A program made the position numbers and the translations under genes. 64,000 nt of DNA, from NCBI GenBank assembly GCA_965224085.1, contig CBDCYI010000005.1:960001-1024000 (forward strand), read 5' to 3'. Shown here piece after piece: positions 1 through 64,000 of the stretch (its first letter is position 1; every line of letters begins with the position of its first letter). Origin of the DNA: Candidatus Marinacidobacterales bacterium (GTDB taxonomy: Bacteria; Acidobacteriota; Vicinamibacteria; Marinacidobacterales; SMYC01). The notes beneath the pieces are model-generated. The model did no database searches. It worked only from the letters and a program-made list of their open reading frames with translations, and had not been told where the DNA came from.

Positions 1-106
1 CACCTTCGGCCGTGAGCCGCATCGCCTCGGCCATCACTGCCATCGTGGGCGACGGGCTGATCTGGCTCACGCGCGAGGCGAGGTGCAAAGAACTCGTCTT
101 CGTCAT
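1..106 (-). CDS. 5' part of PLP-dependent class I aminotransferase (aspartate aminotransferase-like), runs off window
   Basis: Reverse strand reads MTKTSSLHLASRVSQISPSPTMAVMAEAMRLTAEG, a typical AspAT class I N-terminus; ATGA overlap with coaD stop. Confidence 0.75.
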   Translation of the reverse strand, partial: MTKTSSLHLASRVSQISPSPTMAVMAEAMRLTAEG

Positions 107-600
107 GATGTCCGCACTCTCTCCAAAAGCCGGGCCTCGACACCCTCCGGGACGAGTCCGGTCACTTTGCCGCCGAGGCTCGCGACTTCTTTCACGATTC
201 GGGAGCTCACATAAGAATATTCCTCGGCGGGCATCATGAAGACGGTCTCGATCGTGGGCGCAAGTCGCCGGTTCATCAGCGCCATTTGAAACTCGTACTC
301 GAAGTCCGAGATAGCGCGAATACCGCGCACGATCGTGCTCGCCTTCCGACCCGCCGCATATTCCACCAGAAGTCCGCTGAACGCATCGGCCTCAACGTTC
401 TCGCTCGTTTTGAACGTGTCCTGAATCATCTCGATCCGCTCGTCGACAGTGAAGAGCGGCTTTTTGCTCACGTTCTCGAGAACCGCCACGATGATGGTGT
501 CGAACAGAGCGCTTCCGCGCTGAATGATGTCCACATGACCCATGGTCAACGGGTCGAACGACCCTGGGTACAGCGCGACGCGGGGAGGTAGGCTCGGCAC
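103..600 (-). CDS. coaD: Phosphopantetheine adenylyltransferase
   Basis: YPGSFDPLTMGHVDII, RGIRAISDFEYE, SSRIVKEVA motifs. Confidence 0.97.
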   Translation of the reverse strand: MPSLPPRVALYPGSFDPLTMGHVDIIQRGSALFDTIIVAVLENVSKKPLFTVDERIEMIQDTFKTSENVEADAFSGLLVEYAAGRKASTIVRGIRAISDFEYEFQMALMNRRLAPTIETVFMMPAEEYSYVSSRIVKEVASLGGKVTGLVPEGVEARLLERVRTS

Positions 601-610
601 GCAACAAAGC

Positions 611-1189
611 CTAGCATACCCGCGCGTAGAGCGTGAAACAGCTCTCGCCGGCCTTGAGCCGCCGCGCGAGCTCGAGCGCGCCGTAGCGCTTTTTCAGCTC
701 CAGTTTGTGGTGATGTTCGACCACCACGCGTCCGTCTTCGGTAACCAGGCTAGACTCGCCGAGTGCCTCGAGAAGTTTCTCGAGCTCCTCCGCCTTTGGG
801 GACGTCCTTTGACTCCGATAAGGCGGATCCGCAAAAACGAGATCGAAGGAACGGTCTTGCTCGGCTAGCCACGAAAGCGCGGAGCGGACGCTTAAAACCC
901 GCAGCTCGGCGCACGCAGCGACGCCGAGCTCGTCGATATTCTTCTGGATCGCTTCCGCCGCGCGGCGACCGTTTTCCACGAACATCGCCTCGGCCGCGCC
1001 GCACGAGAGCGCCTCGATACCGAGCGCTCCCGCGCCGGCGAACAAATCCAAAACCCGCGCGTTTTCGAGCTCAGCGGAAAGGACATCGAAGAGGCTCTTC
1101 TTTAACCGGGCGCCGGTGGGCCGTGTCTCTTGGCCCTTGGGTGCGTGTAGCTTGCGCCCCCGAAACCTTCCACTTCCGATACGCATCAC
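611..1189 (-). CDS. rsmD: 16S rRNA (guanine966-N2)-methyltransferase
   Basis: MRIGSGRFRGRKL, TRPT, LDLFAGAGALGIEALS, FADPPY; canonical rsmD-coaD synteny. Confidence 0.95.
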   Translation of the reverse strand: MMRIGSGRFRGRKLHAPKGQETRPTGARLKKSLFDVLSAELENARVLDLFAGAGALGIEALSCGAAEAMFVENGRRAAEAIQKNIDELGVAACAELRVLSVRSALSWLAEQDRSFDLVFADPPYRSQRTSPKAEELEKLLEALGESSLVTEDGRVVVEHHHKLELKKRYGALELARRLKAGESCFTLYARVC

Positions 1190-1191
1190 GC

Positions 1192-3294
1192 CTAGCCGCC
1201 CGCCGCCAACCCGAACCGCTCGCCCCAGAGATCCACCACATAACGCAGCAGCGCGCGACCCCTTTCGCTACCCACCTGCTCCGAAACCACGAAGTCATGG
1301 GCTTCCTTTTTCGCATCCTCCCGCATCTTCGCGTCGCGAATCATGTCTGCGATGCGAAACATAGGCGCGCCCGACTGCCGCGTGCCGAAGTAATCTCCCG
1401 GACCGCGAATCTCGAGATCTCGTTCGGCTATCACGAATCCTTCCTGCGTCTCGACCATGACGCCAAGACGCTCTTCCGCCTCGGGCGTTAGCGTCCCGTA
1501 GCTGAGGAGCACCGTGGTCGAGGGCGCGTGGCCGCGACCGACTCGGCCTCGAAGCTGATGAAGTTGCGACAAGCCGAAGCGCTCCGCGTGCTCGATGACC
1601 ATCATGGTCGCGTTCGAAACATCCACGCCGACTTCGACGACCGTCGTCGCGACGAGAACGTCGATGTCGCCGCGACCGAAAGCCTCCATCGTCGTCTCGC
1701 GCTCTTCCGACGCCATGCGGCCGTGGACGAGCGCGACCTGCCGCTTCGCGAAAGCACCTTCCTTGAGTGAGGCGTAGCGATCCACCGCGGCCTTGACGTC
1801 CAACTTGTCCGACTCTTCGACGAGCGGGCACACGAAATAGACTTGATGCCCTGCGTTTAACTCCCGTTCCATCTCCTGCAGCACGGCTTTGAGCTCGGTG
1901 CTCTGTTTGTGAACGGTACGGATGGGCTGACGGCCCGGCGGGAGCTCCTTCAGAAGCGATACATCGAGATCCCCGTGAATCACCATAGCGAGGCTTCTCG
2001 GAATGGGCGTCGCCGTCATCACGAGCAGATCGCAGCGGAGGCCTTTCTCGCGAAGCTCGTTCCGTTGGAGCACGCCGAAGCGGTGCTGCTCGTCGATGAT
2101 GGCGAGGCCGAGCTCTTTGAACACGACGCCTTGTTGGATGAGCGCATGCGTTCCTACAACGAGATGCACGTCCCCATTTGCGAGCTCCTCGAGGAGCGTC
2201 TCGCGCTCCGATTTCTTCAGGCGCGCGCTGAGAAGCGCCACCCGGTAACCGGCGGGCTCGAGAAGCTTGCGGATATTCGCGTAGTGCTGCTCGGCGAGAA
2301 GCTCCGTCGGCACCATGAAAGCGACTTGAGCGCCGCCTTCCATGACGATGACAGAGGCGAGAACGCCCACGATGGTCTTTCCCGTGCCGACATCACCCTG
2401 GACGAGGCGTCTCATCGGCACGTCGCTCGCGAGCTCGTCGGCAATCGTCTTCGAGACGTCGCGCTGCGCCGAGGTCAAACGAAACGGAAGGATCTTGCGC
2501 ACGATCTCGCGAATCTCATCGTCCACGACGAAGACACGCGGTTTCGTGAGCTTCGTGTCTGACTTTCTACGTAGCTCGACCGCAAGAAAGAAGAGAAAGA
2601 GCTCTTCGAAGATGAGCCGCTTCTGCGGCTCCGAGCGAAACGCGTTATAGAGCTCGAGCGGCGCGTCCTCCTCAGGAAAGTGAACGCGAGCGATGGCTTC
2701 CTCTCGCAACAACAGTCCCAAGCGGCGCACCAGCTCCTCGGGAAGAAGCTCGGGAACATCACGCGGCATGCCGAGAACGAGAAAGTGGATAACCCGGCGC
2801 AGAACCTTGGGGCTCATCGCGCCGACGCGCTCGTAAACGGGCACGATGCGGCCCGCGTGGGTGGTCTCGTCCTGGCCCTCCTCGAGGAGCTCGTAGTGAG
2901 GACTCTTGACTTCGAGGAACAACCCGATCCCCGTCTGCTCGAACGTGCCGTAGATCAAAACGCGGCTGCCGGGCGTCAGTGAGTCTTTGAGATATTCCTG
3001 GTTGAACCAGACGGCTTTGAGCTTTCCCGTCTCATCTTTCGCGACGACCTCGACGATCTTGAAGTTCCGGCGCCGGGTCGTGCGCACGTGAACCGACTGC
3101 ACCTCGACTTCGACGGTGGCGCTTTGCCCGGCTTGAACCTCGTTGATTGTCAGCCGGCGGCTTCGGTCTTCGTACCGGAAAGGCAGGTAGAGCAGCAGAT
3201 CGTAGACGGTGTTGATACCGACTTTGGCGAGCGCCTCAGCTTTCTTGGGGCCGACGCCTTTGACGAACTGGATGGGGGTGTGGATATCGAGCAT
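1192..3294 (-). CDS. recG: ATP-dependent DNA helicase RecG
   Basis: QGDVGTGKT, DEQHRFG, MTATPIPRSL, QLHQLRGRVGRG, DLEIRGPGD motifs; 700 aa. Confidence 0.98.
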   Translation of the reverse strand: MLDIHTPIQFVKGVGPKKAEALAKVGINTVYDLLLYLPFRYEDRSRRLTINEVQAGQSATVEVEVQSVHVRTTRRRNFKIVEVVAKDETGKLKAVWFNQEYLKDSLTPGSRVLIYGTFEQTGIGLFLEVKSPHYELLEEGQDETTHAGRIVPVYERVGAMSPKVLRRVIHFLVLGMPRDVPELLPEELVRRLGLLLREEAIARVHFPEEDAPLELYNAFRSEPQKRLIFEELFLFFLAVELRRKSDTKLTKPRVFVVDDEIREIVRKILPFRLTSAQRDVSKTIADELASDVPMRRLVQGDVGTGKTIVGVLASVIVMEGGAQVAFMVPTELLAEQHYANIRKLLEPAGYRVALLSARLKKSERETLLEELANGDVHLVVGTHALIQQGVVFKELGLAIIDEQHRFGVLQRNELREKGLRCDLLVMTATPIPRSLAMVIHGDLDVSLLKELPPGRQPIRTVHKQSTELKAVLQEMERELNAGHQVYFVCPLVEESDKLDVKAAVDRYASLKEGAFAKRQVALVHGRMASEERETTMEAFGRGDIDVLVATTVVEVGVDVSNATMMVIEHAERFGLSQLHQLRGRVGRGHAPSTTVLLSYGTLTPEAEERLGVMVETQEGFVIAERDLEIRGPGDYFGTRQSGAPMFRIADMIRDAKMREDAKKEAHDFVVSEQVGSERGRALLRYVVDLWGERFGLAAGG

Positions 3295-3318
3295 AACCGC
3301 GTTTCTACCGCGGGAATG

Positions 3319-3894
3319 CTACTTGTTCGCTCGCTGGAGTACCAAAGCCGTGCCGGGCTCCAAGCGGATGCTCTCGAGATCGTAAGGAAGCGAGAACGCG
3401 TCGCCGAGGCGAAAACCCGGAGGCAGAAACTCGCTCGTGTCCACATCCCCGATGAACGAGGCGATGAAATCCGGAGGTAAGGGGACTCCAGCGAGAGTGA
3501 TGCGCTCGAGAACGAGCTTGCCCACACCGCCGCCCGCTTTCACACGCGCCGCGATTTCGACGGGCACCTGCCCCGAGAGAAATTGCAAGACACCCGATTT
3601 CGGAAGCTGGCCTTCGAGCTTGTCGAGATCGAGCGTTGCCCCTACGATGGCGAGGCTTTTTTCGAAACGGATCCAGGGTGACTCGATCCCCTCGGGAAGC
3701 TGATTCTTGCTTGGGTCTTTAAGATAGGCGTTCGCGTCTTCCTCACCGATTTCGAACTCTTTCGAGGCATCCGCGCCGTTCTCGTGCCGCACGCGGAGCT
3801 CCTCGAGCGTTTTGTCCAGCTCGTCACCGGCAACGACGCCGGGCGAGAACCCAAGCGACAGAATGCCTAGCGGAGGGAAGAAAGCCAGCTTCAT
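3319..3894 (-). CDS. Exported hypothetical protein
   Basis: 191-aa ORF with signal-peptide-like N-terminus, co-oriented upstream of recG. Confidence 0.7.
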   Translation of the reverse strand: MKLAFFPPLGILSLGFSPGVVAGDELDKTLEELRVRHENGADASKEFEIGEEDANAYLKDPSKNQLPEGIESPWIRFEKSLAIVGATLDLDKLEGQLPKSGVLQFLSGQVPVEIAARVKAGGGVGKLVLERITLAGVPLPPDFIASFIGDVDTSEFLPPGFRLGDAFSLPYDLESIRLEPGTALVLQRANK

Positions 3895-3941
3895 ATGTCT
3901 CCATCCTACTCCAAAACACGTTTGGACTGGATGAAGGGAGC

Positions 3942-4575
3942 CTATTCGATCTCCAACTCGGCGCGCAAGCGTTTCGCCTCGTCGTGCCCTGGCTCGAGGG
4001 CGAGTGCCTTGTCGACCTGTGTCAGCGCTTTTCCGGGATCCTCGAGCTCGAGATAGAGCCGCAGATCGACCGCGCCTGGATCGCGATGGATGCTACGTTG
4101 TAGAAGTTGAATCGCCTCATCGAGGCGGCCCCGCTCGCGCAGCGCCTGGACGTCGAAGAGCGCGGCAAGCGCCATCACGTCCTTCTCTCGATCCGCGTGC
4201 AGGTCTACCGGAGCGCGAACAATCGCCGGTTTCTCTTTGATACGCGCGAGATCCGTCGCGGTCGCGGGATCGACGTCGGCGAGGTGCGGTGAGAGCATCA
4301 GGGCTGTCGAGCGGGCGCGCTCGGCGAGCTCGAACTTCGCTTGCGAAGACGCGGCCGAGGACAACAAGAGGTGCACTTCACCATCGCAAGGCATGAGCTC
4401 CGCGGCACGCTCCAAATGCTCGAGCGCGGACGCCCCTTTGCCCAGCCGCCACTGACTCCAGCCGAGGTTGAACAGAAAAGTTGTGTCGGCCCCATCGGCG
4501 TCCATCGCCAACTGGAAGGCCTCCGTCGCTTCCACGTGCCGGCCGAGCTGCATCAGCGCAACGCCTTGAAGCCTC
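3942..4575 (-). pseudogene. TPR-repeat protein, 5'-truncated and probably internally deleted
   Basis: Begins mid-TPR (LQGVALMQLGRHVEA), FNLGWSQWRLG repeats, abrupt junction at DLRL|YLELED. Confidence 0.55.
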
Positions 4576-4602
4576 GTACCCCCTTTTGGTAGTATCTGAG
4601 TC

Positions 4603-4995
4603 GTGGTGCCGGCTTATCGGTCACCGCGGTTCGATGCGCACAAGCCGCTGGTGTTTCGCGAACGCCGCCGCAATGGGAAATCGGCTCTGAAAAGCCAAAC
4701 GAAGAATTTGTCGCGCAACGGAGCGCTCCTCGAAAGCCGTGTTCCGTTCAATATCGGCACGGAGCTCGAGATCGACATCCATTTGCCACAAAACAGCGCG
4801 GACGTCACTTTGAAGGGCCGCGTTGTCCGGCTGGAGGAAGCGTCAGAAGACACCGGAGACACCCGCTACCACGTGGGCGTCGTCTTTCTCGCCGACTCCG
4901 AAGAGGACAATCGCCGGCTCGAAGGCTTCGCTTCCGAGATCTACCGGCCACTCGTCCACGATCACTCTGGCGAAGACATGGATCCTCCCGGCTAA
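4603..4995 (+). CDS. PilZ-domain protein
   Basis: RSPRF (RxxxR-like) and NLSRNGALL (D/NxSxxG) motifs, GRVVR and YHVGVVF beta-barrel. Confidence 0.8.
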   Translation: MVPAYRSPRFDAHKPLVFRERRRNGKSALKSQTKNLSRNGALLESRVPFNIGTELEIDIHLPQNSADVTLKGRVVRLEEASEDTGDTRYHVGVVFLADSEEDNRRLEGFASEIYRPLVHDHSGEDMDPPG

Positions 4996-5017
4996 ACGCC
5001 GTACACTCTTAGGCGGA

Positions 5018-6265
5018 ATGAAACTCTGGGAGCCAACGCCGCCAAAACGCTCGGAACTTGGAGACCACGACGTGCGCCCGTTCGGACAGCATTTGGCTGG
5101 AAAACGGGTCGCGTTGATGGTTTCAGGCGGGATCGCTGCCATCAAAGCCCCGTTCATCGCGCGGGCGCTACGAAAACAAGGCGCCGAGGTCATCGCCTAT
5201 TGCTCGAAAGAGGCGCTCCGCTACACGACCGAAGACGCGCTCGAATGGTCGACGACGAAACCTGTCGTCACCCGCCTGACCGCTTCGGCCGAGCACTTGA
5301 ACGACGCCTTGAGCTTCGACGGCTACCTCATCGCCCCGGCCACCTACAACACCATTAATAAGGTTGCCACGGGCATCGCCGATGGCGTTTTAACGGCCAC
5401 TCTCGCTGCGGCGCTCGGCCGCATGGAGCGTTCTGACACCAAAGTGCTCGTAGCACCCACGATGCACGGTGACATGCATACATCGATACTCACCGAGTCC
5501 CTGCGCAAGCTACAGGGGATGGGCGTCCGGGTCATCCCCCCTCGCGACGATTATGGCAAGCACAACATCCCGGACACGCCGACGCTCGTCGCCGAAGTCT
5601 GCGCGGAGCTCAGCACCTCGCGGCTCAAGGGCCGGAGAATCCTCGTCACCGGCGGTCCGACACCGGTCCCGATCGACAACGTCCGCATCATCACGAACCG
5701 CTTCACGGGAAAGCTGGGCACCGCCATCGCCGACGAGCTCACGCTCCGGGGCGCCGACGTGAAATTCATCCTCGGCAAAACCGGGCTAACACCGCCGAGC
5801 TATATCGATTGCACGCGCGCGAGGACCTTCGACGAATACCGGGACGCCGTTTTGGACACGCTCGCCGACGACGAGTACGACGCCGGCATCTTTTCCGCCG
5901 CCGCGGCCGACTACAAACCGCTAGAAGTCACCGAGGGCAAGATACCCTCGGGCGGAGCCCTGAAGAGCATTCCACTCACTCCGACCGAGAAAGTGATCGA
6001 CCTCGTCCGCGAGAAATTCCCCAAGATGCCGACGATCTCCTTCAAGTACCAGGAAAACCTGCCCCACGACGAGCTGATCGCGATTGCCCAGGACCGTCTC
6101 ACGAAAGGCCACCTCGCCGTCGTCGCCAACCGCGGCGAGGAGACCGGCCCGAACGGCGAGCAAATCGCCTACATCATTTCCGAGGGCGCCGATCCCCGGC
6201 GCTTCCAAGACAAGCCCGAAATCGCCGCTGGTGTCGCCGATTTTCTCGAGAATGGGCTCAGCTAA
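5018..6265 (+). CDS. coaBC: Bifunctional phosphopantothenoylcysteine decarboxylase/ligase CoaBC, divergent type
   Basis: SGGIAAIK, APATYNTINK, ILVTGGPTPVPIDNVRIITNRFTGKLG, FSAAAADY; ATG at 5018 preferred over 4823. Confidence 0.9.
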   Translation: MKLWEPTPPKRSELGDHDVRPFGQHLAGKRVALMVSGGIAAIKAPFIARALRKQGAEVIAYCSKEALRYTTEDALEWSTTKPVVTRLTASAEHLNDALSFDGYLIAPATYNTINKVATGIADGVLTATLAAALGRMERSDTKVLVAPTMHGDMHTSILTESLRKLQGMGVRVIPPRDDYGKHNIPDTPTLVAEVCAELSTSRLKGRRILVTGGPTPVPIDNVRIITNRFTGKLGTAIADELTLRGADVKFILGKTGLTPPSYIDCTRARTFDEYRDAVLDTLADDEYDAGIFSAAAADYKPLEVTEGKIPSGGALKSIPLTPTEKVIDLVREKFPKMPTISFKYQENLPHDELIAIAQDRLTKGHLAVVANRGEETGPNGEQIAYIISEGADPRRFQDKPEIAAGVADFLENGLS

Positions 6266-6278
6266 GCTTTACGTTAAC

Positions 6279-6307
6279 TTGACATTCCCATGGACAGTGC
6301 GGATAAT
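6279..6307 (+). promoter_or_regulatory. Sigma70 promoter of tRNA-fMet
   Basis: TTGACA-17 bp-GATAAT just upstream of the tRNA. Confidence 0.8.
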
Positions 6308-6324
6308 ACTTCCCCTACGTTTGA

Positions 6325-6401
<77 letters not shown>

Positions 6402-6498
6402 ACTCCCCTTTAAAACAGAAGAACTTAGAGACACAGCTTCGGTGGGTTTTGTCTGCATGCTGGTCTCGGTAGGCATTTTGTCCGTGCTTTGTCCGCGT

Positions 6499-6800
6499 TC
6501 ACGCCTTGTGGCGTTTGATGTCGGCTTTCTTGCGTTCGGTCGGGAGGGTCGAGACGTAGCTGTCCGTATTCCTGACCGCTTCTCGGATGTCGTCCTCGTT
6601 GGTGATGTTGTATCTGTCGAAGACGGCACGAGTCTTGTGCCCGCTGATGGGTCGAGCAACGGTCTCGTTGACGCCAGCTCGCACCATGTTACGGATGCCG
6701 GTCCGCCTCAAATCGTAGGGCGTCTTGCCTTCCCTACCCGCAACGATGCCGGCCTTCTTGCAGGCTGTCTTCCACGTCTTCCGGAATTCGCCCATCCGCT
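6499..6800 (-). pseudogene. C-terminal fragment of tRNA-targeting tyrosine integrase
   Basis: [16 protein letters not shown]...[15 protein letters not shown] (HxxR/GH/Y region); TTTGTCCG direct repeats at 6477 and 6488 resemble arm sites. Confidence 0.85.
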
Positions 6801-6814
6801 TACCGCCCCAGGCC

Positions 6815-7129
6815 CTAGCCCTGCTCCTTAGCCTTCGCCAAGTACTCACTTACCGTTCCCACCGCCACGTGGAGCGCCTTCGCGATCGTCCGGTGCGTAA
6901 AACCCAGCTCGTGCTTAACCTCAGTATCTCGCGTATCTTTCTCATCCTGCCATTTTCTAGGTCGTCCTCCTTCCGCAACGACCTAGATTGCCTTGAAAAG
7001 CGCTACCGATGAGCGTTCACGGATGCCCGGAACGGGCGTTCACTTTGCCTGGAATCCGTGTTCACGATCCTCTGGAATGGTTGTTCACGTTCGGCTGGAA
7101 TCTGCGTTCACGATGCCCCGGAATACCCA
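6815..7129 (-). mobile_element. IS21-family left end with frameshifted istA 5' stub
   Basis: Starts TGGGTATTCCGGGGCATCGTGAAC; five GTTCAC..GGAA repeats at 22-23 bp period (7015, 7038, 7060, 7083, 7106); [36 protein letters not shown] IstA HTH. Confidence 0.85.
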
Positions 7130-7288
7130 GTAGCATTAACGACTCTCGGACAGGACCGAGTTAGCCTGGCTAGCTCAGCTCGTCTTCTCTACCGCCGGTG
7201 GCTGTTGGGTCGCCTCAGAAAACAGCCAGCAGCCAACATTTTCTCAATGAGCGCTGGGAATCACCATCTTGGTCGCGCGACGGTCAGT

Positions 7289-7672
7289 CTACGAGTTTTC
7301 ACTTACTAAGTTTTGTTTTTTCAAATCCGTCGGTGTTGATTCATCAATAATATCTTTGAGTTTGTCTATGGATCGTTTTCCGAAACCTCCCATAGGTCCT
7401 TTCTTTTCATGGTCTATAAGATGTTTAACTTTCGTTATTTTTTCATCGATTTCTCTTTTCGATCGTCTTAGACTCTCATTTTTATTACGCAATTGAAAGT
7501 TTTCTCGCCTGAGAATTGAAGCAGGCATATCATCTTTTCGTTCTATTCCTTTAGGTCTTCGTGTCGTAAAGGTTTTGAAAGTTTCCGAGTCAACTATCTT
7601 CTTGATATTTTCAATATATTCCTGTGCGGCTTTCGCCGGCATGTCTTTCTTATTCTCTTCAGGTTGTGACAC
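7289..7672 (-). CDS. AT-rich hypothetical protein (Lys/Glu-rich, coiled-coil)
   Basis: 127-aa ORF in a markedly AT-rich tract; start abuts the broken ISKra4-like transposase. Confidence 0.5.
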   Translation of the reverse strand: MSQPEENKKDMPAKAAQEYIENIKKIVDSETFKTFTTRRPKGIERKDDMPASILRRENFQLRNKNESLRRSKREIDEKITKVKHLIDHEKKGPMGGFGKRSIDKLKDIIDESTPTDLKKQNLVSENS

Positions 7673-8538
7673 TCGACTGTCGTTCGCTCAACTCACCGCG
7701 TCCGGACTTGCTCTCGATTCGTCCTTGCTCGGTATAAAGGCAGCCCAGCTTGACTTCCTGCCAGCGGCGGTCCACAAATACCATTCCTCCGTCTATCCCT
7801 ATGTAGAGCGGAGCCTTATCGATTTCGCCCGTTTCAGATTCAGCCAGCTCCGCAGGCTCTTTCGAAAACGCCTCCGCCTTTTTATCATCTCTGCGCACCA
7901 TGCTCAGAATTTTCTCCGAGCTCACCCCCACCCCGGTGAATTTTCCCAAGCAGTTGCTCGCTCGCAGAGCGGTAGGGCTCGATCACTCCCGCCAGCAGCG
8001 ACAACTCCTGTAGGGCTCGCGTGAATCCTTCACGGTCCACTTCCATCGGTTCCAGAAGCGGGTAGTTGCCTTGGTGGCATTCACAGCACTGCCCGTAGAA
8101 CACACTCAGCTCAACGTCTCGCCCTGCCAGTACCGTGTGTACCCGGAACGGTCGACGTTGTCGAAATCCCATCGCCGCGCCGCATTCGCATTCGCCCGAC
8201 ACTCCGAGACGCTCCGCGCGTTGGCTGAGCGCATTGCCTAGGACTTCGCGCAAGTATGCGCTGCCCTTGTCCCGCATCCACTCGTCACACCGCTGAACAT
8301 CGGATTCCAATTCCACAACCGCCTGCCACACTTCCTCGGCGAACTCCTCGAACAGACGACCGACCTCTTTACTGAACTCTTCCCGCGTGATATTTCTTTT
8401 CATTGCGGTGTCCCTCCATTGGCCGCCTAGCTGCGACCGTTTTGTTTTTGCTATGTGAAGGACACCTCACCTTTCCCTTTTTGTCAAGCAATCATTTCTA
8501 TTGGAAAATCAACAGGATCACGGAAAATTTCACGCCCC
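7659..8538 (-). mobile_element. ISKra4/ISLre2 (UPF0236)-like transposase remnant, frameshifted and 3'-truncated
   Basis: CECG...CCEC zinc motif, LYIGIDGGMVFV..WQEVKLG first-Asp motif; candidate end GGGGCGTGAAATTTTCCG at 8538. Confidence 0.7.
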
Positions 8539-8555
8539 TTCATTCAGGGTTTGCG

Positions 8556-8830
8556 TGTCCCTTCCACAAATTCGATCCGCGGAGGTGAAGCGCTCTCGCC
8601 CCCGGACTGAGTTCATTTCAATCGCTGCGGGCAGCATTACGGTGAGCGCGGGCTCGAAGCGCGCCCAAGAACGCTGCGCCTCGCGTGCCAGGGATACCAC
8701 GTCAAGCGCAACGAGCTCAAGCAGCGAGACGACCGTAATAATGATGGAGGGCGCCGACCTTGGGAACGACTATCACTCGCCCCATCGAGCGCCGCTGCAC
8801 CGGTCGTGGCTCGGGGGCTGCGTCGAGCCA
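8556..8830 (-). mobile_element. Right end of integrase-core (IS481/IS3-like rve) element, copy 1
   Basis: C-terminus DAAPEPRPVQRRSMGRVIVVPKVGALHHYYGRLAA* then terminus ...GGATCGAATTTGTGGAAGGGACA; near-identical inverted copy at 11600-11831. Confidence 0.75.
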
Positions 8831-8970
8831 TTGACGGTCACCGGTAGCTCCATGGGAGTCTTCTTCAGCCTGGCATTCGCTCTCGAGTATCGTCGAAGGC
8901 GAAGAACCGCCAGAGTGGAAATCCTGGTTCACGTGATCCGAACTGCCGGCTCCCATCAGACGCACAGGCA

Positions 8971-9531
8971 CTAGAGCTCGTCGATACGAGGCAGGCGCGC
9001 CGGGTCGATATCCTTCAATCTCGGTGCGTTTGCGTCTCGCTCCGACAGAATCGGCGTTTTGACTGGCCACTCGATTCCAATATCGGGATCGTTCCACGCG
9101 ACCTCGATGCTGTTCTCCGGATGATAGCTATCAGCGCACTTGATGGTGATGAACGCAGTTTCGCTGACGATGCAGAAAGCATGGGCGAAGCCCGCGGGGA
9201 TATAGACGCGCCGTTTGTTCTCGTAAGAGAGCCCGATTGCAACCCATCGGCCGAAGTTGGGTGAGCCAACCCGCAGATCGACGGCAACATCTAGGACCTC
9301 GCCTTGAACTACATAAGCGATCTTGGCCTGCGGGTTGGGGTTTTGTAGGTGCAATCCACGGATCACGCCACCTCGTGAGAAAGACATGTTGTCCTGGACG
9401 AAGCGATCCCGGATGGACCACTTGCTATAGTGGCGGTAACTGTAAGCTTCCAGGAAGTAGCCCCGGTCGTCTTCCAGAACGTCGGGCTCGATCAATCGAA
9501 CACCCGGCAAAGATGTCTCGATGACCTTCAC
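8971..9531 (-). CDS. rmlC: dTDP-4-dehydrorhamnose 3,5-epimerase
   Basis: DDRGYFLE, VQDNMS, GVIRGLHLQ, DVAVDLRVGSPNFGRW, IPAGFAH, WNDPDIGIEWP. Confidence 0.95.
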   Translation of the reverse strand: MKVIETSLPGVRLIEPDVLEDDRGYFLEAYSYRHYSKWSIRDRFVQDNMSFSRGGVIRGLHLQNPNPQAKIAYVVQGEVLDVAVDLRVGSPNFGRWVAIGLSYENKRRVYIPAGFAHAFCIVSETAFITIKCADSYHPENSIEVAWNDPDIGIEWPVKTPILSERDANAPRLKDIDPARLPRIDEL

Positions 9532-9593
9532 TTCGACACTTTCCTTCCGGCCAACCGCGGTGTGCCACGTTCGGTGCGCAGCAACCCGCGAGT

Positions 9594-10520
9594 CTACTGT
9601 GACGTCCCGGGATCGACAAGACCCCTTTCACGACGTAGCCGTTCGATGAATCCACCCCTTCGGCCGTAGCGCAGGAGATTCATGACTCCCCGTGGATTGA
9701 AGTGGAGAGCGATAGCGGCTCGTTTGATGAGGTTGACGAGGGATCTCTTTAGCAACGCCGCCACTCCGAGATCGAGACTATCGATGGCGTAGTTTCGCGC
9801 GATCGCGGTCGATTCCCGCTCGCGGAAGTCGGGCTCGCTCACGAGGCGGTTGTAGAGCGCCTCGTTTTCTAGGAATTCGCGCTTTGCATAGAGTCCGGGA
9901 CGGTTCGAGCTTTCGACTGCAACCACCGTCAGTTGCGGAATCCCGCGAATCGTCTTCCCCGCCCGCCAGGCGCGGTAGAGCCAGTCGCCCGAGGGCACGT
10001 CGAACGTCTCCCGATAGGAGCGCCAGGGGCCGACCTCCTCTATAGCCTCGCGGCGGATCACCCAGCTTGACGCGCGTACATCCATGTACGGTGCGAACGT
10101 TTGATCGGGGACCACGCTGCTCAGCCAGTTCGGCCCGTCTGCCCTCACTACTTCGACCATGGAAAAAACAACATCCGCCTCGTGGGTTTCCACCTCTCGC
10201 ACACAACTTTCCAAATGATCCGTCAGCCAAAGATCGTCGTGGTTGAGGTACGCGATGTAGCGGCCGCTGGAGCGCCGAAACCCCTCGTTGTTGGGGCCTG
10301 ACTGGTCGCCGACGTTTCGAGGCAAATTTACGAAGCGGATTCTCGGGTCGTCAAAGGAGCTCATGACTTCCTGTGTATCATCGGTGCAAGCGTCTCCCAC
10401 GACCCACAGCTCCCAGTTCTCCACGGTCTGGCGCACCACGGTGTCGATACAGAACGGGAGAATGTTGCTGCGGTTGTAGGTAGCCATGATGACGGAGACC
10501 AAGGGCGACGTATCCTTCAT
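9594..10520 (-). CDS. Glycosyltransferase family 2
   Basis: PLVSVIMATYNR, VVGDACTDDT, YIAYLNHDDLW (DxD-like). Confidence 0.9.
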   Translation of the reverse strand: MKDTSPLVSVIMATYNRSNILPFCIDTVVRQTVENWELWVVGDACTDDTQEVMSSFDDPRIRFVNLPRNVGDQSGPNNEGFRRSSGRYIAYLNHDDLWLTDHLESCVREVETHEADVVFSMVEVVRADGPNWLSSVVPDQTFAPYMDVRASSWVIRREAIEEVGPWRSYRETFDVPSGDWLYRAWRAGKTIRGIPQLTVVAVESSNRPGLYAKREFLENEALYNRLVSEPDFRERESTAIARNYAIDSLDLGVAALLKRSLVNLIKRAAIALHFNPRGVMNLLRYGRRGGFIERLRRERGLVDPGTSQ

Positions 10521-10610
10521 GTCGATCAGCGGGGGCGTTGGGGATGGGATTATAGGCTAGGCTGGCTCCGTTCACCAGTTTTGGCCAATTCGGTACCCGG
10601 ACGGGCCCTG

Positions 10611-11479
10611 GTAGGGTCTCTGGCTGGCGCGGTAGATGTAGGTAAGGGGAGTAGCTGTTGCCGGCGGCTTTCGCCAAGTGCCGGTGCCTCAGTCCTTACC
10701 ATGTCCCCGTTTCCAGCCCCCGCCGCGTCGCACGCAGCATGCGGATTTCCCGCACTACGCGCTCCTGCACACTTCTGGTCAAGGGTTATGTGACCTATCC
10801 TGCGGGGGCAACTGTCGGCGAGAATCCAAAATCGTAGATCCCCCGTCGACTCCATCGCTTCCCGCCAAACTCTTGACGCAATAAAGCACCAGGACGGTTC
10901 GGCCTTCGCCTTGACGTATATCCTTCGTCTCAGCTCCTGCAGACTGACGGATGAGTTTGTCATCTCACCCCTGCCTCACTTGTCGAACGAAGGATCGGTG
11001 TGCAGCAGGGCCCCTTTGCTCCACAGGCGTTACCCCGCTTCAACGCTATTACGGACCCAGCCGCCACCGTCTCGTCTTCAGCCGATTTCCCGGGGGCGCC
11101 GGTTATACGACTTACCTTGCTCCAGACATTTCTGCCTGGGACGAGGACGGCTTCTCCAGTTGCTTGGCATGTCCTTGTCACCGTGCTGTCCCTACCACCC
11201 CGCCGGAGTGGCTCGCCGCGACAGTCAGATTGCGACCAGCCATGCTGCCTTCACCCGAAGAGAGAGGGCTCGGCCTCCGGACCTTTAAATTATCGAGGCC
11301 ACCTGTGGGTTCACTTGCGTTACGGCCCGGTAACTCGCTCACCATCCTAAAGATGGCTTTGTCAGTCAGCTTCTTCCCCTTCGTTTCCTCCACGAACGTG
11401 ACTTAAGCTACGGGGCTTCTGACTCTTGCCCCGGTGGGACTTGTCTCCCACTGAACATGCCAGCCTTCACTGGACGCAC
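10611..11479 (-). ncRNA. Group II intron with internally deleted RT/maturase ORF
   Basis: 5' GTGCG at 11479; domain V-like GCGCGTAGTGCGGGAAATCCGCATGCTGCGTGC; ends ...CCCTAC at 10611; RT stub MTNSSVSLQELRRRIYVKAKAEPSW joined to C-terminal RQEFGGKRWSRR. Confidence 0.88.
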
Positions 11480-11831
11480 TCCCTTTCATTTATTCATCCG
11501 GGCGCGTCGCAGTTGATCGTTCACGCACGGCGGCTCAGCATCCCGGCATGATTTGGGTGTTTCTTCGCTCGCTCATCTTGGCGTTCAAGACTCGTCGCGA
11601 GATGGGGCGAGTGACTGTCGTTCCCAAGGTCGGCGGCCTCCATCACTATCACAGTCGTCTCGCTGCTTGAGCTCGCTGCGCTTGACGCGGTATCCCTGGG
11701 ACACGAGGCGCAGCGTTCCTGGGCGGGCTTCGAGCCCGCGATCACCGTGATGCTGCCCGAAGCGATTGAAATGAACTCAGTCCGGGGCGAGAAGCGCTTT
11801 ACCTCCGCGGATCGAATTTATGGAAGGAACT
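11480..11831 (+). mobile_element. MITE-like internally deleted integrase-core IS; its terminal TG is displaced to 10609-10610 by the intron
   Basis: Left end (TG)TCCCTTTCATTTATTCATCC; 40-aa in-frame N+C fusion 11548-11670 MIWVFLRSLILAFKTRRE|MGRVTVVPKVGGLHHYHSRLAA; right end GGATCGAATTTATGGAAGGAACT. Confidence 0.75.
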
Positions 11832-11952
11832 GGGGAGAGCGATGGCGGAAAAGCAATGTAGTATGCGCAGGTCGGTAGGAGCGAGAGCGGAAAACTGGTA
11901 GCATCTTCCGTCTGGCCGGCTTTTATCACTCTCGAGCGGAAAGGGTACGGAA

Positions 11953-12264
11953 ATGCCCGTCCCGCGATGGTTCGAAGCTACGTTTCTCGAAGCCGAACAG
12001 AGTACCGCTGCTGTCGACTTCACCCATCTTGGAGAACAGTTCGGGCTACGGATCGAGGAAGTAGTACGTCCGCGCGAGCTGAAGAAATGGTGGAGCCTCA
12101 CCAGCGAGTGGGCCGATCCGAAGGCCGTCGAGCCGAATCGCCTCGGCGATACGGAAAGCAAGATCCTGTCCTTTCTCGAGCAAGAATGCAGCGCCTGCAT
12201 GGCCCGCGTCCCCGAGGACAAGCGGGCCGACTTCTTGCGGGGCGTCTGGGCAAAAAGGAACTGA
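11953..12264 (+). CDS. Small hypothetical protein
   Basis: 103-aa ORF with plausible RBS (AAGGG) and protein-like composition. Confidence 0.5.
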   Translation: MPVPRWFEATFLEAEQSTAAVDFTHLGEQFGLRIEEVVRPRELKKWWSLTSEWADPKAVEPNRLGDTESKILSFLEQECSACMARVPEDKRADFLRGVWAKRN

Positions 12265-12850
12265 GCGGGTGCGCTCCATCGCCTAAAGGCGATGGGTTCG
12301 CGGGCGACTAAAGTCGCCTAAAGGCGCACGGCGGAGGATTACTCGCTTACCCTGAACGACTCGTCGTCTTCCGGCAGCCCTCCTTGCAGCTCGATGTACT
12401 TGGCCACAACCTCATCGGTCACGTTTCCGCTCGTCGCTACAAAATAGCCGCGCGCCCACAGGTGCCGACCCCAAAACTTCTTGCGGATCGCTCGAAAATC
12501 ACGCATCAGCTTGTGCGATGTCTTCCCCTTGATCGCCTGCATTACTCGGCTCGGCGACAGCCGTGGCGGCACGCTCAGCAACAGATGAACGTGCTCTGGC
12601 CGTACATGGCCCTTCAGTATTTCTATGTGGTGCGTCGCACAGATCTCTCTTATCAACTCCCGCAGGCGAAGTGCTACATCTCCTCTCAATACCGGCTTGC
12701 GGTACTTCGGGATGAATACGAAATGGTAGTTTAATTGATACGTCGTGTGCGATGATTTCCGATATCCTTTCATCCGGGGATCGTACCGCAAGCCTCCTAA
12801 AGGCTTCGCCTGAAGGCGAGGGGTTTCAACCATCCCCGAGTGAGACACTA
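12262..12850 (-). mobile_element. IS200-type element (tnpA only), ends approximate
   Basis: Subterminal hairpins CTCGCCTTCAGGCGAAG (left) and CGCCTTTAGGCG / CGACTTTAGTCG / CCATCGCCTTTAGGCGATGG (right); no tnpB. Confidence 0.85.
12339..12773 (-). CDS. tnpA: IS200/IS605 Y1 HUH transposase
   Basis: YHFVFIPKYRK, EHVHLL (HUH), LWARGYF, VAKYIE catalytic Tyr. Confidence 0.95.
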   Translation of the reverse strand: MKGYRKSSHTTYQLNYHFVFIPKYRKPVLRGDVALRLRELIREICATHHIEILKGHVRPEHVHLLLSVPPRLSPSRVMQAIKGKTSHKLMRDFRAIRKKFWGRHLWARGYFVATSGNVTDEVVAKYIELQGGLPEDDESFRVSE

Positions 12851-13094
12851 ACCGCTCTTCTCCGTCGAGGAATCTCGACCACGGCGGCGCTGACGATCAC
12901 ACGCCACTCTAGCACCTTAGGCTCCGATGTATCTCAACGGACCTTTCAGAATTGGCACGTCACGCGGCGACTGGCAAGTCGTCGAATGCTCCGCTCAGCC
13001 GGAACAGCAGGACGCAATGGACGCGGTTATTCTTGGTGCCAAAGCCGTGAGCCCCTAAGGGTCACCAAGTGTTCCCGCCCATGAGTACACGCAT

Positions 13095-13186
13095 CGTGCT
13101 GGAGGGTGCGTTCGATGTAGGGAACGGCTCGGCGGAGTGCTCAAATGCTACTACCGAGACGCGGCATGAGTTATTTGACCAGACGA
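13095..13186 (+). mobile_element. 3' stub of another integrase-core IS
   Basis: VRCRERLGGVLKCYYRDAA* followed by end-like GAGTTATTTGACCAGACG. Confidence 0.55.
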
Positions 13187-13248
13187 CCTCGTCCATTCAA
13201 TGTTGATCGCTCGTGCGCCTCCTCGAGACGCTCACGACCTGCATCCGC

Positions 13249-13520
13249 TTAGGCGCCGGGCACATACGTTCTGTAGAGCGTGTACAGTTTTCCCGCACCG
13301 GGCGATCCGACCTTGTCGTAATCCGTGTGGAAAGCGATGGAGGAGAGCCCGCGAGTCACAAAACCGAGCGTGTCGTTGAAACGCGGGACTGGGCCAACCG
13401 ACGCCAGATCCAGGAATACACCGAAGAATGCCCCCGTCGACGAAAACGCCAAGATCTTCCCTTCGTTCATGCTCACAAAGATCCGTCCGGATCCGTCTTT
13501 CGGGTGGTCGAATCCTTGGA
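13249..13520 (-). pseudogene. Fragment of glucose/sorbosone dehydrogenase-like beta-propeller
   Basis: DGSGRIFV..EGKI..VFLDL..RGLSSIAFHTDY..GKLYT pattern; no start or end. Confidence 0.5.
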
Positions 13521-13524
13521 CTCC

Positions 13525-13940
13525 TCGTTGGAGTGAAAAATGGCAAACGGTTCCGAGTGGTCGATGTGGAGCCCTGCCGCGCCGTACATCGCCTCCCGTC
13601 ACGGCCTCGATAGACGCATTGGTACCCGTCACGTTCGTGGACGCGCCCGACAACCTCGGCGGCAACATGTCGAGACTTGGCGGGCTCGTCTTTTTTAGCC
13701 ATCTCGTTGAGCGAGATGTGGCGCGGAGGCTCGCTGTTTTTTTCTCCGCCGCTCGAGCTTCCTCTTCGGGTCGTTCTTCTCGAGGGCGATGTCGAGGGCC
13801 TTCGCAAAAACCTCGGCCATATGTTTCTGAGCATTCTCGACGCCAATGACTTCCGCGAGTCGCTCGAACTTGTCCTTGAAATCCCGATCTGCTGAAAAGC
13901 GGAAGTTGAAGACCTCCGGACGAGCGGCTGCAGAAGAATA
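13525..13940 (-). pseudogene. HNH endonuclease remnant, frameshifted
   Basis: SRHVAAEVVGRVHERDGYQCVYRGRDGRRCTA..HIDH split across frames. Confidence 0.65.
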
Positions 13941-14165
13941 GGAAGGCAGCAGTGACCTATACTGCTGCGTGAACTCTATTTTCAGACGTGACCGCAACGC
14001 GAGGCATTTTGACGCGCAAAACGGGTCAAGCTTTTTTTCCTTTTCTTATCGTCAGGGACCGCTCGCGACACCCATTCCTCGGCGACGGCATCTCTCTCGA
14101 GCTGACTGGCATCGTCTCAGGAGATTTCGCCCACGAGACGTGCTATCGTCCCCGAATCGAAGCGT

Positions 14166-15188
14166 GTGTCGAGGAGGTTTTGCGTGGTCCGTCAACGTGT
14201 CACCTGGTTCCATGCCGGAGCCGTGGCTCTCGGCTCCCTTGTCCTTGCCGCCTCGCTGCTCGCCGGCCAATCCGAAACGCCGCGCACACCGTGGGGGGAT
14301 CCCGATCTCCAAGGGGTGTGGGCCAATAACAGTGCCACACCGCTCCAGCGGCCTCAGGCCTTTGGCGACAAAGCCACGCTGAGCGACGAGGAGCTTGCCG
14401 CGCTCAAAGCGAAAGCCGCAGAGGTCATCGACGGCGGCGACGCGTTTTTTGGGGACGATCTGATTCGGGCGGCCCTCGCGGACGGCACCGATTTCCGCTC
14501 CTTCGACGGGAACACCGGGAACTACGACCAGACGTGGCTCGTGGAAAGAGAGATCGAGAGCCGGACGTCTCTGATCATCGATCCCCCCAATGGCCGGTTG
14601 CCCGAGATGACTCCGGAGGGAAAGAAATGAAGCGGCAAAGCAACGAAAGGGTTTCTCGGGATCGAACCGGCCGGGCCGGAGGACTTGAGCAATGGAGTGC
14701 GTTGCATCACGTGGGGTGCGCCCAACATGCTCGCGGGCTACAACAGTTATTTCCAGATTCTTCAGACTCCCGATCACGTCGTGATCCTGCAGGAGATCGC
14801 CCACGAAGTGCGGATCATTCCGATGGGCGGACGCCCGCATCTCGACGACCACGTTCGTCCGTGGCTCGGGGATTCTCGCGGCCACTGGGAAGGCGACACG
14901 CTCGTCGTCGAGACCACGAATTTCTCTCCCAAGAGTTTCTTCAAAGGTACTGCCGAGAATCTTCACCTCGTCGAGCGCTTCACCCGCGTCGACGCCGAGA
15001 CGATTACCTGGGGGATCTCGGTCACCGACCCGACCACCTACGCGCGTCCCTGGACAGCGATGGTCCCTTTGAAGAGTAGTACGGATGCGATTTACGAGTA
15101 CGCCTGCCACGAAGGCAATTACGGACTCGAAGGCGTTCTGAAAGCCGCGCGCGTCGACGACAAAGCGGCGAAAAAGGCGTCGAAGTGA
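14166..15188 (+). pseudogene. Acidobacterial secreted protein with one in-frame TGA (14628-14630)
   Basis: PRTPWGDPDLQGVW...DPPNGRLP then same frame RCITWG...GDSRGHWEGDTLVVETTNF...YEYACHEGN. Confidence 0.75.
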
Positions 15189-15694
15189 GCCGGGTTGCGG
15201 CCGGGCTCGTCCTCGCGAGCACCCTCTTGTTCGCAAGCTGCGGGGAGGACCGTTCGGGGCCACCGTACAAGCCGATGGTGGACGTCAAAGGCCTCATGAT
15301 CTCGATTGTCGACCCCGCGGCCGCCGTTCTATGGGATTCGGTTGGGACGATCATTACCATAGAGGGCGTTGACGAGTGGTATCCCGAGACGGATGAGGAA
15401 TGGGCCGAGGTAAGAAACGCCGCCGTCGTCCTCATGGAGTCGGGGAATTTGTTAATGATGGGCGATCGCGCGCGCGACCAGGAAACGTGGATGCGCCTCT
15501 CGCTCGCGATGATCGACGCCGGCGAGGCCGCGCTCAAGGCGGCAGAGGCGAGAGATCCCGAAGAAATTTTTGCCATCGGCGAGCAAATTTACTTTGCCTG
15601 CGATCGATGCCACGGCATTTATTGGATCGGCGACGAAGATCGCGGTCGGATTCGGGACACACCCAGAAGCCGCGGTGAGACGAACGGAGAGTGA
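15185..15694 (+). CDS. Cytochrome c'-like (class II) lipoprotein
   Basis: Lipobox FASC, helical body, C-terminal CDRCH heme motif. Confidence 0.75.
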   Translation: MSRVAAGLVLASTLLFASCGEDRSGPPYKPMVDVKGLMISIVDPAAAVLWDSVGTIITIEGVDEWYPETDEEWAEVRNAAVVLMESGNLLMMGDRARDQETWMRLSLAMIDAGEAALKAAEARDPEEIFAIGEQIYFACDRCHGIYWIGDEDRGRIRDTPRSRGETNGE

Positions 15695-15798
15695 CTTTGG
15701 GACGTGACGTAAAAGCTCTCTGGGAGGCGGGAAATGCCATCATGGACGCTTGCGAGACCTGCCACGCAACGTACTTGTTCCCCGAAGACGGCTCGTAA
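15691..15798 (+). pseudogene. 35-aa remnant of a second cytochrome c' paralog
   Basis: GTGA-coupled ORF VTLGRDVKALWEAGNAIMDACETCHATYLFPEDGS aligns with the upstream RDPEEIFAIGEQIYFACDRCHGIY. Confidence 0.65.
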
Positions 15799-15856
15799 GA
15801 AGGTAACGGCAGCCATCTCACCTTCCCCGACTCCACGGAACTCGATCCAAATTCCG

Positions 15857-17458
15857 ATGCGTCTTCCTGCAACGATGCTGGCTGCGCTCTCCTTCGCGAA
15901 CTGTCAGTCCGCGCTCGATCCCGACGCGCCGAAGCTCGCGCATCTCGTCATGGCATGGGACGGAACCCGAGAGCCCGCGTCACTCGACGGCCATATCGAA
16001 CCCTATCAGCCCGCGTGGCTCATCGACTCGCTCATCGCCGACCCGCTCCTGATTCTCGGACCGGACGGGGCCTATCATCCCGCCCTCGCGACGAGCTGGA
16101 CGTCCTCGCCGGAGGCGGACGCGTGGACGTTCACGCTGCGTGACGACGTGACGTTTCAAGACGGGACGCCTTTCGATGCGGAAGCGGTCAAGTACAACGT
16201 CGAGCGCATCCTCGCGCCGGAAACGCAGTCCGCGGAAATGGCGGCGCAAATCGGTCCGGTCGATCGCGTCGAGGTCGTGGACGCCACTACCGTCACTTTG
16301 CACTACAAAGTGCCGTGGGTGACGGTGCTCGATGCCTTCCGGCGCGCACCCATCTGGTCTCCGACCGCGGCCGAGAAATGGGGGCTTCACGAGTTCGCGA
16401 AACACCTCGTAGGTGCGGGCCCTTTCACGCTTTCGGAATGGGCACCGAACGATCACGTCACTGTAGAGAAATGGGACGGCTACGGCGGCTGGAACAGCAT
16501 CAGCGAGCATGGCGGCCCGGCGCATCTCGACCGCGTCACCATACGGTTCATCAGCGAAGAAGCCGTGCTCGGCAACGTCGTCCGAACGGGTGACGCGCAC
16601 ATTGCGATGAACCTACCCGCGACCTATGTCGAGGACTATCGCGATCGCGAAGGCTTCCGGCTCGTGCAGGGGTTTCAGGCGGGGACGGGGCTCTCGATGA
16701 TGATGAACACGCGCCTAGCGCCGTGGAACATTCTAGAGTTTCGCCAAGCGTTGCTCTACGGAACGGATCAAAAAGCCGTCAACGACCTCCTCTTCGATGG
16801 TAGCTATCTGATTGCCGACGGTCCGCTCAACACGGTGCACCCGTGCTATTGGGACGGTAACGCGGACTATTACCCGCATGACAAAGACAAAGCGGGAGCG
16901 CTTCTCGAAGAAGTCGGCTACGTCGATCGGGACGGCGACGGCGTGCGCGAGGCTCACGGGGTTGAAGGGGTCGAGGACGGAACACCGCTCGCGTTCCGAT
17001 GGACGATCCTGCACTATGAGGAGATCGGAGAAGCCGTGCAAACGCAGTGGCGCAAGCTCGGGATTGCGCTCACGATCGAGAAGATTCCCGGTCCGGTGCA
17101 GCTCGAGAGAGTCAACCGTCGCGATTTCGATCTCATCTACGAACGGCAGCGAAGCCCGGACCCGATGCTTCTCGACATGGTGTGGAACTCCGCGCACGAC
17201 GTCGTCGGCGGATGGGCGTGGAGCGGCTATGTCGATCCGGAACTCGATGGAGTCGTGGCTCAATTGCGGGTGGTGCCCGATCCCGACGCACGCTGCGAGA
17301 TCGCGAAGACAGCGCAAAAAATAGTCATGGACAACGCGCTGATGCTCCCCACGCTCAGCGAGCCGATCTTTTACGCCGTGTCGTCCAAGGTCACGGGGTT
17401 CGAGCTTTCATCCGAAGGCCAGTTCTTCTTTCTTCACAACACCCGAATTAGCGACTGA
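15857..17458 (+). CDS. ABC transporter substrate-binding protein, family 5 (Opp/Dpp-like)
   Basis: PALATSW, WTFTLRDDVTFQDGTPFDAEAVKYN, VGAGPFTL; lipobox-like FANC. Confidence 0.92.
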   Translation: MRLPATMLAALSFANCQSALDPDAPKLAHLVMAWDGTREPASLDGHIEPYQPAWLIDSLIADPLLILGPDGAYHPALATSWTSSPEADAWTFTLRDDVTFQDGTPFDAEAVKYNVERILAPETQSAEMAAQIGPVDRVEVVDATTVTLHYKVPWVTVLDAFRRAPIWSPTAAEKWGLHEFAKHLVGAGPFTLSEWAPNDHVTVEKWDGYGGWNSISEHGGPAHLDRVTIRFISEEAVLGNVVRTGDAHIAMNLPATYVEDYRDREGFRLVQGFQAGTGLSMMMNTRLAPWNILEFRQALLYGTDQKAVNDLLFDGSYLIADGPLNTVHPCYWDGNADYYPHDKDKAGALLEEVGYVDRDGDGVREAHGVEGVEDGTPLAFRWTILHYEEIGEAVQTQWRKLGIALTIEKIPGPVQLERVNRRDFDLIYERQRSPDPMLLDMVWNSAHDVVGGWAWSGYVDPELDGVVAQLRVVPDPDARCEIAKTAQKIVMDNALMLPTLSEPIFYAVSSKVTGFELSSEGQFFFLHNTRISD

Positions 17459-17465
17459 TGGACTG

Positions 17466-18413
17466 ATGCTGGCCCGATACATCGCGCGGCGGGCAGCACA
17501 GCTCGTGCCCGTGCTTTTCTTGGTCTCACTGATGATCTTCTCGATCATGCACGCGCTTCCGGGCGATCCGGTTCAGTTGATGCTCGCGGGTGCGGAGAGT
17601 GGCGCCGTTACGCCCGAGCGCCAGGAAGAGCTGCGCGAGCTCATGGGTTTGAACGACCCGCTCTACGTGCAGTACTTCCGGTTCATCGGGGGTGCTTTGA
17701 CCGGCGATCTCGGTAACTCCGTCCGCCTTCGCGAGCCCGTGCTCGACCTCATTCTGGAGCGACTCGGCTCGACGCTCGCGCTCGCACTCGGCGGGATCGC
17801 GGTCGCCGTCTCCATCGGAATGTCGACCGGTGTCCTCGCCGCGCTCAAACAAGGCTCGTGGGTCGACACCGCCAGCTTGGTCCTCGCCTATGCCGGCGTG
17901 TCGCTGCCTCTTTTTTGGCTCGGCCTGCTCCTCATTCTCGTCTTCTCGTTCTGGCTCGGCTGGTTCCCGCCCGCGGGTGCTATCGGCTTTCGCTCGCTCG
18001 TTCTCCCGAGCGTGACGCTCGGTCTCGTCTCGGCGGGCGTCATCAGCCGCCTGACGCGCTCGTCCCTCGTCGAAGTGCTCGTCGAGGACTACATGCGCAC
18101 TGCGCGCTCGAAGGGCCTCCCGGCGCGTATCGTCTATCTCCGCCACGCGCTCCGAAACGCGCTCTTGCCGGTGCTGACCATCGTCGGGCTCCAGTTCGGA
18201 GCGATGCTCTCGGGCACGGTCGTGACCGAGACCGTTTTCAGCAGGCCAGGGCTAGGACGTCTTGTCGTGAGCGCCATCCTGTGGCAGGACTACCCGCTCG
18301 TTCAAGGGATCGTCTTGTTCATGGCGACGATCTATGTCCTCGTCAACTTGCTCGTTGACATCAGCTACGCGTGGCTGGATCCGCGGATCCGCTACGGCGA
18401 CGCCGCGGGATAG
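17466..18413 (+). CDS. ABC transporter permease (DppB-like)
   Basis: LPGDP, GDLGNS, EDYMRTARSKGL (EAA loop), ETVFSRPGLG, DYPLVQG. Confidence 0.93.
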   Translation: MLARYIARRAAQLVPVLFLVSLMIFSIMHALPGDPVQLMLAGAESGAVTPERQEELRELMGLNDPLYVQYFRFIGGALTGDLGNSVRLREPVLDLILERLGSTLALALGGIAVAVSIGMSTGVLAALKQGSWVDTASLVLAYAGVSLPLFWLGLLLILVFSFWLGWFPPAGAIGFRSLVLPSVTLGLVSAGVISRLTRSSLVEVLVEDYMRTARSKGLPARIVYLRHALRNALLPVLTIVGLQFGAMLSGTVVTETVFSRPGLGRLVVSAILWQDYPLVQGIVLFMATIYVLVNLLVDISYAWLDPRIRYGDAAG

Positions 18414-18417
18414 AACC

Positions 18418-19227
18418 ATGAACGCGCGCGCCAGTCTCATCGCCGGGCTATTGGTTCTCGTGGCCTGGACCATGATGGCGGCGCTCGCGCCAGGAGTGGC
18501 GCCCTACGATCCTTTCGAGACCGTGAGCGACGCCCGGCAAGCGCCCTCTTCCGAGTTCTGGTTCGGGACGGACCGCCTCGGGCGCGACGTACTGAGCCGC
18601 GTGATCTTCGGCGCGCGCATTTCCCTCGTGCTCGGCTTCATCAGCGTCAGCATTGGCGCGGCGGTGGGCACGACGCTCGGCATCGTCTCGGGCTACTACC
18701 GCGCAAGAGTTGACACGCTAATCATGCGCGCGATGGACGCCATGCTCGCCTTTCCCGGCATGCTGATGGCGCTCGTGATCATCGCCGCTCTCGGCCCGAG
18801 CATCACGAACGTGATGATCGCGGTCGGCGTCTCGACCATCCCCCGCTACGCGCGTCTCATCCGAAGCACCGTGCTCTCGCTGCGCGAGCAGGCTTACATC
18901 GACGCGGCGCGGCTTCTGGGACTGCGCGACCTGAAGATCATGTTCCGGCACGTGCTTCCCAACACGATGGCGCCTCTTCTCGTGCTCTCGACCCTTCAGT
19001 TCGGAAACGCCATTGCGGTGGGGGCGGGGCTCAGCTTTCTCGGCCTGGGCGCGCAACCGCCCACCGCGGAGTGGGGCTTGATGGCCGCGGTGGGGCGTGA
19101 GGTTCTGGGGCGGGCTTGGTGGATCTCGACCTTCCCCGGCCTCGCGATTTTCACCGCCGTCATGGCCTGTAACCTTCTCGGGGACAGCCTTCGAGAAAGT
19201 TTGGACCCGCGTTTGAGCTCACGGTGA
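18418..19227 (+). CDS. ABC transporter permease (DppC-like)
   Basis: FGTDRLGRDVLSRVIFGARISL, YIDAARLLG, LSFLGLGAQPPTAEWG. Confidence 0.93.
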   Translation: MNARASLIAGLLVLVAWTMMAALAPGVAPYDPFETVSDARQAPSSEFWFGTDRLGRDVLSRVIFGARISLVLGFISVSIGAAVGTTLGIVSGYYRARVDTLIMRAMDAMLAFPGMLMALVIIAALGPSITNVMIAVGVSTIPRYARLIRSTVLSLREQAYIDAARLLGLRDLKIMFRHVLPNTMAPLLVLSTLQFGNAIAVGAGLSFLGLGAQPPTAEWGLMAAVGREVLGRAWWISTFPGLAIFTAVMACNLLGDSLRESLDPRLSSR

Positions 19228-19244
19228 TACCGTGTCGCTCATAG

Positions 19245-19349
19245 GGAGTGCGTGAGCGGAGCGTACGACTTCGCCAAGGCTTCGTCGGGGCCTCGCCGAA
19301 GCCCGAAGGGCGGAGGCGGGAGCCCGGCCCGCTGGGCCGACGACACTCC
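19245..19349 (+). repeat. REP-like nested palindromic element inside operon
   Basis: Outer GGAGTG/CACTCC stem enclosing CGCC-GAA-GCCCGAAGGGC-GGA-GGCG and CGGCCC/GGGCCG hairpins. Confidence 0.55.
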
Positions 19350-19384
19350 GGGCGAGGCCAAGAGAGAGCGAGCTTAAGCAGGAG

Positions 19385-20797
19385 ATGACCGATCGAAAAT
19401 TTGTAGGCATGCAGCTTGGCCCCGTCAGTTTCGTCGACGAAGGCGTGGACGCGGTGCTCGATACACTCGCCGAGCGTGTCGGCGTCAACGTGCTCTTCAT
19501 CGGAACCGTGAGCTGGCTCGGGCTCAAGATCGGCCGGAGCATTTCGTGGGAGCTCGACGGCTGGCCCGACCACGGTGTCGCCGAGCCCGCCGAAGTCGCG
19601 GGTGGTTCGTATTTGACACCTCGACCCGAGCTCTACGACAACACACTTATCCGAAACTTTCGCGCGCCCGACGCCGGGATGAGGGACAAAGACATCTTGG
19701 AGATAGTCATTCCGGGTGCGCGGAAACGTGGCATGAAGGTAATGCCCGAGCTCATGGAGCCTCTCTTCAAATATGCGGGGCATGGCTCGGCGAAGGGGGT
19801 ACCCATCCCCAACTTGCCTCAATGCCTGGAGGTGGATCATCTCGGGCGAATCGGCCCTGAGCCGTGCCTCGAAAATCCCGACTATCGAAACTTCTGGCAT
19901 GCCCTCATTGAGGACCACTGTCGTAACTATGACATCGACGGCATCATGTGGTGCAACGAGCGAAGTAGCCCTCTCGACCAACTCGTATCGGGAACGGCGC
20001 CGACTTGCTTCTGTCAATTCTGTATCGAGAGCTTCCAGTCCTACGGCATCGACGTCGAGCGCGCCCGCACGGCCTCGGGAAAGCTTTATGCGTTCTTTCA
20101 AGCGGCGCGGGCGGGCGAACGCTTCGTCGACGGCACGTTTATCGAATTTCTCCGAGCGCTTCTGCAGCATCCAGAGATCCTGCTCCTGGAGCGTCACTGG
20201 GTGCGGCGCAACAAAGATCTCGACCGTGAACTCTACGGCATCACGAAATGGTGCAAGCCGGATCTCGAGTTCGGCCTCAACGTCTGGAACCGGAATCACT
20301 TCAACCCCATTCGAAAGGCCGAATATCCGTGGGCGGAAGCGGTTGACTACGCCGATTGGGTGAAGCCCATCACCTATCAACACCAATCGGGGCAAATCTA
20401 CGTGAAGGAGATGACCGCGTTCCACGAGACGCTGCTGCAGGACGCCACGCCCGAGGAGTGGAACCCAATCCTCTGCGAGATCCTCGGTCTCGAAGAGGCA
20501 GCCTGGGGCGAGCTCATAGAAAAAGGCATGGGGGCTAGAACCTATGTCGGCGGGCAGTGCCGCGACGCAGTCCAAGCCCTAGACGGGAAGCTCCCTGTCT
20601 ACATGGGCGTAGGCGTGGACGCGCCGCGTGTGAGCCCCGAGCAAGCCAAGTGCACGCCTGAGATCGTACACGAGAGCGTTCTCGCTACTTACGCCGCGGG
20701 CGGTGCCGGTGTCATCTTTTCTCCGAACTATGCAAGCATGAAACTCAGCAATTTGGACGGCGCCGCCCGTGCGCTCGAGGAGCTGGGTCTCAAGTGA
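19385..20797 (+). CDS. Uncharacterised TIM-barrel, glycoside-hydrolase-like (GHL10-like) protein
   Basis: CLENPDYRNFW, YDIDGIMW, CFCQFCIESF, WVKPITY pattern; 470 aa. Confidence 0.6.
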   Translation: MTDRKFVGMQLGPVSFVDEGVDAVLDTLAERVGVNVLFIGTVSWLGLKIGRSISWELDGWPDHGVAEPAEVAGGSYLTPRPELYDNTLIRNFRAPDAGMRDKDILEIVIPGARKRGMKVMPELMEPLFKYAGHGSAKGVPIPNLPQCLEVDHLGRIGPEPCLENPDYRNFWHALIEDHCRNYDIDGIMWCNERSSPLDQLVSGTAPTCFCQFCIESFQSYGIDVERARTASGKLYAFFQAARAGERFVDGTFIEFLRALLQHPEILLLERHWVRRNKDLDRELYGITKWCKPDLEFGLNVWNRNHFNPIRKAEYPWAEAVDYADWVKPITYQHQSGQIYVKEMTAFHETLLQDATPEEWNPILCEILGLEEAAWGELIEKGMGARTYVGGQCRDAVQALDGKLPVYMGVGVDAPRVSPEQAKCTPEIVHESVLATYAAGGAGVIFSPNYASMKLSNLDGAARALEELGLK

Positions 20798-20839
20798 CGT
20801 GATTCTCCAGAAATCCGAAACAACGAAAGGAGTTCAAGA

Positions 20840-22078
20840 ATGCCCGAAGCGCCCGCATGGAAATTTCAACCGCTGCTCCAGGAGCTCGCGGTCAAAAAAC
20901 CTCTGACCGCCATCCTCACCGGAAGGGTGATTACCGCGGTCGGCAACGAAGTCATCGAAGACGGCTATGTCGAGATTCGAGACGGCATCATCGAGGACGT
21001 CGGCACCGACGCCAATGCACGCCTGGCCAAGGGCACGAACGAGCACGAAGTGATTGAAACGCCGGGGACGATTCTCCCCGGCATCATCAACTCGCACGCT
21101 CACCTTGGCTGGGACGGCATCCACGACCTCGCTCATCAAGCCCTTCACGATCCGCCGGAAATCAGCGCCTACAAATGCGCCGCCAACATGCTCGCGAGCT
21201 TGAAGTCGGGAACGACAACGGTACGCGATCTCGGGATGAACAAGAGCGGCTATTTCGCGAAGCAAGCTGTCGAGCAAGGCATCTTTCCCGGCCCGCGCCT
21301 TCTCATCTGCGGCGAGGCCATCACCCAGACCGGCGGCCACACCTATTGGTGCTGCCGCGAGGCGTCCGGCCGGGACGAGATGCGTCGCGCGGTGCGCGAG
21401 CAAGTGATGCACGGCGCAGACCTCATCAAGATCATGACATGCCACGACAATCTAGAGCTCACCGACGCGGAGTTCGAAGCCGTCATCGACGAGGCGCATC
21501 AACACAAACGTCCCATCACAGCGCATGCGACCTTCGACGCCGCCATCGCCCGCTCCGCCAAATTCGGCATCGACGTCATCGAGCACGGCGGCGCCATGTC
21601 CGACGAGACCATCACGCTTCTTCTCGAAAAAGACATCCCTATCGTTACGACCTTCTCGCCGCTCGTGATGCAATCGGTCTCCGAAGTGGCACGGAAGTAC
21701 AACATCCCAGAGTGGAAAATCAAAGAGCGTCAGAAAGCGGTGGCCGACAAGAGCCGCTTCGACGGCATGGTACGCGCCGCAAAAGCGGGTGTCCGCATCG
21801 TCTTCGGGACCGACTCGGGAAGCCCGGTCGTCCGCCACGGCACCGTCGTGCCGGAGCTCGAGTTCATGGTGCAGATGGGCGTCGTAGGGGACAACCACGC
21901 GGCAATCATGGCAGCGACCCGAGACGCCGCGAAGATGAACAAGCTCGATGAAAAAATAGGGACACTCGAGAAGGGGAAAGAAGCCGATATCATCACGGTT
22001 GACGGGAACCCACTCGAGGATCTGAAGGCGCTTGGCGCCGTGACGCTGACGCTCCTACGGGGCGGTCGGCCGTTTTGA
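20840..22078 (+). CDS. Amidohydrolase-superfamily metal-dependent hydrolase
   Basis: PGIINSHAH, GTTTVRDLG, DLIKIM, TAHA, IEHG, GTDSG, GTLEKGKEAD. Confidence 0.9.
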   Translation: MPEAPAWKFQPLLQELAVKKPLTAILTGRVITAVGNEVIEDGYVEIRDGIIEDVGTDANARLAKGTNEHEVIETPGTILPGIINSHAHLGWDGIHDLAHQALHDPPEISAYKCAANMLASLKSGTTTVRDLGMNKSGYFAKQAVEQGIFPGPRLLICGEAITQTGGHTYWCCREASGRDEMRRAVREQVMHGADLIKIMTCHDNLELTDAEFEAVIDEAHQHKRPITAHATFDAAIARSAKFGIDVIEHGGAMSDETITLLLEKDIPIVTTFSPLVMQSVSEVARKYNIPEWKIKERQKAVADKSRFDGMVRAAKAGVRIVFGTDSGSPVVRHGTVVPELEFMVQMGVVGDNHAAIMAATRDAAKMNKLDEKIGTLEKGKEADIITVDGNPLEDLKALGAVTLTLLRGGRPF

Positions 22079-22106
22079 GCTTCGTGGATCAAGAAGATAC
22101 AAAGCT

Positions 22107-23261
22107 ATGACGCTTCTCGCTAAGCGTGCTGTTGCGGTGAAGGCCAGTATTCGGACTCGTATGCTCGAGCTGGCGGCTGGGCTCGATGACATCATTCCTC
22201 TTGGTCGTGGCGACCCGGATTTTGATACACCCCGGGAGATCGTCGACGAAGGCGTCCGCGCACTCAACGAAGGGTTTCATCACTACACAATGCCAGCGGG
22301 CTCCGTCGAGCTGCGTGAAGCGATCTGTGAGAAGTTGCGGCGGGAGAACGGTCTCGACTACTCCGCCGGTCAAGTCATTGTCACGAACGGCTGTCAGGAG
22401 GCTCTTTTTATCTCCATCATGTGTCTCGTCGATCCCGGTGACGAAGTCCTCCTGCAGGCGCCGCGGTTCAACGCGTTCGACTATATGGTGAGTCTGGCGG
22501 GTGGTGAGGTCGTGTCGGTACCGACGACGGAAGAGAACGATTTCGCGCTCAAAGCGGCGGACATCGAGCGTGCTTTGACCGAGAAAACGAAGCTTCTTGT
22601 TGTTGCCAATCCCAATAATCCGACGGGGGCGTTGACCGAGAAGAAAGACTTGGCCGAGATCGCTGCACTCGCGGTCGAGCGCGATCTTCTCGTTTTGTCG
22701 GACGAGATTTACGAGAAGATTCTTTTCGACGGCCGGGAATATACGAGCCTCGCAGTGTTCGACGGGCTCTATGAGCGCACGGTGACGATCAACGGGTTCT
22801 CGAAGGCTTATGCCATGACTGGCTGGCGCGTTGGCTATCTGGCCGGTCCCGATTGGCTGATGGAGCCCGCCATCGAGGTGAAGCAAACGCTCAGCATCTG
22901 TACGCCGCCGGCACTTCAGCAGGGTGCGCTCGCGGCGCTCCGGATTGGGGCAAACGCGCAGCGCGCCATGGCAGAGGAGTACCAAGAGAGACGCGACATC
23001 ATCTTGAAGCGGCTCGACGGGCTCGGCATCAGCTACGGCTATCCGGGCGGTGGCATGTATGTCTACGCGAATGTCTCGAGCACGGGTCTCGACGCCGAGA
23101 CGTTTTGCTACGAGCTTTTGTGGCGGGAGCAGGTCATGATTTTTCCCGGTACGCTCTTCGCGGATGACACCAACCAACACGTACGCATCACGCTACTCTC
23201 GCCCAAAGACAAGATCGAACAGGCGCTCGACCGGCTCGCGAGATTCATCGAAAACCTATAG
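22107..23261 (+). CDS. PLP-dependent aminotransferase class I/II
   Basis: GDPDFDTP, ANPNNPTG, SDEIY, NGFSKAYAMTGWRVGY. Confidence 0.93.
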   Translation: MTLLAKRAVAVKASIRTRMLELAAGLDDIIPLGRGDPDFDTPREIVDEGVRALNEGFHHYTMPAGSVELREAICEKLRRENGLDYSAGQVIVTNGCQEALFISIMCLVDPGDEVLLQAPRFNAFDYMVSLAGGEVVSVPTTEENDFALKAADIERALTEKTKLLVVANPNNPTGALTEKKDLAEIAALAVERDLLVLSDEIYEKILFDGREYTSLAVFDGLYERTVTINGFSKAYAMTGWRVGYLAGPDWLMEPAIEVKQTLSICTPPALQQGALAALRIGANAQRAMAEEYQERRDIILKRLDGLGISYGYPGGGMYVYANVSSTGLDAETFCYELLWREQVMIFPGTLFADDTNQHVRITLLSPKDKIEQALDRLARFIENL

Positions 23262-23270
23262 CGCGTTGCC

Positions 23271-24341
23271 ATGGCGATCGAAGGCGAGGTACGCGTCGTG
23301 CTCGTCGGAGCCGGCGTGCGCGGGCGGGTGTGGGCAGCCGTTTGCGCGGAAGCGCCGGGCGTCGCTCTCGTCGGGGTCGTCGACCGGGATCCGTCGACGG
23401 CAGAGTCCGTTTCCGAAGAATTGGCCTCTTACAAGGATGTCGCCTCAGCTCTCGAAGAGTGCCGACCTGACGCGGTCATCATCGCGACGCCGCCCGAGAC
23501 CCACTACGCGATCGGCAAGGCCGCGCTGACCGCGGGCAAGCACGTCCTTTGCGAGAAGCCTCTCTCCGAGGACATGGACGAGGTCGTCGATCTCGTCACC
23601 ACTGCCGAGGCACACGGCGTTCAGCTCCTCGTGGGGATGAACTTCCGCTACTTATCCACCTCGCAGCGCATCCGGCACTATGTGCAGAGCGGCGAGCTCG
23701 GCGTTTTGAGCTACGCGCAGTTTTCCTATGTGCGACACCGAAACGGCCGGCGTGTGGATCTCAACGACTATCCCCTCTCGATGCGCTACCCCATGCTCTT
23801 CGAGCAAAGCATCCATCACTTCGACTTGTTGCGCTATTGCTACGGCCTCGAAGTGGAGTCTCTTGTCGCGGATTCTTTCCGGCCGGCATGGAGCAGCTAC
23901 GAGAACGATTGCTGCGTCTCCGTCTTGTTTCGCTTCGAGTCTGGTGTACGCGTCAACTACCAAGGCACGTGGACTGCGGCCTGGAACAAGATGAGCTTCG
24001 ACTGGCGCAGCGAGTTTGCTTCAGGTGTTCTCGTGCAGCGCTCGCAATTCGACGATCTCGTACGCGTCGACTTCGATCCTGGGCTCGGCCTTTCGGGGCG
24101 GCGCTTCAAGTCGGCGGAAGAATCCGAGAAGCAGCAGGCCGTAGATCTTCCGCCCTGCGTCCCGTTTGTCGATGACACGCGGCTTCTTCTTCAAGAGCTC
24201 GTCGGGGCGATTCGCGGGGAGCTCGAGCCCACAACGACGGGGCGCGATCATCTGAAGAGTCTCAGTCTCGTGCAGGCGGCGATCGAGTCCAACGAGTCCG
24301 GACGCTGGGTCACGCCAGGAGTTTCACTGAGACTGAGGTGA
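23271..24341 (+). CDS. Gfo/Idh/MocA family oxidoreductase
   Basis: VGAGVRG, IATPPETH, GKHVLCEKP, EQSIHHFD. Confidence 0.92.
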   Translation: MAIEGEVRVVLVGAGVRGRVWAAVCAEAPGVALVGVVDRDPSTAESVSEELASYKDVASALEECRPDAVIIATPPETHYAIGKAALTAGKHVLCEKPLSEDMDEVVDLVTTAEAHGVQLLVGMNFRYLSTSQRIRHYVQSGELGVLSYAQFSYVRHRNGRRVDLNDYPLSMRYPMLFEQSIHHFDLLRYCYGLEVESLVADSFRPAWSSYENDCCVSVLFRFESGVRVNYQGTWTAAWNKMSFDWRSEFASGVLVQRSQFDDLVRVDFDPGLGLSGRRFKSAEESEKQQAVDLPPCVPFVDDTRLLLQELVGAIRGELEPTTTGRDHLKSLSLVQAAIESNESGRWVTPGVSLRLR

Positions 24342-25342
24342 TGATGAGCTCCGAAGCTCTTGTGCAGGTACGTGGTCTGAAGACCCGTTTTCACACGCGG
24401 CAAGGCGCGGTGCACGCGGTCAATGGTGTCAGCTTTTCGCTCGAGCGTGGAGAAGTGCTGTCTCTCGTTGGCGAGAGCGGCTGCGGTAAGTCGGCCACCG
24501 TGCTCTCACTGCTCCGCCTCCTGCCGTCTCGACAGGCGACGAGCACCGCGGAAGCCATCCAGTACGACGGGCAGGACTTGCTTTCGCTCGACGAAGAGGC
24601 GATGAGGCGCGTTCGCGGCGCAGATATCGGGATGGTGTTTCAGGATCCGCTCACGTCCCTCAACCCGGTCTTGACCATTGGACGCCAGATGACGGAGATC
24701 CTCGAAGTGCATCGCGGGCTCTCTTCGGTCCAAGCTCGAGACAAAGCCGCTGAGCTTCTGCGGGCGGTGGGCATTCCGCGTCCCCAAGAATGCCTCGACG
24801 ACTATCCTCATCAGTTCTCGGGCGGCATGTGTCAGCGCGTGATGATCGCGATGGCGCTTTCTTGCGACCCGGGACTGCTCATCGCGGACGAGCCGACGAC
24901 GGCGCTCGACGTCACCATCCAGGCACAGATTCTCGAGTTGGTCACCGAGCTCCGCGCCTCGCGGGATATGGCGATGATTTGGATCACGCACGACCTTCGC
25001 GTCGTCGCCGATCTCGCCGATTGGGTCGCGGTCATGTATGGCGGCTACATCGTGGAATATGCACGCGTCGGACCGCTATTCGCATCTCCCCAACATCCTT
25101 ACACCGTGGGGCTACTCGCTTCGCTTCCCCAAATCGATGCGGATAAGCAGGAGCGTCTGTCGACGGTCCCGGGACAGCCGCCCAGTATGACGGCGCTTCC
25201 TCGTGGATGTCCTTTCGCGGAGCGCTGTGAGCTCGTGTACGAGAAATGCCGAGAAGAGAACCCGCCGCTCATGAAGCTCGAGGACGACCGACGCGTCGCG
25301 TGCTGGTGGGACATCGAAGGCGGGCGCGAGCGTAGGGCGTAG
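24338..25342 (+). CDS. ABC ATP-binding protein (DppD/OppD-like)
   Basis: GESGCGKS, FSGGMCQR, IADEPTTALD, C-terminal GCPFAERC. Confidence 0.95.
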   Translation: MMMSSEALVQVRGLKTRFHTRQGAVHAVNGVSFSLERGEVLSLVGESGCGKSATVLSLLRLLPSRQATSTAEAIQYDGQDLLSLDEEAMRRVRGADIGMVFQDPLTSLNPVLTIGRQMTEILEVHRGLSSVQARDKAAELLRAVGIPRPQECLDDYPHQFSGGMCQRVMIAMALSCDPGLLIADEPTTALDVTIQAQILELVTELRASRDMAMIWITHDLRVVADLADWVAVMYGGYIVEYARVGPLFASPQHPYTVGLLASLPQIDADKQERLSTVPGQPPSMTALPRGCPFAERCELVYEKCREENPPLMKLEDDRRVACWWDIEGGRERRA

Positions 25343-25344
25343 CG

Positions 25345-26301
25345 ATGGCAAAGGTGCTGCAAGTCGTTGGGCTCGAAAAGCACTACCCGATCCAGCGCGG
25401 CATCTGGCAGCGGCGGGTCGGTACGGTGCGCGCCGTCGACGGCGTTTCGTTCGAGCTCGAGCAAGGCGAGACGCTCGGCCTCGTCGGAGAAAGCGGGTGC
25501 GGCAAGACCACGCTCGCGCGCACGATCGTAAGGCTGACAGCGCCGACCGCCGGGCAGGTGCTTTTCGACGGAGTGGATGTGCACCGCCTCGACCGCCGCC
25601 CCCTCCGGAAGCTCCGCTCGAAGATGCAAATGATCTTCCAAGATCCTTATTCCTCGCTCAACCCGCGGATGAAGATTGGCGCCTCGATTGGCGAGCCCCT
25701 CGCCGAGCACACGAGCTCGAGCCGGACAGAGCGAGAGGAGCGGATCCGCGAGCTCATGGAGATCGTCGGCCTCGACCCATCTTTCAGCGATCGCTACCCT
25801 CACGAATTTTCCGGCGGCCAACGGCAACGGATCGGTATCGCGCGAGCGCTCGCGCTCAACCCGAACCTGATCGTCTGTGACGAGCCGGTCTCTGCGCTGG
25901 ACGTCTCGATTCAGGGGCAGATCGCGAACCTTTTGAAAGACATCCAGGAGCGGTTCGGTCTTTCCTACCTCTTCATCTCGCACGACTTGGGAATGGTCCG
26001 CCATCTCTGCGACCGTGTCGCGGTGATGTACCTCGGCAAGATTGCGGAGATCGGCTCCGGACAAGATCTCTTTCGAAAGCCCCGCCATCCTTATACGAAG
26101 GCTTTGCTCGCCTCCCTGCCGAGACCCAACCAAAAACGTGCGAGACAGGTGCTCGGAGGCGAGATTCCGTCGCCCGCACAACCCCCGGCGGGATGCCGCT
26201 TCCACACCCGCTGCCCGGAAGTCGAGCCGCAGTGCCGCAGCGAAACGCCTGAGCCCCGCGGCGTCGGTGAGAACCATCAGGCGGCTTGTCATTTGGTCTA
26301 G
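25345..26301 (+). CDS. ABC ATP-binding protein (DppF/OppF-like)
   Basis: GESGCGKT, FSGGQRQR, CDEPVSALD, GCRFHTRC. Confidence 0.95.
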   Translation: MAKVLQVVGLEKHYPIQRGIWQRRVGTVRAVDGVSFELEQGETLGLVGESGCGKTTLARTIVRLTAPTAGQVLFDGVDVHRLDRRPLRKLRSKMQMIFQDPYSSLNPRMKIGASIGEPLAEHTSSSRTEREERIRELMEIVGLDPSFSDRYPHEFSGGQRQRIGIARALALNPNLIVCDEPVSALDVSIQGQIANLLKDIQERFGLSYLFISHDLGMVRHLCDRVAVMYLGKIAEIGSGQDLFRKPRHPYTKALLASLPRPNQKRARQVLGGEIPSPAQPPAGCRFHTRCPEVEPQCRSETPEPRGVGENHQAACHLV

Positions 26302-26359
26302 AGTGAATGCTGCCCCTGTTGGAATACCTGCCTTGGAGACGCAGACGGGAAGGTTACGA

Positions 26360-26650
26360 CTAGAGCTCCAGCTTGGCTGATTCGACCGCGGCCGCGATAA
26401 CATCAGGCTCAACACCCTGTTGCTTCAAGCTGTCGATGAGCCTCGTAATATCGCTCGCGCCTTCCAAGCGTTCGAGATCTTTTCGAAAGCCCTGTCCGAC
26501 ATAGGCCCGAATCAAGGGTTGATATCCCGAAAACCCGAGCAAAGGCGCGATTCGTTTTAGATCCGCGACCACATCCTCCGGAAACCGGAGACTAATCGTC
26601 TTCATCGGACGATCGCGACGAAGGCGCTCTTGAAGCTTACTCTTCTTCAT
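26360..26650 (-). CDS. CopG/BrnA-like antitoxin
   Basis: DRPMKTISLRFPEDVVADLKRIA..GYQPLIRAYVGQG ribbon-helix-helix pattern. Confidence 0.75.
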   Translation of the reverse strand: MKKSKLQERLRRDRPMKTISLRFPEDVVADLKRIAPLLGFSGYQPLIRAYVGQGFRKDLERLEGASDITRLIDSLKQQGVEPDVIAAAVESAKLEL

Positions 26651-26740
26651 ACAGTTTTCGCTGCGTGGCGCTCGCAGCGCGTGCTGAGACGATTCTAAGC
26701 TCATCGCATATACGTTGTCAATACGTTCACGTTGTTGCTT
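26637..26740 (-). pseudogene. BrnT-like toxin reduced to its C-terminal tail
   Basis: LRIVSARAASATQRKLYEEE* overlapping the antitoxin start; body of toxin missing. Confidence 0.65.
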
Positions 26741-26978
26741 TTTGTTACTATTCGTAACGGACGAGAAAGAAGTTAACCGGGCCTCCTTACGTTCACGCAG
26801 AAACCAGGTTAGAGCCGCTGACAATCTGGTTTCGCCAACGGATCACTGCCCCGCGAATAGGTTGCGGCGCGGGCTAGGTGGGGCTCCTGGAAGCGCCGCA
26901 TGGTGTCGCGCCTTTCTGATGAGGCGCTCTAGGCGCTCGCCGCCGTGTGAGTCTCGCCGCCCAACGCGCTTTCACTCA

Positions 26979-27025
26979 ATTAATCATGGAAATCAGGACT
27001 TGATATACTGATTTTCATGATTAAT
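26979..27025. promoter_or_regulatory. 18-bp-arm AT-rich inverted repeat, operator-like
   Basis: ATTAATCATGGAAATCAG-11 nt-CTGATTTTCATGATTAAT (one mismatch), 10 nt before the ATPase start. Confidence 0.7.
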
Positions 27026-27035
27026 ACTAAAGAAC

Positions 27036-28190
27036 GTGCTCCCACGACCTCGAGCCCTCGCGCGCGTCGACCGTGCGCTGGAGCTCCATCCCGTGGCCGC
27101 CCTTCTCGGCCCGCGCCAATCTGGGAAAACCACGCTCGCCAGGATGATTGCGGATCGCGAGCCTTGCGAGTTCTTCGATCTGGAAAACCCCGTCGATCGA
27201 GGCCGCCTCTCAGCCCCAATGACCGCGCTCGAAAAGCTGTCCGGGTTAGTCATCGTCGACGAAGTCCAAAGGCAACCAGATTTGTTCGAGCTTGTCCGCG
27301 TGCTCGTGGACCGTCCGAAAAATGCGGCTCGGTTTCTACTGCTCGGCTCTGCTTCTCCTGGAATCGTTCGAGGCGTCTCCGAGTCTCTCGCGGGCCGCAT
27401 CGGCTTCATCGACCTGTCGGGATTCGACCTCCGTGAGACCGGCGACGAAGCCCAAGATCGCCTTTGGGTTCGAGGTGGCTTCCCGCGCTCTTTTCTTGCC
27501 GCGGACGACGCGGCAAGTTTGGTTTGGCGCGAGGATTTCGCGCGTACGTTTCTCGAGCGGGATATTCCTCAGCTCGGAATCACTATTCCGGCTGAAACAC
27601 TGCGCCGGTTCTGGACGATGATCGCTCACTACCACGGCCAGATCTGGAACGCCGCCGAGCTCGCGAGATCGCTGGGCGCTTCCGAGAAAACGGCGCGGAA
27701 CTACCTCGATATTCTCGCGGGCGCTTTTATGGTTCGCGTGCTCCCTCCGTGGTTCGAGAACGTTGGCAAGCGGCAAGTAAAGTCTCCCAAAGTCTATCTC
27801 CGCGACACCGGCATTCTTCACGCGCTTCTCAAAATCGCGACGCTTTCGGAGCTGCAATCGCATCCGAAGATCGGCGCCTCATGGGAAGGTTTCGCGATCG
27901 AGCAGATCGTTGGTCTATTCAACACGAGAGACGCGTACTTTTGGTCGACACATGGCGGCGCGGAGCTCGACTTGCTCGTGATGCTCGGAGGCAAGCGCTA
28001 CGGATTCGAGTTCAAGTATCAAGACGCGCCCCGACGAACGAGGTCGATGCGGATCGCCCTGGAGGATCTCGGGCTTCAAAAGTTGTGGGTCGTCTACCCC
28101 GGTTCGAAGGAGTACGCCTTGCACGACACGATCGATGTGGTACCGCTCACGTCGATCCCGACCCTCGCCGCTGCTCTGGGCGCCTCGTAA
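27036..28190 (+). CDS. AAA_14 ATPase with DUF4143 (wHTH + PD-(D/E)xK-like) domain
   Basis: GPRQSGKTT, IVDEVQR, LLGSAS, ESLAGRI, RGGFP, KSPKVYLRDTG, ELDLL..FEFK. Confidence 0.9.
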   Translation: MLPRPRALARVDRALELHPVAALLGPRQSGKTTLARMIADREPCEFFDLENPVDRGRLSAPMTALEKLSGLVIVDEVQRQPDLFELVRVLVDRPKNAARFLLLGSASPGIVRGVSESLAGRIGFIDLSGFDLRETGDEAQDRLWVRGGFPRSFLAADDAASLVWREDFARTFLERDIPQLGITIPAETLRRFWTMIAHYHGQIWNAAELARSLGASEKTARNYLDILAGAFMVRVLPPWFENVGKRQVKSPKVYLRDTGILHALLKIATLSELQSHPKIGASWEGFAIEQIVGLFNTRDAYFWSTHGGAELDLLVMLGGKRYGFEFKYQDAPRRTRSMRIALEDLGLQKLWVVYPGSKEYALHDTIDVVPLTSIPTLAAALGAS

Positions 28191-28216
28191 GAGCGTCCCT
28201 AGCTGACCTGGGCGCT

Positions 28217-28495
28217 TTACTTTCGAATCAAGGAATACACCGCCGGAGCTTCCTCGCCGTGGTCGAGTCCAGTGAACGTGATCTGGACGCGGTCTTCGTC
28301 TTTGAACACGATCGTAATCTCCCGCGTGTAGTACGCGTCCGGCTCGGAGAGGTTGGTAATGTCTACGAAATCGAAGAATTCGAGCACACCCTTCTTCGGA
28401 TCGTAGCTACTGGCGCGCAGCCTTGGTTGGTTGCCGGCGCCGCAGTAATGAGTGAGCCGAAGCTCGTCCCCGTCCATGTGGTAAACACTCCCCTG
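28217..28495 (-). pseudogene. 3' fragment of conserved hypothetical protein
   Basis: SVYHMDGDELRLTHYCGAGNQPRL; 5' end replaced by a kinase start. Confidence 0.55.
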
Positions 28496-28505
28496 TACTC
28501 TCGGA

Positions 28506-28562
28506 TCCGATAGCTCCGATGATCTCGTAGGGGCCGAGGCGCGTGCCAGCGGTGAGAGACAT
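28506..28562 (-). pseudogene. First 19 codons of a Ser/Thr protein kinase
   Basis: MSLTAGTRLGPYEIIGAIG then unrelated sequence. Confidence 0.7.
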
Positions 28563-28608
28563 CGCGAAAACTTAGCGGAATGACATAGAACTTACAACCC
28601 GCGTGGCT

Positions 28609-29816
28609 CTAGCGTGCCAACAAGTGCTCGACCGCTTCCAGGTTTCCGTCGTTGGGCGCGGGATCGAACTCCAGGATGTGCGTAAGAAGGCTATAGACGT
28701 GAATGTTGCTGAAGGGCTCGACCACGACGCCCTTCTTGAAAGCAGGGCCGTGTGCGACGAAAGTAGCCCGCATGTTGGGGAGCGTGTTGTCGTAACCGTG
28801 GGCGCCGCCTGCGACGGGACGCGCGCTTTCACGAGCGCGAATCGTCCATCCGTCGCCGGCGATGGCGAGAATCGGCGGAATGCGGCGATGGTTCCGATAG
28901 TGAAACCGTTCGGGAATCTCCTCCTTCTTGTAAACACTCATGTTGGGGTGGGCGATCGCGAGTGCTGCGTAAACGTCCTTTTCTTCGTCGGGCTGCGGCC
29001 AGAGGAGTGCACCCGAACCCGTGCCCACAACGTTCACGCTCGACAGGTCCATGTAATCGTCGAGGTAGATGACGCGCTCTTCGCTCACGGGCGTCATGCC
29101 GTGATCGGAGCGATGACGATGTGGACGCCATCGAGGAGACCTCTCGCCTCGAGCCCTTCGACCAGCCGGCCCACGTGCCGGTCGGCTTCCTCGGCAGCGG
29201 CGATGGTCTCAGGCCCGCCCGGCATGTGCGCGTGGCCGGCGTTATCGACGTGGCTCATGTAGAGCGTCACGAAGGAAGGCCGCTCCTCGCGAGGAAGATC
29301 GAACCATGCAAGCACGTTGTCCACCCGCGCCTCGTTGGTAACAGAGCCGTCGTAGGGATGCCAATAAGTCCGGCAGGACGCCGCCTATCTCGACGTCGGT
29401 ACCGCCCCAAACACGGCCGCACTGATGCCGCCCTGCCTCTCGACGGTTACCCACAGGGGCTCGCCCTCACCTTGCCAAAAGCGGCTCTCAGAAAACGTCG
29501 CTGGATTCTTGAATCCGAACTCCGCCTCGAGCTCGGGGTCGTAGAAGTTGTTGTCCACGATCCCGTGGTTCTCCGGATAGAGCCCTGTGACGATCGTGTA
29601 GTGATTGGGAAACGTGTTCGCAGGGTAAACGGGCTCCATCAATTCTGCCCGCACGCCGTTCGCGATGAGCCGATCGAGATGCGGCGGTTGCGCGAGATCG
29701 ACATAGTCGGAGCGAAAGCCGTCGATGGAAATGAGGATGACCGTGGGTCCGGCCGGCTCCCGAGCGCAGCCGGCCATCATAGAAATGGCTAGGAGCAAGC
29801 ACCCAAAGCGACGCAT
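28609..29816 (-). pseudogene. Nucleotide pyrophosphatase/phosphodiesterase (ENPP-like) lipoprotein, frameshifted
   Basis: ILISIDGFRSDY, TFPNHYTIVTGLYPENHGI, DNAGH, HGYDN distributed over three ORFs. Confidence 0.85.
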
Positions 29817-29878
29817 CGCGAAAGTCTAAGGCCTCGCTCTCAGCAGTCGCAAGTTGTGCTCACGTAGGGTACTGTGAT

Positions 29879-29926
29879 TACATTGATACATTAGTACATT
29901 AGTATATTAGTATATTAGTACATTAG
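29879..29926 (+). repeat. Tandem octamer (TAYATTAG) x6
   Basis: tacattga tacattag tacattag tatattag tatattag tacattag, ending 7 nt before ATG 29934. Confidence 0.9.
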
Positions 29927-29933
29927 AGATTCT

Positions 29934-30377
29934 ATGAAATCCGCGAAACACACTGCCGCTTTCGAAATGACGCAGCCGATCGAGAAGCTATTTCCTTTGT
30001 TCAGCCCAGAGGGAGAAAAAAGCTGGGTTCCCGGGTGGGACTACGTCAATGTAATGGGAACGACTGCGCTCGCCGAGAACTACGTCTTCTTGACGACCAG
30101 TCACGACCATGCCTCTACCGAGGCGATATGGGTCACGAAGGCTTACGAGCCGGAGTCCAAGCGCGTTCAGTTCTACAAAGTCGAGCCAGGCGACAAGGTC
30201 GGGGTTATCACCGTCCAGTGCTCGGAACAAGGGGCAGATCGCACGGAGGTCGAAGTCACCTACGAGTACATCGCGATCGCGGAAAAGGGCGAGCGCTTCG
30301 TCGAGAGCTTCGACGAAAAAGCCTATGCGGATTTCATCGGCGAATGGGAAACGCTTCTACAAAAGCATTTCGAATAG
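29934..30377 (+). CDS. SRPBCC/START-like hypothetical protein
   Basis: EKLFPLFSPEGEKSWVPGW...TEVEVTYEY...GEWETLLQKHF pattern. Confidence 0.7.
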   Translation: MKSAKHTAAFEMTQPIEKLFPLFSPEGEKSWVPGWDYVNVMGTTALAENYVFLTTSHDHASTEAIWVTKAYEPESKRVQFYKVEPGDKVGVITVQCSEQGADRTEVEVTYEYIAIAEKGERFVESFDEKAYADFIGEWETLLQKHFE

Positions 30378-30386
30378 CCGAAAACA

Positions 30387-30408
30387 GGGGAGGCCGATCG
30401 GCCCCCCA
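30387..30408. terminator. GC hairpin between convergent genes
   Basis: GGGGAGGCCGATCGGCCCCCC with a short A-run on its left flank. Confidence 0.5.
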
Positions 30409-30428
30409 ATCCTCGTCAAAACGAATGG

Positions 30429-31796
30429 CTACACTTTAGCGAGTGCTTTCGCCATGTTGTCGAGCGCGAGCTTGATGAGCTGACGCGACGTTCCGAGGTT
30501 CATGCGCATGTGGCCTTCGGCGCTCGTGCCGTAGGACGTCCCCGGGTTCAATTGCACGCCCGCATTGTCGACGAACCAGCGCTCGACGATCATCTCGGCC
30601 GACACCGGGCGCTCTCCCTCGTCTTGTTTCTTGGTCTCGGCGGCAGCTTGTCCTTTGGCGTCGATCTTGTCGATCACTTTGGCGACGTCGATCCACGCGA
30701 GATAGGTTCCCTGCGCCTTGGTGTAGTCGACGAGTGGCATCTTGTCACGGGTATAGGCCTCGACGAATTCGTGGTTGCCGTCGATATACACCAACAACTG
30801 ATCCAGCCAAGCATCGCCATCGGTCAGCGCCGCCTGGTTCGCAACGACGCCCAGGGTGTTGATGTCTGCCCGGTGATTGGCTTTCACCCTTCCAAGAAGG
30901 TCAGGATTGGTCGAGAAGAAGAAAGCGTTCTTCATCGCCGCGAGGCTGAACGTCTTGCTCGCGGCTTTGAACGTGAGGCTGTTATTGACGATGTCCTTGT
31001 CCGGAAGACTCGCGAAGGGTGTGTACTTCTGCCTCTTCATGACGAAATCGCAATGGATCTCGTCCACGAGAAGAATCACTCGATGCTGCAGGCACATACG
31101 GCCCACGCGCATGAGGTCCTCCGGCGACCAGCAGTTGCCCGTCGGGTTTTGCGGGTTGCAAAGAATCATCGAATGGGTCTCGTGGCTGATGCGCGATTCC
31201 AAATCGTCGAAATCGATGGAGTAGCGCCCGCTCGAAAGCTTCAGCGGGCTGTCTGCAGCCTTCGTGCGGCTCCAACGAAGGTCCCCGTAGAAGCCGTTAT
31301 ATCCCGGCGTCAACAGGAGAACCTTGCTGCCCGGAGGCGAGAACGTCCTGAGCCCTGCGATGAGCCCCGGATGCACACCGCTCGAAATCACGATGGTATC
31401 GGGATCGATGTCGAGGTCGTAACGCCGTTTGTTCCACTTGACGAGGGTCTCGATGTAGGACTTCGGGCTCGCTAGGTAGCCCCAGTTCTCGTGGTGGAGG
31501 CGCTCCTTCAGCGCTTCGGTGATGCACGGCGCCGCTTTGAAATCCATATCGGCGATGCCCATGCCGACCTGAATTTTCTCCTTGCCGAAGCGCTCGACCT
31601 GACGGTCCCATTTAATGCTGTCCGTTCCGACACGGCTATACGGAGTGTCGAAATCGAACACGTCGTCCGGCGGCGTGGGCGGGGTGCCGGGTGCGACGGC
31701 CGCTACTGAGTTCCCGGTCGAAACGGCGCCGGCGAGAGCCGTAAATCCTGCGCTCCTCAAGAACGCTCTTCGATTCCATCCGTTTTTTTGTGACAT
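30429..31796 (-). CDS. MalY/PatB-like PLP enzyme (cystathionine beta-lyase family) with Tat signal
   Basis: NRRAFLRSAG Tat motif; IADMDF, LCNPQNPTG, DEIHCDF, AASKTFSLA, QGTYLAWID. Confidence 0.88.
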   Translation of the reverse strand: MSQKNGWNRRAFLRSAGFTALAGAVSTGNSVAAVAPGTPPTPPDDVFDFDTPYSRVGTDSIKWDRQVERFGKEKIQVGMGIADMDFKAAPCITEALKERLHHENWGYLASPKSYIETLVKWNKRRYDLDIDPDTIVISSGVHPGLIAGLRTFSPPGSKVLLLTPGYNGFYGDLRWSRTKAADSPLKLSSGRYSIDFDDLESRISHETHSMILCNPQNPTGNCWSPEDLMRVGRMCLQHRVILLVDEIHCDFVMKRQKYTPFASLPDKDIVNNSLTFKAASKTFSLAAMKNAFFFSTNPDLLGRVKANHRADINTLGVVANQAALTDGDAWLDQLLVYIDGNHEFVEAYTRDKMPLVDYTKAQGTYLAWIDVAKVIDKIDAKGQAAAETKKQDEGERPVSAEMIVERWFVDNAGVQLNPGTSYGTSAEGHMRMNLGTSRQLIKLALDNMAKALAKV

Positions 31797-32014
31797 GGTT
31801 TTGCTCCGTCGTGCCGGTGAACGCTTCCCGAAAGACTCCGCTAGCGGCGTTGCTGGCGGAGGATTAGATAAGGTTTTTCGCGCGCGTTGAGCGAATCCAC
31901 GCAAGGAGGGAACTTTTCGCCAGTCTGCTCGTAACCGTCATTCGTAGGACGTGAACGGATCTGGAGGGGCCCGTTCAATTTCTTGAATTCACCCGATTGA
32001 GGGAGGCACTTTCA

Positions 32015-33286
32015 ATGAAGAGGAAGCCAGTGGTGTATTTCGCTCTGTCGACCATGATCGCACTCGTTGCGAGCACGGCCGCCGCCAGCGACGGCAAATT
32101 CGAATGGACGACGGAATCCGCGGAAGCGAAAAAGCTCATCCATGAACTGCAGGGCCGCGTCGAGAATTTTCAGCTCGGAGCGGGCTCGGCAGAGATCGCA
32201 CGCAAACTCGTCGCCGCGGATCCCAGTTTCGCCATGGGAGTCTACTACTTGTCGGCCGTCGTTCCTCCGCCGGAAGCGAATGAAGTTCTCGAAAAAGCGG
32301 CGAAGCTCGCCGAGAGCGCCTCGGAAGGCGAGCGGCGGTTCATCGACGCGATGGTTCTCGCGCGCGCCCCAGGCGGCTCGGGTTTCGCGGAAGCGCTTCC
32401 GAAGCTCGAAGCTCTGGGCACGGACTTCCCGAACGAGCGGCTCGTCCAGATGCTCTTGGGACAGCTTTATCAAGCTACGGGCGACGCCGAGAAAGCGCGC
32501 GGCGCGTTCGAGCGCTCGCTCGAGATCGGCCCTTCAAGCAACCGCGCACGTTCGTTCATTGCCAACGACGACCTGCTCAAGGGCAAATACTCGCAGGCGC
32601 GCGCGAGCTTCGAAGCCATTGAGAAGCAGCTCCCCAAAGACGCGGCGCCCGCTCCTATCGGCTACGGTCTCGCTTTCAGCTATCTATATGAAGGCAAAGA
32701 CGAGGCGGCCCTCGAAGCGCTCGACACCTTCTTGATGCAGTACCGGGCGAGCGGCCGGACGCAGACCTTTCCCGAGGTTTTCATCTGGAACTCCATCGCC
32801 CGTATCCACTTGGAGAATGGCCGCGCGGAAGAAGCCATGAAGGCTTATGCCAAAGGCTACGAGAGCGTGCCCGAAAGCGGTATTCCCGAAGATCAGAAGC
32901 AAGTGTGGTACGGAAGACTCAAGCACGGACGCGCCCGCACTTTCGCCAAGCTCGGGCGCTTCGACGAAGCCCGCGCGGAGGCGGAAGCCATCCACAAAAT
33001 GATCGAAGACGGCGGCGAGACCGCCCAGCAATATGTGCCCGCCTACCACTACCTCGTCGGCTACTTGGAGCTCGAGGCCGGGAATGACAAAAAGGCCGTG
33101 GAGCATTTGAGGCAATCCAACCCGAACGATCCGTTTCACAAGCTTTTGCTCGCGCGTGCTCTGGATCGGGTCGGTGAACGCGAAAGCGCGCTGAAGGCCT
33201 ATCAGGAGATCGTCGACTCGGGCGCCAATGGGATCGAACGAGCGCTTGCTTATCCGGAAGCGAAGAAGCAACTCAAGAAAGGCTGA
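32015..33286 (+). CDS. Exported TPR-repeat protein
   Basis: Signal peptide, WTTESAEA..DPSFAM, multiple TPR helices. Confidence 0.8.
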   Translation: MKRKPVVYFALSTMIALVASTAAASDGKFEWTTESAEAKKLIHELQGRVENFQLGAGSAEIARKLVAADPSFAMGVYYLSAVVPPPEANEVLEKAAKLAESASEGERRFIDAMVLARAPGGSGFAEALPKLEALGTDFPNERLVQMLLGQLYQATGDAEKARGAFERSLEIGPSSNRARSFIANDDLLKGKYSQARASFEAIEKQLPKDAAPAPIGYGLAFSYLYEGKDEAALEALDTFLMQYRASGRTQTFPEVFIWNSIARIHLENGRAEEAMKAYAKGYESVPESGIPEDQKQVWYGRLKHGRARTFAKLGRFDEARAEAEAIHKMIEDGGETAQQYVPAYHYLVGYLELEAGNDKKAVEHLRQSNPNDPFHKLLLARALDRVGERESALKAYQEIVDSGANGIERALAYPEAKKQLKKG

Positions 33287-33291
33287 AGCTT

Positions 33292-33362
33292 AAGGCCGGA
33301 CAGGGCTCAAGGCCGGACAGGGCTCAAGGCCGGACAGGCCTCCCTGGCGACGGGGAGGTCTG
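33292..33362 (+). repeat. 17-bp tandem repeat x2.8 running into a terminator-like hairpin
   Basis: AAGGCCGGACAGGGCTC repeats then CAGGCCTCCC...GGGAGGTCTG. Confidence 0.8.
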
Positions 33363-33370
33363 CTTCACCG

Positions 33371-34715
33371 CTATTCAGTCTTTAGCGATCGCCTGCGCAT
33401 GTTCTGGACTATCTTCACCGCGGCGATCTCGTAAAAGCCGAGGAGCAGAAAATAGGCCGTCCCCATGAACAAGATCTGATGGGGTGAAGCGTCGAAGGTC
33501 CAGTCCACGCTGACGCCCGTCGACCAGCCAAAAAGCGGCAGCGGTAAAAGTGCACCCGCAAAAGTGATGAAGACGTAGATGGCCGTGCCAACCGCCGCGC
33601 GCGCCAATACCTCCTGGCGAGCATGCTCCTTGGCATTGCTCACGAAGAGCGGGACGAACTTGGTCGCAGTGAGCGTCCAGAAGAAAACGAGCGGCCAGTA
33701 CGTCCCTTGCGAGACCGAGAAAAACTCCGGCGCGCTTGGGCGGCGACATCTTGATCATCGACATAGCCGCCATGAAGGCCGAGGCATGGATCACGATGAA
33801 CTCGATGATCCACAACATGCCGAGCTCAGAAAGGAGCTCCCGGCCGAAGGTGTAAGGCCAGATCCAGAGCGTGAGAAACAAACCGGCGAGCGCGAAGTCG
33901 GAGCTCGCCGCGACCATAGCGCGGATGCCGAAGGCGAGCGAACCGATGAGAAACGGCACCCCGATGAAGATCGCCTGGTTCCGGCGCGATTCTCGGAACC
34001 AGAAATACCACGGCGCGATGATTCCAGCTTCGACGCGCGCCCGATAAAGCACGTTCTCGGACGGGGCAAGAAGCTCCAGCTTCTTGTAACCCGCCATGAG
34101 ATACGGTTTTTCGGACTCGATAAAGAGCTCAGTCTCGCTGTAGCCGAACACCTTACCGTCGACCAAGACCGGAAGGTGCACCGTGACGAGATCGTCGGTC
34201 CAGGAGACGACCTCGAGCTCCATACGTTCGCGACGGTTCGAATAAAGAAGGATGGGCTTGCGATCGAAACGCAGACCCCACTCTCCCGAGAGCTCCAGAT
34301 TCTCGCCGAGCCGCACGGAGGAAGCGCTCAGCGTGTAGTCGAAGCTCGGATTGGGTTGGCGCACCGTAATGCTCTTGAACGGCGAGATGCCTCGCAACTG
34401 CGGGCCGCAGAAAACGCTCAAGTTGTAACCGCCGGGAAAAACGTGCTGGCCGACGCGCACGCGGATCCGGTCCGCGGTCCATTCGAGCACCTCGAGGCGG
34501 CCATATCCCCCGCCCATCGCGCCGCCGCTTGCGAGATCGGGCGCGCGGTCGAGCTGCTCCGGGCCCCAGTTCCCGAAAAGCTCGAACGTCTTTCCGGGGT
34601 TCGTTTCCTCGGTGCTCACCTCGTAATCGAAGCCGACGGGGCAGGGCTCCGGCTGCGCGGGGCTCGGGGGCGCCACGAACAGCAGGAACGCGAACACGAA
34701 GCCAAGGCAACGCAT
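33371..34715 (-). pseudogene. Membrane protein with duplicated IPT/Ig-like extracellular domain, frame broken near 33700
   Basis: Signal peptide, two LEV..WT.D.I.V repeats, TM region continues in another frame (33371-33643). Confidence 0.55.
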
Positions 34716-34902
34716 AGGGATCGGCAATTGGTTGTACTGGAATGGTCTATCAACTACTGTACAACAATTTTCAAGACGAACCCCGTTGCGAAAGGGTGGG
34801 CATTCGACGCATGAAAAGCGGCGCGCTCTAAGTTCATGAGTGCGCTCGACCGAGCATCGCAAAACTCATGCGCCTCGTCCCGAAACGGGTCGTACGCCGC
34901 TC

Positions 34903-35475
34903 TCAGTCTACGAGACGCACCATCTTGATTACGACGGGAACGGAAGGCACGTGCGGCATACCGTTTCGCTTCGTGGTCTTGACGTTCTCGATGAGCTCGA
35001 CAACATCCATGCCTTCGATGACTTTACCGAAAACCGCATAGCCGAACGAGCGCGAGCTCATGCCTTTGTGATCGAACTCCCGATTGTCCCGTGTATTGAC
35101 GAAGAACTGCGCTGTCGCCGTGTTGATGCCGCGCGTCCGGGCCATCGCGACCGTCCCCTTTTCATTCTTGACACGATTCCTGGCCTCGTTCTTGATGGGC
35201 TCCCTTGCTTTCTTCTGCTGAAGTCCAGGCGAAAAGGCGCCGCCTTGGATCATCGTACCCTTCTTGACGCGATGGAAGATCGTTCCTTCATAGAAGCCGT
35301 CATCGACATATTCGAGGAAGTTCGCGACAGCAATGGGCGAGGAAGAAGGAAAAAGCTCGACCCGGAAGTTGCCAAAGTTCGTCTCGACGACGACGACAGG
35401 GTTATCGTCGGCGGCGACGATCGCGGCAGCGAGCGTCAGAGCGACAAGCCAGAAAGATGTCTTCCGAAGCGACAC
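34903..35475 (-). CDS. Cyclophilin-type peptidyl-prolyl isomerase, exported
   Basis: NFLEYVDDGFYEGTIFHRV, GTVAMART, ATAQFFVN, GYAVFGKVIEGMDVV. Confidence 0.93.
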   Translation of the reverse strand: MSLRKTSFWLVALTLAAAIVAADDNPVVVVETNFGNFRVELFPSSSPIAVANFLEYVDDGFYEGTIFHRVKKGTMIQGGAFSPGLQQKKAREPIKNEARNRVKNEKGTVAMARTRGINTATAQFFVNTRDNREFDHKGMSSRSFGYAVFGKVIEGMDVVELIENVKTTKRNGMPHVPSVPVVIKMVRLVD

Positions 35476-35532
35476 TTGAACCTCCCGTGGAATCTAGCAG
35501 GCTCCTAGTCTGGTCCGAAACCGGGCTCGGCT

Positions 35533-35895
35533 TCAACTCTCGTCGCTCGCGCCGCTCCGTTCGCCAGCAGGCGGTGTATCTTCGCTCGTCGCGGCGTCTA
35601 TCATCTCGGACAGCTGAGCTATTCGCTCGCTGAGAAGAGATCTCGCGTTTTCGGCAGCGCCGTCCCCGCCGAGGGTGAGCTCCAAATCCACACCCTCCAT
35701 CACCCGACGGTCTTCTTCGAGCTCGACCCGACGTGAGCGATCGTCTCGTCGGCTCGTTTGGTTGGAATCCCACGAATCCCTGAGTGCAGCGCAGACTTCG
35801 GCAATGGCGTCGAGAAGCACAGTCTCCGACAAAGTCAGATCCTTGCGCTCCTCGAGCGTCCAGCCTTCCAGTTCGCTGAGACGTTCCTCGTCCAT
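35533..35895 (-). CDS. Hypothetical acidic protein
   Basis: ATG after GAGGT RBS; ORF MDEERLSELEGW... Confidence 0.55.
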   Translation of the reverse strand: MDEERLSELEGWTLEERKDLTLSETVLLDAIAEVCAALRDSWDSNQTSRRDDRSRRVELEEDRRVMEGVDLELTLGGDGAAENARSLLSERIAQLSEMIDAATSEDTPPAGERSGASDES

Positions 35896-36012
35896 TTGAC
35901 CTCGAAACGTTGGGGGGAAGGAGTAGAGTGTATCTCGAATTGGACGAAATAGAGCAGAGAAAAAAAATATTCCGTCACGCGAAGCCAAAATTGCATTATG
36001 GAAAAGTGGCTG

Positions 36013-36624
36013 TTACCGGCTCGTCGCTCCTCGCAGGCGATTTAGAGCAGTGCCGGCTGCGTCGGGGATGTCCTCGCCCCACGGGTTGTCCGCTGCCTCC
36101 CGGAGGATCGGGAGGAACGCTGCCGCCGAGGCCTTCTCGTCACCCATGGCGCGAAGCGCGGCGACGTTCAGCCAGACTTCGAGATGGGGAAAGATTCTCT
36201 TCTCGGTCGCATCGAAGGCTTTTCGCTGGATCTCCTCGCGGGTCGCGTCGGCGCTGAAACGGCCAAAGAGCACATCGTCGAGCCGGACCTCCGCCTCGCG
36301 CTCGTAGATCACGCGGCGATTGCGTAAGTTCTTCACCGACAAACGTACGTTCACCCCACCAGGATCGTAGTCCCCGCTCGACTTGCCGGTGACCTCACGT
36401 TCCATCTCGAGGTTGAAATCGATGAGAGGCCCGGCCGTGGTCTTTGCCATCTCGTCGAAGTAGGCCTGCCAAAACTCGGAGGCGTTGACGCATCGAGCGA
36501 CGGTCGGCTGATATTCAGGCGGCGATGTGATGGTGCAACGTGGGTCGACTTCGGAGCTGATGCAACCGAAGCCCACAACGAAGAGAGTCGCGGCCAGAAA
36601 CGGCCGACGAGGAAGGAAGGACAT
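36013..36624 (-). CDS. Hypothetical lipoprotein
   Basis: Lipobox GFGC; 203 aa. Confidence 0.65.
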   Translation of the reverse strand: MSFLPRRPFLAATLFVVGFGCISSEVDPRCTITSPPEYQPTVARCVNASEFWQAYFDEMAKTTAGPLIDFNLEMEREVTGKSSGDYDPGGVNVRLSVKNLRNRRVIYEREAEVRLDDVLFGRFSADATREEIQRKAFDATEKRIFPHLEVWLNVAALRAMGDEKASAAAFLPILREAADNPWGEDIPDAAGTALNRLRGATSR

Positions 36625-36703
36625 AGGCTACCTCGCGAAGTTCTGTTGTAGTGTTATGTTTCGAGCGTAGCATCCGCAGGATGGCGATTCAATCGCTCTT
36701 CAA

Positions 36704-36747
36704 TTGACCGGCGCTTCGAATCTAGCTATAACTTCTACATAAGTAGA
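36704..36747 (+). promoter_or_regulatory. Sigma70 promoter and probable PadR operator
   Basis: TTGACC-17-TATAAC followed by palindrome TCTAC-ataa-GTAGA. Confidence 0.7.
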
Positions 36748-36756
36748 GGAGCTACC

Positions 36757-37065
36757 GTGAGGCGATTGGGCCAAGCGCAGATAAGAGTCCTGGAAGCCGT
36801 AGTCGGCGGAACGGGCTACGGTTTCGACATCATGGACACGACCGGACTTCCGAGCGGAAGCGTTTACCCGGCGCTTTCAAAGCTCAAAAAAAGCGGACTT
36901 TTGCGCTCGCGCTGGGAGAACGCTTCGGTGGCCCGTCGGGAAAAACGCCCGCCGCGACGCTATTACGAGATCACACCCTCCGGGCGGACCGCTCTGTCCG
37001 GCGCTCTCGCTCAGGCGCGCGACCTCGCGCGCTCGCTCGCGAAAGCCGTGAAGGCGTCAGGCTAG
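36757..37065 (+). CDS. PadR-family transcriptional regulator
   Basis: YGFDIMDTTGLPSGSVYPAL, PPRRYYEITPSG. Confidence 0.9.
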   Translation: MRRLGQAQIRVLEAVVGGTGYGFDIMDTTGLPSGSVYPALSKLKKSGLLRSRWENASVARREKRPPRRYYEITPSGRTALSGALAQARDLARSLAKAVKASG

Positions 37066-37067
37066 GG

Positions 37068-37693
37068 ATGGCCGGCACTCTCGCGAAACTTAGCCGCCGA
37101 ATCGTGGCGCTCGCCGCGTTTCTGGTGCCGGCGGCGGATCGCGCGCGCTTCGAACAGGAGTGGGAAGCGGAGCTCGCCTACCGCGTCCGGCGCGAGCGGA
37201 CGTTCCTGGCGGCATTGACGCTACTGCGCCGAAGTCTCGGCGCTCTCCCGCATGCGCTTTTCGTTTTAAAGGAGTAGAGATGGTCTCGCAAGATCTGCGC
37301 TACGCCATGCGTACGCTCCTCAACCGGCCTCTATTCGTTGCCGCGGCAGCACTCGCGACGATCGGGATCTACAGCGTCGTCGCCTACAGCGTAAGCCAGC
37401 GCCAGCGAGAGCTCGGCCTTCGCCTCGCGCTCGGCGCTCGCTCGGCCGACATCACCCGCCTCGTCCTCGGAAGCGGATTCCGTATCGCCGCCGCCGGTGC
37501 CCTCGTCGGCCTCGCCGGCGCGGTAATGGCAAGCCGCTACCTGGAAACCGTCCTCTTCGGCATCTCCCCAACTGGCCCCGCGACATTGATAGCCGCAGCC
37601 GCGGTCCTAATGGGAACCATCTTGCTAACATGCTACGTGCCCGCCCGCAAAGCCGGCCGCCTAGACCCAACCCTCACGCTGCGCTGTGAATAG
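37068..37693 (+). pseudogene. ADOP/MacB-like ABC permease collapsed by stop and large internal deletion
   Basis: LVPAADRARFEQEWEAEL prefix, QDLRYAMRTLLNRPLF joined directly to last FtsX domain GIYSVVAYSVSQRQRELGLRLALGA...PARKAGRLDP. Confidence 0.8.
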
Positions 37694-37736
37694 GCGGGGT
37701 CGAATCAAGAGAAAGGGATACGCTTCTAACCACCGG

Positions 37737-39236
37737 TTACGGTTCTGGCACTTTCTCGCTGGCGTTCATTCGCGAGAGAACCTCGGTGGCCGCTTCGCGG
37801 AGTGCGAGCTCGGTCGTGGTGTTCCGGACGCGGTGGAGCGCCTGGCGGGCGCGGTCGTACTCACCGCGCCGGGCCAGAATTTGGCCATATAGATAGAGCA
37901 AAGACGGACTGCCCGGGGTGATGTCGAGTGCGCTCTCGACGAGGTCGGTCGCTTGCTGGAGCCTTTTGCCGCGGACGAGATAGACGAAAGCAAGAAGGCG
38001 GGCGGTCTCGCTTCGCGTCGGCTCGAGTTGCCAGCTGCGGGTGAGCGCACGTTGCGCTTCGTCGGCGAGCGCGCCCGGGATGGACACAACCCCACGACCC
38101 GAGTGGTCCCACAAGAGGGCTCGTGCGTATTGGTATAGACCCGCCGCGCTCGCGCCTTCCGCGTCGACGGCGCGTTTCAGAAACGGGATCGCAGAGTCGG
38201 GGCGCCCTTCTATCAACTGCGCCACACCGAGTGTTTCCCAACCGCGAGCGAGGCCCGGGTCCAGGTGGATCGCTTCTTCGAGACATATGAGCGCTTCTTT
38301 GGACCGCCCGGTGAACAGAAAGAGCTCGCCCCAACGATGCTGAACCTCCGCCATTTTGAGCGTCCGGACCGAGATGTTTTTCTTCCAATCGGCCTCGGGC
38401 ATGGTGTAGCGAGACGTCGTGAACTTGCCGACCTCGACATAAGTCCGCAGCACGTCCTCGATCGTCTCCGAATCCGCGCCGAAGGCCGCGTGAAAAGCCT
38501 CGAGCACTTCGTCACCTCGGGAGAGTGCCCTGAGATAGTGCGCCAGAACACGATGTCCTTCTTTTCCCCGATCGCTGATCAAGTAATGGACGAGCGCCCA
38601 CGACTGCGCATAGAAGAGCGCATTCTCACTCGGGCTCGACGATAGTGGCCGATCCGCGACAGCGGTGAGGAGCTCCTCTAGAGGCAACATTGCGTTGTCG
38701 AAGAGGACCCGTCGATGTCGCAAAACCCCGCCGCCGAGGACGATGCTGTCGCCCGAAAGACGCATGCCCGCATAGAACTCCGCCATACCCTCCTGGAACC
38801 ATAGCGGATAGGTGCGCGTCGTGAGACTGAGTATGAAGTGCACGTATTCGCGAAAGACGACCCGTTCATAGACATCCGGGCCCGCGCTCAGATCGATCGC
38901 GATGATGTTCTTGTATGGGGAGCCGCGAAAATAGCCGGCCGCTTCAGTGACACCGTCCGCGGTGCGGGGCAAGAACGAAGAAAAACTCTCGAAGTCACGA
39001 AACGCATAAATCTGCGTGGCCACATCGCCAACAAGCCTTTGATTCGGCAAGACGTGCCCCAGCGCGCGACGGAACTGCTCCATGCGAGCAAGGACCTCGC
39101 GCGCGCTCTTCGCGTTCGCATTGGAGATGAGATCGAAGTGCGGTGAGTGAGCTTCGCGCCATGTCTCGCGCGCTTGGGCAGACAATGCGCACACAACGAC
39201 GAAAAGTGCGGCAAGAGGCCGCGCGAGATGTCGCAT
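37737..39236 (-). CDS. Exported DUF1570-like/TPR protein
   Basis: WREAHSPHF, REYVH (HEXXH variant), PLWFQEGMAEF, FYAQSWALVHYL, C-terminal TPRs. Confidence 0.75.
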   Translation of the reverse strand: MRHLARPLAALFVVVCALSAQARETWREAHSPHFDLISNANAKSAREVLARMEQFRRALGHVLPNQRLVGDVATQIYAFRDFESFSSFLPRTADGVTEAAGYFRGSPYKNIIAIDLSAGPDVYERVVFREYVHFILSLTTRTYPLWFQEGMAEFYAGMRLSGDSIVLGGGVLRHRRVLFDNAMLPLEELLTAVADRPLSSSPSENALFYAQSWALVHYLISDRGKEGHRVLAHYLRALSRGDEVLEAFHAAFGADSETIEDVLRTYVEVGKFTTSRYTMPEADWKKNISVRTLKMAEVQHRWGELFLFTGRSKEALICLEEAIHLDPGLARGWETLGVAQLIEGRPDSAIPFLKRAVDAEGASAAGLYQYARALLWDHSGRGVVSIPGALADEAQRALTRSWQLEPTRSETARLLAFVYLVRGKRLQQATDLVESALDITPGSPSLLYLYGQILARRGEYDRARQALHRVRNTTTELALREAATEVLSRMNASEKVPEP

Positions 39237-39315
39237 ACGGTCTGGTTGTTTTAGAGGTTCTGTTATAAACATAGCAAACCCAGAGGAGCTCGGTCATCTG
39301 CTAGGATCTCGAGCG

Positions 39316-40296
39316 ATGCAGTATCGATCACTAGGCCGCACCGGCCTGCAGGTGTCGCGCCTCGGCCTCGGATGCGGGAACTTCGGCGGCATCGGGTCGG
39401 ACTCGCGCTTTTTCGGTGCGGGAGAAAGCGAGCAGGATGCGTTCCGGCTCATGGACCGCGCGCTCGAGCTCGGCATCAATTTCTTCGACACGGCCGACGC
39501 CTATGGCGGCGGTGCAAGCGAGACGTTCATTGGGCGCTGGAGGAAAACAAAGGACGCGAGCGTTTGTGACCAGCTTCTGTTGAGCTCGAAAGTGTTCAAC
39601 CCCGTCGGGGATGGGCCGAATGACCGCGGTTTGTCGCGCCGCCACATTAAGCGCCAGGTCGAAGCGAGCTTGACACGGCTCGGCGCCGAGCGGCTCGACC
39701 TCTATCTCGTGCACGAGCCCGACCCCGAGACACCGCTCGAAGAGACGCTCGACGCGCTCGGCGATCTCGTCCACCAAGGCAAAGTGCACTATATCGGTGC
39801 GAGCAACTTCGAAGCGTGGAGGCTCACTCGGGCGCTATGGCTGAGCGACAAACACGGGCTCCCCCGCTTCGAGTGGATCCAGAACGACTACAGCTTGCTC
39901 TCGCGGCAACAGGAGCTCGAAATGCTTCCGCTATACGCGGACCAAGGGCTCGGGTTCACACCGTTCAGCCCGCTCGCCGGAGGGTGGCTCACGGGAAAGT
40001 ACCGCAATCCCGAAGACTATCCCGAAGGCTCGCGGATGACACTTCGACCGGAGCCCTACGAGCATCTGGTGAACGAGAAGATCTTTTCCTCTCTGCGACG
40101 CTTTCGCAAGACCGCGGAGGATCGCGGAGTGTCGATGGGCTCACTCGCCATGGCTTGGGTGCTCGAAAACCCGCTCACAACGGCCATCATCACCGGCCCA
40201 CGCCGGCCGGAGCATCTCGATATGGCAGAAGCGGCTCTCGAGGTCGAGCTCTCGGAAGACGAGCGCGCCACGCTCACGTCAACGTTCGAGCGCTAG
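39316..40296 (+). CDS. Aldo/keto reductase
   Basis: GINFFDTADAYG, LDLYLVH, YIGASNF, PFSPLAGGWLTGKY. Confidence 0.95.
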   Translation: MQYRSLGRTGLQVSRLGLGCGNFGGIGSDSRFFGAGESEQDAFRLMDRALELGINFFDTADAYGGGASETFIGRWRKTKDASVCDQLLLSSKVFNPVGDGPNDRGLSRRHIKRQVEASLTRLGAERLDLYLVHEPDPETPLEETLDALGDLVHQGKVHYIGASNFEAWRLTRALWLSDKHGLPRFEWIQNDYSLLSRQQELEMLPLYADQGLGFTPFSPLAGGWLTGKYRNPEDYPEGSRMTLRPEPYEHLVNEKIFSSLRRFRKTAEDRGVSMGSLAMAWVLENPLTTAIITGPRRPEHLDMAEAALEVELSEDERATLTSTFER

Positions 40297-40560
40297 TGCG
40301 TGGCACGCGGGACAGCTCAACCGGTTCGCCGATGCGGCAGTCAGGACAACGCATCGTCGGACGGCTCGGGCCCCAGCTCGATGGACCTTCGACGACCAGA
40401 GGCTAGCCCTTCATACGCCAAGCTTCGTACAAAGCGAAACCTATAATAAGGATACCGATCACGTTCTCGACGCCCCCAAGGAATGGCGTGGCCATCGCCA
40501 CGAGGCCAATGACGGCGACGACGAGCACATAGGTGCCGACCGTCAGGTCCTAACGGCCCC

Positions 40561-41985
40561 TCAAGTCCGGTCGAGACGCCGCCCAATCTCCACGATCCGA
40601 TCCACCGTCTCTCGAAGGTCGTCGTCGGTCGTGCGCGGGTTGATGGTGCACATGCGGAGCACGACCTTACCGTTTAGCTCCGTCGAGCTCGTGAGGCAGA
40701 AGCTGTCGACGATGACCGCTTTCGAAAGCTCGAGGTTGAACGCATTCAAGTTATCGCTCGACTTGGCGAGGTAGCGAAAGCTGACGACTCCGAGCTCGGC
40801 CGCCGAGACCACTTCGAGCTCTTCGTGGCCACGCGCGTACGTCTCCGCCTTCTCCGCTGCGCGAAGCCCACGCTCGATGGCGGCCCGGATATGGTCGAGC
40901 CCGAAGAGTTGGATCGTCATCCACAGCTTCAGCGCACGAAACTGCCGCGTCAGCTGAAAGCCGAGGTCAGAAAAATTAACCTCTCCTTCCCCCGCTTTCA
41001 CGTCCTGGAGATATTCGGGATGAGCTTCGAGGTGCTTCGTCAGAAGCTCGCCGTCGCGTAGGAGCACGCAGCCGATCTCGTAGGGCTGGAAGAGCCACTT
41101 GTGTGGATCAAGCGAGAGCGAGTCGACGCCGCCGAGGCCTTCGAGCCGAAAGCGGTAGGTCGGTGACAGCACGGCCACGGCTCCATAGGCGCCGTCGGCG
41201 TGCAACCAGAGGTCTTCGCGACGACAGAGCTTGGAAAGCTCTGGCAGAGGATCCACGGCGCCAGTATTCGTCGTTCCCGCATTGGCGACGACGCAAAACG
41301 GTCTCTTGCCGTCGGCGCGGTCCGCGGCGATGGCTTTTTGGAGCGCTTCGAGAGACAGACGGTAGCGGCTGTCGCTCTCGATGCGACGAACTTGCCCCGC
41401 GGTGAAGCCGAGGATACGAAAGGCACGCTCCATCGACGAATGCGTCTGGTCCGAATAATAGGCGACACCTGAAGCGGGCCCATCGGAAAATTTCTCCTGA
41501 CGTGCGATCATGAGCGACGTCAAGTTGGCGGCCGAGCCTCCGCTCACGAACAAACCTCGAGCCGAGCCCGGAAAATCGCAAAGCTCCTTGAGCCAATCGA
41601 TCGTGACGATCTCGATCTGCGCCGGGCCCGCAGCTTCGAGCCACGTGCCCGCAAAAACGTTGAAGCCCGCGGCGAGGAAATCAGCGAGCGCGCCGACATA
41701 ATTGCTCGGGCCGGGGACGAAACCAAAATTTCTAGGGTGGTCGGAATGGATCATGTTCTCGAGGACGACGTCGCGGACTAGCTCGAGAACCTCCTCCGGT
41801 GCTCGCGGCCTCGCGGGCGGAGGCTCCCGGAGCGCCGCTTCGAGCTCCGCTCTCGAGCCAGTCAAGCTGACCGGACGCTCGGCGAGGGTCGCGAGGTTCT
41901 CCGCCACGATGTCCACGACCCGATAGCCCATCTCCCGCATCGACTCCGCCGAAAGCGCGAGCGTATCGTCCACGTCCCACTTCAT
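40561..41985 (-). CDS. Group II PLP decarboxylase (aromatic L-amino acid/glutamate decarboxylase family)
   Basis: SGGSAANL, GTTNTGAVDPL, WLHADGAYG, DPHKWLFQPY, RALKLW. Confidence 0.92.
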   Translation of the reverse strand: MKWDVDDTLALSAESMREMGYRVVDIVAENLATLAERPVSLTGSRAELEAALREPPPARPRAPEEVLELVRDVVLENMIHSDHPRNFGFVPGPSNYVGALADFLAAGFNVFAGTWLEAAGPAQIEIVTIDWLKELCDFPGSARGLFVSGGSAANLTSLMIARQEKFSDGPASGVAYYSDQTHSSMERAFRILGFTAGQVRRIESDSRYRLSLEALQKAIAADRADGKRPFCVVANAGTTNTGAVDPLPELSKLCRREDLWLHADGAYGAVAVLSPTYRFRLEGLGGVDSLSLDPHKWLFQPYEIGCVLLRDGELLTKHLEAHPEYLQDVKAGEGEVNFSDLGFQLTRQFRALKLWMTIQLFGLDHIRAAIERGLRAAEKAETYARGHEELEVVSAAELGVVSFRYLAKSSDNLNAFNLELSKAVIVDSFCLTSSTELNGKVVLRMCTINPRTTDDDLRETVDRIVEIGRRLDRT

Positions 41986-42476
41986 TTTTCCCCTCGTCTC
42001 GTCCAAAGAGCGGCCTCCTTCTCGTCCACCAATCCTTCGGCTCGAAGCCACGATAGCGCGTCCTCAGCGTCCTCGTCGAACCAGTTTTTTGTCGAGCCCA
42101 AGCGAAAACTGTAACCCCAGCTATCCATATCGCGAAACATTCGATCGCGACCCATCTTCGGAAGGTGATCGGACAAGAGTACCTGGAGATAACACACCGC
42201 GCTTTCTTCGACATCGTCGCCGCCCGCGTCGCGCTCGAGACAGGCGCGGCGAGATGGGCTCATGCACACGAAATGCGACGCTTCGTGCAGCACCGAGTGG
42301 ATCGGCGTGTCGGACCGCGCGTAAAGCTGATCCTCGACGAGACCCGCTTCGCTATCGCCCCAATAGCTTCCCGGAATCGCGTGCTCGGCGGGAACATGGT
42401 TCAGCTTCAACCCGTAGCGCGAGAGCAGCTGTCCGAGCTTCGCCTCGTCGACTTCTTCGAATAGCAGAACACGCAC
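41982..42476 (-). CDS. Conserved hypothetical HEXXH protein
   Basis: IPGSYWGDSEAG, SVLHEASH, EESAVCYLQ; ATGA-coupled to the decarboxylase. Confidence 0.7.
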   Translation of the reverse strand: MRVLLFEEVDEAKLGQLLSRYGLKLNHVPAEHAIPGSYWGDSEAGLVEDQLYARSDTPIHSVLHEASHFVCMSPSRRACLERDAGGDDVEESAVCYLQVLLSDHLPKMGRDRMFRDMDSWGYSFRLGSTKNWFDEDAEDALSWLRAEGLVDEKEAALWTRRGEK

Positions 42477-42502
42477 CCAACGGTTTGTAGGATAATCCGA
42501 AT

Positions 42503-43282
42503 ATGACGGCCAGCACAGAAGACGAGCTCGATAGAGTCGTTTCTTATTTGAGAGACGCTAAGAGCGTTCTCTTCATCACTGGGGCCGGGATCTCGGCCGA
42601 TTCGGGCCTCCCTACTTATCGCGGCATCGGCGGTCTCTACGAAGACGCCGATACGCCGGAAGGCATCTCCATCGAAGAAGCGCTCTCCGGCGCGATGATG
42701 GAGACGAGACCCGCGCTCACTTGGAGGCACATCCGTCAGATCGAAGCCGCGTGTCGCGGCGCAAGCTTCAATCGAGCCCACGAAATGCTCGCGGAGGCAG
42801 AGCATCGCTACGAACGCACCTGGGTCCTGACGCAGAACGTCGACGGCTTCCACCGGAAAGCCGGCTCTCGTAACGTCATTGATATCCACGGCGACATCCA
42901 TAGCCTTTCCTGCACCGCGTGCGATTATCGGACCACCGTCGACGATTACGGTGGACTTTCGCCGCTTCCCTCCTGCCCCGAATGCAGCGCGCATCTGTGT
43001 CCCGACGTCGTGCTCTTCGGAGAGCTTCTTCCCCTTCGTAAGGTCGAGCTCATGCAAGCGGAGATCGAGAAGGGCTTCGACGTGGTCTTTTCGATCGGGA
43101 CGACGAGCGTCTTTCCCTACATCGCCCGCCCGGTCCTTCTAGCAAAGCACAATGGCAAGCCCACGGTGGAAATCAACCCGGGCGTCACACTGCTGTCTAG
43201 CGAGGTCGACGTGCGACTTCCGCTCGGCGCGGTCGAAGCCTGTGAAGCGCTCTGGACGCGTTTGACACAAAGCGATAGTTGA
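42503..43282 (+). CDS. cobB: NAD-dependent protein deacylase (sirtuin)
   Basis: TGAGISADSGLPTYRG, TQNVDGFH, IHG, CxxC..CxxC, PDVVLFGE, IGTTS. Confidence 0.9.
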   Translation: MTASTEDELDRVVSYLRDAKSVLFITGAGISADSGLPTYRGIGGLYEDADTPEGISIEEALSGAMMETRPALTWRHIRQIEAACRGASFNRAHEMLAEAEHRYERTWVLTQNVDGFHRKAGSRNVIDIHGDIHSLSCTACDYRTTVDDYGGLSPLPSCPECSAHLCPDVVLFGELLPLRKVELMQAEIEKGFDVVFSIGTTSVFPYIARPVLLAKHNGKPTVEINPGVTLLSSEVDVRLPLGAVEACEALWTRLTQSDS

Positions 43283-43349
43283 CCCTTTTTCGGCGGCACA
43301 CGTTTTTCGTGCAACGCTAGCAGGCCTAGAACCGCCTTGTTTTTGAACC

Positions 43350-43923
43350 ATGAGCATGCCCGAACTCGCTGAAGCACATGCACATGCAGACGTAAAGCTA
43401 GTCGAAAGAAAGCTTTCCGTGGACTTGTATAGCTTCGGCGAGCTTGACCGCCGTTATTACCATCGCGTCGTGCAAGTCGTTCTTGGAGTCGTCAGAGACA
43501 GGATTTTGGCAGAAGACATGGTACAGGACCTATGTAGCCGCACTGAAGGAGCTTCCCCGGCTGAGGGAGCCCGAGCGCTTTTTATCCTTGGCTTTGCCGA
43601 ATCGCGGTCAACCGCGCGATCGAGGACCGGCGCAGAGTGAGCCGGCGAGCCCGCATCGACCATGAGCAGAGGCCCATAGACATAGCACCTGCCGTAGCGG
43701 AAACGAGCTTGTTGCGAGCGGAGAGCGCCGTAGCGGTGAAAGCTGCCCTCAAGCGTCTGCCCGAAGGCCAGCGCGCGGCGGGACGATGCGATTTTTCGAC
43801 GAGCTCCCGATGCGGGCCATTGCCAAAACGCTCGGCTGCAACGAAGTCACGGCGCGCACGCAAGTATTTCGCGGTATTCGCAAGCTCGGAGTTTTCTTGA
43901 AAGCCCGAAAGGGAGTCACATGA
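43350..43923 (+). pseudogene. ECF sigma factor, multiply frameshifted
   Basis: RDRILAEDMVQD, LREPERFLSW..IAVN, ALKRLPEGQR, IAKTLGCNEVTARTQVFRG across frames. Confidence 0.75.
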
Positions 43924-43959
43924 TGAAACCAGCACCTAGTACAGCAAGAGCGAGGCAGG

Positions 43960-44615
43960 GAGGTACGGAGACGTCATCGCGGAGATCGACTGGAGCGTCG
44001 GGCAGATTCTCTCGAAGCTTCAGGAGCTAGATCTCGATTGACGCACGCTCGTGGTCTTCACGAGCGATATCGGTCCGTGGCTTCTCTTTCGAACGCATGG
44101 CGGCTCCGCCGGGCTTTTGAACCAAGGCAAAGGTACGACGTGGGAAGGCGGGATGCGCGTTCCGGCGATTTTCTGTTGGCCTGGCACGATCGCTCGCGGC
44201 CCGGTCGCAGCGCTCGGCACGACGATGGACGTCTTTCGGACGGCGGTGGAGCTCACCGGCGGCGACGTGCCCGCGGATCGCGCCATCGATGGTCTCGACT
44301 TGAGCGCGCTCTTGCGCGGGACCGGCGAGAGCCCGCGAGACGTCCGACCGTTTTACCGCTTCGACGAGCTCTACGCACTCCGCAAAAGGGTGGTTCAAAG
44401 CCCACTTCATCACGCAAGGTGAGTATGGGATAGGGCCCGACCGCACGGTGCACGCACCTCCATTGCTCTATCACCTAGGAGAAGATCCGGGCGAGCGATT
44501 CGATGTCGCAGAGCAATATCCGGGCGTCGTGGCGGAGCTCGTGGCCGAGGCCGAGCGGCTCGTCGGCAGCACGGAGGTGGCGCCCTCCATTTTCGACCTA
44601 CGCCCGCCGGAGTGA
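43960..44615 (+). pseudogene. Arylsulfatase C-terminal half with stop and frameshift
   Basis: [52 protein letters not shown]. Confidence 0.8.
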
Positions 44616-44623
44616 GCTAACCA

Positions 44624-44765
44624 TTACTCTGTGCGGAGAGCGCGGACAGGGTCGATGCGGCTCGCGCGGAGTGCCGGCACGAAAGCGGCCAGCGCGGCGA
44701 CCGCAAAAAGAGTAAAGGGCATCGCGGTGAACGCTACGAAGGCTGGCTCGCTCGTAGGCAACATC
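44624..44765 (-). pseudogene. C-terminal stub of an ADOP-type permease
   Basis: FAVAALAAFVPALRASRIDPVRALRTE*. Confidence 0.65.
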
Positions 44766-44767
44766 GA

Positions 44768-45622
44768 TTACAGCCTGTTGCCGCGCTTCGGTAGCTCCTG
44801 GCTCTTCTCGTCGCGCGGCGTGTAGGAGCCAATACCGGTCTTGGTGCGTGCATCGTAGATCATCCGCTTCACTTTGACGAACGGCAGCATACCGGCGAAG
44901 TCGAGACCTTTCGCCTTCATGAAATCGTGCAGCACTTGATCGGCGAAAGGTGAAACGAGGCCATCCACGTGAATGCGAAAGGTGCCGTCGTAATGCGGAT
45001 GCTTCTCGAAGAACTCGAGCAGCTTATCGCCCTCGACGAGCCCGTTCAGTTTGCCAACGAAGGCGGCCCGGAGGTTCTGAGGAACCACCTGAAGCGGACG
45101 CTCGAAGATGGGCGCTTGCAAATAGTGAATACCGTTCTCTTCGAAGATCGCTTTTTCTCGGAGACGCTCGTCCACCGTAGGAAGGAGTAACGTAAACGTC
45201 TTTCCTTCGTCCGAGCGGGAATAAGCATTGAGCGCCGTCTTGATGCCGTCCATCGAGCATGACTTTGCCGCGCCTGGAGGACCTAGAAGAATCCAGAGGC
45301 GTTTCGATGCCTCTAGACCGCGCGAGGCGTTGTCGATCTTCTCGACGAGGTTCGCTTTCGCCTTCTGCTGGCCGAAGACGACATACATCCCCACGAGAGC
45401 GTCGTCCTCGAAGAACTCGTATCGATGCTTGATCGGCTTTCCTGGAACGATAGTGCGCTCCACGCCGCTTGACAGCAACATGTCGTGCAGCAGCTGAAAC
45501 GTATTGCGTGTGATCCAAGGTTCAGTCTTGACGAGCTCCAGATAGTCGGAAAAGGAAAGAATTTCTTCCTCCGGAGCCGGACCACCGGAGGTTTCGAGAA
45601 TGTCTTTCAGCGCCGTCAGCAT
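44768..45622 (-). pseudogene. PrkA/YeaG-like serine kinase, N-terminal half only
   Basis: LSFSDYLELVK..P, LLGPPGAAKS Walker A variant, GIGSYTPRDEKSQ then truncation. Confidence 0.75.
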
Positions 45623-45723
45623 CTTTGTCCTCCAGACCGAGGGGATTGTCGGTGGATTTCGCTTTCCTGTTTCCAGTGTAGACCACACGTCCGCAGATTC
45701 GCCGTGGAGGGCGCAAACCTAAC

Positions 45724-47662
45724 CGGCACTTCCACAGATGAACAAGCGTAAGTGTTGGCATCATTAGTCTTGTTTTTTAAGAGAGGCGTGTGTACTGCTT
45801 ACATCGTGCGGGGATTGATTCCGAGGAGGTTGAATGCTTTGTGCTGCAAGGGTGTAGGGCGAGTAACGCTGACGAAGGACAGGCCGCGGGCGTCGTTTTC
45901 GACTTGATTTTTCGTGACCGTAGCAAGATCAGAAAGAAGCGTTCTGAAACTGTGGACGGGCAACCCATCGGGAGACTTCTTGGTAGAAGCCTTTGCCTGG
46001 GCGGAGTCTGAAGACGTTGCTGGGCTGACGATGGATGAGCGTTTGGCTTGGGCACCGTCAGTGTCGTCGTCGTCAAACAAGATCGGGGCGAGGGCTTTTC
46101 GCATGTGCCATTCCACGTAGTAGGCGAGCATGCAAAGAAAGATGTGAGCTCGAACTCGCTCAGCGTTGTAGTGATAGATGGGCTGTACTTTCAAATCCAC
46201 GGTTTTGCAGCAACGAAAAGCGCGTTCAACGACTGCCAAGCCTTTGTAGGTCTTGACAGCTTCGTCTGCGGAGATGGCCTCTTCGGTGAGGCTTGTACGA
46301 ATGATATAGATACCGTCGAGGGTCGCCTCACGCTCGATGTTATCGTTGTCGCGCTCGAAGTCGAAGCTGTCGTCCGTAATGGTGTAGCGAAAGTGCTTGC
46401 CCATCTTGCTCCGAGCGAACACTCGACCCAATCGTATGCCGATGGTATCTTTGCCTCGCAAAGGACGCTGGTCTCGCTTCGTCGCTTTGCGAATCACTTC
46501 TAGCTTCGACTCCGTCGACACAAGCATCTCTTCCCGTTTCCGTGCCCGCTCGGCAGCAAGAAGAGGGTTGCGACAAGCAATGAGTCGCTCACCAGGAAAG
46601 TTAGGATGATGGATCTCCGCTAGGTCGACCTCATCGAACAGAGAAGGCTGTAGCATTCCGTCTTTTGCAAGTCGCTGAATCTGCGGGGCACGAAGTGAGC
46701 TGATCCACTCGAGACCTTCCTCTGGTCGAAGTTCCTCGCGAATCCGAGCTTCGGTGATCATCCCTCGGTCACCTACGAAGACGATATTGTCAAGCTCAAA
46801 ACGTTCTCGGACTTTGCGAATTTGGCTCCCCAGTGTTGCGGGATCTCCGGTGTTGCCTTCGAACACCTCTACCCCGACCGGCCGACCATTACGCTCACAC
46901 AGTAAGCCGAACACGATCTGCAGTTTGTTTTTCTTGCCGTCTCTCGAGTAACCGAGCTTCGCCAGAGGGCACGACCGACCTTCCACCCAAGTCGACGTCA
47001 AGTCGTAGAGAACCAAGCTGCCCTGCTGCAGATGGCGTTTCGCCAGTTTCTTCTCTATGGCAGCTTGGCGGCTCAAAAGCCAATCCAGGGCCTCATACAA
47101 CTCATCCTCGTTGGAGTCTTCAACTCCAACACACTCACCCAAAGACGAAGTCAAGGTCTGTTTCGATAGACCACGGGCCGTGGCCAACTTGGAGCCCGGC
47201 TCTACGATTCGCGCCACAATCATCGCCACCACGAGGTCACGCTCTCGGCGCTGGCGGCTATGGATGATTCGCTCGAGGCCAACTTTGCGCAGCGTTCCCA
47301 GCACGGCCGCAACATGTCCGTGAGGTTTGCTTCTGGTGATCTCGAATTGCTGAGCCTCACCCAAATCCACGTTGCCCTTCAGCAACTGGCGAAGAGCTTC
47401 AATTCGAGCGGGCTTCCACTTCGAGATGTTGGCGACGGTCCTCGTTTTGGGCTTACCGCCTTCGCGGTAGCTTTCGCGAATGAGAATCGCTGGGGGCGAG
47501 TTACGGTTCGGCACCTTGGCGATGTACATGCGCCGACTATACAGGATCTAATCAGCATTATCAACCATACCGTTATTATTACATGCGTACTGATTACACT
47601 TAGAACGGCCACATCTGCTTTAAACGTACGGGTTTACATGCGTCTAGCCGGCGGAAGCTCCG
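45724..47662 (-). mobile_element. IS1634-family element, apparently intact
   Basis: IRs CGGCACTTCC / GGAAGCTCCG (8/10) and 6-bp duplication CCTAAC at 45718 and 47663. Confidence 0.88.
45799..47529 (-). CDS. IS1634-family DDE transposase
   Basis: RESYREGGK, LYDLTS, GYSRDGK, VGDRGM, YKGLAVVERAFR, RVRAHIFLCMLAY. Confidence 0.93.
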   Translation of the reverse strand: MYIAKVPNRNSPPAILIRESYREGGKPKTRTVANISKWKPARIEALRQLLKGNVDLGEAQQFEITRSKPHGHVAAVLGTLRKVGLERIIHSRQRRERDLVVAMIVARIVEPGSKLATARGLSKQTLTSSLGECVGVEDSNEDELYEALDWLLSRQAAIEKKLAKRHLQQGSLVLYDLTSTWVEGRSCPLAKLGYSRDGKKNKLQIVFGLLCERNGRPVGVEVFEGNTGDPATLGSQIRKVRERFELDNIVFVGDRGMITEARIREELRPEEGLEWISSLRAPQIQRLAKDGMLQPSLFDEVDLAEIHHPNFPGERLIACRNPLLAAERARKREEMLVSTESKLEVIRKATKRDQRPLRGKDTIGIRLGRVFARSKMGKHFRYTITDDSFDFERDNDNIEREATLDGIYIIRTSLTEEAISADEAVKTYKGLAVVERAFRCCKTVDLKVQPIYHYNAERVRAHIFLCMLAYYVEWHMRKALAPILFDDDDTDGAQAKRSSIVSPATSSDSAQAKASTKKSPDGLPVHSFRTLLSDLATVTKNQVENDARGLSFVSVTRPTPLQHKAFNLLGINPRTM

Positions 47663-48247
47663 CCTAACGGTCGGTAGCGGCAGTTCCGGCCTACACTGGT
47701 CCGAGCCAGGCATAAGCGATCGCCTCAAAGAGTTTTGGGGTTGTCGTTAAGGTCTCTCCATATTGTAGCCTACTGATCAACCATCAGCGAGTGAGAGTTC
47801 AAGAGTCATCGCCTCTTCGCGTCGCCATTGCCATGCGATTTGAAGCAAAGGACGGCGTCGTACCCCGGATCGGTGCGTAGCAGCAGCCCCGTACGCCAGA
47901 GAGAGGGTTTTCTCGCACCGATTAATAGCGGTTTGCAGGAATCGAGCGAAGCACGGCGTTACGCGAGGCACGATGCTTGTAGAGCGAGCATTCGTGCAAA
48001 CCGTAATTGAACTAAGCCGCCCAGCTAGCGGCAACTATGCATAAATTGGAGTGAGAAGACGGTCGGACAGGAAGTCGGAGTTGGACGTCAGGGAGTTGCG
48101 AATCGACAGAGATATGGCGGGGAAGATAGAAGAAGGGCCTACCCGGTGCGGTAACCACCACGGTAGCGTTATGAGTTCGCGACGAGACACACGAGTCCGT
48201 TTCAACGACCGGTCGGCGTTGTGAGAGGCGGAGCGAAAGCATCGTGA

Positions 48248-49406
48248 TCATGACTCATCTGGAGGGGAGCGGATCTGGAGGTTGATCCGTCGAAGCTTCG
48301 TGGAGAGAGGGCATCGGAGCATGCGACCTTTCTTGCAGCGGGGACAGATGGTGAGGTCGATGCCGGTGAGCTCCTTGAGCCGCTCGCGCCAGTCCTTGTC
48401 CTCGGTGGCACGCGAGCTGACTTGCACGTCGTCGGCGTCGGTCGTGGGTTTTGTTTTCTCATCGAGCAACTGGCGCGCGACTACGAGCTTGGTGGTCGCA
48501 TTGGAGGAGGCCATTAAGCCGAAATGACGAATCTTGACGAAACCTTTCGGCAGTACGTGCAGGAGGAAACGGCGGATAAATTCCTCTGGGGGGACGGTAA
48601 CGGTATTACCATTCTTGGTGGCGAAGCAGACGCCGTAGTGGTCGTTTGCTGTAAACGACCCAATCGATGCGGTAGAGCTTGTCTTTCAGCTCCCGGAAGC
48701 GAGGTGGGTTTCTGAGGTGGGAAGCGTTTGCGCTCAACTCAAGCTCATCTTGGTCGTAAGCGAGCCTAAGGGCATCGAGAAACTTGCTGCGAAAAAGCCG
48801 CGACATGGCCTTGACGGGAAACAGAAAGCGAGGGTTTGCGGCGTTCCACAGCTGCTGAGGGTGGTTGAGCCCGCCCCCGGAGACGATGCAATGCAGGTGT
48901 GGATGGAACAGGAGCTTCCGGGTCCAGGTGTGCAGTACGGCGGTGAAGGCAAGTTGAGCTTCGAGCCGGCTTTGGCCGAACTCCAATAGAGTTCGCGAGG
49001 CGGCGCGAAACAGGAGGTTGAACATGAACTTGGGATTGTCTCGGGCGAGAGGCTTGAGTTGCTGCGGGAGGGTGAAAACGACGTGGAAATAGTGAGTCGG
49101 AAGAATCCTCTGAGCTCGCTGCTCCATCCACTTCGCCTGGGCTAGGCTCTGACACTTGGGACAGTGCCGATTGCGGCACGAGTTAAACGAAGGCGCCGCG
49201 TATCCGCAAGCGTTACACACGTCGAGATGGCCACCTAGCACCGCCGTGCGACAGTTCTCTATAGCCCACATCACCTTGCGCTGCTCGGCTGTCAGCGCAT
49301 GGGTTTGGCGAAAGCGTGGACCATGTTCGCGGAAGATTTCCGCGATCTCGAGCAGTGGCCGTGGTGGTGACTCGACGCGGGAAGGACACAGCCCATGGGG
49401 CTGCAT
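48248..49406 (-). pseudogene. IS91-family HUH Y2 transposase with frameshifting deletion
   Basis: CRT..LGG, SCRNRHCPKCQ, HVVFTLP, LHTW, HPHLHC (HUH), WVVYSKRP| then FIRRFLLHVLPKGFVKIRHFG; Y2 segment missing. Confidence 0.88.
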
Positions 49407-49412
49407 GATGAG

Positions 49413-50273
49413 CTAGCCGAGCTTTTTGCCCTTCTTCGTTCCCAGCAAATCGAGAGGGCTCTTGATGCGCCCCAAGTGCTTTGCTGTTACCTTTGTGTAA
49501 CGGGCCGTGGTCTGGATGGAGGCATGACCGAGCAGTTGCTGCACGGTACGAATGTCTTCACCCAGTTCGAGCATATGTGTGGCAAAACCGTGGCGCAGCG
49601 AATGAGGAGTGATACGTTTGGTGAGCCCCGCCTCAGCCACGGCCTTACGAAGAGCCCAGCGAACGCCATCGTCTGAGATGTGGGCACCAGGATTACGGCC
49701 GGGAAACAAGTACTCTCCGCGAGGGCGAGTGGTTTTCCAGTAGTAGCGCAGGAAGCTCAACAAACGTTCGCTGAGCGTGACATAGCGGGCCTTGGAGTTC
49801 TTGGCGTGACGAATGTGCAAGAGCATGCGTTTGGAGTCGATGTCGGAGTGCTTCAGACAGCACACCTCGGAAACGCGCAGCCCGGCGCCGTAGGCGCTCA
49901 TGAGAATCGCGCGGTGTTTGACGGAGTTAACGGAGTGAAGCAAACAATCGACCTCCTCGCCGCTCAAGATATCGGGTAACGTGCGAGGTTTCTTGGGCCA
50001 AGGAATCTTCGCCACCTCCTCCGGGCGGTTGAGTGTGGTTGCGTAGAGAAACTTGAGAGAGGCGACGTACATGTGGTGGCTGGCCGGAGAGGCCTTCTTC
50101 TCGTTAACGAGATGAATCAGATAATCGCGGGTCTCCGGCTCGCCCATCTCGGCGGGTGAGCGCATGTAATGTGCCGCGAAATGGCGCGCTCGCAGCAGAT
50201 ACTCCTCCTGCGTGGAGCGTGCGAACCCCTTCAGTTTCATGTCGGCAAGCATTTTTTCGCTAAGGCATCCCAT
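49413..50273 (-). CDS. Tyrosine recombinase/integrase associated with IS91-like transposase
   Basis: YGAGLRVSE, K, PHSLRHGFATH, LLGH, TTARY: full catalytic set. Confidence 0.93.
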   Translation of the reverse strand: MGCLSEKMLADMKLKGFARSTQEEYLLRARHFAAHYMRSPAEMGEPETRDYLIHLVNEKKASPASHHMYVASLKFLYATTLNRPEEVAKIPWPKKPRTLPDILSGEEVDCLLHSVNSVKHRAILMSAYGAGLRVSEVCCLKHSDIDSKRMLLHIRHAKNSKARYVTLSERLLSFLRYYWKTTRPRGEYLFPGRNPGAHISDDGVRWALRKAVAEAGLTKRITPHSLRHGFATHMLELGEDIRTVQQLLGHASIQTTARYTKVTAKHLGRIKSPLDLLGTKKGKKLG

Positions 50274-50779
50274 GATTATTCCTCCAGTGATTTAGCAGAC
50301 GACGACCATCGCCGCCCGCGGGGGACAGGGATGATGCCATGTGTGAGAGAGCGGTTCCGAGAAACGCAGGACTCGTTGTCCGGAGCGAAGATCGAACGAA
50401 TGAAGACGACGGCGAAGCCGTCCTCCTTAATCCCTTCTGGCTCCCGTGGCCCGGAAAAACAAGGGAAACGGGTTAGAGGCGAGTGAGTTCACCGCGGCTG
50501 GCTTGCCGTGCAAAACCCGGAGTCCGGAGCCCCTGCCGGAGGCACCCGTCCGCCCATCGCCCATAGTGACTCGCATCACGGCGCGTAGGTTGTGTCCAGG
50601 GCGGCGCAGCCGGCGCGCGAAGCGCGCGAAACCTTGACACGACCTGCGCGCCGTGATTCCCTGGAAGGGCGATGGGCTGCGGCGAAAAAGGCGCAGGCAA
50701 AATGCCCCCAGTTTTGGCTCACCAGTTCGGGAGAGCTTGCAGGTCCCGCCGCCGCGCGAGCGGCTTAGTTCAAGAAACG

Positions 50780-51687
50780 TTACCTGGACAGCGCGCTCTG
50801 TAGGCGCGCCACGTTCTCCTCCATCACGGATAGATAGTCGCCCGAGGTGGGGCGATTCCCGCAAGGATCGAAGATCGCGATCGCGATACCCATGCCTCGC
50901 AATCTCGCGGCCGTGTCCGCGGGTGGGTCCGTTTTCCAGAGCATGAGCTCGGCGGGGTGGTCTTCGAGCAGATGTTCGAGGTTGTGCCATGCGTCGTCCT
51001 CGAAGTCGACGGACTGCACGTTCAACCCGTAGCGGCGCGCGAAGTATTGATACACGGGCTGCGAAGCGACGAGAGGGACGCTACTCCCGACCGTTTCCTC
51101 CATCCGTGCGTCGAGAGCAACCAAGTCTTTTTCGAGAGCGGCCAAGCCGTCCTCGAAGTCAGCGTTTTGCTCGGGGTGCGCGGCGGCCAGCGCGTCGCGG
51201 ATCGCACGGGCTTGAATGACGGCCTGCCTTGGATCGAGCCACGTCGTGACGGCCGTCTGGCCGTGGCTGTGCTCACCTTCGGGGCCATGACTGTGGACGA
51301 CCGCATCTTCAATAATGATGTAGTCGTCGCGAAGCTCTCGGACGTATCGACGAGCTTCGAGGCTGGAAGCGACACACGCTCCACCCACTTGGCGTAAGTC
51401 GCGCCGTTGAGAAGGATCAGATCGGCTTTTTGGTAGCGAGCGATCGTCTCTGCATCGGGACTCCAGCTCGCGGGGTCGGTCTCCGCCGGTGCGGGAAAAG
51501 TCACGTCGACAGCCGCGCCTCCGATACGCTCCGCGAAATAGGCGAGCGGGTAGCTGACGGTATGTACACGGAGAGGAGCTTTCGCGCGTTCGGCCGGTGC
51601 GACATCCGTAGTCTCTTCCGAGCTTCCGCATGCCAGCGGCAGTACCGCCATCGTTATGGTTAACGCTAAACGCAAGTTGAACCTCAC
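50780..51687 (-). pseudogene. Zn/Mn ABC substrate-binding lipoprotein (ZnuA-like), single frameshift near 51340
   Basis: Lipobox LAC, YPLAYFAERIGG, DPASWSP, then other frame HSHGPEGEHSH, TWLDP. Confidence 0.8.
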
Positions 51688-52862
51688 ATTCGAATCAGTG
51701 CTCGAACCAAAGCCGCACCGAACTGGCTCGTAAGAAAGGTGAGCCCCGCGGCCAGCACGATACTCATCACGAGCACCACCACCATTTCCGACGCCATGAG
51801 CGCTCCCACATTAGAGCGCGAGCCGCCGATTTTGAACAGCGTCTCCATCTCGCGCCGCCGCAGCCTCAGCGACAACATGAAGACGAGCGACGCCGAGGCG
51901 AGCGTCGCGATCCCGACGATGGCCGCGCCTGCGAGCACGAAGCTCTCGACCGTGAGAATCGTATCCAGGAGCTCCCCCATGACTTCGGTGGGCCGCGCAA
52001 TCTGAGCACCCTTCGCGGTTTCGTAGCGACCTTGAAGGAGCGCTGACGATTTTTGATTCGGCGGAAAGACCACGACCGCCGTTATCGGATAGTCGGAGAG
52101 ATCGCCATGAAAGTGAAACTCGCCGAGGTTGTCTTCTGTGATCTCGTTGTACTGCACAATCGAGGCGTTCGCGACGACCCGATTGCCTTCGCGCGACAAC
52201 ACCGCGCCCGCCGCATCGCGATTCGCCACATCCTGGTGACCGTGGCCGATCCCTTCAATGATCCACGTCGTTTTAATGTCCACGAAGATCGCGTCGTCAT
52301 CCGGGCTGTCCTCAAGCGCCAAAATCCCTACGATCGTCATCTTCAGGGGATATTCGCCCGCTAGATCGAAGAGGTTCTCAGGCGAAGAGATGACCGCGTC
52401 TCCGAGATGCGCCCCCAACGCTTCGGCGACGCGCGCCCCGACAACGCACTCACCCACAAATGTGAACACGCGCCCCGCCTGCACTTTGAGCTCGCGACGG
52501 TCGAAATATTCAACGCTCGTCCCCACGATCGGATGACCTCGAGAGTGGTAGCGAACATACATCGGCACGATCGGCGCTAGCCCTGAATCCTGGACTTTCT
52601 GGGCCTCGCTATAGCGCATCGGCTCCGGGAAGTTCGAGCGGAAGTAGAGGGTGTTGAGCACGAGCTCGAGTGGGCTCCCTTTGGAGCCGACCACGAGTGG
52701 GGTCGCGACGGCGCGTCGCGTCAGCTGCTCCGAGCTCTGGTTCACGAGGACCCGCAAGCCTACGGGGAGATAGAGAATCAACGTGATCGACGTGAGAAGG
52801 ATGAACGTCTTCAGACGGTGAAACGCCAGATAACGCCAAGCCAGATAGAGAGTCTGCTTCAC
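51684..52862 (-). CDS. FtsX/MacB-type ABC permease with His motifs
   Basis: VVGSKGSPLELVLN.LY, GHGHQD, FHFHGD, LRRREMETLFKIG. Confidence 0.85.
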   Translation of the reverse strand: MKQTLYLAWRYLAFHRLKTFILLTSITLILYLPVGLRVLVNQSSEQLTRRAVATPLVVGSKGSPLELVLNTLYFRSNFPEPMRYSEAQKVQDSGLAPIVPMYVRYHSRGHPIVGTSVEYFDRRELKVQAGRVFTFVGECVVGARVAEALGAHLGDAVISSPENLFDLAGEYPLKMTIVGILALEDSPDDDAIFVDIKTTWIIEGIGHGHQDVANRDAAGAVLSREGNRVVANASIVQYNEITEDNLGEFHFHGDLSDYPITAVVVFPPNQKSSALLQGRYETAKGAQIARPTEVMGELLDTILTVESFVLAGAAIVGIATLASASLVFMLSLRLRRREMETLFKIGGSRSNVGALMASEMVVVLVMSIVLAAGLTFLTSQFGAALVRALIRM

Positions 52863-53554
52863 GACAAGAGCTTTTTGAAATCGACGACGCGCTCGAAACG
52901 GTTAAGCAGACCGTGATCGTGCGTCACCGTGAGAAGCGTCGTGCCGCTCGCCTCCGCATAATCGAACAGGATGTCGAGCACGCGTTCTTTGTTGAGCGGG
53001 TCGAGATTGCCCGTCGGCTCGTCCGCCATCAGCACGGCCGGCTCGGTCACGACCGCGCGGCAAACCGCCACACGTTGCCGCTCGCCTTGCGACAGCTGTC
53101 TCGGATAGCGCGAGAGCTCGTCTCCGATACCCACCTTCTCCGCCACGGCGGCCGCCCTCGCGCGCACGGCTTCGGTGAGCTGGAGCGCCGGGTTGATGCA
53201 GTAGGGCAATAGCACGTTGTCGAGCACCGTCAAATATTCCAGAAGCTCGAACTCCTGAAAGACGAGACCGATATTCTTGATACGGAAAGCGCGACGAGCG
53301 TGCTCGGAAAGACCGGTGAGATCGACTCCGTTCGTTTCGATCCTGCCCGACTGCGGCAACGCGATTCCCGCGATGAGATGCAGAAGCGTCGTTTTACCCG
53401 ATCCGCTCGGACCGATGAACGCCGCCGAGGACGCCCGGCCGACTTCGAGCTCTGCTATCCGTAGCTCGAAGTCCCCTTCTCCGTAGCCAAAGGCCAGCTC
53501 CTGGATGCGGATCACGGGAGAGGACATCCGTTCGGGAGGCCGTTGCGCCTTCAT
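52859..53554 (-). CDS. LolD/MacB-type ABC ATP-binding protein
   Basis: GPSGSGKT, LSQGERQR, ADEPTGNLD, VTHD. Confidence 0.92.
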   Translation of the reverse strand: MKAQRPPERMSSPVIRIQELAFGYGEGDFELRIAELEVGRASSAAFIGPSGSGKTTLLHLIAGIALPQSGRIETNGVDLTGLSEHARRAFRIKNIGLVFQEFELLEYLTVLDNVLLPYCINPALQLTEAVRARAAAVAEKVGIGDELSRYPRQLSQGERQRVAVCRAVVTEPAVLMADEPTGNLDPLNKERVLDILFDYAEASGTTLLTVTHDHGLLNRFERVVDFKKLLS

Positions 53555-53719
53555 GAAGATTCCAAAAACGACGCTGATTATACCTTCCTAGTCAGCCAGA
53601 ATCGCCGACAAGAATTTTTCTCAAAGCTACGCCATTCACGGGAATTCATGTATCGATTAGGGCTATTCATGGTAGTGTTGTGGCATCGCGCGTACAATTC
53701 TTGGAGACCGTTTTAGCGG

Positions 53720-54931
53720 ATGCGAATCGGGCTGAGCTTCACTCTGCTGGGAGCCGTTCTGGCAACGTTTCTCGCTTCCCCGGCACGCGCCGAGAAGCTC
53801 AGGAGCGCCGAATACAAGGCTGCGAGCCTCCAGGGGCACACCTACCTCTACCGGCTCGAGCACGACAAGAGCATTGCGTTCTTCACCGAGCTTGAAAAGG
53901 AATACACCCACCACCCGGGGCCACCGTTAGCCCGATCGATCGCCATCTGGTTTCGTGAGCTCGTCGCTCGCGAAGATCTCGACCTCGAGCGCTTCATCTC
54001 GCCGGGATATTTTACCCGTCCGGCCGAAGAGGACATGCCCGAGGACGACAAACGAGCTTTTTTCGACGGCATCCGGCAGAGCCAGGAGAACGCGACGCGC
54101 TATCTAGAGCAACACTCGGGAGACATCGAGGCGCGCTACTACCTCGGCGCATGCCAGAGCGCTCTCGGCGTTTTCGCTTTCACGATCGAAAGGAGCTTTC
54201 GCAGGGCGCTCAAGCACGGCAAGACGTCCTATCGCATACAGCGTGAGATCGTGGACGAGAATCCCGACTTCAATGACGCTTACATGACAGTCGGGAGCTA
54301 CGAATATGTCGTCGGCAATCTTCCCTGGTACATCAAATGGTTCGCGAATCTCGCAGGCTATCACGGCAGTGAAGTCCGGGGCTTCGAATATCTCACCCGC
54401 GCCGCGACGAAGGGCGATTTCGTCCAAAATGACGCCCGCCTGCTGCTGATGGTCCTGTACGTCCGCGAGGACGAGAACGCCTACGCCCTGGAGATGGCCG
54501 GGCAGCTGCACCGCAAATATCCAGAAAACTACTTGCTGCATATCAACAAAGCGCAGATAATGGAGCGGATGGGAAAGCCCGCCGAGGCGGCGAAAATGTA
54601 CGCGGCGGTTGCACGGCACGCTCTCGACAAAATCCCGAACTATCAGAACCTTCCTCTCGACAAAATCCGCTATCCTCTCGCACAACGACTGCTTGCGCTC
54701 GGAAGCCAAGATGAAGCGCTCGACCAGTTCCAGGGCGCCGCGGAAGACCCGGGGACACCCGACCGTGAGAGGGCGCTTTCACATCTGCGCGCGGGCGAGA
54801 TCCTCGACAAGATGGGCCGCCGAGAGGAGGCCACGGCGCACTATCGCCGCGTCCAAGAGCTTCCGGATTACAACGGCACGCACACGACGGCGGCAAGCTA
54901 TCTTCGCCACCCGTACGATCGCGAACAGTAG
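53720..54931 (+). CDS. Exported TPR-repeat protein
   Basis: Signal peptide, DAYMTVGSYEYVVGNLPW, TPR helices. Confidence 0.8.
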   Translation: MRIGLSFTLLGAVLATFLASPARAEKLRSAEYKAASLQGHTYLYRLEHDKSIAFFTELEKEYTHHPGPPLARSIAIWFRELVAREDLDLERFISPGYFTRPAEEDMPEDDKRAFFDGIRQSQENATRYLEQHSGDIEARYYLGACQSALGVFAFTIERSFRRALKHGKTSYRIQREIVDENPDFNDAYMTVGSYEYVVGNLPWYIKWFANLAGYHGSEVRGFEYLTRAATKGDFVQNDARLLLMVLYVREDENAYALEMAGQLHRKYPENYLLHINKAQIMERMGKPAEAAKMYAAVARHALDKIPNYQNLPLDKIRYPLAQRLLALGSQDEALDQFQGAAEDPGTPDRERALSHLRAGEILDKMGRREEATAHYRRVQELPDYNGTHTTAASYLRHPYDREQ

Positions 54932-54933
54932 TC

Positions 54934-55633
54934 TTGGCTAGCCCGCACCGTCTGTTCGCCCTCTTGGTCGTCGTGATGTCCGGCGCCTGCAGCAACGACG
55001 ATCCCCAGACCATCCGAATCGATTTCGCTGCAGGGACTGCGGGCTGGAACGCGGGTTTCGCCGACTATCCGGTTGGCCAGGATGCGTTCTTCGAGCTCGA
55101 CGCGGACTACCGTCCTCTCATGCTTCCACTAAACGTCGGGCAAAACGCGCATTACATCACCGGCAACAACCATAGCGACGACTTGTGGATGTATTACAAA
55201 GGCCAGGTCGCCGGGTTGGATGGTAATCGGCGTTACAGTGTGCGTTTCGATATCGAGATCGCCACGAACGTCCCCATGGGATGCGTCGGCGTGGGCGGCG
55301 CACCAGGCGAAGGCGTCACCGTGAAAGCTGGTGCGTCGGAGATCGAGCCAGAAGCCGTGGTCGTCGGCGCCGATTGGCGTATGAACGTCGACAAAGGTAA
55401 CCAAACCGGAGGCGGCGTGAACGCGGTCGTTCTTGGCGATGTCGCGAGCTCCATTCCCTGCGGCGAGACACCTCAGTGGGAGTTGAAGCAGCTATCGAGC
55501 GGACTCGATGCGGTGGCGGTCACGACCGATTCGCGCGGCAGCACGTGGCTTTTCCGTCGGCACCGATTCAGGTTTCGAAGCGACGACGAGCGTTTACCAC
55601 ACCTGGGTGGTCGCGACGTTCGAGCCCTTGTAA
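54934..55633 (+). pseudogene. Conserved lipoprotein, frameshift near 55553
   Basis: Lipobox SGAC, GFADYP, GNNHSDDLWMY, MNVDKGNQ; tail VGTDSGFEATT..FEPL* lies in another frame. Confidence 0.65.
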
Positions 55634-55646
55634 ATCCTGTAAAGCG

Positions 55647-57155
55647 TCACGAAAGCCGTCGCAATATCCCGTTCGGCTCAGATAGCGCCTGCTCGACGAT
55701 CGCGTCCGCACGGGCTTGTGTGTTGGCAACCGCGTAAATACGCAGCTGCGGCGCGTTTCCCGAAGGCCGGATATGCGCGATGTCGCCGTTCGCGAAATAG
55801 AGCCTGAGGCCGTCGGTAGTGTCGATGTTCAAGATATCGTCGAAGCCCAGCTCGCCCGTAAAGTAGCCGGAGAGCTCTTTTCGGATCGCGCAGAAGTCGC
55901 CGGGCGTATAGCGGCGGATGATCTCGAGACTCTTCTCTCGGGCGAAATCATCGAGGAGGCCGGCCTTGCTGTAGCGAGGTGGAAGCTCCGAGAAGAGCTC
56001 GACGAGCGAACGGCTGCGTTCGGCCGAGGCGTAGAGCGCGCACAGGATCGGCAAAACCGCGTCGCGCGTCGGGAGCGGGCTCAGATGACGCCCATCCTTT
56101 TCTATCTCCGAGCCCGTCAGGAATCCGCCATTGGCCTCCCAGCCCACGACGTTCTGGCCATGAGCTTCGAGCATGGCTTTCACCACGTAAGGCGAGCCGA
56201 TGCGGGTTTTCATGACGTTTTTGAGCTCGAGGTCAACAGCATCGTTCGTGCTTACCGGCACACAAACCGTATCGGCGCCCAGATATTTCGCAACGATGAT
56301 GCCGAGAAGGTCGCCGCCGCAAAAGCGCACGCGTCCCTCGGGGTCGATCCCGGCGACGAGCGGCCGATCGCTGTCGCCATCGGTGGAGACGATGGCATCG
56401 GCGCCGCGCTCGTCATCCGCCATCTCTTGTAGCTCGGCGAGCCGTTCCGCGGTGATGTCTTCCGTGTCTATCGGGATGAACGCGTCGCTGCGGCGCGTCG
56501 ATACGACCGCGGCTCCCAGCCGGGTGAGGATCTCTGCGAGCAGCGCCCGACCGACAGCCGAGTGCTCGAACACGACAACACGCTTTCCCGAAAGCCCACT
56601 CGCGGGGAAAAAATTCACGTAGCGCTCCACATAGGCGGCGGCACCACGCTCGCTCACGGCAGGTAGCGCCATCGGCTCTTTCAGCATGCCGTCATTGGCG
56701 AAGGGAGAGGCGGCAGCACTTCGTCCATATTCCAGCTCTCGTACCTTTGCGACCGCCGCCAGAATCCCGGCTTCGTCCTCTTTGAGAACCTCCCCCGCCG
56801 GCTTTCCGAACTTGATGCCGTTGCGGTCGAAAGGGATATGGCTTCCTGTGACCATGACGTGCGGTCTTCGGTTCTCGATGCCGTGAAAGGCCAATGCCGG
56901 CGTCGGGATCTTGCCAATATTCTCCACGACGCATCCCGCGTCCTCGATCGCCTTCGCGACAGCGCATAGGATACGGTCCGTGCTCGGCCGAAGGTCTCCC
57001 GCCACAGAAACTTTGCCGTCGCGCGCGACGACATAGTCGAGAAACCCTCGCGTATTGATGTAGGCTTCGAGGTCGGTGATGTCGGTGACGAGACCTCTCA
57101 GACCGCTCGTGCCAAAGGCGAGCGCCGCAGGAATACGGCCGCGAAACATCGTCAT
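55647..57155 (-). CDS. manB: Phosphomannomutase/phosphoglucomutase
   Basis: FGTSGLRG, VTGSHIPFDRNGIK, STDGDSDRP, RPSGNAPQLR. Confidence 0.9.
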   Translation of the reverse strand: MTMFRGRIPAALAFGTSGLRGLVTDITDLEAYINTRGFLDYVVARDGKVSVAGDLRPSTDRILCAVAKAIEDAGCVVENIGKIPTPALAFHGIENRRPHVMVTGSHIPFDRNGIKFGKPAGEVLKEDEAGILAAVAKVRELEYGRSAAASPFANDGMLKEPMALPAVSERGAAAYVERYVNFFPASGLSGKRVVVFEHSAVGRALLAEILTRLGAAVVSTRRSDAFIPIDTEDITAERLAELQEMADDERGADAIVSTDGDSDRPLVAGIDPEGRVRFCGGDLLGIIVAKYLGADTVCVPVSTNDAVDLELKNVMKTRIGSPYVVKAMLEAHGQNVVGWEANGGFLTGSEIEKDGRHLSPLPTRDAVLPILCALYASAERSRSLVELFSELPPRYSKAGLLDDFAREKSLEIIRRYTPGDFCAIRKELSGYFTGELGFDDILNIDTTDGLRLYFANGDIAHIRPSGNAPQLRIYAVANTQARADAIVEQALSEPNGILRRLS

Positions 57156-58222
57156 CGCGGCACCGTCGCTTTGTAGAGTGAAAGCGATCCTTGCACGTGA
57201 TACGTCTCTCCTTCCGGCACGAAGAGCGCTTGACCTCTCGAAACAAGATGCTCCTCCACAGTCCCTTCGCCCTCGGTGACAAAAAGGATCTCGGGACCAT
57301 GGTCGCTGGTATTAACGTGACCGCCTTCGATGCGGCGGAGCTCGAACTCCTTCGCCGGAGCACGATAGGCCCACTCGCTCGGGCCGAGCTTCGACGTCTT
57401 CAAAATCTGCGCCGCCTCTCCGCGAAAGACAACATTGTTCAGAAGCTCGGGGATGTCGACGTGCTTTTTCGTCAGCCCGCCGCGCAGAACGTTGTTCGAG
57501 TTAGCCATCATCTCGACGCCCGATCCCTCGAGATAGCTGTGGAGTGTGCCCGCATCGAGGTAGATGGCCTCGCCAGGTCGAAGGTAGATCAAATTCAAGA
57601 GGTAGATCGAAAAAAGACCTCGATCATAGTGACCTTTCTCAGAATATTCTTCGTGACAGCGAAGGACCCAATATTCCCGATCCTGCTTCCCGTAGTTACC
57701 GTCGCGGAGCCTCTCAACGATCGGGCCGAGCTCCGCATCGACCTCGTCTCGAGACATCGTCATCAGCTTCCGGTAGAGCTCTTTCAGGGGCTCGTTACCG
57801 AACGGCGTCGGGTCGGGACGAAAGCCCCGGAGCGCGTAGAAATCGGTGAGGGCGCAGAGAAGCTCGGGTTTGTGATGAGCGTCGCGATAATTTCGATGGA
57901 GCGCGTCGATCGGGATCCTGGCCGCATTCTCCTTCGCGAATCCTTCGCGAGCCCGGGATTCGCTCGGGTGCGTTTGTATCGAGAGAGGCTTGGCCGCTGA
58001 AAGGATCTTCATGAGGTAGGGAAGCTCGCCAGAAATCATCTCGCCGAGCGGGCGCTTCTCGTCTTGAAGCAAAACTTGTGACGGCAAGTCGGGATGCGCG
58101 CCGAGCCATAGCTCCGCGTAGGGTCGCCTCTCGGTGTTGTCGACGCCCAATAGCTCGGGGATGAACTCCGTGCCGCCCCAAGCGTAGTGTTGGATCCCGG
58201 CCTCGAGCCGGTAGATGCTCAT
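57152..58222 (-). CDS. manA: Mannose-6-phosphate isomerase class I
   Basis: QHYAWG, AELWLGAHP, PLSIQTHP, HHKPEL, AGTLHSY, EMMANSNNVLRGGLT. Confidence 0.93.
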   Translation of the reverse strand: MSIYRLEAGIQHYAWGGTEFIPELLGVDNTERRPYAELWLGAHPDLPSQVLLQDEKRPLGEMISGELPYLMKILSAAKPLSIQTHPSESRAREGFAKENAARIPIDALHRNYRDAHHKPELLCALTDFYALRGFRPDPTPFGNEPLKELYRKLMTMSRDEVDAELGPIVERLRDGNYGKQDREYWVLRCHEEYSEKGHYDRGLFSIYLLNLIYLRPGEAIYLDAGTLHSYLEGSGVEMMANSNNVLRGGLTKKHVDIPELLNNVVFRGEAAQILKTSKLGPSEWAYRAPAKEFELRRIEGGHVNTSDHGPEILFVTEGEGTVEEHLVSRGQALFVPEGETYHVQGSLSLYKATVPR

Positions 58223-58635
58223 GGGTCGCTCGGGACGAGACGTTCGAGCGCCTCTATCCAGTTCAGGACAACGTGGATCTCGGTCCGGCGGAGCTCTTCG
58301 TCACTTTCTTGGATCGTGAGAAAACGGTGACCGTCCGGAGAGAACATCGCCGCCGATTCGTTGAGCTCGGTCGCGAGGAAGGGCCGGGGCTCGCTTCGCT
58401 CGCTTCCCAGCTCCAGCACAAAGATATCGAAACTCGTCTTGGGGTGCTCGTGGTTGAAGGCTAGCGTCTTGCCCGTGTCGTTGAACTGGGAATCGAGAAG
58501 CGCTACCGGCGTGCTGTCAGCTCCGACGCTCGTCAGTACGATGTCCTTGTCGCCGTCCTGGCGAATAATCCCCCCTGTACCGATCGGCGAAACGATCGCG
58601 TAGGGGCCGAGACGAGTTCCGGAAGTGAGCGCCAT
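58219..58635 (-). pseudogene. Ser/Thr kinase-PD40 propeller gene collapsed in frame to 138 aa
   Basis: MALTSGTRLGPYAIVSPIGTGG | propeller pieces | FSPDG|HRFL...EIHVVLNW. Confidence 0.75.
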
Positions 58636-58925
58636 TTGTAGCCTTTGGTAATAGGGAATCTAGCGGCCCGGGAGACCGAAATCAAACAGAGAGGAAGATC
58701 GAAGAACCTTGCAGCTCGGCGTCAACGATCTACGGTCTCGCGAGTACAGCTTGGAAGAGGGTGCTCCACTAGGAGGAGCACACAAGCTTAGAGGAGTCGA
58801 CCCATGAGGACACTACATCTCACCATAATAACTTGAATGCTGGCGGCTGCTGTCCTGGCGGTACTTTCGAGTGAACGAACGATTTCGGTCACTCTCCGAT
58901 GACCTCCGCCCACGCGGGCGGTGCC

Positions 58926-59731
58926 ATTGCTGTCAAATTGAGCTGGTGACTGACAGAATGGTCCAATGAAGACCGATGCGCCAAGCTACCACGGCTATCG
59001 ATTTCCACCGGAAATCATCAGCCACGCCGTCTGGCTCTACCACCGATTCTGCGTGAGCTTTCGAAACGTCGAAGAGCTGCTTGCTCAGCGAGGCATCACG
59101 GTTTCCTACGAAGCGATCCGACTTTGGTGCATCAAGTTCGGGCCGGAATACGCTCGGCGACTGAAGCGTCGGCAGGGTCGCCTTGGTGACACGTGGCTCC
59201 TGGACGAGGTCTTCATAAAGATACAAGGCGAACGCCAATACCTCTGGCGCGCGGTAGACCAAGATGGTGATGTGATTGATATCCTCGTCCAGCCTCGCCG
59301 TGATCAGAAAGCCGCCAAACGATTCTTCCGCAAGCTGTTGAAAGGGCAAGGCCGTCCGCCCTGGCAGCTGGTCACCGACAAACTGAGAAGCTACAGTGCC
59401 GCTCACCGCGAGGTCATGCCGTCCGTCGTCCACGACACTGACCAGTACAGAAACAACCTAGCCGAAGTCTCGCACGAACCGACGCGACAACGGGAACGAC
59501 AGATGCGGAAGTCTAAAGCTCCTGGGCAGGCGCAACGATTCTTGACCGTGCATGGACTCGTGCAAAACCTCTTTCGCGTCGGACGGCATTTGTTGCAAGC
59601 GCATCATCATCGGGAGCTACGAGACCGCGCTTTCATCGTCTGGCAGGAGGTAACCTGTGCCGTCCGATGAGAGCAAAGGAAATCAGCTCGACGCAATAGG
59701 TTCGCTCGCTCAACGTCAACTTGACAATACC
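58926..59731 (+). mobile_element. IS6-family element
   Basis: Right IR AACTTGACAATACC, degenerate left IR ATTGCTGTCAAATT. Confidence 0.88.
58966..59670 (+). CDS. IS6-family DDE transposase
   Basis: YRFPPEII, WLLDEVF, YLWRAVD, VTDKLRSY, NNLAEVSH. Confidence 0.93.
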   Translation: MKTDAPSYHGYRFPPEIISHAVWLYHRFCVSFRNVEELLAQRGITVSYEAIRLWCIKFGPEYARRLKRRQGRLGDTWLLDEVFIKIQGERQYLWRAVDQDGDVIDILVQPRRDQKAAKRFFRKLLKGQGRPPWQLVTDKLRSYSAAHREVMPSVVHDTDQYRNNLAEVSHEPTRQRERQMRKSKAPGQAQRFLTVHGLVQNLFRVGRHLLQAHHHRELRDRAFIVWQEVTCAVR

Positions 59732-60126
59732 GTCGCCCCGGTTTCGTGATGGGTGCGCGCAAGGTTCTCGACGTCGAAATCGACGAGCGTGTCGGCGTTC
59801 ACGAGCAGAAACGCGGCCTCATCCTCGAAGTGATGCGAGGCGTGCTTCAGTCCACCCGCCGTTCCCAAAAGCTCGGACTCCGGGGATAACTCTATCGCGA
59901 TCTCCGCGCGGCTGCGCTCGAGCGCAGCCTCCACCATCTTCGCGCAGTGGTGAAGGTTCACGACGGCTTCCCGCACCCCGGCCCGAGCGAGCCTTCTCAG
60001 GACATACTCGATCATCGGTGTGCCGAGAAGCGGCAGCGCCGGTTTCGCTCGATGCACCGTCAACGGCCTCAGCCGTTTGCCAGAGCCCGCCGCCAAGACC
60101 ATGGCTTTTCGAACCAGAGGCGTCAT
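59732..60126 (-). pseudogene. Sugar-phosphate nucleotidyltransferase (NDP-sugar synthase), truncated by IS6
   Basis: KAMVLAAGSGKRLRPLT..RAKPALP, LLGTAGGL, LLVNAD; ends at the IS6 IR. Confidence 0.85.
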
Positions 60127-60698
60127 AACGGTGTCGACGGATGGTCTGGGAACACCATGAACTCGGGCGCTCCGGGCGTCGTGTCACGGTGCAGCTCGTA
60201 GAGGCGGGGATAGCTGAGATTGATCGCATCCTCCATGTCGAAGCCGAGCCGGCCTGCCATCTCCGTGATGATCGCGGGCGTCGCTTCGATCTCTAGAAAA
60301 ACACCCAGCGGAGTCTCGTCGATCGTCAGGATGGCCGACTCGGTGCGGTAGATCGCCCGGTATTTCTCGTAGCGGAAGCATTCGACCAGTCCGAGAGCTT
60401 CGAGAATCCCTGCCACCGCGTCGGCGTCGTCGAGAAACGTCTCGAACTCGCGTCGCTGCTTGATCCACCCGCGCCCGTGATGAGGCCCCTTCCACGTGAG
60501 CCAGGACTGGTCCCCGACGCGGCGGAGCCGGAGCGCTTCGTCTCGCTTGGTGAGCCGCCTGTCGGCGTAGTCGTAGAGCACGTTCAGCTCGAAGTGGCGC
60601 GGTTTCTCGACATGGGCCCCGACCGCCTTGAGCTCGGCCGAACTACTTTTAGCCGCTGGCAGGCGAAACTTGACTTCTTGTTCGAGCAGTATGGTCAA
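60123..60698 (-). CDS. CYTH-domain protein (class IV adenylate cyclase-like)
   Basis: EQEVKF (ExExK), ALRLR, LTWKGP, RREFE, YEKYR, FLEIE. Confidence 0.88.
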   Translation of the reverse strand: MTILLEQEVKFRLPAAKSSSAELKAVGAHVEKPRHFELNVLYDYADRRLTKRDEALRLRRVGDQSWLTWKGPHHGRGWIKQRREFETFLDDADAVAGILEALGLVECFRYEKYRAIYRTESAILTIDETPLGVFLEIEATPAIITEMAGRLGFDMEDAINLSYPRLYELHRDTTPGAPEFMVFPDHPSTPL

Positions 60699-60774
60699 TA
60701 GGGCTCCTCAACTAGAGACGCCCAGTGTAAGTCGCGCCTCCAGGACGACGCAATCGTGGCACCGCCGATGCTCG

Positions 60775-60937
60775 AAAGATCAATATTAGGAAAAGCGTAA
60801 GGCAAAGGCGCGAAGAAAAAAAAGAGAGGGGAGCAGATTCGAGGGTTTGTCTGGATCGGCCTACGTAATCTCAGGGTTGCGAAACGAGTCTTTGCGCCTT
60901 GCGCCTTTGCGTTACGCTCTTTTTATTGTTGATCTTT
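60775..60937. repeat. MITE-like imperfect inverted repeat
   Basis: AAAGATCAA..AGCGTAAGGCAAAGGCGCGAAGA versus TCTTTGCGCCTTGCGCCTTTGCGTTACGCT..TTGATCTTT, about 70-nt spacer. Confidence 0.7.
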
Positions 60938-60951
60938 TCAGCCTCCAGTGT

Positions 60952-63900
60952 CTAAGGGGCCGAGGCCATCGCTTCGGCCGGCGCCTCGTCTCCTTCGACG
61001 AAGTTGACCGAAACGAGCTTCGAGATTCCTGGCTCTTCCATCGTGATACCGAAGAGGTGGTCCGCCGTCTCCATCGTCTTGCGGTGATGGGTGATGATGA
61101 TAAATTGCGTCGTATCCCGAAGCTCGCCCACCATATTGATGAAGCGGCCGACATTGGCGTCGTCGAGCGGTGCATCCACCTCGTCGAGAAGACAGAAAGG
61201 AGACGGCCGATAGCGGAAGATCGCGAACAAAAGCGCAATGGCGGTCATCGCTTTCTCGCCGCCCGACAATAGCAGCACGTTTTGGAGTGTCTTGCCGGGT
61301 GGCTGAGCGATGATGTCGATGCCGCTCTCGACAGCATTCTGCTCGTCCACGAGCCGCAAGCCGGCGCTGCCACCACCGAAGAGCTGGCGAAACGTTACGG
61401 CAAATTCTCGATTGATGATCTCGAAGGCTTCTTGAAAACGCTGGCGGGACGTGCGGTCGATGCGGCTAATCGCCGTCTCGGTGCTCTCGATGGAGTCGAG
61501 GAGATCCTGTCGCTGCTTCGTGACGAAATCGTGGCGGGTCGCGAGCTCGCGATATTCTTCGTCCGCCATCGGATTGACGGGACCGATGGCATCGATCTTC
61601 GTCTTGAGCTCCTTGAGCTCCACATGAATCTCGTCATCGTCGCGCAGAAGCTCGACGGGGGTGAGCAGACCGGCCGCGTCCTGAAACGACATGGCAAAAG
61701 CACTCTCGAAGCTCTCCTTCAAATGTTTAAGCTCCGACTCTTCCTTCGCGAGGTCGACGGCTTCGCGCGAGCGCCACTCGCGCACTTCCTCGAGCTCGCT
61801 CCGCCGCGCCTTGAGAGCGGCTTCCGTCGTCTCGAGCCGCTCGCGCAAATCCAAAACAAGGGTCTCGAGCTTGCGCACGAAGCCTTCTTTGACGCCGCGC
61901 GAGGCGACCGAGGACTTCAGATGCTGTTCCGCCGTCACGACGGCTTCGCCGAGTTGCTCTTTGCGGTTCGTCAAGCTTTCTCGCTCTCGGCCGTTTCTTT
62001 CGACGCGCACCCCGAGCTCCGCGGCACCTTCCCTGAGGCGCTCCACATCGACGCGCACCGCGTCAAGGCGTTCCTTCAACGCGGCGAGCCTCGAGGCTTC
62101 TTCGGCGGCACGGACTTGGAGCTCTTCCACGCTCGAGCGCCGCTCGGCGAGCTCGCCGCGCAACGCGTCGAGATTGTCTTCCTCTTCCGCTTTCTGCTTC
62201 TCTTCGACGTCGAGAGTGGATTCCATCTCGGTGCGTTTGGCCGCAAGCGTCGCGCGTTCGGATTCCGCGCGGGCGCGCTCCCCGGCGAGAACGTCCTGCT
62301 TACGCTCGAGCTGCTCGTTCTCCTCCACGAGCTGATCTCTTTTGTGCTCGAGGCCGACCAGTTTTTTTTCAAGATCGTGCTGCTGATCGCCTACGCTCAG
62401 AAGCCGGCTCGACACACGTTCGAGCTCGATCTTTCGCCCCCCGCGGCGACCGGTGGCCACGTCGAGTCGACCCTTGGCCTCCGCGACCGCCTCGTGCAGC
62501 TCGCGAATCTCGCGTTTGGTTTGAAGCAGACCTTCGCTCGCTCCACCGGGACCGATGCCGACGACCCCGAAAGGAGTCACGACTTCGCCACCCAACGTGA
62601 CGTAAGACGCTTGCTTCTCCCGATAACAGCTGAGCGCGTGTTCGAAATCCTCAACGACGATCGCGTCGGGAAGAGGCGCCGTTTGCGACGTCCAACTCAC
62701 GAACTCGCTCAAGCGCCCAACGATCCCGGAGAGTCCTCGCGCTCGAAGTGTGGAAATCACCTTCGCTAGATCGGGCAGAGGCGAGTAGGGTAGGGATTCG
62801 ACGAGAAGCTCGGAACGTTCTGCATCCTGTTCTTCTCGAAGCAGCTCTCGGGCGCGACGGACGTCGTCTTCGCTTTCGACCCGGATTCTTTGGAGCGCCG
62901 TGTCGAAAAACGCTTCCGCGGCACGCTCGAAACGCTCTTCGACCTCGAGGGCATCGGCGACGGAGCCTTTCACCCGCACACCGTGCGCCGCCCCGCGAGA
63001 CAGAAGCAGCCTAGCGCCGCTTCCGAAACGGGCCCGCGCCGAAACGAGCTCCTGGAGCGACGTCAGCCGCGCCGAAAGCCCGGAGAGCGCTTCCTTTTCA
63101 GAAACCATGCGCGCGTCGAGCGCTTCGAGCTGCTCTCGCGCGGCAGACGCCTGTGCTTCGAGTTCGCTGCGCTCATCGGCGAGCGTCGCCCCTGCTTTTT
63201 CTTGCGCATCGAGCTCGCCTTTGGTCTCGCCGAGCATCGATTCGAGACGGGACCGCTCGGCTTCGACCTCACGCGCCTCCTCAGAGAACTTCAGGAGCTC
63301 CGCCGAGACTTTGTCTGCATTCGCGAGCACGCCTTGAAGAAAATTGTGTAAGGCGGCGATCTTGCTGATGCGATGCACGATTTCGGAGCGGCGCTCTTCG
63401 ATTTTCGACTCGATGTCCGCGAGGGACAAGCTCGCCTCTTTCAGAAGGCCTTGTTGCTTTTGAGTCCGCTCTTCCCGCCCTTCGAGCTCCCCGCTCAGCG
63501 CCGTTTCCGCTTGTTGGCGCGTTTGAAGCTGCTCGAGCACCGGTCCTCGACGGGCGTCGAGCTCTCTCCTTTCCGTCTCGAGCTGGCCGCGTCGCTCGTC
63601 GAGCTCAACGAGCTGGCCTTTGTGGCGCACGATGGATTGGTCGAGACGCTCGATGGTGAGCTCGAGTTGATGCAAAGCCTCACGCGCATCGGTCAAAGCA
63701 ACTTCACCATCCGCTTGGGCGAGACGGGTACGTTCGAGGTAGCCCTCGGCGATGGTGAGACTCGTCGAGCGGCGCAGCTCCTCGTCGGAAATTTTGGCGA
63801 GGCGCGCGCGGAAGCGTTTGAGCGTTGTCTTCTGCAGCTCCGCGCGCTTGACGGAAAAGATTTTCTCGAGACGATCCATCGCCTCTCGAAGACGATTGTA

Positions 63901-64000
63901 ACGGCGTGCTTTGCCAGCTTGGCGCTTCAAAGAGCTCATCTGGCGCGTGATCTCGTACACGATGTCGTTTACACGCAAAAGATTCTGCTGGGCCGCCGAG
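60952..64000 (-). CDS. smc: Chromosome segregation protein SMC (5' end outside window)
   Basis: Long coiled coils, hinge, IGPVN, LLSGGEKA, LLDEVDAPLD, QFIIITH. Confidence 0.95.
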   Translation of the reverse strand, partial: SAAQQNLLRVNDIVYEITRQMSSLKRQAGKARRYNRLREAMDRLEKIFSVKRAELQKTTLKRFRARLAKISDEELRRSTSLTIAEGYLERTRLAQADGEVALTDAREALHQLELTIERLDQSIVRHKGQLVELDERRGQLETERRELDARRGPVLEQLQTRQQAETALSGELEGREERTQKQQGLLKEASLSLADIESKIEERRSEIVHRISKIAALHNFLQGVLANADKVSAELLKFSEEAREVEAERSRLESMLGETKGELDAQEKAGATLADERSELEAQASAAREQLEALDARMVSEKEALSGLSARLTSLQELVSARARFGSGARLLLSRGAAHGVRVKGSVADALEVEERFERAAEAFFDTALQRIRVESEDDVRRARELLREEQDAERSELLVESLPYSPLPDLAKVISTLRARGLSGIVGRLSEFVSWTSQTAPLPDAIVVEDFEHALSCYREKQASYVTLGGEVVTPFGVVGIGPGGASEGLLQTKREIRELHEAVAEAKGRLDVATGRRGGRKIELERVSSRLLSVGDQQHDLEKKLVGLEHKRDQLVEENEQLERKQDVLAGERARAESERATLAAKRTEMESTLDVEEKQKAEEEDNLDALRGELAERRSSVEELQVRAAEEASRLAALKERLDAVRVDVERLREGAAELGVRVERNGRERESLTNRKEQLGEAVVTAEQHLKSSVASRGVKEGFVRKLETLVLDLRERLETTEAALKARRSELEEVREWRSREAVDLAKEESELKHLKESFESAFAMSFQDAAGLLTPVELLRDDDEIHVELKELKTKIDAIGPVNPMADEEYRELATRHDFVTKQRQDLLDSIESTETAISRIDRTSRQRFQEAFEIINREFAVTFRQLFGGGSAGLRLVDEQNAVESGIDIIAQPPGKTLQNVLLLSGGEKAMTAIALLFAIFRYRPSPFCLLDEVDAPLDDANVGRFINMVGELRDTTQFIIITHHRKTMETADHLFGITMEEPGISKLVSVNFVEGDEAPAEAMASAP

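What the first reader, a model, noticed from the sequence alone, without database searches (positions are those of the whole stretch)
10609..11831. RT-less group II intron inserted 2 nt inside the terminal repeat of a MITE-like IS, with a putative EBS1 matching the IS end
Seen: removing the intron (10611-11479, minus) rejoins GGATGAATAAATGAAAGGGA|CA. This aligns with the IS terminus at 8556 (GGATCGAATTTGTGGAAGGGACA) and forms the left end of the 11480-11831 mini-IS. A loop in the intron's 5' region (minus CCC-TCTCTCTTC-GGG, plus 11254-11268) contains UCUCUU, which pairs with the last six exon bases AAGGGA (one G-U). Established: group II introns choose targets by EBS1-IBS1 pairing, and DDE elements need intact terminal dinucleotides. 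Inference: this intron lineage homes to the conserved end of an IS family, giving it many targets per genome while disabling the host end. The uninvaded end at 8556 still has a perfect AAGGGA|C site.
Basis: partly seen in the sequence, partly recalled or inferred. Interest (0 to 1): 0.8.

Follow-up and report, generated by a model that had tools for sequence, protein, structure and literature searches.

The report
Dead intron splitting a transposon's tip
A decayed self-splicing group II intron that has lost its protein gene sits two bases inside the end of a small, broken jumping gene, and its relatives in many other bacteria occupy the same spot, a habit already described once for another intron.

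Summary
Window 11479-10611 (minus strand) is an 869-nt group II intron: Rfam D1 match of 113 bits, 5' GUGCG, 3' UAC. Only stubs of its reverse-transcriptase gene remain. It splits the left inverted repeat of an internally deleted IS481-like element, TG|TCCCTTTCATT, 2 nt from the tip.

The proposed EBS1 loop is real. In 11 copies with different flanks, the 7-nt loop pairs with the last 7 exon bases at 6.7/7 on average, against 3.35/7 for mismatched combinations.

Of 31 readable 5' junctions in this genome and relatives, 28 lie at ends of two IS481-like end families. One relative (G013) has a full-length copy with an intact 456-aa RT at the same site. More distant RT relatives in other phyla also sit at such IS ends, both left and right.

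Caveats:
- The window copy looks dead. No cognate RT is left in the genome, and the D6 branch helix is broken.
- The "MITE" is a single-copy deletion derivative.
- Only 3 other ends in this genome carry the matching site.

Homing to IS inverted repeats is already published (RmInt2/ISRm17), so this is a new member of a known kind.

The parts
10611..11479 (-). ORF-deleted group II intron, 869 nt (5' GUGCG at 11479-11475; 3' ...GACCCUAC ending at 10611)
   Evidence: Sequence. Rfam RF02003 at 113 bits. 93.7% identical over 868 shared columns to the 2010-nt full-length copy in G013.
11315..11453 (-). Domain I core matched by Rfam group-II-D1D4-4
   Evidence: 113 bits, model positions 1-138 of 138.
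11286..11290 (-). EBS2 (AUUUA) in an internal loop; pairs with exon UAAAU (11489-11485)
   Evidence: In register with CAAAAA/UUUUUG in the C4a type and GAAGUC/GACUUC in the C11a type. Unpaired columns 40-55 in the consensus fold.
11254..11268 (-). EBS1 hairpin: stem CCC/GGG, 9-nt loop UCUCUCUUC; the 7 pairing bases are 11263-11257
   Evidence: Consensus fold with compensatory stem changes. Cognate pairing 6.7/7 against 3.35/7 non-cognate; 0 of 20000 permutations reached the observed sum.
10883..10963 (-). Stub of the intron-encoded protein: first 27 codons (MTNSSVSLQELRRRIYVKAKAEPSWCF)
   Evidence: Aligns with the N-terminus of the intact 456-aa RT of G013.
10795..10882 (-). Stub of the RT C-terminus (reads ...FGGKRWSRR...SPTVAPAG, stop at 10797-10795). 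About 1106 nt of ORF are deleted between 10883 and 10882, and 36 nt more inside this stub.
   Evidence: Alignment with the G013 full-length copy. The bases flanking the junction form a hairpin (read from the sequence).
10730..10764 (-). Domain V: 9-bp and 4-bp helices, 2-nt bulge on the 3' side, 5-nt loop
   Evidence: Fold at -20.8 kcal/mol, z -2.56. Identical region in relatives, where RF00029 gives 28-32 bits, below the gathering score of 40. No RF00029 hit in the window copy itself.
10612..10724 (-). Unusually long domain VI with an inner hairpin. Branch-point A at 10617. Bases 10621-10619 read AGA where relatives read CCC or CCU, which breaks the basal helix.
   Evidence: Folds: window -48.2 kcal/mol and bulged A lost; G013 -59.2 and C4a -54.3, each with a bulged A 7 nt from the 3' end. 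Alignment.
10609..10610 (+). Terminal TG of the IS left inverted repeat, cut off from the rest by the intron
   Evidence: Intact relative L021 starts TGTCCCTTC. In 50 related ends in this genome the flanks diverge right after these 2 nt.
11480..11831 (+). Body of an internally deleted IS481-like element. Contains the left repeat from 11480, a 40-codon in-frame remnant (11548-11670) joining the transposase N- and C-termini, and the right repeat ending ...ATGGAAGGAACT at 11831.
   Evidence: The intact relative encodes a 339-aa rve_3 transposase. Best NCBIfam match is IS481 at 79.5 bits, below the cut-off of 224. No second full-length copy in 21 genomes.
8556..8840 (-). 3' fragment of a related IS (transposase C-terminus plus right inverted repeat). 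Its uninvaded tip ...GTGGAAGGGA|CA is at 8556. The inner end is approximate.
   Evidence: 238-nt arm (8557-8794), 89% complementary to 11593-11830. ORF remnant ...MGRVIVVPKVGALHHYYGRLAA..
8971..10520 (-). Neighbouring genes on the intron's strand: family-2 glycosyltransferase (10520-9594, starting 90 nt downstream of the intron) and dTDP-4-dehydrorhamnose 3,5-epimerase (9531-8971)
   Evidence: Pfam PF00535 (E=3.7e-27) and PF00908 (E=6.9e-63).

Best explanation
This is a relic of a retrohoming event. A IIB-like group II intron, whose protein has reverse-transcriptase and maturase domains but no endonuclease, reverse-spliced into the outward-reading strand of the left terminal inverted repeat of an IS481-like insertion sequence.

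The site was chosen by base pairing. The EBS1 loop (UCUCUUC) pairs with the last bases of the repeat (AAAGGGA). EBS2 (AUUUA) pairs with UAAAU just upstream. The intron therefore went in between ...GGGA and the terminal CA, 2 nt from the point where the transposase cuts.

The lineage as a whole does this. Two sub-lineages carry different EBS1/EBS2 loops, and each sits at the tips of a different IS481-like end family.

Inferred, not shown: the insertion separates the terminal dinucleotide from the repeat and so immobilises that IS end. IS tips make good homing sites because they are conserved, multi-copy, horizontally carried, harmless to the host, and present on both strands.

The window copy later lost about 1.1 kb of its RT gene and picked up changes in the branch-site helix. 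With no cognate RT left in the genome, it is most likely immobile and probably a poor splicer.
For: Shown:
- Identity and exact ends of the intron.
- The TG tip lies on the far side of the intron, and the rejoined end equals the left repeat of an intact IS.
- EBS1 is a hairpin loop and covaries with the exon in 11 distinct copies: 6.7/7 against 3.35/7, permutation 0 of 20000. EBS2 covaries in register in three types.
- 28 of 31 readable 5' junctions are at IS ends, with several different upstream contexts.
- 3' exons diverge after 2 nt: 8 of 15 readable start CA, 6 CG, 1 CT; 7 of the 22 examined gave no readable end.
- A full-length copy with an intact 456-aa RT (RVT_1 plus GIIM, FADD, about 30 residues after GIIM) sits at the same site of the same IS family in G013.
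- Among RT relatives at 70-83% identity from other phyla, 69 of 80 had a 5' end that could be found. Ten of those 69 have a homologous rve transposase in the 5' exon: 7 sense (right end) and 3 antisense (left end).
- Decay of this copy: no cognate RT in the genome except a 214-aa fragment at 68% identity, all others at most 35%; D6 helix broken.
Against: - RF00029 (D5-D6) gives no hit in the window copy even at E<=10 and stays below its gathering score in relatives (28-32 against 40 bits). The D5 and D6 assignments therefore rest on folds and homology.
- No spliced 11480/10610 joint was seen; the RNA data were only metagenome contigs.
- EBS1-IBS1 here is 6/7 with a terminal C-A mismatch.
- Immobilisation of the IS end is untested.
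- The transposases fall well below the curated IS481 cut-off, so the family name is loose.
- The exact tip of the second end family is inferred (2-3 nt beyond the insertion point).
- Some identical upstream contexts across genomes may be inherited copies rather than independent insertions.
- Three junctions are not at IS ends.
Confidence: 0.85

Rival explanations
1. The ORF-less copy is still alive. It splices and is mobilised in trans by one of the other group II intron proteins in the genome, so it behaves as a non-autonomous retroelement that proliferates at IS ends.
For: ORF-less copies with the same deletion junction occur at several loci and in several genomes: the C4a type of about 805-809 nt is in G000, G002 (3 copies), G010 (3), G021 and G033. 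That suggests ORF-less forms have spread. The genome holds 7 identical copies of another intron RT and about 9 of a third. D5 and the exon-binding sites of the window copy are intact.
Against: The other RTs are only 34-42% identical to the cognate type, and maturases are usually specific for their own intron (established knowledge). The window form (869 nt, with its extra 36-nt deletion) is single-copy. Its D6 branch helix is disrupted relative to all relatives. No spliced joint was seen.
Confidence: 0.1
2. The adjacency has the reverse history: the IS transposed next to, or into, a pre-existing intron, and the match of the 2 nt beyond the intron is a coincidence.
For: ISs do land in introns in this genome. 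A fam2-like IS end abuts position 18 of the C9 copy, and an IS end interrupts D6 of copy C5c.
Against: The IS tip TG lies on the far side of a complete intron with canonical ends. The same junction recurs at different loci. EBS1 and EBS2 complement the IS end.
Confidence: 0.02
3. Intron and IS end form a composite that moves as one unit by transposition (an IStron-like chimera), so the repeated junctions reflect IS copying rather than intron homing.
For: Some intron-bearing ends share identical upstream context across loci and genomes. For example ...aaggcgacgcaagggtcttgag occurs in G010a, G002b, G002c, G002d and G003c.
Against: The junctions occur in at least ten different upstream contexts, in two end families, and at both left and right ends. 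The 3' exons differ right after the tip. EBS/IBS covariation is what homing predicts and is not needed for co-transposition. An end whose tip sits 0.9-2 kb from its repeat should not be a transposase substrate (established knowledge for DDE enzymes, untested here).
Confidence: 0.05

Closest known systems
[quoted passage not shown] 2014, PMC4615759, passages and section 6 read; Toro et al. 2018, PMC5894124, passages read)
   Same: A group II intron with an endonuclease-less protein uses the inverted repeats of an insertion sequence as its DNA target. This gives two sites per IS on opposite strands. Target choice is by EBS/IBS pairing.
   Different: RmInt2 is ORF class D. The RT here lacks the class D C-terminal motif and is only about 32% identical to the Sinorhizobium hits. 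The host IS is different. Here the habit is seen in several genera and in other phyla, with EBS loops tracking two end families, and with ORF-less derivatives. Where in the repeat RmInt2 inserts is shown in that paper's Fig. S1, which I could not see (supplements closed).
RmInt1 / ISRm2011-2 (passages in PMC5894124 and the abstract of PMC1802570 as listed)
   Same: An endonuclease-less group II intron whose natural homing site is a multi-copy IS. The papers argue that the insertion blocks spread of the IS.
   Different: As I recall, untested here, the RmInt1 target lies inside the IS rather than at its tip. It is class D.
[quoted passage not shown] 2010, PMC2882425, abstract only; twintron section of Zimmerly & Semper 2015, PMC4424553, passages read)
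   Same: Deletion derivatives keep the ribozyme. Nesting of introns in introns is also seen here (C9 locus).
   Different: No evidence here that this copy is mobilised in trans. The deletion leaves a neat hairpin in domain IV.
Class C (IIC) introns that insert after terminator or attC hairpins (recalled; mentioned in PMC4424553 and the abstract of PMC7923331)
   Same: They choose a repeated, non-coding, structurally constrained motif as a safe site. More distant relatives of this RT sit right after D5-like hairpins.
   Different: The intron here uses ordinary EBS1 plus EBS2 pairing to a linear sequence and has a IIB-like domain I.
B.c.I4-type introns with a 3' extension (PMC2691827 and PMC3261151, abstracts only)
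   Same: Unusual extra RNA near the 3' end of the ribozyme.
   Different: Here the extra roughly 75 nt lie inside domain VI, and the branch A keeps its normal distance of 7 nt from the 3' splice site in relatives. It is not a domain added after D6.

Membership tests
Group II intron (ribozyme) | Conserved 5' end GUGYG and 3' end AY | tested here: met
   GUGCG at 11479-11475...CUAC ending at 10611. The same ends occur in relatives.
Group II intron (ribozyme) | Domain I core recognised by a curated covariance model | tested here: met
   RF02003 at 113 bits against a gathering score of 49.
Group II intron (ribozyme) | Domain V hairpin (about 34 nt, 2-nt bulge) recognised by the curated D5-D6 model | tested here: inconclusive
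   The fold gives a D5-like hairpin with a 2-nt 3' bulge. RF00029 gives no hit in the window and 28-32 bits, below 40, in relatives. The base of the helix departs from the usual A-U / G-U pairs (read from the sequence).
Group II intron (ribozyme) | Domain VI with a bulged branch-point A 7-8 nt from the 3' splice site | tested here: inconclusive
   Met in the G013 and C4a copies. In the window copy the A (10617) is present but the helix around it is broken by AGA replacing CCC.
Group II intron (ribozyme) | EBS1/EBS2 complementary to the 5' exon | tested here: met
Mobile group II intron (retroelement) | Intact RT/maturase ORF in domain IV | tested here: not met
   Only 27 N-terminal codons and a short C-terminal stub remain. 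The ORF is intact in the G013 relative.
ORF class D introns (RmInt1/RmInt2) | C-terminal motif LX3AX3PXLF[V/A]HW (quoted from PMC4615759, section 6) | tested here: not met
   A regular-expression search of the 456-aa G013 RT found none. Sinorhizobium plasmid hits are about 26-32% identical.
IS481 family insertion sequence | Single DDE (rve) transposase reaching the curated family score | tested here: not met
   rve_3 is present (44 bits against 26.5). NF033577 is the best match at 79.5 bits, against a cut-off of 224. The element is therefore called 'IS481-like' only.
IS481 family insertion sequence | Inverted repeats starting TGT and ending ACA (recalled family trait) | tested here: met
   L021: TGTCCCTTC... 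and ...GGAAGGCACA. 50 related ends end in CA.
IS481 family insertion sequence | Target-site duplication | tested here: inconclusive
   No clear direct repeat flanks the window element or L021.
MITE | Short non-autonomous element with terminal inverted repeats, present in many copies | tested here: not met
   It is short, has both repeats and has no transposase. No second full-length copy exists in the 21 genomes searched; the matches split into the left and right parts of full-length ISs.

The most novel reading that the evidence does not exclude
An old group II intron clade spans several phyla, and its exon-binding loops co-diversify with the tips of IS481-like insertion sequences. It always enters 2 nt inside the transposase cleavage site because it exploits transposition itself. 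In copy-out-paste-in transposition, a 3'-OH in the flank primes replication into the IS across the tip, using as template the very strand the intron targets. That nascent strand would be the cDNA primer that these endonuclease-less introns cannot make for themselves. The intron would then be a parasite timed to its host transposon's activity, and a natural brake on it.
Probability: 0.12. Interest if true: 0.75.

Novelty: new member of a known kind. Interest (0 to 1): 0.45.

Why it matters
For annotation, this stretch is a dead intron inside a dead IS upstream of two sugar-metabolism genes, with no sign of a host function.

For mobile-element biology, the wider pattern is worth a comparative study. 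A non-class-D intron lineage has made the extreme tips of IS481-like elements its homing niche in several genera and in other phyla. Its EBS1 and EBS2 loops retune to different end families.

That extends the single published case (RmInt2/ISRm17) to a broad, apparently long-lived parasite-on-parasite relationship. It also supplies natural EBS/IBS pairs and an intact donor (G013) for testing two things: how endonuclease-less introns are primed, and whether such insertions restrain IS spread.

Tried and rejected
- RNA evidence for splicing. The run search found 14 RNA or RNA-like runs, each holding at most 0.17 of the sampled words, all marine or other sediment metatranscriptomes. Laying X1, X2, X15 and X17 gave only short contigs, mostly 90-95% alike, which are relatives' intron pieces. 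There was no joint between 10610 and 11480. DNA-like runs X15 and X17 hold the same locus with the intron in place. This says nothing either way about splicing or habitat.
- An Rfam D5-D6 hit in the window. None was found even at E<=10.
- A trans-acting cognate RT in the genome. None was found.
- Whether the mini-IS is a MITE family. It is not, in the 21 genomes searched.
- The exact tip of the second end family from MITE-like pairs. The flanks read CGTCG...CGACG, which is inverted and so part of the repeat. No clear duplication was seen, so the tip is placed 2-3 nt beyond the insertion point by inference only.
- Intron class. It could not be assigned. It is not class D. Class E or F is only a recollection-based guess.
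- Promoter and terminator scan of 10300-12000. Nothing above shuffles.
- Host taxon.
- Literature. Three searches found the RmInt2/ISRm17 precedent and nothing on IS481-like tips. The library lacks most subscription journals, and supplements were closed (Fig. S1 of PMC4615759 bears on the comparison).
- Why the same ORF-deletion junction occurs in the window copy (93.7% identical to the G013 full-length copy) and in the C4a type (81.9%). Recurrent deletion across a hairpin and recombination remain equally open.
Full report
WHAT IS THERE. On the minus strand the window reads ...CCCGGATGAATAAATGAAAGGGA|GUGCGUCCAGUG...GACCCUAC|CAGGGCCC. The intron runs from 11479 to 10611, 869 nt. Rfam's group-II-D1D4-4 model matches 11453-11315(-) over its full length at 113 bits, against a gathering score of 49. 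There is no reverse-transcriptase gene. Only 27 N-terminal codons (10963-10883) and a C-terminal stub (10882-10795) remain, as shown by alignment with a 2010-nt full-length relative. Domain V is a 35-nt hairpin at 10764-10730 with a 2-nt bulge. Domain VI is unusually long, about 113 nt with an inner hairpin, and ends at the 3' splice site. The curated D5-D6 model does not hit the window copy. In relatives it reaches only 28-32 bits against 40, because of the insertion in D6 and an atypical helix base.

THE HOST ELEMENT. An intact relative in the same genome (L021) has the left repeat TGTCCCTTCTATTTATTCATCCGCGG. Its right repeat ends ...GGATCGAGTTTATGGAAGGCACA, and it encodes a 339-aa transposase. 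That transposase has an rve_3 domain. Its best curated match is IS481, but at 79.5 bits against a cut-off of 224, so I call it IS481-like. The window element keeps the left repeat (from 11480). It also keeps a 40-codon in-frame fusion of the transposase N- and C-termini (11548-11670) and the right repeat, which ends ACT at 11831. Its terminal TG lies at 10609-10610, on the other side of the intron. The element at 8556 is only a 3' fragment in the opposite orientation. The 352-bp form has no second full-length copy in 21 genomes, so it is a solo deletion derivative, not a MITE family.

IS THE LOOP EBS1? It puts a second variable stretch in an internal loop upstream. In 11 copies with distinct exons, loop bases 3-9 pair with the last 7 exon bases at 6-7 of 7 positions, mean 6.7. 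Non-cognate combinations average 3.35, and 0 of 20000 permutations reached the observed sum. Examples are UCGUGUC/GACACGA, UCCUAUC/GAUAGGA, UGGUUCC/GGAACCA and UUCGCGA/UCGCGAA. The window pair, UCUCUUC/AAAGGGA, has 6 pairs, one of them G-U. The upstream loop behaves as EBS2 in register: AUUUA/UAAAU here, CAAAAA/UUUUUG in the C4a type and GAAGUC/GACUUC in the C11a type.

DOES THE LINEAGE HOME TO IS ENDS? In the window's genome there are 16 matches to the intron. They include a second ORF-less copy (C4a, 81% identical), fragments, and one copy invaded by a different intron. Fifteen of 41 genomes searched (G000 included) have matches. I fetched 28 5' junction regions from relatives and tabulated them with 5 from this genome. 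Thirty-one of the 33 were readable.
- Six sit at ...ATG(A/G)AAGGGA| ends of the window's IS family. They are the window, G013a, G016a, G033c, G003a and a degenerate G012b.
- Twenty-two sit at ...GTTCGTTTGT(A/G)TTTTTGGACACGA| ends.
- Three sit elsewhere.
The second end type occurs about 45 times uninterrupted in this genome, with consensus ...GGACA-SGACG. It flanks an IS481-like transposase next to C4a. It also forms roughly 120-bp inverted pairs. Introns at the first end type, where readable, carry UCUC(U/C)(C/U)UUC in EBS1. Those at the second carry UCUCGUGUC.

On the 3' side, 15 of 22 regions were readable. Eight start CA, six CG and one CT, and they diverge immediately after. In this genome 50 related ends were listed, and all have diverging flanks right after the terminal CA. 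G013 carries a full-length copy with an intact 456-aa RT at the same site of the same IS family. The G016 copy has a shortened ORF.

Beyond these relatives, 80 loci encoding RTs 70-83% identical were fetched from named genomes of Acidobacteriota, Gemmatimonadota, Pseudomonadota and others. Sixty-nine had a 5' end that could be found. Ten of these have a transposase homologous to the two families in the 5' exon: 7 sense (right end) and 3 antisense (left end). Two further cases were seen by eye. Their EBS1 loops match their own exons. Most of the rest sit directly after a D5-like hairpin.

STATE OF THIS COPY. The genome (95% complete) has no cognate RT apart from a 214-aa fragment at 68% identity. 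Its other intron RTs are at most 35-42% identical. In D6 the window reads AGA (10621-10619) where relatives read CCC or CCU. The predicted basal helix with the bulged branch A is lost, at -48.2 against -59.2 kcal/mol. Only 3 uninvaded ends in the genome read GGGA|CA, whereas 40 of the 50 read GGCA|CA. The end at 8556 pairs 7/7 with EBS1 but only partly with EBS2. I conclude that this copy is a fossil.

MECHANISM. Shown: site choice fits EBS/IBS pairing, and the position is 2 nt from the tip. Inferred: retrohoming without an endonuclease used a replication-derived primer, as established for other En-less introns (passage in PMC4424553). Also inferred: splitting the terminal dinucleotide from the repeat blocks use of that end by the DDE transposase. 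The advantages of IS repeats as targets (two sites per IS, one always on the lagging-strand template) were argued for RmInt2 (PMC4615759, discussion passages).

KNOWN OR NEW. RmInt2 of S. meliloti GR4 lies within the inverted repeats of ISRm17 and was shown to home there (PMC4615759 and PMC5894124, passages read). The present RT lacks the class D motif and is about 32% identical to Sinorhizobium hits. This is therefore a different lineage with the same habit. Three literature searches found no report for IS481-like tips. I file it as a new member of a known kind. The cross-phylum spread and the retuning of EBS loops to two end families are the new parts.

LIMITS. No experiment was done. The RNA data were uninformative. 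Intron class and host taxon were not assigned.

Noticed in passing
L017 (G000:C9:852900-856300), positions 682-2716: [quoted passage not shown] It has an Rfam D1D4-3 match at 27.9 bits, a 458-aa RT and a D5-D6 match at 41 bits. Its RT occurs in 7 identical copies across contigs C4, C5, C9 and C11. A third RT type lies directly beside several of them.
   Followed up: partly
L120, L158, L170, L178 and about 40 more of L102-L181: More distant relatives of this RT (about 70% identity) sit immediately after a D5-like hairpin, ...CCGGAUGCGGGAAAGCUGCACGUCCGG(U/G)U|GUGYG. One alphaproteobacterial MAG has 25 or more such copies. Two loci (L117, L147) sit head-to-tail after another copy's 3' end.
   Followed up: partly
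L004 (G000:C11:1237430-1241009), intron 5' end at 1501; also G010d (L078): A third sub-lineage (EBS1 GU(U/A)UGGG, EBS2 GAAGU(C/U)) is inserted antisense into the stretch that, read in reverse complement by eye, codes for the glycine-rich loop (GEVY) of a Ser/Thr kinase gene. The kinase ORF is at L004:679-1314(-). This is another multi-copy conserved target.
   Followed up: partly
window 10612-10724 (-) and relatives: Domain VI carries an extra inner hairpin of about 75 nt. Its sequence differs between sub-lineages but still pairs: GGUAAGG/CCUUACC against GGUGCGGCUA/UAGGCCGCGCC.
   Followed up: partly
window 10872-10895 (-); C4:1591300 region: The RT deletion has the same junction in the window copy and in the 81%-identical C4a type, and it leaves a hairpin (CUUGGCGC-loop-GCGCCAAG). 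Yet the window copy is 93.7% identical to a full-length relative. Either the deletion recurred across the stem or the lineages recombined. A different ORF-less form of 766 nt exists in G016.
   Followed up: partly
window 8557-8794 and 11593-11830: Two 238-nt IS pieces, 89% complementary, bracket the epimerase gene, the glycosyltransferase gene and the intron in inverted orientation. The arrangement resembles a composite transposon or an inversion.
   Followed up: no
G000:C9:853145-853167 and G000:C5:1978763-1978789: ISs also land in the introns. An IS end abuts position 18 of the C9 copy, and another interrupts D6 of copy C5c.
   Followed up: partly
G000:C5:1982786-1982904; C9:21506-21624; C9:31796-31914; C9:565803-565921: Elements of roughly 120 bp made of two inverted fam2-type ends, present at least 4 times. 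These are better MITE candidates than the window element.
   Followed up: no
window 12339-12848 (-) and 6325-6398 (+): An IS200-like Y1 transposase gene (PF01797, E=1.2e-42) and a tRNA gene (66 bits) lie near the finding.
   Followed up: no
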